Shown piece by piece: positions 1 through 64,000 of a stretch of 64,000 nt of DNA. Within the stretch, counting starts at the first letter, position 1; every line of letters begins with the position of its first letter. The DNA is from the human T2T-CHM13v2.0 reference genome, Homo sapiens. The DNA lies in assembly GCF_009914755.1 (NCBI RefSeq), contig NC_060934.1. One strand, 5' to 3'. Both the position numbers and the translations under genes were made by a program. Below the pieces are notes generated by a model. That model ran no database searches. It saw nothing but the letters and a program-made list of their open reading frames with translations, and was not told where the DNA came from.

Positions 1-98
1 TATACAGGAAGGGTACTAAAATACATAATGGATGGAAGATGTATGAAGAATCGGCAATCGACATCATGACTTCCACATCACCATAAGAAAGAGAAGCA

Positions 99-362
99 GG
101 CCTGGACATGGTGGCTCACTTCCATAATCCCAGCACTTTGGGAAGCCGAGGTAGAAGGACTACTTGAGGCCAGGAGTTCCAGATCAACCTGGGCAACATG
201 GCAAGACTCCAACACAACAAAAAATTTGTAAATGAGATGGGCATGGCGGCATGTGCCTCTAGTCACAGCACTTGGAAGGCTGACATGGGGTGTTGCGGGC
301 TACGGTGAGCTATGACTGCACCACTGCACTGTAGCCTGGGCAACAAAGAAAGGCCCTGTCTC

Positions 363-393
<31 letters not shown>

Positions 394-431
394 AAGAAAA
401 AGAAAAGAGAGGAAAAGAAAAGAAAAAAAAG
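99..431 (+). mobile_element. AluJ-like SINE with right-arm deletion and long A-rich tail
   Basis: Alu head ggcctggacatggtggctcac, CCCAGCACTTTGGGA, poly-A tail. Approximate TSD aagaaag(a/g)gaag. Confidence 0.9.
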
Positions 432-948
432 AAAGGGAAGTAATGCAATAATACAAGAAAACAAAAGACAAGAGTCAATGGCCTGGCTTCTCAGCAACCT
501 ACTATAAACTCCTGGCAGCCTCAAACAAATTGGTCCCTCCCCACATCAAATACTGAGATTGACGTGCACTACCTCTAAAGTCCTCCTTGAGGGCTGGACT
601 TATACAGCAAATGGGGCAGTCAAAATGGTCAAATCCTTACTATTGTTCTGCATTTGATATTAATGTCCTGAAGCCATTTTCTTTCACAATCAAAAATTTT
701 ACTACAGTAACTGCTATCTTCTTCTCATAGACATAGTCTTATTCTCTGCACTTTTACATTTTAATTTCTACAGAGCAAAATAAACCTGAGACATATAAGA
801 AATACAATTTGAAATATGTTAAAAGGTAAGTAACTTTAAAAAATCTATCAGTTCTTTCACAAAATAATTAGATAAGACTCAGGGTGCTTTGGGTTAGTAG
901 GTTGACTTTTAAAATAAATTCCATTTCTACCCTTGTGTGTTGCTGCTA

Positions 949-1404
<456 letters not shown>

Positions 1405-1840
1405 TTAAGACTGGCAGACTAGAAGATATTATGAGCTTAATTAAGTTTACTAATTAAGCAATAAGAACTGACAGGCTGTTGAAATTGAAAAGCAAAATTC
1501 TAATAACCCATTTATCAATCAAGTTTGCAGCTCTGATCTATCAATAGCTGTTTCTTCAAATATAAATTTCTCATTCTCTCAATAAAAATAGAAAAATTAT
1601 CTACAACTACAGATAAAATTCTGTCCTCTCAACTGTAAATCATTAAACATGTTTTAAGTATAACAAGTATTATAATTTCAATAATAGAAACCAAATGGAA
1701 CATTCTCTCTACAACATTGTCTAATACAACTTGTAGACATTACAAAATACTTCAATTTAAGTTTTCAAAGAAAGACAGAGCTTTATAATTATATTTAGAA
1801 TATTGGATTGGGTTAGATGTGTATTTAAAATTTTTAAAAT

Positions 1841-1863
1841 ACACACACACACACACACACACT
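1841..1863. repeat. (CA)n microsatellite
   Basis: Run of AC dinucleotides. Confidence 0.95.
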
Positions 1864-2124
1864 TAGAAGACTATAGAAAGTAACTATTAATTATTTATTA
1901 AGTTGGTATATGTAAAAATCTCAAGAACAGCAATCCAGGCTCAATAATTCAAAATGTTGACAGCTGTGGGTCACAGTGCACCCATACAACCAGCCTGGGA
2001 AGCAGCTCTTTCTCATGCTGGTTCCCTGGTCAGGACCTCAAGTTCTTAAGAGTTCTGTTTGCTCCTGCCTTGTTTTATAAGAACTGGCCAACTGTTATGT
2101 TTTTCATTGACTAAGGGCCTGAAT

Positions 2125-2201
2125 CAAGATAAAGTGTATCTGAATACAACCCAATATTGTATCTGAATACAACCCAAGATAAAGTGTATCTGAATACAAC
2201 C
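2125..2201. repeat. Local tandem triplication (27/23/27 bp) with core TGTATCTGAATACAACC
   Basis: caagataaagtgtatctgaatacaacc at 2125 and 2175; caatattgtatctgaatacaacc at 2152. Confidence 0.9.
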
Positions 2202-2577
2202 TCAAGCAGATACAAACAGCTTTATCTGCTTGTTTGTATCTAGAGAAACTGTGTGCAGCAAAGGTGGACGGGTGAGTTAAAGTATGATAAAAATGGGCAC
2301 ACTGTCAATTTTCCAAAAGGAGAGGAACCAGCAAAATTGTAAAGTTGAAATGGGGGCCATAATACTTAAGAAGAGCTATATCCATCAGAGGACATTTTGA
2401 AATATAGTCTAATGGTATTAATTACTGAGTATGTTTAAATTTTTAAAAGCTAATGGCAGAAAATATTCCTCTCCAGTATACAGACTGAGATCACAGACAT
2501 GTTTGAAGCATTTCAACTGACTGCACTCTGTCATGCCTAATGCAAGTAAGAACAGAAGTGCAGCGAGCACACACTTA

Positions 2578-2712
<135 letters not shown>

Positions 2713-3564
2713 TTAAGAATGCAAATGATTACACATGTAATATCTCCACCATGCACACTGCCTTACCACTTTAATGCTGTTATTATATTTACAAAGATGT
2801 CCTTACAAAGGAGCATGTTAAAATGACTATTCATACATTTTTAAATGACAGACAAAAACCACAACGTTAAAATGACATGTAAAAATGCATCCCTTCCATA
2901 AATGTAAAAAATCAGTTTCTGGCTGGTCAGTATTATGTTTCTAGAACAAGCTATAACACTCTCTCTGTTTACAAATGCCCCAAACAGAGCCCGCCTAATG
3001 GTTGAGTGGGTATTGCAGTGTGGAGGATGGATAAGCATGTATTTTTGAATGGCTTGGGCAATTTTCTGTTTTAAGCCAGCTGGCACGCTAGCTTAAAAGA
3101 CGACTGCAACTCCCATCTTTCTGTGAAAGTAAAGGTAATGAGGAAAAGCTAACCTCATTGCACTGCAGGTTTGAGAATGATAATAGGAAAGATTTCAGGA
3201 ATAAAGGAGTTTCCATGCTTTGCATTTGAATTTGATAGTGCTTAGTATTGTGAATTTCAAAACCTGTCAGGTCTCCCAAAAGTAAGTCATTTATTGTCAA
3301 TATTCCCATTTGGAAAAACAAATGACCCAACAGAAAAACGTCAGTGAGAGGTTCAAATAATGCCAATCACCATTCATCTCTTCCACATATGTACTCACTC
3401 AGGTTGAAAGAAAAGTGTGAATGACCTTTGAGAGACCCCCTACTTGCTCTAGAACACTAACTTCATAACTGACAGGACATTCTATACAGACTGGGACAAA
3501 TAAGAAATACTTCTTTAAATCACAGTATAAGCAACAGGGGTCTTAACCTAGCTCTGATTGCTGT

Positions 3565-3876
<312 letters not shown>

Positions 3877-4219
3877 TTAATTACTTGATGGCTGGCATAA
3901 ATTTTGTATCATGATATTAAAATTTTTATATGAACTTAGTCTTTTTACTTCCAAAATTTGTATTTTCTTTCATAATCCTAATAAAGAGACAAAAATGCCT
4001 ACACAGGCACTAAAATTGAGAATCCAGTATAAATTAAAATTGAAGACACCCTAATTTTCAAATAATGTCTAAATGATTTCCAAGAGAATTACAACTTGCA
4101 GTCATCTGTGTATGTTTTCCAGTAGAAATATACCAAAATAGATAGCTGCTGCTTCTATACTTTTCCAGTAATTGTTGTATCTGTTCCATGGGCATTTATC
4201 ATATTCTTCTCTTATATAC

Positions 4220-4332
4220 ATACCTTATCTCTATTAGTGGACTATAAGCTCCTAGCAGACAGAGAACATAAGATTCAGCAGTTCAAGCACTGAACTAGTA
4301 GTAAGGTCTTGATAAATGACAACTGAATGAAG
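4220..4332 (+). mobile_element. L2 3' end fragment
   Basis: gactataagctcctag...gataaatg...tgaatgaa resembles the L2 3' terminus. Confidence 0.55.
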
Positions 4333-4920
4333 GCATGATTGAGGTTAGCTGAGGCAAACAAGTCTATTTCTATAAGCTTTTTGCAAAATAGAATACAAGT
4401 GAATAGAATTTAGATTCAGATTCTTTCTTCATGAAAGTATCATTTCTACTAAAGATATGATGAAACTGAAATAAATTAAACTCAGACAAAAGTCCTATTT
4501 CACTTGTAATTTTGCAGTTTAACATTTTTACGATATTAGTAAGGTCAACGATTAATTTCATTCTAACTTTTATTAATAAATATAATAAGGTGGCATTATA
4601 CTAGAGTGAAGCCTATCAGCTTGCAAGAATTGTAATTTTAGCGTTGAGAATCAGCACCTACTAGTGTATGAGTCTAAAAATATTAGTGACTAGTAAAAAC
4701 AATATTATGTAGATAATATTTAGTTACTTATTATCATTTATTGCAGCTATATAAAGACATAAAATTATCTCAACTCAAAGGTAAGAATAAAGTACACTGA
4801 TTTATCTTCAGGAGCAACTTAACTCTCAGTTCATATTTGGGAGAAAGAGATTCCATAATATGCCAAACCAAAAATGAAGTTATTGTTTAAATGTGATCAT
4901 GTCCATAATTTATCTCCCTA

Positions 4921-5300
<380 letters not shown>

Positions 5301-5872
5301 CTATGATTCCGATGAATGAGGAAGATTAATACAAGAAATTAAATTAAATCACAGTTACTGGTACCACTAGAACATGCAGAAGATATCTGACCACTTCAGT
5401 TTCAAAGAACATCTTGAAGGAAACGATGTCTCAGTCACCCACAGGTAATCATAACAGAACCACATGTGAGGTGCCACAGCTGTAGTTAAAAGCCACCACT
5501 ATAAACCAGACACACTTTGGAATGTGTATGCTTTCAGTCCTTGCAATAAAAATATGCCCTACCAAGACTCACTCCAGTTAATGAGTTTTTAATTGGTGAA
5601 ATCATAAGCGATTTCCCAATATGACTACAATATTACTGCAAATGTAAGTGACTAACAATTAGTATGTTTTTATGTATTATATTTTGTGTAATCTAAAATA
5701 GTCCATAGAAAATTTTTACAAAAAATATATATATAAACGGTCTTCAATGGAAATTACTTAGCAGTTAATTAGCACCGATCATTTATTTAAATTTATGAAA
5801 CTATCTTGGATACATCCTTTCAGTATTTATGACAACTTAAAACAGTGTAACTTATAAATCCTTTCACTTTAA

Positions 5873-6147
5873 TTTTTTTTGAGACAGAATCTTGCTCTGT
5901 CACCCAGGCTGGAGGTATACTGGGCTCAATCACAGCTCCCTGCAAGCTCAAACCCCGGGGCTCAAGCAATCCTCCTGCCTCAGCCTCCTGAGTAGCTGGG
6001 ATTAGAGGTGTGTGCCACGACCCCTGGCTAGTTTGTTTGTTTGTTTTGTAGACTTGGGTTCTTACTATGTTGCCCAGGCTGGTCTTGAACTCCTGGACTT
6101 GGCCTCCCAAAAGTATTGGGATTACAGGCTTGAGCCACTGTGCCAGC
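5873..6147 (-). mobile_element. AluJ-like SINE
   Basis: Diverged reverse Alu (gagacagaatcttgctctgtcacccaggctgg...). Confidence 0.88.
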
Positions 6148-8800
6148 TGAAATCTGCTCTTTAATTCTAGAAGTAACATCAATAATTTTTTTCAGATAAG
6201 TAGATGAACAGATTTATATTCATCTCATAATTTTTCAGTTTTAAACCTATGTGTTTTTTTTCTGGTAATCATTCTAGACTAATAATCCAAAGTAGAAAAG
6301 CATGTAATGTTCCATTTCTTGAATGGTTGTCTTTCTAAATAAGTCCTCATCAATGGCCAAATGCATTAGCAATCCTAACATACAGTAGAAATTCTACAAA
6401 TCATAAATACACCACACACGTATAGAAACTATAATGGAAATTTATTAACTGAGGCTTTAGCAACCAACATTGTTATAAGTCATGAAAATCTCAGATCTCA
6501 GATTCCTTTTACTCAGTACAAGAGACCTGATGGGGGGCTGGGAGATAGAGGGTGGAAGAAGACTGCAGAAGAGAAAGAACATCACCCTGACTGACACAGC
6601 AAGAGATGAGGGAATCAAGGGAACAGACTGAATTAAGGTGAAGTTAGTAGCCTGCTGATTTCTAAGTACTTAACCACACTATTAGAATCATTCTCTCAAA
6701 AAGAATGGATTAATTTAAAAGGAAAGTGGTACAATCTGCAAAATTATCTCATTTACTCCACTAGGTGAAAATGATTGCAAAGGAATGGGAATGAACTATC
6801 AAAAGAAAAAAAAGTCACAAGAAAATCCAACTGATAACAGCTAGACTGAGAATGAAAAGAACCTCCGAAGGAAATCAAAAGTAGTAAGAAGAGACACTTT
6901 CCTGAAAAATGTGTGCTCGCGAGCAGATACATTTCCATAGCCCTCATTTGCAACTTAAAGCTGTATCAAACAATATAATTAAAAACAAATTTTAGGGATA
7001 TATTTTGCAAACTCAACTAGAAATCAGAATTTGTTCTAAAGTAATAAAGAACCAACTGCCTATGGTATGGCTGCTGCAACAGTTTTATTAGAGAAAGTAA
7101 TCAAAGCAAATGAAGTTCTAAACATTTTGGCACGTCAGTGTGCTGGTAGAGAGAACAGTGTTCCTTCTTGGCAGCTAATACCAGAATTCCTTATTGGGTC
7201 AACCATGTTCCATCCTAAGAAGAAACCACTTTGCAAAAAATAAAAGAGGTAGGTGTCAGGAAAGGAGGCATTGGAGTAAGCTCTGTTTGGGGAATGGTTC
7301 CAAGAGCAGAACAACCCCAGATTTGTTATGCTAGGACAAAAGACATAAGAGAAAAGAGTTGGGCATTTATTAGTGGGGTGGCGCAGATTTAAGAAGAAAT
7401 GATTATAGGGTTTAGGGTTATGTGAAACAGAACCTCCTCTACCTTCCTTATGAATCTAAGATAAACCCTACTTGGCTTTATGCTTTTCAAGCAAATGGAT
7501 TTTTCCTGATGGAGCTGAAACATCCCCAAATCTATTCCTCTTCTAGTCTCCTATATTTTCTTCAAAATTTGAAAAGAAGAAAACACTAGATCCGCTGCAT
7601 ACAAATATCACTTCTGAATAATTTTCCTAATACAAAAGTATGTTACATGCATATTTCTTTCAAGACTTCGTTTTTGAACAATGTTTCTTAAAAAAAAAAA
7701 AAAAAAAAAAAAAAAGACAAGCTAGGGTACAGTAGCACAAAGCGAGCCATTGAAATGCTGCTTCTTTGTACATGATTTTGGATGCATAATTAGAATTTAA
7801 CTACTTAGATTATATTAAGGATTGCACCACTACATTTTTACAAGGTTCATTAGCCTAATTATACACTTAATTAAAACAAACGCAGTCACACATGTTAACA
7901 TTTTCAATTCTAAGTATAAATTACAACCAATGATAAAACTGAAAATAAGTAACAAATGTTTTATTGACATCCAAATTGGCTGAGTAAGTCTGAGTTTTGC
8001 GTTGATAATGTAAACTACCACAACTGCCACCCAGCTGTATGGAAATGATTATAATTCATCTTAATAAAGGTTGACACAGTATAAACATCACAACGGTAGG
8101 GAAGGCAGAATATGAGTGGGCAGAATAGGGTCTCATCAACAAGAACCGCTCAGCTCCCTGAGTACAGCCCATGGGGGGCCAGCAACTACCTACATGAGCC
8201 CAGAAAGTACTGCCACTGAAAGCATGGACACCAAAAGGAGAAAGTTTAAAGGAATGCCAAGTTAAAACTTTAAATCTTAATTTTTTTTTTAGAAAAACTT
8301 CAATGAATGAGATAAATCAGGCCAAAAAGGTAAATAAAAATGGAAAATTCCTTTAGATTACAGCAGAAATCACAGATGTCATATTGCTATATATAAAGAG
8401 ACATGATTCATGTAAGTGTAAACTGCAACTTGTCTCTCTAAAACCAATGCGTATGTTATAGTTCTTTATTATAACAAATGAGTCTGCGGCTGAGAATGCA
8501 CAATTGAAAACTTTCAGACAAAAGACTATTGATTCAGCAAATAAAGTTAAATTGCGTTTTTTTCAAAAGTTATTAAATTAAAATTGAGTACTCAAAAGTT
8601 CAAGAGCATATTTATTCTCAGCTAGTTTGTGAAGCTCAAATTGACTGTAATTCTTCATTAGCATATGTACCCAATTAACTAAACAAATGTGTATTGGGAT
8701 TCTCAATTTTACGACATAATAGTAAATTTTCTCCCAGATTCATGATATAAGAGGAAAATGATCACTTTCTCTGATTGGGTAGACTAATCACTACCTACCT

Positions 8801-8830
8801 AGAATACCAAGCACCAGAATACCAAGCACC
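8801..8830. repeat. Perfect 15-bp tandem duplication
   Basis: agaataccaagcacc x2. Confidence 0.9.
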
Positions 8831-8904
8831 ACTGGAGGGAATTTCAAGGCACATAACAAAAGATAAATTGAGTATAAAATCTCTTCTCATGATTTGATCA
8901 TTCT

Positions 8905-9070
8905 TATTAGCTGCCACTGCCAAGGACCTTGCTAAATGATTTACATATATTTTCTTATTTAAACCATACAAAAGTCATGATTCCTATCCTTCATATGTAA
9001 GGAGTAGGGCTAAGTGAGGCTAACTTGCCCAAGGCCACACTACGTAAAAAATACTGAGCAAGGTATCCTT
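8905..9070 (-). mobile_element. MIR SINE fragment
   Basis: aacttgcccaaggccacac is the reverse MIR core. Confidence 0.65.
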
Positions 9071-9266
9071 CCCCAGTCCTGACAATCCCCGTGCCAATAA
9101 AACGAGGACAACATAAGGTCAAGTCAGTCACTGACTGACACAGAGAGGTAATACAAAATTCCCAACTCCAAATCTGGGGAAAATAAATTGCGTTTTCAAT
9201 ACATAATAGAGCAAAAAATGATAAAGAATATCTTAGATGAACAAAAGGGTATAACAAACAATATAG

Positions 9267-9922
9267 TTTTTTTTGTGTGTGTACACATTTAGTTTTATTG
9301 TAACAAAGCAACTTGTACACTTTTAACGTTTAAAACTGAGCATCATCTTTCCTTTCCAGCGAAACAAAAAGAAAATTTAAAAATATACAGGAACAAAATT
9401 ACAATAGAGAATGTCAATTCCAAATAAGATCCTACAGGTTCTGCTGACTCCCCCATTGAGTGGCAGGGCTCAAGTCATCATTAGGACAGAATTTATTTTA
9501 AAAGTGTCATCTTAAACTGCAAGGATGTCTGTCAAATATCACAATTAAACATGCCAAAGGAGAAGCCATGTTGTCAAAATGCCCACTTAACCCACCCAAA
9601 CATCTCAAACCCACCCTTTGCTGACCTTCTATAACCTCATTTTTTTTTTAGTTTTTTTTTTCTTCTTTTAAACAAGAGAAAGTAGACAGATACATGTTGG
9701 TAAATGCTAACTGTCCATATTCACATAGAGACACAGTGTACTCTCTGAGCCCAATATACAGAGAAAGGAGGAAAAAAGCTAGAATTCTATGCACTACTGC
9801 ACAGGGGCCTAGCGCCCTCCAGCTTCCAGCAGAGCGAAGGGAGAAGGTTTTTCTTTTTTCCCACAGAGCTCGGTGGTGTTGATTCCATACAGTTTTTGTT
9901 CAGACAGGAAGGGATAAAAATG
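9267..9922 (-). pseudogene. 5'-truncated processed retrocopy of an mRNA 3'UTR, most likely SET
   Basis: TSD acaaacaatata at 9254-9265 and 9923-9934. T-run (poly-A remnant) at 9267-9274. AATAAA on minus strand at 9294-9299. Body resembles my recollection of the SET 3'UTR (..gtgtacaagttgctttgttacaataaaactaaatgtgtacaca); not verified by search. Confidence 0.8.
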
Positions 9923-10143
9923 ACAAACAATATAATTATAATCATGTAAATCTTAGTTGAGGGGAGAGTGAAGCTCAGATTCTGCTGAATTAAATGGATG
10001 AGTATGGTATGTCTCAAGACCATCCAAAGATGTTTGACTACTAGTCTTGTAGACAGAGAAACATCAGTTTATATTTGAGGGGGAAATTATTCAAGACATG
10101 AATGCAGGATGTAAAAAACAAACTTTTATATTTCAGTGATTTT

Positions 10144-10218
10144 CTGAATATAGATTAATTACAAAATACAATCTGCATATAGATTATTTTAACCACCTTC
10201 TAATTAATCTATATTCAG
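10144..10218. repeat. Perfect 18-bp inverted repeat, 39-bp spacer
   Basis: ctgaatatagattaatta (10144-10161) / taattaatctatattcag (10201-10218). Confidence 0.9.
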
Positions 10219-10323
10219 GTTTAAATAGAATGCAAATAATAATACTTATGAAATACATATTTTCCAACAGGGTCACTTTTATTTCAACTCAAAAACGCAA
10301 AACATTAAAAATATTCTCCTAGT

Positions 10324-10620
10324 GGCCAGAAGTGATGGCTCACACCTGTAATCCCAGCACTTCGGGAGGCCGAGGTGGGTGGATCACTTGAGCTCAGGAG
10401 TTCCAGATCAGCCTAGGCAACATGGGGAGACCCCACCTTTACCAAAAATACAAAAAATTAGCCAGGCATAGTGGTGTGTGCCTGTGGTCGCAGCTACTAG
10501 GGAGGCTGAGGTGGGAGGATCACTTGAGCCTGGAGATCCTGCCACCGTACTCCAGCCTGGGTGACAGAGTGAGACCCTGTCTCAAAAAATATAAAGAAAG
10601 AAAGAAAGTAAAAAAAAGAA
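10324..10620 (+). mobile_element. AluJ SINE with right-arm deletion
   Basis: Alu dimer. TSD approx aaaaatattctc(c/t)tag. Confidence 0.88.
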
Positions 10621-11374
10621 TAAATCAATTTTAAAAATAAAAAATATTCTCTTAGAGATGTGATTTCATTTTTCAGCTTCATGATGGAATTTATGGACAA
10701 TAATGTAACTAAGCAAATAAATAAAGAGGGGAAAAGTCATAAAAATAAACTTTAACACAGAAATTGAAGAAGCTTTTTCCAAAGGATGTTGACACTTCAC
10801 CTGATATTCTGAATATTGTATTGAAGATAAACAGATGAAAAAAATTATTTGGGATAAAAATCAAAGTTAATCAGACAAATCAAATGATGGCAAATCTGTA
10901 AAAAGTAAGTTGAGAATAAATTAATAAATAAGATATCTGCCAACATGAGTCAGTAGCAGAAAGCCAGACCCACACCCAGAGTCCCTTCATTTCCCTCACC
11001 ACCATCTTCACAGGGCCTGATTTTCTAACTGTGAAACTTTAGATTTTTCCTTAAGTCTTATGATTGACAAGTAGATGTTAAGAAGGATTGTTCTGTGAGT
11101 ACATACTACTAATGAGAGTATGGTAAATGGGCTTATATGGTTTTTTTCAACTTCCCTTCTTCCTGAGAATCAAGGACATGCACTGCTGGGAATTAATATG
11201 TAGTTACAACAAAAGAGGCTTTCTTATCAAACAGTAAGTGGAAATCAAAATCCTGTACACTCTTGTCCCCCAAAGATATGAATAGAAAACAGAGGTGAAG
11301 AAGTTTTAGACATGAAAAATACTAGAATGTAAAACCATCATGGCAGCCATTTTTATTTGTTTGGTTCCCTAGGG

Positions 11375-11549
11375 CAAGGGCTGACAACTGCAGCCTATGA
11401 GTCAATTCAGCCAGCAATATGTTTTTGTAAATGAAGCTTTGTTTATATCTTGTCAATGGTTGCTTTCATGCTACAATGGCAGATTTTCTGGGCCATGATG
11501 CCTAAAATACTGATTATCTGACCCTTTACAGAAAGTTTGTGAATCTTTG
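11375..11549 (+). mobile_element. MER58A-like hAT-Charlie DNA transposon
   Basis: tgtttttgtaaatgaagcttt, tggttgctttcatgctacaatggcaga and gcctaaaata..tatctgaccctttacagaaagtttg match the MER58 consensus as remembered. Confidence 0.7.
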
Positions 11550-11747
11550 ATCTGAGATATCAAAGGCACCAAAAATGCTAACTAGTAGATACTAGATCTT
11601 AAAAAAAAAAAAAAAGTGTATATAAACACCAACATACAATTACTATTTTCACAAGGAAAAGTAATGTGAAACAAATTTAAGTGCCACAGACTTAAGAATA
11701 AAGGTAGATGTAAATAAGTGAGAAATGTCCATTATAGAAAAGATCCA

Positions 11748-12037
11748 GGCCAGGCAAGGTGGCTCATGCCCGTAATCCATGCACTTTGGGAGGACAAAGC
11801 TGGCAGATCACTTGAGCCCAAGAGTTTGAGACGAGACTGGGCAACATTGGGAAACCTCATGTCCACAAAAAATATAAAAAATTAGCCGGGCATGGAGGCA
11901 CTTGCCTGTAGTCCCAGCTGCTTGGGAGGCTGAGGTGGAAAAATCACCTAAGCCCGGCAGGTTGAAGCTGCAGTGAGCCACTACTCTCCAGCCCGGGCAA
12001 CAGAGTGAGAAGCTATCTCAAAAGGAAAAAAAAAAAA
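11748..12037 (+). mobile_element. AluJ SINE
   Basis: Full dimer, TSD aaaagatcca. Confidence 0.9.
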
Positions 12038-12058
12038 GATCCAGAGAAGAAAACTTTA

Positions 12059-12176
12059 GGCCAGGTACAGCCGCTCACACCTGTAATCCCAGCACTATGG
12101 GAGGCCAGGGTAGCAGGATCACTTGAGGCCAAGAGTTTGAGACCAGCCTAGGCAACAAAGCAAGACCCAGTTTCTA
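12059..12176 (+). mobile_element. FLAM / Alu left monomer
   Basis: Single left arm ending caagacccagtttctac. Confidence 0.8.
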
Positions 12177-12237
12177 CTTAATTAATTAATTTAAAATGTT
12201 TTAGCCATAATTGTTTTCCATAGGGGAAAAGATTTAG

Positions 12238-13075
<838 letters not shown>

Positions 13076-13476
13076 TCAAACACAAAATCTTATCATTTCA
13101 TAGGTCCAGTCCCTATTTTAGCACACAATTTTATATGTTGCTTTTTATATACTTAACATTATATCATAATCATATATCTATTTCATGAGAAAGTGTCAGA
13201 AATACTTCTTAACCACCATCCAGGCCAGGATGTATCATTACCGTTTCTTTGTTAATATAGTAACACCATATCTAATATGGATAGTCATGGGTTCATTTGC
13301 TCCTGTGCTGATTACGCTTCACTAAGCAGTACCTATGGTCCTGTAGACCAATACCTACAACCAGGTTCTAGAAATATTAAAAAAGAAAAAAAAAAAAGCA
13401 AGGTTCTTCTGCCAAAGGTAATCACAATTATTTGGCATAACCTTCCTGAAAATAGTGGCATTTGTGGTTTAAATAA

Positions 13477-13784
<308 letters not shown>

Positions 13785-14005
13785 GATGGTTCTCATTTAA
13801 ATCAGGAGGAAATGAAATGATATGGATGAAATAAAAATTGATTCCAAGGTAATGAAACGTTTTAGGTAAATGTTTTTCTACTAAGAAAATAATTTAAAAA
13901 AAGAAATCACCAAAGTAATGAAACCGTGAACGAATATAGATGAGGATCAGTTAACTTTATTTTTGAATAACATATACAAGGAAATAACTCAAGAAAAACA
14001 TCATC

Positions 14006-14314
<309 letters not shown>

Positions 14315-14516
14315 AAGAAAAACATCATCATGGGGAAGATAATATTGTCTCTCTACCTATTTGTCTCTATTTCTACATATCAGCAGGTAGTCAACTAAGA
14401 CAGGGGTTGGAGGACGAGCTAATTGTCATTAATGCCCCTGATTGAAAAACATTCAACCTAGTCTAAAAAATAGCTTTGAAAGTAAGCAGTGCAAGATTCT
14501 TATTTTAAAAAACTTA

Positions 14517-14835
14517 AGCCAGCCATGGTGGCTCACACCTGTAATCCCAGCACTTTGGGAGGCTGAGGCCGGCGGATCACTTGAGATCAAGTGTTCCAGA
14601 TCAACCTGGCCAACGTGGTGAAACCCTGTCTCTGCTAAAAATTCAAAAACTAGCCAGGCATGGTAGCATATGCCTGTAGTCCCAGCTTCTAGGAAGGCTG
14701 ATGCAGGAGAATTGCTTGAACCCGGGAAGCGGAGGTTGCAGTGAGCCAGGATCTCCAGCCTGTGTGACAGAGTGAGACTCCATCTCAAAAAAAACCAAAA
14801 AACAAACACAAAAAAACCAACAACAACAAAAAAAA
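14517..14835 (+). mobile_element. AluS SINE with small right-arm deletion
   Basis: Alu dimer with A/C-rich tail, TSD approx aaaaaactt. Confidence 0.88.
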
Positions 14836-15389
14836 CTTCATCACACATCAGGTCACAATAAGATCTACATGGCTGTAAAAAACTCTCTAACATTAACTTC
14901 ACAAGCTTACATTACTATTTTCCTTAATGACATTTGATATTTGAGGTGGTCTGGGTTGTGTTCCTTCTCTTCAAAATATACAATTGGTATTCTGCATTAT
15001 TCGTTAGATGCTCTGACTTTGAAAATCTAAATGAGAAAGCAATATTGACATGTATTTGTCACTTTTATAAAAGTAAGTATTCAGTAACTGTTATTCAATT
15101 AGTTATCCTCCAAAATTGAGAAGGCCCAAGAATGACTGGAGTTTTATATAAGGGAAGTTATCTTGGAAATTTCTACTTACATATCATGAATATATATTAT
15201 TGTAGTCCTACTAGATATATGTGCAATTTCTTAACTTCACTTAATTTCTTCCTTCCTGCTATACTACATTGCTTAATTTACTCTTGCACAAGCCACCATG
15301 AAGTTGACACAGCTACCTTTACAAGCTATCATCACATTTAAAATCATCTTCCGCAACAAGCCATTTTCAGTTGCCTAATTCAGACTATT

Positions 15390-15575
15390 CTTCCCCTATC
15401 AGCTCACAGAGCACCTATTATATAACTATATCAACATTTATCACATAATTATAATTGTGTGATTTCTTGGCTATCACTCCGTCTAGACTGCAAATCTCTG
15501 GAGGAAGAACATATTCCGTTCATCTTTGTTTCCTAGCACCTAACACAGGGATTGTCACAACAGAAATGCTTGGAA
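15390..15575 (+). mobile_element. L2 3' fragment
   Basis: ctagactgcaaatctctggagg...catctttgtttcctagcacctaacacag. Confidence 0.6.
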
Positions 15576-17777
15576 AGGTTTCTTATGAAGTAACAGGAAT
15601 CCATTTCCGAGCATTTCTGAGAATGAGGAAGGTGGGGATCTCTGGGTTCTTGGAGATTTGTATCTGTCAATCTGAACAGACCACCTACTTTTTCTCTCCC
15701 ATTGTTAACCATCTGTGAGGAACCATGACTATCAATTCCACAAAGAAGCTTAACCATGCAACACAGGTATTGGGGAATCACAAACTATTTCTGTTCTGCT
15801 TCCATATGAAAATTGGTGATGCCTAAGAAGAGGTTATAAAGAATCTGTTTTTCTTAAATCTCTTTGTCTCTTTGAAAATCTCTGTGCACGACTTTCTTCA
15901 TTAAGTGCCAAACTAATAGGGCTTAAAAATGACTCAGCTATAAAAGAACTTCTAGTTCTGCAAAGACATACTTGTTTTCTTGAATCTGTTTGGTGTATCA
16001 AAACTAAATGCCATGGTAACCAGAAACTGTGGTGGATTTTGTGAAATGCCTTCCTTTGACTTAATCTAGATAGTAAGTTTATTTTTCCATCTTACTCTCC
16101 ATTTGCTTTAGGCTTTTCATCTGTTCACTTTACCCTAATATCCTTTCACAGTGAGGTAGAAAATACACAATAAACGACAGAAAATATAGTAACATGTAAT
16201 TGAAATGCTGGCTCAAAGCTGGTACAGACACAATTAAATCTCATTTGTGATGAGTTATGTTTCACAGGCATTTTAAGACATATGCATATCGGGAAGCTAT
16301 AATCCATGCATTTTACCTTATCTTTTTTTTCCTACTCCGGAAAGAAATGAAAACAAAATTTAACTTTTGAGGTAATTTAGAACTCAATTTCTTACACGAA
16401 ATAAAGGCAAGGCCATGTTGAAAATAATATTGTTTAACTATAAGTTATTTGAAGAAATTTTAATGCTTCTCTAAAGTTAAAAAAAGAATTTTAAAGAGAA
16501 TTAAAAAGTAAAAGCAGCCACAACTCTATGAATATAACACCACTTGAAAATTCAAGGTGAATGTTATACCTTGTTATGTAACACTACCATTCAAGCCTCA
16601 TTCATACTCCAGCAGAGTTCTAAGTCAAGTTTCAGCTTTAGAACATTGCATGAACCATGAGAGATGAAATCTGAACTCACCACAGTTACTTACAAGTAAC
16701 AAGAAAGTACTACCATTGTTCAAATACTCATTTAAAAAAATAAAATGCATAGTTTAATCCCACACATCTATCTTCTACAACACCCTAGATGCCTGTAATT
16801 ACTTGACAACAGTTTAAACTATGTTCTACGGTCTCAGTCACTGCTATAAGTCTACCCTCCAACTTCCCCACTTTTTCGCACCATGTAAAGAAAGTTAAAA
16901 TAAAAAGAAAAAAAATAAGGTGATAGCAATAAAAGAAATAAGTTAAAAATTAAAAAGCCAAAATAGGTCATTAGAGAGCAAGTAAGAGAAGATGCAATTA
17001 AATTAAACAAGTTAAACATGCACAAGTTCAGACTCATGGGAAAGGATGCGGTGCACCTCACTTGTCTGTGACAGAGGTCTGCCAAGCCTTTGTTGGAAAA
17101 TCAATTCATACTATTTGAATACATTAAAACCAAAAATATCACAACAGTCCTTTCACACATAAAAAGGAACAGAATCAAGGAAACTGACATAACATTTGAA
17201 GTTTTTAAGGATGCATGTTCTGTAAAGTAATGAAGTTGAGATTAACAAACAGTACATGATTTTTAGACTCAAGGTTCAGAAATCTATGGCTTGCCTAATT
17301 TTTTAAAATTTCATATTAAAGGTTTTTAACAATAAAAAAACTCATAAAATTGAAGAACTAAACACAAATTTAAAGCTTAAATCAAATTTAAGTCATCTAG
17401 ATAATTTTTATTGCATTAAGCTTTCCCAAAAAAAGTGCTTTTAAGCTCTCCTTAACGTTGCAAATTCATCTGGAGTTCTGACTTGAAAGTCCATCATCAA
17501 TTTACAGCAAAGTAAAATGTTTGCTTGAGTGTGATGAACAATAAATTTATTAGGATAATTCAAATGCAGTTTCTTCACGTTCCTGCAAAACCTCTCTTCA
17601 TCAGGCTAAGTGCTTTCTGTGATTATGACATATATATAGGAATGAAGGAGCAGTTGCCTCCAAATGAGAATGTTTCCTATTAAGCATATGCTAAGTCAAC
17701 ACCACTCTCTATCTGAGCATAAATGAAGATAAAACACTCTACATTATGATTCAATTAAAAACCTCCAAGATACGTTA

Positions 17778-18062
<285 letters not shown>

Positions 18063-18243
18063 CTACATACCTGAACACTAGTCTGATGGCATGGAGGGAG
18101 AGCAATCATCAGAGATAACTACATTAAAATGACACAGAACATTTCTCTTGGACCGACCCTATTCTTCTGTGTAATACAAGTTTATGTCTTTCAAGTAAAA
18201 TCTTTAGACTTACACTGAAACTCTTCCATCCCAACACTCACGT

Positions 18244-18327
18244 CAAGGACTCTAAAGATTAACTGAACAAAGATGTTGCAGCTACCAAGGACTCTAAAGA
18301 TTAACTGAATAAAGATGTTGCAGCTAC
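18244..18327. repeat. 42-bp tandem duplication (1 mismatch)
   Basis: caaggactctaaagattaactgaa(c/t)aaagatgttgcagctac x2. Confidence 0.92.
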
Positions 18328-18598
18328 AGAACACTTTCTAATTTACAAAGTGCTCTTTTATATGTCACATCATTAATCCTTCCAATAATCCAATGAGACC
18401 AAAGTTTTCACTCCTGTAAGTGACAGTCCAAGGGAGATCACCATTGTCCTTACTGCTCACTACTTCATGACAATTCAAAGTCACTATTTCCTAAACCGCT
18501 ATAAGAGTGCTACAAGTGCAGCTTACAAAACTCCTTTCTCAAAGCCAACAGGCATCTACTGCAAATCAAATAATTTTCATAAAATTGCTCGAAATTAA

Positions 18599-18705
18599 TT
18601 TTCTTTTTAGAAAGGGAGTCTTGCTGTGTTGCTCAGGCTGGCCTAGAACTCTTGTGCTCAAGCAATCTTTTCGCCCCAGTATTCTGAGTAGCTGGGACTA
18701 CAGCT
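18599..18705 (-). mobile_element. Alu monomer fragment (FLAM-like)
   Basis: gtcttgctgtgttgctcaggctgg..ctcaagcaatc..gagtagctgggactacag. Confidence 0.7.
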
Positions 18706-19307
18706 ATGAAGCTATTTATATTATATGACATAACATGAAGTTACTTCTATTACAAAACTATTCTGCATAAGGAACATAACGTTACATAATGTATGGATTT
18801 GTCAAGTCTATGAATCTTTACTATTAATAAAATAAAGCCTGAGTTTAATGAAAATTTGTATAGACAATGTAATTTTCTAAACTATTTAAATGAGATTTTT
18901 CTTTCTTTGTAGATTTTTTCATATATACATATAACATCAGAGGTCTAAGCAGTATTTACCTAACAACCAATATTTGGAAACAGTACTTCAATTAAACATC
19001 TATTTTAAGCCAGCTGGAAAACAATCAATTATTACCAATGAATTTCACAAAGATCACAATATAATTTTATGTGATGGAAAATGCCAATTTTTCAATTATG
19101 TTTCTAATATAAAAACCTGAAGTTATCCTATGTACTATGAATGTCCTGCATAAAGACAGGAATATCAAGCAAATCAAAATTGAAAATATGTGCACAGATT
19201 TAATCACATGCACTAATTAAGACAACATAAAAATTCTGCCATACTGCCAAATGGTTAAATGGATTTTTTATTACTTTTTTTTTTTTACCAAATTTCATAA
19301 AATTCTA

Positions 19308-19389
19308 TTTTGGATACTGATTATCCCATTTGAACACCTATCTAATCATTGGTTTGTAAGCTAAGAATAGCATAACTTCAATAAACTGA
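19308..19389. repeat. Arm A of 82-bp long-range inverted repeat (intron 6)
   Basis: Reverse complement of 21179-21260 at 78/82 positions. Confidence 0.95.
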
Positions 19390-20273
19390 TTTTATCCCAC
19401 AGTCTAAACAGAACTATGGCATGGCAAGTACTTTACTAAATGTAAATACTCAGCGTGCTGGCTGCCATACATTCAAACAGCATCTGACTCTAGTGCCTGC
19501 TTAATCTCACTTCTCTTGGAAGACCAAGAAAAGACAGAATTAAGTACATAAATGTCAATGTCTATATCCCCAACTTTTGCCCAAAGTCAAAGAAAAAAAT
19601 CCAGAATGACTGCCCTCCCTGCTCTAAGCTACCAAGGAAAGAAGTCCTGAGAATGCCTACCATTTACACATGTCAATATTTAAAATAATCAGAACACTGT
19701 GGAACAAACAGGAAATTTTTCTTTGTCCTTTTACACTTAAAATCATTTTCAAGGTCCCTAACCTAGGACCTCCCTTTTTCATTAAATATCTTGAAAGATT
19801 CTATTTCTTCAAACAACAATAAATACATATATTTACATGCACTATAATAATTAATGCTAACATGATCTAACTAGTTTTTCAAGTATGTCTGCAAATTTTT
19901 TTAATTTAGCAAAGTGAAGAACAAACACATGATCAAAATATTGACACACAAAGCAATCTGAAAAGAGTTACGGTGTTTACAGTGTTGTTAACATGACAAA
20001 AATCTTCAATCAAATACTATTTTATATTATAATTCAATAGTATTTGCCAGGGCATGAAACTCAGGACTGGTACACATGAACTTCCATGCTATACTGCTTA
20101 CATTACATAATTAACTCAAGAGATGAAAGATGTTCTTTAGAAAAACAAATCAATGCACGGCATGTTTTTAACTAAGCACAAACATTCCTCATGCCATATG
20201 CTTTCAGAATACTTGCTGCAATTAATGATGCTACATGTATACTGCAAACTTAGTTGAAACCATCAGTAACTTA

Positions 20274-20366
<93 letters not shown>

Positions 20367-21178
20367 CTAGAGGCAGCCAACACAAAGAAAAGTACACTCT
20401 GTGTTAGGTTTCTTGCTACAATGTGAAAGGAAACTGGATAAAATGGAAGTCTAATAGGCATTATGATCTTGGTAACTGTTTCCTCTAAGAAGGATGACCT
20501 TTAATGACAGGATCAGTGTGTGTTGTAAAAAGCTAAAATTGAAAACAAGAGTCTCATGAGATAGTGTATCCCAGAAGGTGAATAAGATATACTACTGTGA
20601 TAAGGAAAGAAAACAAAAAAACAAAGAAAAAACTTATCTTTATGCTAATTTTCTTATCTGGTCATTTTTCATTTCTTTTCATGTATATTTTAGGAAGTAA
20701 TTACATATTACTCCATTGTTACAATGTATTGATAAACAAATATACATGACATTGGAAATGCATGTCTGAAAACAGCTTCCTACTCAAAACAGTTACAACG
20801 ATTATAAACCATAACCATTACCAAAAGCTTCAAAGTCATGTTTCTCAGTTCTTGATTCCTGCTAACACAGCTTGTCAAAAGGAACAGGCAGTGGTATAGT
20901 TCCAGATTTTACAGGCTTCATCCCGTAAAATTTCACATAAAGTTACCCTAAGCCAATCGACTGATTATTTAGAGGTATCTGTAAAGGTATTAAGGTCTTA
21001 GCCATAATGGACCACTTTTGTTTACTTCTGTGCATGAAGGACCAAACAAAAGGACAAGCTAAAGTAACAAAGTACTCAGCCCCCATCCTCCTATGCTTCC
21101 TTTGACAAAGGCAATATTTTGTACAAATTGCTCCAATGTGTTGCAGAAATTCAATAAGTTTGCTGGTGTTTACACATG

Positions 21179-21260
21179 TCAGTTTAGTGAAGTTATACTA
21201 TTCTCAGCTTACAAACCAATGATTAGATAGGTGTTCAAATGGGATAATCAGTATTCAAAA
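21179..21260. repeat. Arm B of 82-bp long-range inverted repeat (intron 5)
   Basis: Reverse complement of 19308-19389 at 78/82 positions. Confidence 0.95.
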
Positions 21261-22833
21261 AGGTGCATGTGGAATAAACGTGGTAGTTCACAAAAATAAA
21301 TGAAAAGCCACCCAAGAATCTACCTTCATTTATAATCTCGGCCACTGTCTTTTCATTAAAGAGTTCACTATTATTAATAGTTAAAAGTTGGCTTTTCAAA
21401 ATCATTTGAATAACGATAAAGATACCTGACTGAGATCAATGGACTTATTAGCCAGATTAGAACAGTTAAGAGATCCTCAGATTCTCCAAACACAATGATG
21501 GAGGCATAGTCTTTGGCACCTACTAGAAGCTCTGTAAATGTTTTGCTAATTAAAGTAAAATCATGCCTAGGAATCTCTGTGGTAATATGTTCCCCAAATG
21601 CAACTAAGTAAAATGTATTTAATCTGTTTCTTAGAGGTTTATATGTATAATTTATGTATACATATAATTTGTTAGGTTGATCTTTTCTATTACATAAATT
21701 TGACAATGGTGATTTTATTGTGAACTTTTTTCAACATAATTCATAGGTGCACACATTGGGAATTTACCAAGCCATCTATATTAGGACAGGAAGTCCAACA
21801 CTGGAGAAAAATTTTATATTTTCAATCATGTTATTCCAGAGACTCACAGTAGAAACGTGTATGCCATCAATAGGAACAACAGATAAGCAAGAGTTATAGG
21901 TTCAAGATACAATGTCAAACAATATATTAAATCATTGAAGAGATAGTAAGAGACGGCAAAGCAGGCAGTAAGGCCCAACTGACATTTCCTTTGCGAATCT
22001 ATGAGAAGTAGAAACTAAGGGCACCAAACTTTTCTGTGAGTCGTAGCTGTGCTCTGTGCTTTGTGGATGGTGGAGCTCTGCATGAAGCCAGGCTATTTGA
22101 TTGATGATGCTGTGTCTTGAGAGGCTCTAATATGTACTTCTTAGTCATCTATCTCCTTTAAGCACCAGCACATAATACATTTCAAAGGTTAACCAACATC
22201 TTGAACGTGCCTGAGAACTGCACTTGGAATGTAAACACGAACTCCCAAAATCATGCTTTTCCAATGGGAGTGGGTGCAGGAAGGAGAGCAAATGTGATTT
22301 GTTTATAAACCAGATGTAGGACACAAAAATAATCTTACACATTACAGATCTTTTTTTCAGGATTCATTAATAATTTAAGGACTACTGAAATGCCACCAAG
22401 ATGTATCACCACTTGGAACACCTATGTTGCACTGTGAAACAGCCACATAAATGAAATGCCCCAAACTACAGTGATAAAACAGTCACTGATAATTCACACA
22501 TTGTTCCCACAGTGGCCATTATCAGGCACCAAAGAGCATGGAGAATATTATTTCATGAAGCTACATACAGTGTCCAGTTTGGATGGCAACATTCACTGCC
22601 CTGAGGCTGAGCTGCAGTTGCTGTGGAACCTCAACTTAGATTTTCCCAATATTTGGATGTGTAAATTATCAGCTCCTGTATGGTTTTATTCTGTTGTCTG
22701 GTACTTTTTCTTTCAAGCTGTGACTGAATGTAGTTACTTTTAGCAAGAACTATACACTGAATTCCATTATAACTACAGTAAACAAAGCTGTTATTATGTA
22801 TGTCAAATCAATATTTAAGAACTATACAGTACT

Positions 22834-22951
22834 GGCCGGGTGAGGTGGCTTACGCCTGTAATCCCAGCATTTTCAGAGGCTGAGGTGGGAGGACCACTTG
22901 AACCCAGGATTTCAAGACCAGTGTGGGCAACATGGTGAGATCCCGCCTCTA
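22834..22951 (+). mobile_element. FLAM_C / Alu left monomer
   Basis: Single left arm, TSD agaactata(c/t)agta. Confidence 0.85.
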
Positions 22952-23089
22952 TTTTTTTCTTAAAGTAAGAAAAAAATAGAACTATATAGTATCAATTTAA
23001 ACTAAACTGTGCCAAAGAACTTTCAGATATGAGACAATACAGCCATTTGTTTTTTTTTTCTTTTTCCTTTCCCTACTCTCCATTTCATA

Positions 23090-23525
23090 GCAGAGTACAG
23101 ACATTAAGAGCTTGGGTTCAAGATTTAAACAGACCTGGGCGTGAATAGCAATTCTATCATTTGCCAATTTTATAACCTTATGCAAGTTATGTACCTTTCC
23201 ATGTTTCTATCCCTTCTTCTATAAAACGTGAACAATAAAAACATCTTCCTTGGCTGGGCTTAGTGGCTCACACCTGTAACCACAGCACTTTAGAAGGCTG
23301 AGGCAGAGAATGGCTTAACACCAGGAGTTCAAGACCAGCCTGGGCAACGTAGCAAGACTCAGTCTCTACAAAAAACCAGGTGAGATAGTGCGTGCCTGTA
23401 GTCCCAACTACTGGGAAGGCTGAAGCAAGAAGCTTGAGCCCAGGAGTTCAAGGCTGCAGTAAGCTATGACCATGCATGCCACTGCACTCCAGCCTGGGTG
23501 ACAGAGTGAGACCCCATCACAAACA

Positions 23526-23570
<45 letters not shown>

Positions 23571-23680
23571 TAAAAACTCTTCCTCTTAGTACTGAAAGAA
23601 TCAGTACGAAAATCCTCCATATCACAAGCATTACATGGTGCCTGACACATAGTACTTACCCAACAAATGGTTATTTTATA
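23090..23680 (+). mobile_element. MIR interrupted by an AluJ (23252-23568) whose tail is a (CA)n microsatellite
   Basis: MIR 5' part before the Alu and MIR 3' end (gtgcctgacacatagta) after it. TSD approx taaaaac(a)tcttcct. Confidence 0.78.
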
Positions 23681-24074
23681 AACATTATTGAAGACAGAAA
23701 TAGATAACACATAATACAGAAAACAAACCTCGATAAATCTTTTAGGGCAATTATGTACAAATATACGACATTTTAAGAGTATATACATGTATTCATCTAT
23801 TCATACACTGTGCCTTGCAAAACAATTTAATATGAAACATATTACCCACTCGATCAAATAAAAAACATATTATTTATAATTTAGAAACTTGCTGACACCT
23901 GATATTTACTGTGCTTTGCTATATACAAAATATTTTCAATGTAGAATGTCTTTAGGATGAGTAAAGAAACCAAAAAAAAGATAAATAAATGCTATATACA
24001 ATCAAGTACATGGCAAGAAGAAGAAAACTTTGTGGGGTGGTGGTTGAAGACATTTTCAGAGAGAAAGTAGATGT

Positions 24075-24522
24075 AAAAAAAGTAGGAGGGGTCTAGGATT
24101 TTTACAATACCTGAAAGCTACACCTTCATCAATGCTGGCAGAAGGCAGAAGATTCCTGGGTCACAGACAAAGAACTATTCACAACTCATAGCCACACCGC
24201 TAGCCAGAGTATCTTCCTTTTATGTAGTGGTTCCTCAGCTAAGATTCTCACAAGGTGATGTGAAGAGGATCCAGGGACACTGGCACACACAGAAGAACCC
24301 TAGGCTTAGGGAACCTGAATCTTTTAGACAGACAGGGAGTATCTTTGCTTGCTGCTGTCAGAGGAGATCTTATACCTATCTTGCTCTACAAACATCCTTG
24401 AAAAGATTGTCCACAATGAAGACTTCTGTTCTGTGTGTGTATATATACATATACAACCTCCTCCTCTTAGATGAGTCATCTGTACAAAATGCCAAGAGAA
24501 CAATGAGGAGTTATCTCCAAAC
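24075..24522 (-). mobile_element. Old LTR47-like solo LTR
   Basis: Reverse complement shares aaaagattcaggttccctaagc and a ttggaga..ctc..tctcttg start with the LTR at 29124. Confidence 0.55.
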
Positions 24523-25016
24523 TGCAGAGTTTAATCAAAGGATTGACAAATGATGTGGATGATTGCTAGCAGACTAAAACTAGGAATATTATTAACAAAT
24601 GATCTATGATAACAATGCCTTCTGAATAGCGATATTAAATTCTACTAAAAGTCATATCTTCTACACTGAAAAAACAATTCAGTGTAAAACTACATGCTCA
24701 AAAAGATCAAGCATGAAAGATAAAAGAAATTTTGAGACTTGCAAAGAGATCTTTATCTCCTTCACATGAACACTTTCTTATATAAAGCTCTTTTTGGAAG
24801 TGCTCCAGCAAAATCCAGAAAACACAGTAAGAAATCAGTCAGAACCCAAGGGAAGTCCTAGAACACGGGAGAAATGGCAGTTTAAGGAAGCAGAAACCAG
24901 TTCAGATAAGAGCAGGAGGATGGAGAGGTCTAGTAAGTACATCTCCATGAGAAAAAAAGAAACTAATAATTGGTCTGATATCGTTCTAAAAGTTCTTTCA
25001 TTCCCCTTTAGTTTTT

Positions 25017-25140
25017 CTCTTTTTTTGACACGGGGTCTTGCTATGTTGCCCAGTTCTGACCTCAGACTCCTAGGCTCAAACAATACTCCAGCCTAGGCCT
25101 CCCAAATAGCTGCAACTACAAGTTTGCACCTCCTCCCTGG
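25017..25140 (-). mobile_element. Alu monomer (FLAM-like)
   Basis: gacacggggtcttgctatgttgcccag..ggcctcccaaatagctg. Confidence 0.75.
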
Positions 25141-26136
25141 GCTCAGGTCTGATACTTTTGAATATTTGAAAAATAAAAGGCATCTTGACAGACCTGACAC
25201 AGAATGCAAGGGGAAAATCAAAAATATATACAGAGAAAACAAAGCAACATGAAAAAAAAAAAATTGCCCCAGGAGAAAAAAAATCTGTAGAAGAGGAAAT
25301 ATATTCAGAGTATCCATTTGGTTATGCAGTGAGCAATTGTCACATTGCCATGTGCTGTGACACTGGCTATTGACTGAAATTAGACTTTGGATGTAACAGC
25401 ATTGAAAGGATGGGAACAAGAAACCAGAAGCAGTATAAAAGGAACAACTCTTATCTTCCATATGGCAAGTCAACAGATGTCAGTAACTGGTAATCAGGAA
25501 AGAGCAACATAAATATATTATTTAGAAACATGGAAGTAAATATCAGAGCAGACATTTAGGGAGAAAGACGGGAACAGTGGCACAGAGAGGCTGTTCATTT
25601 TTATGATAAGTCTTTTAGCATTATGTCTTTATTTTTATTCTGAAATGCCTGCCAAGGGGGTGGAGGGGCTTCTCCGGTCTAACTAACATGCAGACTGTCA
25701 AGGCCCCCACAGACTGCCTGGCATTGGATTGACAGTGCAGGGTGTAAGGCAGGAGACCCCACTTGCCAGCAAGGCTGTATCATGCCTTGTTTTCCAGAGG
25801 AGTGTGCACCCAGCAGTCCTCACAGCTGTGCAGGAGCCATTCTCTTGGGGTCTCTAGCAGACAGCGCAGGCGTGTTGACTCACATCAGGAAGTTGCAAGA
25901 GCTACCATGGCTGAAAAGCCTCATGCCCCAGAGAAGCCAGTGTCTCTTGGAACAATGCCATAGTCGTAAGCTGCTGCTCCTCAGATATTTATAGTTTTTC
26001 AAGTCTCAATACGATTTACCAATCAGTGGTTACTTTTGCCTAAAAAGGCAGTCGACATACTACCTTTATTAGGATTCCAGAAAAGGGGGGCCAAAACATA
26101 ACTAAAGTTTAACTTCTCATGCAGAAATTGGAAAAG

Positions 26137-26306
26137 AGCCAGGCATGGTGGCGTGCGCCTGTAGTCTCAGCTACTTGGGAGACTGAGACAGGGGGATCAC
26201 TTGAGCCCAGGGAGTTCAAGGCTGCAGTGAGTTATGTTCATACCACTGCATTCCAGCCTGGGCAACAGAGTGAGTCCTTATGCCTAAAAAAAAAAGAAAA
26301 AAAAAA
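26137..26306 (+). mobile_element. Alu right monomer (FRAM/AluJ)
   Basis: agccaggcatggtggcgtgcgcctgtagtc..cagcctgggcaacagagtgag plus A tail. Confidence 0.85.
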
Positions 26307-28344
26307 TCCAAAAACTTAAGTGATCCTACCACAAAAAAAGTACAGGACTTGTAACTAGAACACTTGAGACTAGAATCCTGCCTCCATCTCTCACCACAGA
26401 AAACAGGAACACAAATGTTTACAAAACAAGAAATATAAACCATACTGTCTAATTCAGAGGAACACTATAAAACTTAATCTAGAAACCAGTCATCTGTATA
26501 TCTACATTCAAATTCTGAGGTCCAAGAAGTAAATATTTTGGATATTTATCACTTGAAAGAAAAGCCTATATTTATAATTTTTAAAATGTTTTATAAAAAC
26601 TTAAAGTTATACTTCTCTACTTAAATTTCCAAAATATCTATCTTTGATTTTTGTGTTTAGAAAGCACAAAAAAAAAATGAAAATTCTCATGGTACAATTT
26701 ACAATATTTTCTGTCAAGTGTTTTTAAAAAAAATTATTCATAACAGTAAATAAAATATTTTAATGAGTTCAAATATATTGCTAAAAAAACACTCAACTAA
26801 ATGTTCTTTTTCATACTTTTTAGAATCCCTCCAAGATTTTCCTAACTTAATGAGAGACATGTTAACTATTAGTGAGCTATGGTATCCTAGAGAAAATATT
26901 TATTAGGATGTTGACAGAGTGAATTAAAGCACTTTTTCTTTGGATTACATTTGATGAAAAATAATTCCAAAGGGAATCTGTTTCCAAGTCTCCTAGGTAT
27001 CACAAATAGGATTGCAGAAGGCATTCGTGTTAATGTCCCAACTACTTGATTAACTGGCCGAAACACCAGGAAAAAGTAATTTCCCATCATATATGGAAAA
27101 CAATTGAAAACATCTGTAGGAGAGAGGGGCTTCACAATACAAAATGATAAATCTATAGCAACCTTCCAAAGAAATAAAATCAGGAAATGTGTAATACAAT
27201 TTTAATTCATGATCATTATATTCTGCCAGAATAAAAACATTCATGAAAAAAATGCAAATACTTTTTAGAAAAGACAATATTAGATAAGATATAATAATAT
27301 AATAATATATAGCAAAAATAAGATATTTTAAAATTAAAAATATTCCCTTGTAGAGGGAAATTAACAGCTGTTACAGTTTTAGACAAAGTCCAGTTCCTTA
27401 TAATATAAACTATGCTCTACTGAACAAAGCTCAACATCAAATTATTTAGGATTCTATGAAGAATTATTCAGCGCCTGTGATGTAATCACTGTATATAAGC
27501 GCCATCCCCTCAACCAGATTCCTACTATTCTTATCTCAAGCTAGTACTGATCAAATGTAGTATTTAACACAGTCCATGAAATTTCCATTTCCCAGAGAAA
27601 TGAAATGCCTCCCGTCTTGATACATATACAACATGACTCCATACAACCAAAGGCAAAAGAACAGATGGTGCTGATTTATGAAAGCTATCTAACCACAGAG
27701 AACAACAAAAAGTATGTATCTCTGCACCAGTTCCATGCATAATGGAATCTTAAAATTCAGTTCCAATATGTAAGTCTTCTCATTGATTATTAGGATTCCA
27801 GAGCATGGAGGAATCTTCTTGGAAGATATTTAGTCCAGCATCCAAAAGTACACTGCAATTTGTCTTCACATTCTTCTTCCATTTTGCCTGTCATCAATGA
27901 TTCACACAGGAAGATTTACATATTGATGCTTACTAAAAATCACTGAATCTAATAACTAGTCCCAGCACCTTACCTGCCATCATCTGCCGCATTCCTATAC
28001 ATATTTATCCCAGATGACCACTCAAGCAGATACCACCATGCCAGGAACACTGGCACCGCTTGTTTTGCACGAAGGGCGTCTGCACTGCTTAGGGTTCTCC
28101 CACCACACACTAGTGACCAAGTGGCCACCCTCTAGTTGACACGATTTTATTCAGACTAATCAATCTCTTTTCAGAAGTGGCTTGCTTACCAGAGTAACAC
28201 TTATTTTTCTTTTGAAAATAAAACTCATTAGCTATGTATTTGTTGCATTGTCCTTAATTCCCAGTATATGATACAAATGTGAAACAAAAATTAAGATATT
28301 AAACAAATACAATAATTTAAAGTATTAAACATGTTATATTTGAT

Positions 28345-28550
28345 ATGGCAGCTGAGCACAGTAATAAAAAACACGGATTTTGCATGCAGAATCATTTTGA
28401 CAAGTTACTTAACTTCTCTGTGCCTCAGTTTACTCATTTATAAACTGTGGGAAATAATAGTATCTATCTCAGAGTTTCCACAAAAATCAAATGAGCTAAT
28501 TGAAGTACTCAGAAAACTGTCTTGTAACTATTAAGGGCTAACTAGGTGCT
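28345..28550 (+). mobile_element. MIR SINE
   Basis: caagttacttaacttctctgtgcctcagtttactcatttataaa MIR core. Confidence 0.8.
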
Positions 28551-29123
28551 CAACACCACCCTCTAGATAAATTTTAAAAAGAAAATGGGAATTTGGTAAC
28601 ATATTTGTTTTAAAAAATAAGTGTCCTTCATCTTCTATGGCACAAAAGTTCAGTTAGAGTGATTAAAGAACACCAGGCTCTCCAGGACACTGTTGTACTG
28701 ATGTGAGATGATTTCTGTCTTTTCCTCTTACCTTTGGTGTTTACTTTCAGTTTTTTTTTTAGATCATATAGGTTTTTCTTTTCTTACATAGTAATAATAA
28801 AATATAAATATTTAATGTATCATTTTATTGCAATCATTAAAGAAACAATTTTTAATGATTCAATATTCTATCGGGTAAACATATCATCATTTCACAATTC
28901 ACTCATCAAAGAACACTTCAACTCCAGTAACTGACAGATTTCTAAATAAAAACATTTCAATATTTAGGATTCACTTCTTTGGAGGAAGTCTATAACATAA
29001 TGTTTCAAATGGCATGATCATTTTAAGGTAGCCAGTATCAAACTACTTTCTAAAATGACCGAGCCAATTGATATCATTACCAGCCTCTTATTAAACTGTT
29101 CATTTCACAACTTTTATTTTCTG

Positions 29124-29583
29124 TGTTGGGACACAATTCTCCATTTGTCTCTTGCAAATCTGCATGTCTTATAAACAGAGGCACTGATTGCTTCTGTTCT
29201 GGACTTGCTTTTCAAAGATACCTCTACAGAGATAAGCTGTGGGAGACAGAGACAGTGTCTCCCTCCAGGGCCAAGGGGAGTGAGTCTTGCTTACTGCCAT
29301 TATAAAAGATTCATCAGCTCAGAGTCCTGTCCTGTAACATTACCCATAGAGCATGCAGGCATCCATCTGGGCCCAAGGGCATCACTTCCATAGGTCTAGG
29401 GAGTAAGGAGAACTGAACCAAATATGCTGATGCTTATGTTGCATGTTGTGCTAAGAGTAATACAATTTCTCATCTCTGACCTAGGAGCCTCAGGTCTTCT
29501 GTCAGCAACCATGAAACTGAGGCAGGCTAACTTGTTAGCTTGCAAGTAGGATAAAATCTTAGATCCTTCTCAGTTCTTAGACA
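29124..29583 (+). mobile_element. LTR47-like solo LTR
   Basis: TG..CA termini (tgttgggacacaattctcca...cagttcttagaca) and a TATAAAAG motif. Family assigned from memory. Confidence 0.65.
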
Positions 29584-29732
29584 GCTGCTCTAACAGACAG
29601 AGATGGGGGAGGAGGGAGATAGGGAGACAGACAAAAAGACACACATACCCCTTATTCCCCTTAATCTATCAGCAAAAAGTCTTGCTGCCATTCTAGCTGG
29701 AATTTAAAATTGCAAGTGAGATTAAAGATATC

Positions 29733-30183
29733 ATAGTGAAAGTGAAGTATATATGTCAACTTGACGGGGTCCCATGACATCCAGACATTTGGCCCAACAT
29801 TATTCTGGGTGTGTCTGCCAGGGTGTTTTTGAAAGAGATTAACATTTAAATCAGGAAATTGAGAAAAGCCCAGTGTCCTCCCTAATGTGGGTGAGCATCA
29901 TCCAATCATTTGGAGACCTGAATAGAACAAAAAGGCTGAGGAAGAGGAGTCCTGTCTGACTGCTGAGCTGAGATACTGGTCTTTTCTTGCCTTTGGACTG
30001 AAGTATCAGATCTTCTGGGGGACTAGAGCTGCAGGCATTTGGGCTGATCCTTACACCATTGGTTCTCCTGGGGGTCCTGCTTGGTGACTGCAGATCTTGG
30101 GACTTTTCAGACTTCATAATCACATGAGCCAATTCCTTATAGTAAATGTTATATGTGTGTATATATCTAAAGACATACATATC

Positions 30184-30223
<40 letters not shown>

Positions 30224-30270
30224 CAGAATCTCCATTCTACCAGTTCTGTTTCTCTGAAAAACCCTAATAC
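29733..30270 (+). mobile_element. MLT2 (ERVL) LTR containing a (GATA)n microsatellite at ~30185-30222
   Basis: tgtcaacttgac..cattattctgggtgtgtctg..gagattaacattt..ttctgtttctctgaaaaaccctaataca. Confidence 0.8.
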
Positions 30271-30360
30271 AATCATATTTGTGGAATGATTACATATACT
30301 CTTTGCAAGTTTATCAGGAGTTTTTTTTCTATGTATTTTAACAAAATCTTTATAAGCTAG

Positions 30361-30362
<2 letters not shown>

Positions 30363-30408
<46 letters not shown>

Positions 30409-30704
30409 TTCCTCCTTTTTTAAGAGACAGGGTTTCATTCTGTCACCTAGGCTGGAGTACAGTGGTATAATCACAGCTTACTGCAGCCTCAAACTCCTGG
30501 GCTCAAGCAATCCTCCTGCCTCAGCCTCCTGAGTGGCTAGGACTAAAGGTGTGCATCATCGCACCTGGCCAATTTTTTAAATATTTGTACAGACTGGGTC
30601 TCAGTATGCTGCCCATTTTGGTCTCTAACTCCTGGCCTCAAGCGATCTTCCCACCTTGGCCTCTCAAAGTGCTAGGAATACAGGCATGAACCCCAGCCCC
30701 AGCC
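30363..30704 (-). mobile_element. AluJ with adjacent (TG)n microsatellite (30363-30406)
   Basis: Reverse Alu and a GT run. Confidence 0.88.
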
Positions 30705-31579
30705 AAACTAGCCATTAATCCCGTAGATATCATATATATTTTACCAAGCAATGGCATGTTTTCATTTTATGTAAAATGAAGATGCTGATACAAGAGAATA
30801 ACATTTTTTAAAAAGCGATGTACTCTCTTCATTCCTCTCCTTCCGCTTTAATAAGGACCCACACTTTACCTCCCATTCCACCTTCCTTTTCTCCCAGCCC
30901 TAGCAGACATCCACTATCTGCATTAAGGTGTAACCTTTAGAAATATTTCTTACCAGAAATGGTCTTGAGAAAAGAACTGTTTAAAAGTGGTGACAACACA
31001 GAATGTCCATTTCAACAGATGTATTTATTACTAAAATATCTTGAATCCGAGAAATGAATTAAATGCTGGGAAATCGTTTCATTAGATTTAATAACCATAT
31101 CATTTGCTTTTGATTACACAGTTTGGCCCAATTATGTTAGTACTTTTGATTTCCTCAGGTTCTTCCCTTGCGATATAATTAAATCCGGGATTCATGATTT
31201 GCAAATGGACTAAAAGAACTTCAGCTCCTTTTATATGAAACATTTTCATATCAATATTTACCAGAAAGAGATGCCTTCAGAGAAAGAGACATTACAATTT
31301 TTAGAAAAATGATTAAACAAATGATACATAGGCCAAATAAGAAATAGAAAATACAGAAGACATTACTTTCATTTACAAAAATAAAAGATTTGAAATATTT
31401 GTTGAGGTCACACTGGGGGATCAGAACTGTTTTACTCTTGAAACGTTTACTCTTAAAATGTTAAGATAAAACAGGATCAAGATGACTGCTTATTTGTTCT
31501 CCAAATAATAGACTAGGGTGAAGTGGGTTACTACTAACAGAAATTTTCTCTCTTGAAAAAACATTAGGCAGTACTTCAG

Positions 31580-31580
<1 letters not shown>

Positions 31581-31630
<50 letters not shown>
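31581..31630. repeat. (TA)n(CA)n(TA)n compound microsatellite
   Basis: Direct observation. Confidence 0.93.
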
Positions 31631-32433
31631 AGACTTTGTAACTGATAAGAAACTAAAGTCAATTTTAAAAAATAGGACGGTAGGTATATTTTTAAAAACC
31701 ATAACACCTATGCATTAATACCTGACTCCAGAGCATGGATGTGTTTAATTGTGTGTAGGAACAATGGGCAGTACAGTCACACAAAGACAAAGACAAGGAA
31801 AGTGGGTTCAGAAGCCTTTCACACTTTTCCTGGAAAGTCAGCTCGGTCTTTTGTTATTCAGATTAGCATTTCAAGGGCCAGCTCTACCTTTTTTTTTTTT
31901 TTTTCCACTTATTTGAGAAACCTTTTGACTACCAGATACTATTTCCTATTCAAAACCCTGAATCTGTCATTAGGCAATTTCTAAAATAAGTCTCATAGCC
32001 CTTTTATCCAGATTCTTCTTTATCTCTAAGGGTCCCGAGTTACCTGCCTCACAGGTCTCTATCACCACGCTGAGTTTCGCAGGCTTAGGTCTGTCCCTTG
32101 GACATTAAGTAGGAAACCCACTCCTTACGTGGCCAAATCATTTTGGCTCTGTTCTCTATCATTCTGAAAATCACCCCTATATATGAGGATTTTTTAAAAA
32201 ATTGGAATTGCAAGGGAAAGGGGGAACAAGTTGATGACTATAAACGTTCTTTAGAGTAGCAAGTCAGATATTAGTAAAATTCTACCCTAAAAGAATCATT
32301 AAACCATGAGAAAACTTGTGACACTAGTAATAACATTGCAAATGTCAAAGTAGTTGAGTTAAATAATTGACAAGGTCAAAGAGATTAATAGTTAACGATC
32401 TCATTTCTTCTGACAGTAAAAGAAATCCCATCT

Positions 32434-32675
32434 AGCCCGGGCAACACAGTGAGACCTTGTCTTTACAACAAAGAAACACACACACAAAAACTGGCTGGGA
32501 GTGGTAACACGTGCCTATAGTCTCAGCGACTCAGGAGGCTGAGGTGGGAGGATCACTTGAGCCCCAGAGGTCAACACTGCAGTGAGCTATATTCATGCCG
32601 CTGCACTCCAGCTTGGGTGACAGAGCGACTCCAGCCTGGGTGACAGAGCAAGACCCTCGCTCTTAAAAAAAAAAA
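32434..32675 (+). mobile_element. 5'-truncated AluJ with internal 23-bp tandem duplication (32605-32650)
   Basis: actccagc(t/c)tgggtgacagagc x2 near the 3' end. Confidence 0.85.
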
Positions 32676-32934
32676 GGGAGGGGGGAGAAACAAATATCAT
32701 CAAGGTACAAAGTACAAATCATATTTAAAAAATAGAAGCATGTCTACTGTACCCACATGCCTAAGAAGAGCACTGCTATGGCTCAGCTGTTTTCTCAAGG
32801 CACTTAAAAACCCATGACATTGCTAGCCATAAAACATCCTAAAGGAACACTCAGTCGGCCTTGCAACTTGGATAGGACTGAGAAGTTGGAAAGGATCAGT
32901 TTTAAATCACATCCTCGGGTCAAAACCCTAAGGT

Positions 32935-33280
32935 TTCTATAAAAGCTGAATCTACTGACCACAGTTAACAACAATCTGGCTGGGCGTGGGCTCACACCTG
33001 TAATCCCAGCATTTTGGGAGGCCAAGATGGGCCAATCACTTGAGCCCAGGAGTTCAAGACCAGCCTGGGCAACACAGCGAGACCCAGTCTCTATAAAAAA
33101 AAAAATTAAAAGAAAAAAATAAACAATCTATTATATATTTCAAAATAGAAAGCAGAGAGGACTCGAAACATACCCAAGGTGATAGACATGCCCAGTACTC
33201 TGATCATTATATGTTCTATGGATATAACAAAATATCACATGTATAAGTATTATATATTTAGAAAACAAATAAAAAAAATT
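32935..33280 (+). mobile_element. L1M 3' end interrupted by a FLAM (32978-33120)
   Basis: gaccacagttaacaacaat|ctattatatatttcaaaatag..atcacatgt resembles an L1MA/MB 3'UTR. TSD aacaatct around the Alu monomer. Confidence 0.7.
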
Positions 33281-35276
33281 AAAAAGCAACGTCACTAAGT
33301 AAGTACTGGGAAAAGGAAACTGAAAAGACCTCCCAAGTGCCTCTATACCATAACTCTTCCAGGGACTCATGGAGAGAGGAATGGGGGTGGGCAGACCAGA
33401 CAAGCAGATGCAGACATGCAGATTCATCTGCAGTAACCAGAAGTTTGATCTTACAGGTGAAAGACAAAAATCAATGCAAGGAACAGACTGTTAAAGCCAT
33501 GATCAGGAAGAAGAACCACCAACTTCTGGAGGAATAACCACCAATGTGCAAGAACTGGTATGAAGAAATCAGAGAGCCAGGAGCGTGCTAATAAACATCT
33601 AATAGAATCTCCACAAACAAAAAAAAAGGGTCAGGAGGTGGGGAAGCCGTATATGTAGTGTTTGTTGATACCTGTTGCACAAACACTCCCACCCTGGCAA
33701 CCAATATAGTGTCACTGAACACAGAGTTGGGAAGACACATGCACAGTCGGCTCAGGGGAAGGGAGAAGTCAGCCAAGTGAATGAAGTAGTACTTGAGTAC
33801 CATTAGAAAGAAAAGAAAGAGTTCGCAGAAGATCAATAAATAAGCAAAATCAATAATATAAAGTATCAACACTCTGAATGATACTCATAGTTGGCCAGAT
33901 TATTGCTTTTATATGTATTGTTTTACATTCTAGAAAGCCTATTCATATATCACATGTTTAAATGTTACTTGAACCAACAAATGAAATGCTATCAATCAAT
34001 GAATTTATAGCAAACCAGTCAAACAGCAAAGAACGATTCTTATCTAAAAAGGAACCTGAATTGCATAAAAGACCAGTAGAAAGGGATTAAACACCATAGT
34101 GCCTCTGCTCACCGGTATGGCACCTCAGTGGGATTAAGGAAAGGAGACACTTGGAGGGGACACAGCTTGGGGTGCAGTGTATAGGTGGCATTGCACCCCC
34201 AAATCTACCCATCAACAAAGTGGTCCTGAACATAGAATTGCTATTTGGTGTTTTACAAGTATACCTATTAAGTGCATACATACTGTCTGGAGAAAGCAGT
34301 TTATCTTATGGATATTATACTTAAATACTAAAAACAACTTTACATGGAGGGTACCCTCAGAGGGTAAAGATGAGTAGGAGGACAGAAGGCATTAACTGAG
34401 TGGTCATAGATTTAAAAGCCTTCATGAATCTGCCAGGCACTATACACACGCTGTTCCTATTCTAGGAATAGAGAACTGCTGCTCAGAGTAGTTAGGTAAT
34501 CCATCTCCTGTCTGTGCTATCAATCCACGAAGTCTACGTGTATGTAGGTCTACCCTCCTCAAAAGAGAGCTACTTAATAATAGGACACACCGCTTGTAAA
34601 CAGAGTGCAAAATCCACAGTGCCAAAATCACAAGATGTAAATGGGAAATAGAGTTTACTGGGGAAGGTGTCACAGGTAGGGAAGGAGCAGAGAGAGCCCC
34701 ACAATAACCCAAATCTTGTCATGTCACAGTCAGCTATGCTTTGAGCAGACATAACTAGACTAGATGCACTCTTAAAAGACGTCCAGGAGAGTGGCTCATT
34801 TCAGTGACACTTCACACCAACATAAGGAGGGCAGGGGGGACTTTGCAGAGAACATCACTAACAACAAACATGAGTTTCCTGCTCAAAATGAGACTATGTC
34901 AGAAGAAGGCAGCCTGCAGAGATGAGAGGTTCTACAGTAACAGTGAGCAAACTCAGATCTTCATTAAGCACCTATCAGGGCCAGGCTTCCCTCAGGCATC
35001 TTTGCACCTACAGCATCTAGCTCAGTCCCTGACTCTAGTGTTTAGTTGTCCAGAATGCGCTGGATTACTAAGAGAACAACCTGATGTAAAATGAAAATGA
35101 AAACCTAGCCAGACACTGCCCAGTATTAACACTGACATCCATTTGCTAGAGATAGAATATGGAAAGTGAGACTATGAACAAATAGAGGTGGCTGCAAATA
35201 AAATAATGTATGAATTTTGTGACTTTAAATACCTTTAAAAAAGATTGTATCACAACATGAACTGTAATGGCCAGAT

Positions 35277-35742
35277 TGAAATGTCTTTGCAAAATTGTAA
35301 CAATAGGAATCTGACATACTTGACTTCATCTTGCTTCTAAACTCCAAGCTGTCCTTCATCATTCCTGGCCATAGGCCAAGCTAACTTTGGGAGGAATTTA
35401 GTTTACAGTTTAACCTTACAGCAAGGATGATAACAGGGGACCCCTTACTCATAACTCAACAGATCCTGTGGTCCCACCCAGAGGCATGAGGAATGGTTCC
35501 CACACCCCTATGATTTCATCCCCACCCAATCAGTAGCACCAATTCCCCAGCCCTCTGCCCACCAAATTGTACATAAAAACCCTAAGCTTCAAGCCTTTGG
35601 GGAGACTGACTTAAGTTATAACTCCAGTTCTTCAGCATGAACCAGCATTGTGTCAATTAAACTTTCTCTACTGTAATGCTGTGGTCTCGGCGGACTGATT
35701 TTGTCTGTGCAGCGGGAAGGAAGAATCCATCAGGCAATTACA
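35277..35742 (+). mobile_element. LTR8-family (ERV1) solo LTR, internally deleted
   Basis: Starts tgaaatgtctttgcaaaatt, contains catcttgcttctaaactccaagctgtcctt, ends gcagcgggaagg..caattaca. Confidence 0.75.
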
Positions 35743-36596
35743 GTATTCAGGTAAGAATGAATTCACTTTGCAGTTTTAAAAAGCCACAGAAAAGAACATG
35801 GATTACACTGAATTTCCTATGATCAAAATTTTTATTTGGGAAAACTTCAAACCTCAAGAAAATTGAAAGAATATGCTCAACATTATATCCCCTTCACCTA
35901 TGAACCACCAACATTGTGTCTCCTCTCTAATGATTTTTTCTTATTTTTGAATCATTATGATTAAGTTGCAATAGAAATTCTTAAAGGTGATTTGAAGGTA
36001 ATGGATTAATTATTTTCAAAATAAAGAAAATAATTTCGATTGTTTGGGTTTATTTTGAACTTGAGGAAATTTTTGAAAGGAAATAATGAGTGCATTTATC
36101 TTAATGGTTTTCAATTACCAACTGCATTTACTACTGTTCAGCTTTTCTGACTTTTCACCACAAAAAGGAGAAAATAGGCTGAGCCTAAATTCCACAGGTA
36201 CTTTTCAATGTGGTACAAAGAGAAATACCCTTCCTTAACCAAATTACCAATGTGATTTTATAAAAAATTTCCACTGAGTAAAAATGACCAATGACCCATC
36301 CAGAAAAAATAAAGTTCCTCTTTCAGAGTCTGGAGAAAGTAGCAAGACAAGTCTAAAATAAAATTTTAGAAATTAAATATACAACATCTTTTTTCAGTAA
36401 AAGCATATTCATAAAAACTTAAGTTCATAAAAATAAATCTATTTCAGAGCTATTCATTTTCAATAATTTGTCCTAACTCTGAAAAAGGAGTGTAATTCTA
36501 TACTCTAGAAGCAAGAATAGTGAACTTCGAAATTTAAAAAGTAAATTTTAAGTGTCTATCATTTAACTTTTCAAGACAGTAAAGTGCCATGGATGA

Positions 36597-36913
<317 letters not shown>

Positions 36914-37137
36914 CATATATTCTTTATTTTGCACATTTACCACATTTCCAATGGGAATGTGAAATAACTGTTACTCTGCAAGCCTTAATCTTTTATCTCA
37001 CAAACATGAGCAAATAAACTACAGGTCTACTTCAATATTCATGATTATTAATCTTTAGAAAATTACCTAAATCTGTTTCAGAAATGTTTAACTCACTAGT
37101 CTTTATTGAGTGACTAACTTCAAATCACTGTAGTTGA

Positions 37138-37517
<380 letters not shown>

Positions 37518-37677
37518 TAGAATTTTTAATAAAAGACATGTGTTCATAAAATTAAATTTAAAAAACAGAATAACTGTTGAATATTAAAATCTTAAAATTT
37601 GTCATCAAGTAAATTATAAATAAGAGCAAAGGTTCAGTGTTGAGGGGAGAATGGATAAGAAGTAATGCAAAGAAACA

Positions 37678-37975
<298 letters not shown>

Positions 37976-38099
37976 AAGAAGTAATGTGCAAAGAAACATT
38001 ATTTAAGGCAAGGAAAACCAATCCATTTCAGTTTGGAGTGTATGTATGTCTATTTAGAAAATGTTTTAAATGTTAGGTAGTTACTAGGCAGTATTTCGC

Positions 38100-38770
38100 C
38101 ATTATTAAGTAGTTTCATAAAATATTTAATTAGTGGTAAAGTATATAAAATACAATATTTCACCCTACATTTCTATTCCAACTCTCCCTTCAGAAAGAAT
38201 TAACCATCATTACAATTTGGAAAACAATTCTCTATTATTTTATACATAGGACATATCCATACACTCAAGTGCAATTTTTCACAAGAATTAAAACATACAA
38301 ATTACGTAAAACTTGTTCTTTTTACTTAACAACATGACTTGCAAATATTTCAATACCTAGGAATTTATTTTTACCTCAACTGTATTGACTGATTAATTGA
38401 TTGATTGAGACAGAGTCTTGCTTAGCTCTGTCAGCCAGGCTGGAGTGCAATGGCACAATCTTGGCATACTGCAGCGTCTGCCTTCTGGGCTCAAGTGATT
38501 CTTCCACCTCAGCCTCCAGAGTAGCTAGTACTACAGATGCATGCCACCACACTCGTCTGATATTTTTAAAATTTTTGCAGAGATAAAGGCTCACTATATT
38601 GCCCAGGCTAAATCAATTTTTTAATAGCTGCAGAGTATCCCCACAGTGCAAATATAAAATCATTGATTTAGTCACTCCTCCATTAATGGACACTTAAGCC
38701 TGTTTCTAGCACCCTGTTTTTACTGCTACAATTAGCATCCTTATTCACGTGCAAATATTTCTGTAGATAC
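38100..38770 (-). mobile_element. Old L1M fragment interrupted by a partial reverse Alu (38400-38610)
   Basis: ttttttaatagctgcagagtatcc..tcctccattaatggacacttaag resembles reverse L1M; Alu motifs in the middle. Confidence 0.55.
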
Positions 38771-39335
38771 GTGAAGAGGGATTTCTTTATTCCTACTTGT
38801 TTTAGTAAATTATTCACTCTGATCAACAACATTCAAACTTTTAACAGTCAGTTTATACATAGGAGACAGATGCCCAAGATAAGGGTGTATGATCTTAAAG
38901 AGGATGAAACAGTTAAACAAATAACTCAGAGATCATGATCCTGGAATTCAATGCGCCTCACTATGTTTGCATCCACACAAGTGTTCCTGCTTTTAAGTTT
39001 ACTGAATGTGCAGCTTTATGGGCAACTATTTAATTGACTGATGACAGGAGTCCTCTCTCTTGATGGTCACTGCCTAATCAACTTTGTTACATATTTTACA
39101 TGTACATGTACAATAATTCTTGTAGAAATTAATAAAAACACATCACTTGCATGCACAAATAGAAGACAAAGACTACGATGGCAATCCGTACTGTGTATTT
39201 ATAACAAATATGTAAGCATTAAATCCCACAGTTCGGTTTCTTTTCTCAAATGGTGACATTCAAAAATATATGCATGTTAACATGTTCAGAACAAAATTTA
39301 ATAATCTTCAATCTGTAATTTTAAACTGCAAAACA

Positions 39336-39628
39336 GGCCAGGAGTAGTGACTCATGTCTGTAATCCCAACACTTTGGGAGGCCAAGGTGGGGGGGATTGC
39401 TTGAGCCCAGGAGTTTGAGACCAGCCCAGGCAACATTGCAAGGCCTCATCTCTACAAATAAAAAAAATCAGCCAAGCATGGTGGTGTGCACCCATGGTTC
39501 CAGCTACTCAAGAGGCTGAGGTGGAACTGCTTGAGCCTGGGTGGTCAAGGCTGCAGTGAGCCATGATCATTCCACTGCACTCCAGCCTTGGCAACAAAGC
39601 AAGATCACATCTCAAAACAAAACAAAAA
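39336..39628 (+). mobile_element. AluJ SINE
   Basis: Full diverged dimer. Confidence 0.88.
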
Positions 39629-39689
39629 TGAAATGCAAAGTATAATTTATCTTTCCAAAATGATCCCAAGGAAAACTGCAAACTGAACT

Positions 39690-39880
39690 AGCATTTACTA
39701 GTTATTAACATATATAAGTTATTGTACTACTTATTAATAATTATTATAACTAGTTATTTAAGTAATAAATTATAATATTTAAAGTAAATATAAAATATAA
39801 AAGTATTTAATTATAATTTGTAATTAGTTATATTAGTTATTAATAATTATACTAGTTATTACATTAATCTACATTAGATT
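39690..39880. repeat. AT-rich low-complexity tract with recurring actagttatt / taataatta motifs
   Basis: Direct observation. Confidence 0.75.
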
Positions 39881-40094
39881 ATACATTTCTATGCATCATA
39901 TACAACTAAAAATGAGCATCCATGTTTTTTTTTCATTCAACTTAAAAGCACAGGAATCACTACCGCTTGAAGTAAACTTTGGGTCCGGTCTGTTAAAGTG
40001 AAAATCTGCTAAAAGCCATGAACTCTTTTCCTAGCTGCAAGCTCATTAAACAATAAATCTTATTTGTGAATTCAGAGAGAATTCCCACCCTGAA

Positions 40095-40520
40095 TCATTC
40101 ACTTATTTATTCAATTATTGAATGCCTATGATATGCTAAGTGCCATCCCAGGTGCTTAAAACAGATGAGTGAACAAAACGGAAAAGATTTCTGCCCTTCT
40201 GAAACTCATATTTTAATAGGCAGGGAAAGAAAATACACAATAAATGTAAAGAATTGTATGTATGCTAGTGCTATTAAAAATGAGTAAGGTAAGGAGACCT
40301 GGGAATACAGAAATTTGGAGAGGTGGGGACGTTGCAGAGGCAGCAAGATAAAGTTGTAAACAGAGGTCAGAGAAGGTCTCAGTGAGGAGGTGAAATTCAA
40401 GTGAAGACTTGAAGGACCCAGGAGAATTAAGCAAGAAGATATCTGGGTAAAGCAATTTCCAGGCAGAGGACCAGACCAAGGGCCCTAAGGAAGGAACAGA
40501 TTTCACAGACTTCCCACAGC
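40095..40520 (-). mobile_element. L2 fragment including 3' end
   Basis: cattcacttatttattcaattattgaatgccta..gtgaacaaaac..ggtcagagaaggtctc..gcaatttccaggcagagg. Confidence 0.75.
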
Positions 40521-40809
40521 ACATCCAGGGACACCCACTCTCACCCCTAGGAATCTCAGTTTATGAATAATCCACCTTTGTCTATGCAGTTATAATTTAG
40601 TAGATAATATCATGGATTTTAAAGTTAGAAAGGCTGAGATTTAAAGCCAAGGTATATTTACTGTGTGACCTTTAGCAAATAATATGGCATTCATAACTCA
40701 GGTTCCTCAACCAGAAAACTGACGTAATAATGCTAACGTCTACCCCATAGGATCTGTTTAAGAATAACGTATATAAAAAACTTAGCAGGGTAAAATTCAA
40801 GACATGCTA

Positions 40810-42040
40810 GTTCTTGTCAGATATGAACCCAAAGCACAGGTAACAAAAGCAAAAATAGGCAAACAAGATTGCATCAAACTAAACTAAAAAGCTTCCGCAT
40901 AGCCAAGGAAACAATCAACAGAGTAAAAACACAATGTATGGAATAGAAGAAATATTTGGAAATTATATATCTGGTAAGAGATTAATATCCAAAATAAATA
41001 CAAAAAAAAAACTCAAGCAACTTAACAAAAAGAAAACAAATAACTCGATTTAAAAATGGGCAAATAATCTGAATAGACATTTCTCAAAAGAAGACATACA
41101 AATAGCCAACAGGTATATGAAAAATGCTTAAGATTACTAATCATCAGGGAATTGCAAATTAAAACCAGAATGACATATCACCTTCCACCTGTTACAATGG
41201 CTACTATCAAAAAAATGAACGATAACGTACTAAAGAGGATGTGGACAAAGGGAACCCTTGCATTCTGTTGGTGTGAATATAAATTAGTACGGCTATTATG
41301 AAAAAGGGTATAGGGGTTCTTCAAAAAGTTAAAAATAGTGCTATTATATGACCTAGCAATCCCACCACTGGGCATGTATCCAAAGAAAATGCAATCAGTA
41401 TGTTGAAGAGATAGCTGTACTCACATGTTTATTACAGCACTATTTACATTAGCGAAGACATGGAATCAACCTATCTTGTTGTTTATCAACAGTGTTTATC
41501 AATAGACCCTGAATAAGAAAAATGTGTAATACACAGATACATACATACACAAACACACACACACAACAAAATACTACTCTGCCTTTAAAAAGAAAGAAAT
41601 CTATCACTGTGGCAACATGAATGATAGTGGAGGACATTATGTTAAGTGAAATAGGCCAGGGACAGAAAGACAAATACTGTATGATCTCACTTATTGTGGA
41701 ATCTAAAAACACTGAACTCATCAAAGTAGAGAGTGGAATTGTGGTTACCTGGGGTTAGGGGGATGGTGGGTGGGGATGTGTTGGTAAAAGTATACAAAAT
41801 TTCCATTAGGAGGAAAAAGTTCAAGAGATCTACTGTACAACATAGTCACTGTAGTTAATAACAATATACTGTATACTTGAAAACTGCTAAGAAAACATGT
41901 TTTAAGTGTTCTCACCACACAAAATAAACGAAGTACGTGAGGTATTACATGTCTTAATTAGCTCAATTTAGCCATTCCATAATGTATATATTTCAAATCA
42001 AGTCGTGCACAATATATACATTTTTGTCAATTAAAACATT
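40810..42040 (+). mobile_element. L1MA-type LINE, end of ORF2 and 3'UTR (degenerate)
   Basis: aaaagcttccgcatagccaaggaaacaatcaacagagt, gaatagacatttctcaaaagaagacatacaaatagccaacagg, tatgacctagcaatcccacc, ggacattatgttaagtgaaata. Confidence 0.88.
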
Positions 42041-42864
42041 TTATAAAATTTGAAAAGGAATAATTCTTGTAATTACTGTTATTAACCAAAAATTACCCTA
42101 AATACAGCACACTGATTCACATATACACAAATACATACACAACTGAATTTGGGCATGTTTAAAAAAAGCTAGTAATGTTATTACTATTATCAAAATTGTT
42201 TTTAAGAGAACCAGAGTTTCAAGTAGTTACGTCAAATTATGCAACAACTACCTAGGTTTTCCAGACCACCTTAAAATCATAATGGTGTTTTTCAACTCAC
42301 AGAACCGTTATTAAAGTTCAAATATTAACAAACTGGCAAACTTATAATCACATGGGGAATTGAAAAGAAATCATGAAACTCTGGTCCAATTTTTATCTAC
42401 TTATTCATAGGAAGTCCCCAAGCAATATTATTCCAGCAAAAAGCAACTCACCACAGATTGAAGATTAACCCTTAAATTCCCTTTTATTTTTAAGGTCATA
42501 AATATTTCTATATTTGCAAGTGTTGTTATTGTATATTAACATCTTACCTAATATAATATAATACAAACATAATAGAAAAGTCAAAGAGCAGCTAAAAATT
42601 GATGAACACTTCCATTCTTTTCTTACATACAGCAATGCATGCAGGGGATGAAAAATAAAATCACCAGTCATCATTTTCTCTAACAAACAAACATAAAGAG
42701 TTTCTTAGGATGAACAGAGATTTTAGTAGCAGAATCCCCTGGGATAAGAATCAAGACCAATGTTATTTAATACATTCATAATAATCTGTTGGAAGAAATA
42801 GGCAACAAGATGTATTCGAGTAACAGAAAACCGTTTAGGTAAGTAGAAACCAGAAAGTCTTTGA

Positions 42865-43256
<392 letters not shown>

Positions 43257-43857
43257 TAACTTTAAATTTTGAGCAAAAAGACCTATTACATGAGCAATGG
43301 CTCTCTCCTATCAGCAGGCAACTGGGCAAAAATCTCCTTTACTATTTAAAAAATTAAAACAAAGAAGATTCCTCTATTTCTCTTAGCATTCCACATTTTA
43401 TACCTCCCATTTTCTTCACAGCCTCCTAGAAACCTGGGGCGTGTCCCTCCATTCTACTGACATTGCTGTGAGCCATTTTTAATGTCTCAATCATATGAAA
43501 ATTACATCTTAATCATGACCAAGACCACTTTTTTTTTTATTCTACCTCCTATCTTCCAATTTTTTTCCATCTCTACTGGAATAGCCTGCATTTAGAATAT
43601 TTTTGCTCACCCTCCTAAGCGTTCTCTCTTTTGTCTCTCTCTTCTCAAATCCATTTTCATTATACTTTAATGAATGAAACATTCATTTGGAAGCAATGTG
43701 ACACTCTAGACCCCTTCTTTCACCAACATTGCCTCTTAACGTTATACATTTGGATACTTTCACAACCAGAACCCAATCTAAGTTCTATGCACCCCGGCCA
43801 CTAACAAACAACTCTCAACACATCAGATTACTCACAAACGAAAATTCCACCAATTTG

Positions 43858-44167
<310 letters not shown>

Positions 44168-45234
44168 TAATCCATTTTCACCTAAACTCTGACTTTTTGT
44201 CAAGGATTTTAATCCCCTTCTAGTTTAACTCTTACTTGTGCTTCAAAGCCTAAAGTCAATACTATTTATTCACCCAAAGCAGCTTTAGTGTTTTGGGCAG
44301 AGTACCCAAATTTCTATTCAACTGTCAAAGTCACTGAAACGTTCACAGATGCTTTACATCCACCTATATTACTTCATCATAAACACAACAATGATTCCAA
44401 TCTTCTGTGGACCCAATAAACTATCAGGTATCTGAGGACAGAGTTGAATTTTTTTTAATCAATACTGAACACCAAAGCCTAGAGTCAATACTAAAGAAAT
44501 ATTTAACTGAGCAAAAACAAAATGGCAAATTTAGTATTATATTTTCAACCGTACAAGTAATAGGTTTAAAAACCAGAATCAACTGGTTTTTAAATTGTAT
44601 CTCTATCACTTACTAGGTAGGTAACATGCAAACAGTTTAGTAAAAGGATGAGTTTTCTTACCTTTAAATGGCAATAGTAATGCCTGCTTTACCTACAAGA
44701 TCATGAACACTGATATTTAGCACAAACCTTGGTACATGGTGAACATTCAGCAAACTGAGTTTCCTCGTTACTCATAGCATTTTCAATATAAATGTTAAAC
44801 AACTGAAAACACAGTAAACAGAATCCATCCACTTTTTGCATGTGCTTGGTGGCTTACTTTACACTAAAATGTCCTTTTGGAGAATGGTATTTTTTTGTAG
44901 AAAAGAGATAAGGAAAAGAGAACCAAAATAGTTACAGTGCTATAGAATCCACTTCTATAATTAAAAAGTAAGATAGGCAACTTAAGAATGAGTAATTACA
45001 TGATTATTTCAAAAAATTTACTTGTTAAAATATTTCTAAATAATAGTACCATATCGGCTTAAGTTTAAGACTAATATCTAGTGGCAAATATTTGTTCAAA
45101 TGAATGTCCTTTTTCTTCACAAGTACCTCAGTGTTAAAAATGTAGGAGACCTTCAATAAGTTACAGTTAAAAGATGAGTCACAACCAGAAAAGGAAGTAG
45201 AAGAAGAGCAATCCCAGAATCCCAGGCGTGTGGA

Positions 45235-46298
45235 TGTTACGGGAAGTCAGGGACCCCAAACGGAGGGACCAGCTGAAGCCATGGCAGAAGAACATAAATT
45301 GTGAAGATTTCATGGACATTTATTAGTTCCCCAAATTAATACTTTTATAATTTCTTACACCTGTCTTTACTGCAATCTCCGAACATAAATTGTGAAGATT
45401 TCATGGACATTTATCACTTCCCCAATCAATACTCTTGTGATTTCCTATGCCTGACTTTACTTTAATCTCTTAATCCTGTCATCTTTGTAAGCTGAGGATG
45501 TATGTCGCCTCAGGACCCTGTGATGATTGCGTTAACTGCACAAATTGTTTGTAGAGCATGTGTGTTTGAACAATATGAAATCTGGGCACCTTAAGAACAG
45601 GATAACAGCGATTTTCAGGGAACAAGGGAGATAACCTGAAAGTCTGGCTGCCTGTGGGCCGGGCATATTTCTCTTATTACCGAAAACGGGTAAGAGAAAT
45701 ATTGCGGAATTCTTTCCCCAGTAAGGAATATTAATAATTAACAGCTCTGAGAAAAGAATGCATTCCCAGGCGGGGCCTCTCAAATGGCCACCCTGGGAGT
45801 GTCTGCCTTATGCAGACGTAGGTAGGGATGAAACACGCCCTAGTCTCCTGCAGTGCCCCTAGGCTTGCTAGGATTAGGAAATTCCAGCCTGGCGAATTCT
45901 AGTCAGACCGGTTCTCTGCTCTTGAACCCTGTTAAGATGTTTATCAATGACAATGCATGCACAGCGGGACATGGAAGTTCATTAGTGATTCTAGTTTCGC
46001 CCTGACCTTGTGACCTCGCCCTGACCTCCTGCCTTGCGATCTTTTGTTGCCCTTAAAGCATGTGATCTCTGTGACCCACACCCTATTCCTACACTCCCTC
46101 CCCTTTGAAAATTGCTAATAAAAACTTGCTGGCTTTACCGCTCAGGGGGCATCACGGAACCTGCCGACATGTGATGTCTCCCCCAGCTTTAAAATTTCTC
46201 TCTTTTGTACTCTTTCTCTTTATTTCTCAGACTGGCTGACACTTAGGGAAAATATAAAAGAAACTACGTTGAATTATCGGGGACAGGTTCCCCCGATA
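45235..46298 (+). mobile_element. MER11 solo LTR (HERV-K11/HML-8), antisense to PARD3
   Basis: Starts tgttacgggaagtcagggacccc and ends ttcccccgata. Internal repeat gaacataaattgtgaagatttcatggacatttat x2; AATAAA near 46117. Perfect 6-bp TSD tgtgga (45229-45234, 46299-46304). Confidence 0.9.
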
Positions 46299-46508
46299 TG
46301 TGGAGGCCATGAAGGGGTAGGGGGAAGTGGCAACTACATAGCACAGACACAAAGACACAAACACACCACATCACCATGTAGAGGAATGGGGGAGCTGGAC
46401 AATGAAGTGGAATATGTGATGGCAATGGGCAAATGCTACCTGAGAGAGAAGGCCGGTAGACCAAGGCTCTTGCAAGGTGAGCAACTCCCAAAAAACGACA
46501 TCATCCCA

Positions 46509-46644
46509 CAACAAACCTCCAGCACTTCCCCCATCTTCAAAATAGGACAACTAACTGAGGAAGAATCTCTCCCGATCAACAAACCTCCAGCATTTCCCCA
46601 ATCTTCAAGATAGAACAACTAACTGAGGAAGAATCTCTCCCAAT
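46509..46644. repeat. 68-bp tandem duplication
   Basis: caacaaacctccagca..caactaactgaggaagaatctctccc x2 with a few mismatches. Confidence 0.9.
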
Positions 46645-46810
46645 TCCCCTGACTCTAGTGATAATAAAAATTTTAAAGCAGTATGACTTATAGGATTCTT
46701 ATGAATAAGCCTAGTCGTAAGAGACAATGCAAAGAGCCCAACATAACTAAAAGCTCTTCATCTACTCACAAATACCTACCAAAAATTGCTTTATTGCTAA
46801 AAATGTCTTA

Positions 46811-46938
46811 AGCCAGGTGTGGTGGTGTGTGCCTGCAGTTCCAGCTAGTTGGGAGGCTGAGGCAGCAAGATCATTTGAGCCCAGAAACTCAAACCCAGTC
46901 TGGGCCTCATAGTGAGATCCCATCTCTAAAAGAAAAAA
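46811..46938 (+). mobile_element. Alu monomer fragment
   Basis: agccaggtgtggtggtgtgtgcctg..gggaggctgaggcag. Confidence 0.75.
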
Positions 46939-47832
46939 GAGGCCTAAAATTATATAAATTGTCTTTATTTCAAACATTTAAATTTAGAAAACTCATTTAT
47001 ATTAGTGCACAAATTAATTCTTCAAAATACAGTTGAAAATGATGTAGCCCCCTTCACTGTTCAGAAAGAAGAAGACAACAGCTGTGTTTTCTCTGGAGTA
47101 AAGAGGTTACAGCCCTGCCAATGGGACAAAAGGGCCAGGAAGGATTATAAAGCCAGTGGTTTTGCTAAATCAAATCACTGGTGGGGTGAGAGACTGTAAG
47201 AACTATTTTTTTCCTACATTATAAACTAAAGGAAATCATGCAGAAACACTAACACTAAATTTTATGTAAGCTTGCACAAACACACAAATATATACACACA
47301 TCCAAAATAGAAGTACGAATCAGTCAAGGAAAATTTGTTAGCAATGCAAAATGGTGCACCAAAGAAAGAAAGAACTCTTGCTCAGACTGGAGGTAGTAAA
47401 GAAAAGAATAAACAATAAACAATTATTTTTAAAACCACAGTATGCATATGGAAATTTTTTAGAAGTCATAGTCAGAGTAGAACGCTTATAAATTCAGGTT
47501 GTAAATGAATTCACATTGAAAACATCATACAAATTAATTCCTTTTATATTTTAAAGCCAAAAGTAGGTACAGTGCAGAACTTGAAAAAGACTTAGTTTCT
47601 ATGAGAAGAAAAAGAAAATAAAATCTCAGAAACTCGGAAAATGAATTTTTATATCCCATGTATGCTGGATAAAATATTCATGAAATGAAATGATATTTCA
47701 TTGTATATATATATTATATAGTCATGAATGAAGGTTTTAGTGACAAAGTTACTTCTGTCTAGACACCTCTTTGAATTTAAGCAAAACTTAACCTAGATGA
47801 GAAGCATTAGAACCACAAGTAAATAAAAATCT

Positions 47833-48465
<633 letters not shown>

Positions 48466-48989
48466 TATAAAAATCTGTTTTATTTACAAAAAGCAGCTTA
48501 GCCATAATGCTAGTACTTCTTAGTAAGATATTAAGAAACACCTTATTGAAAGTGTTTACCATTTGAGTACAATCTGAGAATATGCCAACTGGCATGTTCT
48601 TGAATTATTGGCTATATGGTATTTTTTCTTTTGTTATCAAAGGATTTTAACCATATGTATGACTACATGAAAAACATAACCATCTAACACATATGAGAAA
48701 TATAAAGATAATACTGATCATACACTCCAAATTTTTTCTACATTTTAAAAATCCTAACCTAGAATATCTTAGAATAGAATAGACTATTGTACGTAATTTA
48801 CTTATATTATTCTAACAAGGCTTTCCATTTTAAGCAGCAAGTTGACTTCCTAATGATAGAATATGACTATCAAAAATTTGTAGCAATCACTAGGATTGGA
48901 TAAGCAGCGAGAAGAAAAATAAATTTTATATTAGGCTTGCATGAACTAGCATACAGTAACTAAAATAACTAACACTGATTAATATTGAA

Positions 48990-49150
48990 CCATATTATTT
49001 TACATTATCTTTACTGAAGTCCATGAAATCGGTTCTATCATCTACCATTTTGCAAATAAGAAAACTAAAATAGGAAACAATCAATATTGCCAAAGTCACA
49101 CAACTAAAAGAAACAGAAATTTTAGCTTTTTCTGGGTCAAGACCATAAGC
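48990..49150 (-). mobile_element. MIR fragment
   Basis: ccattttgcaaataagaaaactaa..ttgccaaagtcacacaacta. Confidence 0.6.
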
Positions 49151-49895
49151 TGTCCGCTATGGTATTAAAGCTTCTGAACAACTGCATAAGGAAGAAAGAG
49201 GCAATTTCCCCAATTATCCAGATGAGGAAATGGAGGATCACAGGGGTCAGGCTAATGAATGCCTCAGAAAGTCAAATCTAGGCCATCTGATTGTGGGCAT
49301 ATTACACCACTTCCTCACAGGGTGTGACACAGAGGGAGCACCGCAACATCTTTTACTCCACAGAAATGAAGAGGAACATGTAGGTCATGTGATAAAAACT
49401 GATTGGCGTTTTCTGGACAGATCATTAACTGAAATAAATGATTTGGATTTCCACAAAATTCTACCACACACTTTCTTTTTTGGATATCAGTTTTCATTAA
49501 GTGACCATTTTAGCCCAGGTTGAGGCCTCTCAAGGAAACTACAGATTAAGTAGCTTACTCCAGATTGCAGTTAATAAGTATGATGCTGAGATCCATCTTG
49601 GCTCTGCACATGAATAACACCCCTGATGCTACCCCTTCATTTTCAAGCAGAGTGTCATCTTAATGTGAGCATCAATACACATGATCAAAGACAGAATTAA
49701 ACAATGAATGACACAATGCTGATTCAGAAAGTAGGGGGAGTCTAGCATTGTAGGAATATCTGAAGTCAGAAGGAACAGAATTGATTTTAAAGGAAGGCAC
49801 AGCAGTCCACCAGAGCACAAAATATGCATGAGATCATGGTAGGAGATGATGCCTAAAAAAGTTAAATAGAAATTTGTGCTGGGTGTGGTAGCTCA

Positions 49896-50540
<645 letters not shown>

Positions 50541-50779
50541 TCAAGATAATAAATTTGATTTAACTTAAATCAAAATACAGTAGGGAGTGTTTTGCATGCT
50601 TTTAAACTTGCAGGTGAGGAAATCCAAGTGGCAATTTGGAAGACTAAGCAAATAGGAAAACGCAGAATTGATTTTAAAAACAAACAGATGGAGAGGGAGA
50701 CAAATATTACATAGGTCTAGTCAAAAGGAATATGGCTGAAATGAGAACAGGTGCTGTGAAAATAGAAAGATATACACGT

Positions 50780-50816
<37 letters not shown>
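50780..50816. repeat. (CA)n microsatellite
   Basis: Direct observation. Confidence 0.93.
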
Positions 50817-50819
<3 letters not shown>

Positions 50820-52479
50820 GAGTAAAGGTATAATATATAGTACCTGGCACTAGGTAAGACATAAAAAATTAGAGAGAAGATAATAAGAGAGTAAGTTTGA
50901 AGCCTGGGAGACACAGAGCAAAATTAAAAGAAACAAGAAAAGAATGGCCAATCATAGAATTTTCTGGGTGTAGGAAACACCAGAAATTAACTACTCATGA
51001 TTTCACAGGGGTAAGGTAATTCTGAACACATAGGTTGCTATATATGGCCCAGATCCATGGACAATGAGGTTCAGAACTGGCAGTTTCAAGTCACATTGCC
51101 CTTTTTATTAGGGACCACTTCCCATCTCAGGGAAAACATAAAGATGGTTTACCTTCACCCATGTTGAATCTGAGTGATCAAAAAGATATCTAGACAGTAG
51201 TGACCAGCCCATCCTTGCAGGTAAGCACAAGTCTGAAGGAACAGGAAGAGGAACTAAAGTAACATAAAAGTTCACCAAGGAAGAGCATGTAAAAACCCAT
51301 CCAGAGAAATGACCAGCACTCAGGGAGGTAGAGCAAAAAGAAGAAATTTCTATAAATAATATGAATGAGCTTAGAAACAGAATGTCAGAGGAGTGAAGAG
51401 GAAAGCTTCTCCAGGGTGCCACAGATCCAAAGTGCTATTTCAGCCATTTACTAACAGCAGGGGGAAAACTGCACATGTACCTTAAAGTACATTTAAAGTA
51501 CCTTAAATAAAATGTTTACTTTCAATAAAAAATTTCTCTGCATATTTTACCATTTCAAATATATTTAAGGAACTAAGACACAGGATTCTACCTTTTATTA
51601 AAATCTACAACCAAAGGAGTAACAGTTAACTGTTCTGTAATAATGTGTAATCTAACATAACTTACTCCCAAGTCAAAAGCAAAAACTTAAAAATTCAAAT
51701 AGTCATTATATTGAGCCACAGAAAATACACCAAGTCACTGCCTAAGTCATGTCCAATATTAGACAACTAAATTACCAAAAAGTTTCACAGATTGCTCAAT
51801 GGAAAAACCTTTTAAAAATAACAAATACATTATTTTATTTGAATCAAGACCTATTTTTCTTGGCCAACCTACAAAAATATGTTTCTCTTTCTAAGAGTTC
51901 AGGACATTAATACCAAAGTCTCAGCCAGAAGTTTATGAAAGTATTACTGAACTGGATCTGTTTATGATTATAATACAAAGTTCTCAGGAAAATTAGTCCC
52001 CCAAGGGACTTAAAATATGAGTAATTCAAAAAGCCCAGATTTCTGCTGATATAATCAAACTAACATTCCTTGCCCTCCCCTCAAACTTTCTCCAATTTAA
52101 TCTAGAGGAGATTCTTGAAAAGTTAATCATTCAATGTAAGAAAATATATACTATCTATGGAATAAGATTTTTTTATCAAAATGGTTGCTGTAAAAATGTT
52201 TTAAGAGAAGAACATTTCCAGATATACAAATTACAAGCAGAAAGCCCTTTATAATAACAAATGTATTCAATAAAAGCATGGTTACGCTAGGCTGCAAACG
52301 TATGTGACAGAGACCCAATGCCTCCACACATTGAGTCATGCCTCCCTCGAAAACAAAGCAAATTAAAAACTCAGAGGAACAGATATGGGTCCTGCCCTCT
52401 TTAAAAAGAAAGACATAATTAAAATGAAATTTGGAAAGTGCAAGGATGGGAAAGAATAAGACACTATTATGTGTGCCTC

Positions 52480-53260
52480 ACATTGGTTTTGGCAGGGATC
52501 GGGTATGGCTAAGAATAATGAGCTGAAGGAGGCAGGTGGCAGGAGATCAGAACAGCAGATCCTAGGCAGGAAAAAGGGAAGAGTTGGCCAGCATGTTCAA
52601 AGACCCAGAGATGCAAGAACAGGGTAGATCTGGAGACTAGAGTGAGTTCAGCAGGGCTGCCTAACCTGGGAATGCACCCTGGAAGCAGCTGCGATCCACA
52701 TGGTGAAGGAACATCAGGAAGACTCAAAAAGGACAAAAACACCAATATCAGCCCTCACACTTAGAGTATTTCATGTGTTTTAGCTACTGTCTTAAGAGCT
52801 TTCCATGACTCATCTTATCTCATCCTCACAATCCTCTGAAATATATCACAATAGATTATGAAGCTTGCTCTGACACTTAGAAAGTTCAGCAGCTTGGTCA
52901 GCATAAGACATGCTGTGCAATTCCAATCCAGGTTGCTGCAACTTCAAGCAGCTGTTAACCACTTCACCCACGGTGTTCCTGGGTATGGTCAGAGCCCCAG
53001 AGTGTGTCAAGCAGTGCTCCTGACCACACATCAGTCTAGCCACAGTGGACAAAGAGATGTAAACAGGGAGGAGGGCTGCAGTGTTGTGTAGTGACCCAGG
53101 TGAGAGCTGTTGACAGCTTGGACTTTGGAAGTAGTAATGAAGATGCAGAGGGATGAATGAATTTAAAAATACAATTGCCAAGATTAGAGGCATACAGAAA
53201 AGAGGAGGAAAAAGTAAAGAACACCCTAAATATCAATGGCTGATAAAAGGTGCAATATCA
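52480..53260 (-). mobile_element. Old L2 fragments with an interrupting MIR (~52740-52950)
   Basis: L2-like aggctgcagtgttgtgtagtgacccaggtgagag..gcttggact; MIR-like catcttatctcatcctcacaatcctctga. Confidence 0.5.
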
Positions 53261-54879
53261 GGATCCTGGACTGTCTTTTCCTTAGTGAAAATAGCCTCAA
53301 AATAACATCATAACTATCACATTCACACACCAGCACATATTCACATTCACACGAGGCTTTGCTATGAGCTGCACAAATTCTGTATTTATTTTGATCAAGC
53401 ATAAAATTAATTTAATTAATTAGGACAAGTTGACATATAAGAGATAGAAAACCAAAATAAATAAAGGTATCAGGGAACGGTAAAAGACATTTAAACATTC
53501 TGTCATTCTAAACACTTACATGCAATTTCAGAAATTCCACATTTGATATCTAATATTAATTTAATACTTATTTATCCTGTGTATATGTGTGCATAGCTGT
53601 TTCTGGTTTACATTTTGATATTACAAATAACAGGAAAAAAAAAGGAAGTCACTGTGGCTATCTCTGGTACTTTTGTTGTAATTGCAGATGGCAACACTTC
53701 ATCATCTCAACTTCTTAAACATCAGAAAGGGAAAAGTTTGGAAACATCAAGAACAATCTAAAATCAGTTGCTTCCTAGAGTCAACGAATCAATATATCCA
53801 AAGACACAGAATTCTTACCAGCCAGGACTTCCAAATACTCATTTAAGCCAATAAATGATGGAACAATGAAAGAAAGAGAAAGACTGCCAGATCCAAATAG
53901 GTAGTAAGATAATGAGAATACAAATTGCCAACAACCTTTCATGGTATGAGAAAGGTTACAAATGAGACACTAATATCTGTTGACTAAGCCCCCAAATAGA
54001 CCAATCCCATCAACAGAAATCTTGTATCTTAAGAAGGTGTGCTTTCTTCAGTGAACCCGAGCAATCGAGAAAAACATAGTATGTTTACGTTTGGCAAGAA
54101 GACCACATTCATTCACAAAAGTTTAAATATTTCACATAGGTGGCTTCTATACTATCATATAACATACAGTCTAAGACATAACAGGAAAAAAGTTAACACA
54201 GAAGTAAATTACAAAGCACCCCGCTTTGGGATATACTAAGGGAAGAAAACACTATTGATTCTGTTCAGACAGAATTTATGGGCAAAAGTTACTGTTGAGA
54301 ACACAGCATAAAACTCTTACTTTTCAAGAAGCACTTAGTGAACTACCCATCTTAAAAAAAGAAAATCTTGTCCTTTTTCTGTCCCCGTCATTCTACTCAT
54401 TTTCATTCTGGCAAAGTATGCAAAAACAACAACTATCAAATAGGAGATAGGAATGCTCAGGGGTAATAACTCAATTCCAGTTGAAAATATAAAAATATGA
54501 ATCAAATACGAAATTTAGAATATGAAAAGAATACACAAGTTATGCCAAAGGTAAGAACTTTCAGAAAGTCTCATTTGATTTATGTGCATTTCAGAGTGAC
54601 TGACATCTGAGCAAATGCTAAAGAATTGAACTCAATGCTCTAACAGAGCAAGAAGAACCCAACTCTCACCCCAAGACGTCCTTTTCCTTAACTGTTGTTT
54701 ATTTGTTGGAGGAAAGGGGAAGGTTTTGAATGGTCTGTGCTCCTAAACAGTATAGGAAGCCCACTTGCAGCCTGTATGTTGGCCAACTCCATCAACAGCC
54801 TTCTGCTTTAGAGAATGTGTAAAGGGAGATATTTTAAAGGTATAACTGATCAAGTCAGTTTAATAGACTGCATACAACA

Positions 54880-55530
54880 TCATGTCACAATGTGAGGTGA
54901 TAGAGTGAACAGGGTCTCTTGGGCATTGCTAGTGGAGTGCAACATGGTACGATGTCTACTGAGGTCAGGTTGACAACATCTATCAAAGTTACAAATGTAT
55001 GTAATATTCCTGTACAATGTGTAAACATACAATTTCATTTTTAGGCATACTTCTGCGAGAAACTCAATACAAAATGACTTATCTATAACAGGTTATTTAC
55101 TGCAGTATATTTATGCAACAGCAAAGGATAGTAAATAACCTTAATGCCCATCAATAAACACTGGCCCAGCTATACAAAGGAAAATTATCAAAGTGTTTCA
55201 AAAATGGACACCTTTTATGTGTCAGTCTATAAGGATTGCCAAGCTATATTAAGAAAAAAAAAATCAAAGCACAGGATACTGTAGTAGTATTTATATAAAA
55301 AGGTGAAAAGAGAATATGTTTCCGTATTTGCTCATAAAAGCATGGTACCATTTGAAAGGAGCCACAAGAAACAAATAACTGTGGCTGAATACGGGGAGGA
55401 GAGCTAGCTAATAGAGAGTTGGGGGAGGGAGACTACTATTTTGCATCTCCATGTATAACGTTTGATTTTAGAACTATGAATGTATCACCTTTGCAAAATT
55501 CAAATAAATATTTTAAAAATTAAAAAAAGA
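54880..55530 (+). mobile_element. Old L1ME fragment
   Basis: caatttcatttttaggcata..gttatttactgcagtatatt..aaataaccttaatgcccatcaata. Confidence 0.55.
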
Positions 55531-57898
55531 ATGTTATCAAATTAATCCCCCTATAGTCTGAAGAGTTATACTGTATCCCATGGGAACAGGGAAGATTAGA
55601 ATCCTGTGTCTCATACAGACGTCTAATGAACCCTAATGATAATAAGGAATTGGGACACCTATCATCATCAACTCAAAAAAACAAAAAATCCTCTATAGCC
55701 TGTATGGGGTATCCTCAAACCAGGATACACTCCAGTGACTAAGAAACTTTTTATGCAATACCATAATGAAGAATATTTCCTCTGTATTTGAAAATGATTT
55801 CCAAAACTCAAAATAATTCTCATATCAAATGTCAATTTCTACCAAATATCCATGTACAAAAAAAGCTTTACTCAGAGAACTGAGGAAAATACTCCCCAAA
55901 AGCTATATACTAGGTATTACATATTAATGGTAGATCAGAATTTGTAACATCCATGTTTTATATATTGAACATGTAAGCAAACATCCATTGTTCCTAGAAT
56001 AAGAAAAAAATTCATCTCCAAGAAAAAAAATTTGCCAGTTTGGGGTCTTAAATTAACAGTATAATTTATTTTCATTTGAATAAAAATGAAAAACCCCTGG
56101 ACTCTCTAAAGAAAAAAATTTTAAACAGCTAAAATCAGCTCGCAAACAAGTAAAATACGTAATATTTTATGGAGGGAATATTTAACTATGTTATGTTCAA
56201 ATCAATTGCTTATAAATTATTCAATATAATCAAATGGTTTGTTCAAATATTGTTTTTCCAATTTAACAGAAAACTTATGTCACTTTAGTTATATAAACAT
56301 GAAGAGTTATTTAATATTTCCTGATAATTAAACATCTTAAATATTTAATTAAATACTTTTAGAGCTAATAGAGTTGACAACTATCTTGGGCCTATAAGAA
56401 CACTTTTTTGGCTTTTCCTTTTGTCCCACAAAAATCTCACATAAGTAGCTCATAGCAGCTCTTACCCTCTGCCCCCTCACTCCCTCTACAAAGCCTCTGG
56501 AGAGCCAGGTGGCTTTCCCAAGGCTAGTGTGATCAGCGGTGATACAGCAGACACCACTGGATACAGGCCAGCGGGGACAGACTGAGCGGGCTTATCTTCT
56601 AACACTGAATCCATGTTCAACTACAAGACATTCTTGAAGAAAGTTCACAAACGATTAAACTTATGCACAAGAAAGGCTGTGCTCTCCATCATATTAAGAT
56701 TTAAAAAAATAGGAACATTGCATTACTTTGAGAGAACTTACATTTCCCTCCATTTCTTGGTCCTTTAGTTTATAATCATTTTTTTCTTTTTGTCATATGC
56801 AGATGCTAAGTTATAAGCAATAATGTCATCAAAATAGTACAACTATTTATGAGGTTTACAAATGTACATGTCTTCATCAAGTTTTCATTTATTTACCTAT
56901 AATCTACAGTTTGTAGCCCATAATTAATGAAAATCACCATATCACATTATATGGCATTATAAAAGAGTCAATATAGTTCACCCAACAAAGATCCACCCAT
57001 AATACATGATATCAGAAAAAGTAGGGACATTATGAACTTTTTCCTTTCAATTTATTGAAAGACTATTTACCCAAAAGTATATAAGGGTTCACTAGGAGCT
57101 ATAGTAAACAAGACAATGCCTGGGCCATTTTAGGACAGCAAAACAGACAGAAAGATAAAAAATAAAAAAGAAACAAAAGACAAATTTAGATTCATAAATA
57201 TCACAGAGAAAAGGATGGTGAGCAAAGAGACAATAACAGAAGGCTGCAGGGATATCACCCGCCATCAAATGGGGGGATGGAGGAAAGTCCCTGAGGGGAA
57301 GACAGGTGACTGCATGAAAGCTAAGTGGGAACCAAGTGTGTGAACTGTGAGGGAGTGCAAGCCAGGCTGGTGCCACAATGAGACAGGGGTTTGCCAGGGA
57401 GGACTGGGGTTGGTTGAGTCTATCTGCTGATAGGAAAGTTCTAGAAGAGAGAGAGAAAAACAAGAGACATTCACGACTGTGAAGACAGGAGATTATGTGC
57501 ATGACTCCGTAGACAGGAGATTAATACAAAAGCAACGTCCTAATACTGGGAAGGGTTGGGAGACAGGATGAGAGTGAAAACTTTGGTGTTTGAGAGGTCA
57601 GCGAAGCTTCTGCATGCGAGGAAGGGCAGGGCTGTAAAAATGGTGGTGGGAACCAGGCTTTCATTTTTTCAATGGAATAAAAAGCTAGGTCAGAAGAGTT
57701 AATGAATTACTTCGGAGAATTAAAGGGCTTACTAAAGGTAGGAAAAGAGGTGGTGCTTCTCAAAGGGTTAAACTTAATTCCAACACATATCAAGACTGCA
57801 ATTCCATCTTACAATTTGGAAATGACAGTAACTTGCAGAAAAAAAAAAAAGCTCAGTCTTCCAACCTTGTGAAGTTATGTATTAAAAATAAAAACATT

Positions 57899-58176
57899 TT
57901 TTAATTTTTTTTTCTTTTCTTGAGAGAGTTTCACTCTGTTGCCCAGGCTGGAGTGCAGTGGTGCAATCTTGGCTTACTGCAACCTCTGCCTCCCACGTTC
58001 AAATGATTATCCTGCCTCAGCCATCTGAGTAGTTGGGATTACTGCGTGTGCCACCACACCCAGCTAATTTTTTTATTTTTAGTAGAGACAGGGTTTCATC
58101 ATGTTGGCAAGGCTGGTCTCAAACGCCTGACCTCAAGTAATCCACCTGCCTCAGCCTCCCAAAGTGCTGAGATTAC
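57899..58176 (-). mobile_element. AluS SINE, 5' end truncated
   Basis: Reverse Alu ending ctcccaaagtgctgagattac. Confidence 0.88.
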
Positions 58177-60901
58177 TAAAAATAATAATGTCAAAAGTAT
58201 TACGTGCCTACTATAAAGGACAGTAATAATACTGACACATGAAATGAGACCCAAAAGCCTACGCCAACCCTACCGCAATACCGTACTTTAATTTCTTTAT
58301 AATTTGTTCAGCTATTTAAAAAGATAATCCACAATCTCCTACCGCCATTAGAGCACAGGAAAAAAAAATTCAAAAATAAAGGAAAAACATGGCTCATATA
58401 TCTACAGAAGTCACAAAAATACTATAGGGCACATATACCCAGGCCTCAGCGGTGGGAAGAAAACATACAACCACCGGGCAAAATGTTTGAACACTGAAGA
58501 CGGGAATTTTTTAGGGCCATTTCAAGACCATGTTGAAGGTAACTGGGAAAGTCCTGGATAGAAATAGATTAAATAGCTAGATCATAAAATTTCAAAATTA
58601 AAAATGACTTATAAAAGTGATTCAATTTCTAAAAGCAGGCTTGTAGGACACAGGCAGTGAAAAAAACACATTGTAGGATGAAAATGTTAATGCAATTTCA
58701 TAACCAGTATTTTTTAAAGAATAGCAGTTGCACAGCTCATGGAACATAGATGGAACGTAGAAATAAAGAACAAAATTTCAAAAGCAAATGACGTACAGAT
58801 GGGTGGGAATAAAGAGAGTTATAGTATAAAGCATGTATTCCTTCCATTGTCGTATTTAATCACACAGCTCACAACAAAAATCTTTAAGACTGCCTGCAAT
58901 GAAAATATGCAAAGGCACCTGAAGGTCAAAGTTAAAAATGAAAATGTATCTTTCTCCGTAGTGCAAGCTCTAAATGTCTAGTTCTAGCAGTAGTATTCAC
59001 AGGTAAGAAAACCATCAGCTCCTAACAGACTTCCCCTGAAGGTTAATCCACACACCACCAAAGATTTTTCACTCAGTAAAATTTCTAACTTACTTCCCCG
59101 CTGCTTGCAGGCTTTTAGCTCCATAGGCCAAAGAAGCAATAAATAAAGACAGTTGTAAAATTTGTTTTAAAGGAGAAATTGATGAGTACCCCCATTCAAC
59201 TGCACACCCCAGGTCCAAAAGCAAATGAGTGATGCTGTGCCCTCCAAACTCCATTCATATCACGAAGGGACCCAGATGCCTAGCAAGTGGTCAAGCAGAA
59301 GCTCTCATGAAGATACTTAGCATTCTTAATGGTATCCTTACATTTAATCTTATTAAAACTACACACGCCCGCCAAAAACAAAAGAGAATATAAGGAATGG
59401 AAGCAGACATAGAGATTAACACTGATGTCATTTTTGTGTCAGATTATGTTCTTCAGAAAAGAACCAGAGATGATTTTAAAAGGTTAAATTTTATTCTAAT
59501 TCTGAGAAGATGCCACGGAAGCAAAAATCAAATTGCGAAATGACGATGGGGGCATTAGAAATACACCAGGGATGAAAATAAACCACCCCAGCATACCTAA
59601 TGGTACTTCCAATATGCAAGGAGAAAAACAAAATTTAAGAAAACGAGATACCCAATACTTGAGGGAGTTGTTGAGGTATAACCAATAAACCTAATGTTAC
59701 CTAAAAAGATATGAAAGAAAACATCTTATGAGTGTCTTTAATATACAAGAAACTGGGTCTGCACTGGAATGTGTGCTGTGTCACTTCAGCTTTGCCCACA
59801 AAGTTAACATCTGCCAAATGGGTATGATTTTCCCCATTTTGTATACAATGAAAATGAAGTTTGCATAGTTTATCTTTCTTTATTTCTATATAACCAGTCT
59901 TAGGGGTCAGAAACAGGACACACTCATTGGAGGGACAGGTTTCCAACCCTGAAACATGCTTCCCAGATTCACTATGTCTTTTGTTGTTAAATATATGGAA
60001 AAGTAGAATGCCATCTGGTACTCCTAAAAGTAACCCTGCACATGACTGGAAGCTCCCCAGAAAATGTGTGTGTCCTTCTAAGAAGAACGTCCACCAGAGC
60101 CCCACACTCCGGTCCTGTGCTTCCACTGTGGTTTCTAGTCCAGAATTCTTGGATAATAAAAGCAGAAAATATGTAGGGATCATGGAAAATAATGTGTCCC
60201 ATACATATAGGGTGTTTTGATCATTGTTTTTTTAAAAAATAATTTTAACACGTGTTAGAATACCAGGGATTCTATTATCAAAGCACAACAAAATAATCTG
60301 CTACTGGCGTTAATATATCCAGGTAACAAGTCTCTTAAAAGGTTGTTTTGGTTTTATTTTGGGTGTTATTGGGGACATAACAGATTTATCTTATAAAATA
60401 GAAGTTCTGGTATTTTATAATGAAAAGTAAGTTTAATTTTAAAACAATCTTGATGTTTTTAGTTTCTACATTTGGTGTTGCTAGAGATAAACACGACTAT
60501 TTTGCTTCTCTACAAATTTTATGAAGGTTTGCCAACTGGTAAATAATAATAAATCCCTTCCTTTCCACAGAACTTTTAGAATTTGGAGGCAAAGGGCTTA
60601 GTTTATTTTTAACCAAATAATATGAACAGTCATTTGGATCCTCATTGACTTCACGCTACAGAATTAACAAACCCAAAAAACCCACATCTTAACTACTATC
60701 TGGCAGCATCAGAATCTATCCTTAAGTCTCACCAATGATGGCAGATACCATGAAGCCCTATCTATTCCTATATCAGAATTTCTATAGCTCTTCCACGGTT
60801 TAATGCTGTGACCCCTCAGTCATTTCCCTGACCGATCTGAAGTTGTTGTAATCAGATTGCTGAATAAACCACCTCCTATTGTAATTAAGAAAATATAGGC
60901 A

Positions 60902-61022
60902 CTGAGGGGAGCCCCGGTGGCTCAGGCCGGTTGTCCTGGCGCACAAGGAGGCGAGGCTACGCATTCGAGGCCAACCTGGGCAACATTTAAAAGGCCTCAC
61001 ATTCGTTAAAAAAAAAGAAAGA
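60902..61022 (+). mobile_element. Retroposed snaR-related (ASR/CAS-like, FLAM-derived) small Pol III RNA copy
   Basis: GGAGCC..GTGGCTCAGGCCGGTTG..GGAGGCG..TTCGAGGCCAACCTGG resembles snaR rather than Alu. A tail present. TSD aagaaaata(t/c)aggca at 60887-60901 and 61023-61037. Confidence 0.72.
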
Positions 61023-61032
61023 AAGAAAATAC

Positions 61033-61320
61033 AGGCATCATGGCTCACACCTGTAATCCCAGTACTTTGGGAGGCTAAAGCAGGAGAATCACTTGAAGCC
61101 AGGAGTTTCAGACCAGTCTGGGAAACATAGCGGGACCCCACCTGTACAAAAAAATTTTTTTAATTAGCCAGGAGTGATGGTGTGCATCAGTAGTCCCAGC
61201 TGCTCAGAAGGCTAAAGCAGGACGATTGCTTGAGCACAGAAGTTTGAAGCTGAAGTGAGCTATGACTGCACCACTGCACCCCAGTCTGGGCAACAGAGCA
61301 AGAACCCAGCCTCTTAAAGA
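61033..61320 (+). mobile_element. AluJ SINE
   Basis: Diverged dimer directly after the snaR-like insert. Confidence 0.88.
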
Positions 61321-61823
61321 TTAAAACAGAAAAAAGATAAGAAAACATTATCATTTCATACTCCAGAAAACATCTTCTTTATGTCATCTGGATAGTTCTA
61401 GATCTCAGGGAAATGAGATTTTTTTTTTTCACTTAGAAAAGGCTAGTAAGCACTTGGGCAAGGAAGGGGATTTTCTTCTATGTAGGCAGATCAGTGGAAA
61501 AAAAACAACTCTGGTAAGTCATGTGGACACAGGAACCACAGGTTGATCATCCCAGACACCCACCATTTTATAAGAACAAGCTAAAACCTAGGCAAAACTT
61601 GCGTCCACAATTATATTGACTAGCCTGGAGAAAAACACATTTTTAAAAAACTGCCTCCATAAAACCTGGATATGCTGAAAAATGTTTCTTCACTAGTTTT
61701 TAAATTTACTTTTGCCCTCAATCTTCAAGAATTTGGCTGTAAATTATAATGAAAACAAAAAATTAAACTCATAGAAACTTACCTTCTCAAATAATTTTTG
61801 AATATAACTTATATATTGTGTAT

Positions 61824-62195
61824 TGTATTAGTCCGTTCTCATGCTGCTGATAAATACATACCTGAGACTGGGCAATTTACAAAAGGAAGAGGTTTAATGG
61901 ACATGTTACAGTTCCATGCGGCTAGGGAGGCCTCACAATCATTGTGGAAGGCAGGGAGGAGAAAGTCACATCTTACATGGATGGCGGCAGGCAAAGAAAG
62001 AGCTCGAGCAGGGAAATTCCCATTTTTAAAATCATCAGAGTTCATGAGACTTACTATCATGAGAACAGCATGGGAAAGACCTGCCTGCCCCCATGATTCA
62101 ATTACCTCCCACCAGGACCCTCCCACAATACGTGGAAATTGTGGGAGTTACAATTCAAGATGAGATTTGGGTGGGGACACAGCCAAACCACAACA
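61824..62195 (-). mobile_element. THE1 (MaLR) solo LTR, sense to PARD3
   Basis: Reverse complement begins tgttgtggtttggctgtgtccccacccaaatctcatcttgaattgta and ends ggactaataca. Perfect 5-bp TSD tgtat (61819-61823, 62196-62200). Confidence 0.92.
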
Positions 62196-64000
62196 TGTAT
62201 CATGTGAATATTGTTTATAATGCATAAATATTCTGAAAAGTATAAAGAAAAAGCATCACAGCTGCAGAAAGTGACAAAGGTATATAAAATAAAAAGGAAA
62301 AAAGGTATCATCATTGCTCCCAAAACTCTGGCCTCTGAGACTTTGAGACTTGACACTGGATGGTGGGATTCTTTTGTAGCTGCCAAAGGTATGAAAATGA
62401 CGTAGACATCGGCATTTTGTCTTCATCAACAAACATTTAAGTCAGTTTTCCCTCCAGTTTGCCTGTTTGTATAATCTCCAATTAAAAGATGTTTTTCTTG
62501 ATGGAGAGAGCCCTAAAACATGGAAAAAACATGGATTTTGCTCTAAAGGTCAGGGCAGTCATTCCCCTATAACAGAGCTTAAGCAGTGGCTGGAATGTGC
62601 CTTGTGCCTCTCTGCTGTTTCTGCTAATTGGGCTCAGGCCTATTCAACAAGAGAAGGTTGTGAAAATGGCAGGCTCCCAATTAGCTTATGTTTTCCTTAA
62701 GGTCCCTCTACCTTCTGGTCCTAAATTCTTCCAGTCATGTATCACAAAGTCCCTGCTGCCTCTTCTGTGGAATTTATTAGTTGCAATAAAGTGTGGGAAT
62801 ATAAGAACAAAGTCAGCTTATGATCTATTATCTGCCAATATCAAACTATATTCTATGCTGAGTCAGGGAAACAGTTACCATTAAAAAGGAATTTGAACTT
62901 CTTAAAACACTGTCAAACATCAAAACTAAAAGTGCTGTTGTTTTTTGTTCGTTTGTTTCTTGAGTGTCAGAGTCAAAATTTCAGAAGCATAACTTGTGAG
63001 ATGACTCTGATGTAGGATTCAGCTATGGGCTATTCTGAACAAGGTGATTAGTCACTGAAAACCCCGGCTACTCTTTTTGGAAATCATATTGTGCTTGCTG
63101 CTACAGACTTCTAATAAGACATACAACCTATCTTTTCTTATTGAAGTAAAACTAACCAATATTCTTATAGAAAGAAGATTCACTATCCCCGTAAGTAGGA
63201 CCAATACCACCCAAAGAATAAGACACCCCAGACTTCTAGAGGGGCCAGCTAGCTTAGCACTTTAAAGCACTCTTTTGCCTTTCCATTCCTTCTGCTTATT
63301 CCCACTGGAAAAGCTGATAAGGTCATAACTGCCTTCAGAAACAGATAATGAGAGATAAGCATTAAGTAGAAAACAGAGCAAAAACAAAACCACTGGAGGC
63401 ACATAAAATCTAGAACTCTGCTGACCTCACTCCAGACCACACGACTAAAGGAAGATGGCCATCAGTTCTACCCTGGTGTTCCCAAATTGGAAAGGCAGAG
63501 GATTTTTTTTTTTAAGCATACAAAATATTTTTTCATGTACATGATGCAATCCTCTTTATTATATGTTTAATAGCAAAAACTAAAGAGAAAAAGAAAGCCT
63601 CAGAAGAGACATCAGGTCATTAAAGTCAGATGACTTTCCGGGAATGGTTAACAGAATAAATCCATAATTAAATGGGAATAATTGGAATAGATTTCTAGTG
63701 TATAAAGCATAACCTAAGATTCCTCTTCTGCACAAACAATAGTGCTTACTTCTGAAAAAATTTGAGAGGGAGTTTTGTTTTGTTTCTGTGGTTCTTGTCC
63801 TCTTCAACAGATTTTAGTTTAATCAATTATTCTGCTGGATGTGAAAACATCAGTGGCTTCTACTCTTCTAGTATACAGTTTCACTCAAATCAAATTTCAG
63901 GAATGGAACATCATTTTTTTACACTTATGCCAAAGAAGATGTTTTTAGACTTAGGTACCTTCTCAGTCCACATAGACAACTAACTCAAATAACTTCAACA

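What the first reader, a model, noticed from the sequence alone, without database searches (positions are those of the whole stretch)
60887..61037. TSD-flanked retrocopy of a snaR-ancestor-like Pol III RNA hidden at the head of an AluJ
Seen: a ~120-bp insert with an A tail, a 15-bp TSD (1 mismatch) and a TT/AAGA L1-endonuclease-type site. It has an A-box-like TGGCTCAGGCCGG, a B-box-like ATTCGAGGCC and 7 retained CpGs, whereas the neighbouring AluJ is CpG-depleted. It is an internally deleted Alu-left-arm derivative whose GTGGCTCAGGCCGGTTG and TTCGAGGCCA segments match my recollection of snaR (small NF90-associated RNA). Established: snaR genes derive from FLAM-C via the ASR and CAS intermediates, which were themselves retroposed. 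Inference: this is a dispersed ASR/CAS-type copy, probably masked as FLAM or merged with the Alu. It may still be Pol III competent and would be antisense to PARD3. The 3' segment (tttaaaaggcctcacattcgtt) may tag the source locus.
Basis: partly seen in the sequence, partly recalled or inferred. Interest (0 to 1): 0.7.

Follow-up and report, generated by a model that had tools for sequence, protein, structure and literature searches.

The report
Late snaR-ancestor retrocopy in PARD3 intron
This is one of about 80 human copies of a known, small, Alu-derived jumping element (ASR, the forerunner of the snaR RNAs), lying at the head of an Alu inside a PARD3 intron; it is likely silent, and its modest value is that it appears to record the last step before that lineage shortened into its next form.

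Summary
In detail: a 121-nt insert (60902-61022) between 15-nt direct repeats with one mismatch, at a TT/AAGA site, with 7 CpGs. It is not a private Alu derivative. Own-genome searches gave 80 family loci. All 77 full-length ones share a 19-nt deletion against the Alu left arm, the delta1 of ASR/CAS/snaR (Parrott 2011). The copy keeps the 3' segment that CAS lost (delta2), so it is ASR, not CAS. Its core already carries four CAS-type changes; 2 of 77 copies have this combination, the last ASR stage before delta2. The duplication includes the neighbouring Alu's first bases, so it likely inserted into the older Alu's endonuclease site. Transcription is unlikely: the B box is off-consensus, no terminator comes before 61155, and it lacks the snaR hairpin (z 0.24 against -2.47). 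The family is published and was submitted to Dfam; I could not check whether this locus is listed. Side finding: 10 of 19 other family copies with an adjoining Alu look co-inserted with it.

The parts
60885..60890 (+). L1-endonuclease-type site TT/AAGA (one mismatch to TT/AAAA; consensus recalled)
60887..60901 (+). 5' copy of the 15-nt target-site duplication
   Evidence: D4; nulls
60902..60906 (+). 5 extra bases between TSD and element; not seen directly upstream of snaR-A or of the parent-locus repeats; origin unexplained
60907..61007 (+). ASR element body, late stage; antisense to PARD3, intronic
   Evidence: hub annotation
60917..60928 (+). putative tRNA-type A box at +11 to +22, same letters as in snaR-A
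60952..60953 (+). junction of the 19-nt delta1 deletion relative to the Alu left arm
60963..60971 (+). B box with first base G-to-A (a CpG-type change); fails GWTCRANNC
60988..61007 (+). 3' segment kept in ASR and lost in CAS (delta2 region); closest to L022 and L084
61008..61022 (+). A-rich tail
61023..61037 (+). 3' copy of the TSD; overlaps the head of the neighbouring Alu and its likely 5' TSD
61032..61313 (+). diverged Alu, about 75% identical to a local Alu majority (label AluJ from recalled diagnostics, not tested against Dfam); weak own TSD of 7-9 nt at 61023 and 61339
61155..61161 (+). first run of 4 or more T downstream, in the Alu's middle linker; would end a read-through RNA of about 252 nt

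Best explanation
This is a copy of the ASR (Alu/snaR-related) element flanked by a 15-nt duplication, likely inserted by LINE-1 reverse transcription into the endonuclease site at the head of a likely older Alu, and it is likely silent today. Shown: it has the 19-nt delta1 deletion, keeps the 3' segment that CAS lacks, carries four CAS-type core changes and none of three later CAS changes, and its duplication covers the Alu's first bases. Inferred: a Pol III RNA from the ASR source gene (the chromosome 19 parent locus of Parrott et al.) was primed on its A-rich end by target-primed reverse transcription, at about the time CAS arose (30-45 Mya by the paper's dating). The copy then drifted neutrally and lost its consensus B box by CpG decay. 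It likely does nothing beyond recording what the source gene looked like at that stage.
For: 40 scored matches of 63 candidates in the own genome, 81-93% identical apart from the self-match; 80 distinct loci pooled from six searches. Delta1 in all 77 aligned copies, one with a further 4-nt insertion. Profile scores, window copy left out: ASR 87.1 bits over model 1-99, CAS 82.4 bits over the core only, Alu left arm 15.5 bits. Eight characters order the 77 copies into a mostly nested series; state 68A/54C/23G/38C with the 3' segment occurs only in the window copy and L022. A core-only tree puts these two with the 36 CAS-type copies (88/89, unstarred). ASR and CAS definitions: PMC3045588 Results. 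TSD lies before the Alu (score 7.5), not after it (0.5-1.0). Signs of silence: B-box mismatch, also seen in 49 of 77 copies; fold no better than shuffles; Parrott found Pol III-type EST support for only one CAS locus.
Against: No primate orthologue or empty site could be examined, so age and order of insertion rest on sequence logic. The Alu's own TSD is short and A-rich (score 4.0). The tree has 80 columns, 6 of 75 branches starred and an unsettled bootstrap. The stage table has off-series rows (for example L085, L027, L021), and 54C, 23G and 38C lie at or near CpGs. I relabelled 4 copies by eye after an automatic 3'-segment score misplaced them. The published ASR alignment (Fig. 3C) and datasets were not readable, so ASR is assigned from the text's definition. 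The core is unusually intact (0 non-CpG differences from a majority that includes itself; L003 also has 0), and snaR-A is transcribed in vitro without upstream sequence, so some transcription is not excluded.
Confidence: 0.88

Rival explanations
1. The copy is still transcribed by Pol III in some tissue. With no terminator of its own it would read through the tail and the Alu left arm to the T run at 61155, giving a roughly 250-nt ASR-Alu RNA antisense to PARD3 pre-mRNA.
For: A box identical to snaR-A; 6 of 8 core CpGs kept; no non-CpG change in the 80-nt core. snaR-A works from an intragenic promoter (PMC2094060 passages).
Against: B box fails consensus; 28 of 77 copies have an intact one. 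No T4 until 252 nt. No snaR-like hairpin, z 0.24 with 104 of 200 shuffles folding as well. One neighbour of 19 keeps as many CpGs. The main text of a Pol III atlas preprint does not mention PARD3 (its tables were not seen).
Confidence: 0.07
2. It is a CAS copy whose 3' segment was carried along from the flank of a source locus.
For: The core scores nearly as well on the CAS profile (82.4 bits) and groups with CAS in the tree. Such carry-over exists in the family: L010 carries the flank of L017.
Against: The segment lies before the A tail, in the same columns as the 3' end of other ASR copies and of the Alu left arm. It matches L022 and L084 beyond all 2000 shuffles, though not L002 (1866 of 2000). 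A pattern spanning core and segment hits two unrelated loci, each with its own TSD.
Confidence: 0.02
3. ASR and Alu were inserted together as one chimeric unit, as seems true for several other family copies.
For: 21 of 80 loci have a same-strand Alu just downstream. A 7-9-nt repeat lies upstream of the element and after the Alu.
Against: The 15-nt repeat closes right after the ASR tail and includes Alu head bases. No element TSD after the Alu (score 0.5). The Alu is far more decayed than the ASR.
Confidence: 0.02
4. An ordinary FLAM or Alu left arm with private deletions.
For: It does match an Alu-left-arm profile weakly (15.5 bits). The Rfam snaR-A match is far below its cut-off (16.9 against 98 bits).
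Against: The same deletion and substitutions occur in 76 other copies. Distance 0.13 to the nearest ASR, 0.37 to the Alu majority.
Confidence: 0.01

Closest known systems
ASR (Alu/snaR-related) element, Parrott et al. 2011, PMC3045588; submitted to Dfam by Frith 2025, PMC11905727
   Same: FLAM-C/Alu-left-arm derivative with the 17-19-nt delta1 deletion, 3' segment kept, A tail, TSD, dispersed in introns and intergenic DNA
   Different: Its core already has four changes typical of CAS; 27 of 41 ASR-type copies here have none of the eight derived characters. The text I read describes no ASR sub-stages.
CAS (catarrhine ancestor of snaR)
   Same: Delta1; core states 68A, 54C, 23G, 38C; A-box position; TSD-flanked dispersal
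   Different: Lacks the ~13-nt delta2 deletion (about 101 nt against ~85); lacks 74T, 37T, 28C of most CAS copies
snaR-A (Rfam RF02556)
   Same: Same lineage; identical A-box letters; weak Rfam match (16.9 bits)
   Different: No epsilon1/epsilon2 expansions, no long hairpin, no own terminator, B box off-consensus, not in the chromosome 19 duplicon
FLAM-C / Alu left monomer
   Same: Ancestor; alignable end to end
   Different: 19-nt deletion and about 37% mismatch to a local Alu majority; FLAM-C itself was not available as a tool-given sequence

Membership tests
ASR | delta1 internal deletion of 17-19 nt against the Alu left monomer | tested here: met
   19 nt
ASR | about 13 extra nt at the 3' end compared with CAS (no delta2) | tested here: met
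   about 16 extra columns against CAS_HsX
ASR | multicopy, dispersed, flanked by short direct repeats | tested here: met
   41 ASR-type of 77 aligned copies
ASR | C-to-G change at Alu position 19 and G-to-C at A-box G6 (Parrott Fig. S6 legend) | tested here: inconclusive
   A C-to-G change after TGGCTCA is visible; the figure's numbering could not be seen, so the G6 site was not placed
ASR | match to the published or Dfam ASR sequences; locus in Parrott's datasets | not testable with these tools
   Dataset .doc unreadable; no Dfam library
ASR | present in simians, absent in prosimians | not testable with these tools
   no other primate genome held
CAS | delta2 3' deletion, length about 85 nt | tested here: not met
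   the CAS profile covers only 60908-60991
CAS | consensus B box GWTCRANNC at +57 to +65 (most copies, by the paper) | tested here: not met
   first base A
snaR | epsilon1 and epsilon2 expansions | tested here: not met
snaR | stable long hairpin | tested here: not met
   z 0.24 against -2.47 for snaR-A
snaR | 3' oligo(A) then oligo(T) terminator | tested here: not met
   first T4 at 61155
snaR | Pol III transcription and NF90 binding | not testable with these tools
   no ChIP, RNA or CLIP data

The most novel reading that the evidence does not exclude
This copy is the best-kept missing link between ASR and CAS. With L022 it shows that the source gene gained the CAS-type substitutions first and lost its 3' segment afterwards, and it preserves the sequence that delta2 removed. 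The same comparison suggests an undescribed habit of the lineage: at least 10 of 77 copies were inserted fused to an Alu RNA, often through the small RNA's U-ended 3' end, far more often than the rare U6/Alu chimeras, with one daughter traceable to the EST-supported CAS gene on chromosome 8. Separate odds: missing link about 0.65, frequent chimeras about 0.55.
Probability: 0.4. Interest if true: 0.45.

Novelty: new member of a known kind. Interest (0 to 1): 0.24.

Why it matters
For PARD3 it probably does not matter. For snaR evolution it fills in the least resolved step: the papers read describe ASR to CAS as one deletion plus substitutions, while human retrocopies order these changes and this copy marks the last stage before the deletion. 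It also gives a presence/absence marker for dating that step in primates. The side finding of ASR/CAS-Alu joined insertions, if real, would offer a natural set of Pol III RNA-to-Alu fusions, a class reported as very rare for U6 (PMC4476161).

Tried and rejected
Rfam scans: only a sub-threshold snaR-A match over the insert, uninformative alone. The Rfam snaR-A genome search gave 54 matches, 53 on C19 and one on C2, and did not list this locus. Source-tag idea: rejected. Chimera reading for this locus: rejected. A 20-nt TSD absorbing the 5 extra bases: rejected, 1 of 5 match. Selection on the copy: not supported; the 3' segment differs at several positions from its closest relatives. The automatic ASR/CAS score mislabelled 4 copies and the B-box index was off by one; both corrected. 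Alu-start positions were wrong for many loci and were redone. Three truncated copies (L087, L115, L120) were dropped before alignment; L014 was left out of majorities and profiles. L137 (10 kb beyond the window) was fetched to place the next PARD3 exon but not analysed. A paper search on tandem Alu insertion returned nothing. Protein, structure and prokaryote tools were not relevant and not used.

Full report
Observation. The window shows a 121-nt insert at 60902-61022 between 15-nt repeats at 60887-60901 and 61023-61037 that differ at one base. The 5' repeat starts at TT/AAGA. Such a repeat arose at 16 of 5000 random window positions; an A-down-weighted score as high arose at 17 of 600. The insert has 7 CpGs and the neighbouring Alu has 2 in 287 nt. 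By the hub's table the site is in a PARD3 intron, 40.5 kb from the nearest exon in the window, on the opposite strand.

Family. Rfam gave only a weak snaR-A match (16.9 bits, cut-off 98). A DNA search of the own genome gave 40 scored matches of 63 candidates. Five more searches with part of the insert and with four relatives brought the pool to 80 loci including this one (fetched; printed). This is a lower bound, since each search scored at most 40. The family starts at 60907, leaving 5 unexplained bases after the 5' repeat. Most copies have their repeat within 2 nt of the start; L009 and L011 have 4-nt gaps. I dropped three truncated copies and aligned 77 with a majority of 53 local Alus. All 77 share a 19-nt deletion.

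Literature. Parrott et al. 2011 (PMC3045588; read: abstract, Results parts 1-2 of 3, two Discussion sections, the supplementary figure PDF) define ASR by a 17-19-nt deletion (delta1) from FLAM-C, CAS by a further ~13-nt 3' deletion (delta2), and snaR by two 8-nt expansions. They report TSDs at most ASR and CAS loci. PMC3337139 (parts 1-2 of 3) repeats this. Frith 2025 (PMC11905727; passages) says ASR and CAS were absent from Dfam and were submitted. The dataset file listing loci is unreadable, so this locus may already be listed. L020 matches the HsX sequence printed in Fig. S5 by eye, which anchors my CAS class to the published one.

ASR, not CAS. The insert keeps a 3' segment (60988-61007) in the columns where other ASR copies and the Alu left arm have sequence and CAS and snaR-A have a gap. 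It matches the segments of L022 and L084 better than all 2000 shuffles, L011, L004 and L105 at 26, 15 and 10 of 2000, and L002 not at all (1866 of 2000). After 4 relabellings by eye, 41 copies are ASR-type and 36 CAS-type. Profiles built without the window copy score it 87.1 bits (ASR, full length), 82.4 (CAS, core only) and 15.5 (Alu left arm); among the top 8 of 32 ASR-profile hits in the window only this one prefers ASR to Alu. The segment is therefore inherited, not a transduced tag.

Stage. Eight characters sort the copies into a mostly nested series: 27 copies have none, 16 have all eight. The window copy and L022 alone have 68A, 54C, 23G and 38C with the 3' segment; 7 copies have the same four without it. 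A core-only tree groups these two with all CAS-type copies (88/89, unstarred). The tree is weak and some rows break the series, so this is a likely order, not a proven one. It fits stepwise change at one source locus, as Parrott inferred. The parent locus today holds a snaR-F-like gene, a deleted middle copy and a degraded CAS-type copy; none keeps the segment.

Insertion. The duplication covers the likely TSD of the Alu and its first bases, and no element repeat follows the Alu. The Alu is about 75% identical to the local majority and nearly CpG-free. The inference is that the ASR RNA was reverse-transcribed into the endonuclease site the Alu had used earlier. L1 target-primed insertion is established knowledge; no empty site could be checked.

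Activity. The A-box region equals that of snaR-A. The B box starts with A and fails the consensus, as in 49 of 77 copies. The first T4 is at 61155, 252 nt from the start. The RNA folds no better than shuffles (z 0.24), as do two other ASR copies, whereas snaR-A gives -2.47. In favour of some activity: 6 of 8 core CpGs kept (P 0.036 uncorrected; 1 of 19 neighbours equal), no non-CpG change in the core, and an intragenic promoter suffices for snaR-A in vitro (PMC2094060 passages). Parrott reports EST evidence for only one CAS locus. I put transcription at about 7%. Searches for PARD3 with Alu and Pol III gave one unrelated review in the listing, and PMC12424700 has no PARD3 in its main text (tables not seen).

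Side finding. 21 of 80 loci have a same-strand Alu just downstream. Of 19 examined besides this locus (L087 dropped), 10 have the element's TSD (score 6 or more) after the Alu's tail, and 1 has an Alu-specific TSD, a pure A run, against 24 of 43 background Alus (one of the 43 is L012's own Alu, which slipped the filter). Six of 19 have A5 plus 1-4 T directly before the Alu, against 0 of 43. In L010 the spacer reproduces the tail, TSD and T run of L017, both share a 5' variant, and the Alu follows with no A between. This suggests RNA-level joining. Later Alu insertion into an A tail leaves an invisible TSD and is not excluded for most cases; the control is not matched for that. PMC4476161 (passages) calls U6/Alu chimeras very rare. 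PMC13174262 has no 'snar' in its main text. Searches listed no paper on such ASR/CAS fusions; most subscription journals are not covered.

Verdict. A real, ordinary retrocopy of a known low-copy family, at an informative stage of it. Interest 0.24.

Noticed in passing
L002, L008, L010, L012, L014, L015, L030, L110, L117, L119 (G000 C7:132.52M, C4:65.64M, C10:64.14M, C10:98.46M, C19:56.10M, C11:116.20M, C7:132.69M, C1:40.14M, C1:27.99M, C7:45.72M): ASR/CAS copies joined to a same-strand Alu with the element's TSD after the Alu tail (10 of 19 examined), often with A-run plus T at the junction; likely co-inserted chimeras, though later insertion into the A tail is not excluded.
   Followed up: partly
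L010 (C10:64135344) and L017 (C8:17762413): L010 carries the tail, 3' TSD and T run of L017 and shares its 5' variant, so L017 was likely a secondary source gene. L017 is likely Parrott's EST-supported Hs17397126Ch8, by chromosome and approximate place.
   Followed up: partly
L124:4938-5035 (C19:53.6975M, third parent-locus repeat): The degraded CAS-type copy shares a 3' variant with six dispersed copies (L006, L015, L018, L021, L077, L085; branch 97/87), suggesting a second source gene in the tandem repeat.
   Followed up: partly
L124:3080-3145 (middle parent-locus repeat): The element here is internally deleted to about 55 nt but keeps its A-run and T-run end.
   Followed up: no
L031-L060; C19:50.74-50.95M and 53.09-53.23M: The Rfam snaR-A search finds 54 matches, 52 over cut-off, all but one on C19, more than the 30 human snaR loci of the 2011 review.
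   Followed up: no
L003, L022, L079, L118, L121: Tails of the form A-run, TT(T), A-run, as expected if U-ended Pol III transcripts were adenylated before insertion.
   Followed up: no
window 60985-61030, minus strand: On the PARD3 sense strand the tail reads as a pyrimidine tract followed by AG, a possible cryptic splice acceptor; no evidence of use.
   Followed up: no
L081, L123, L029: ASR copies with an expanded A run before the 3' segment, the spot where the window copy also has extra bases; this slippage-prone run borders delta2.
   Followed up: no
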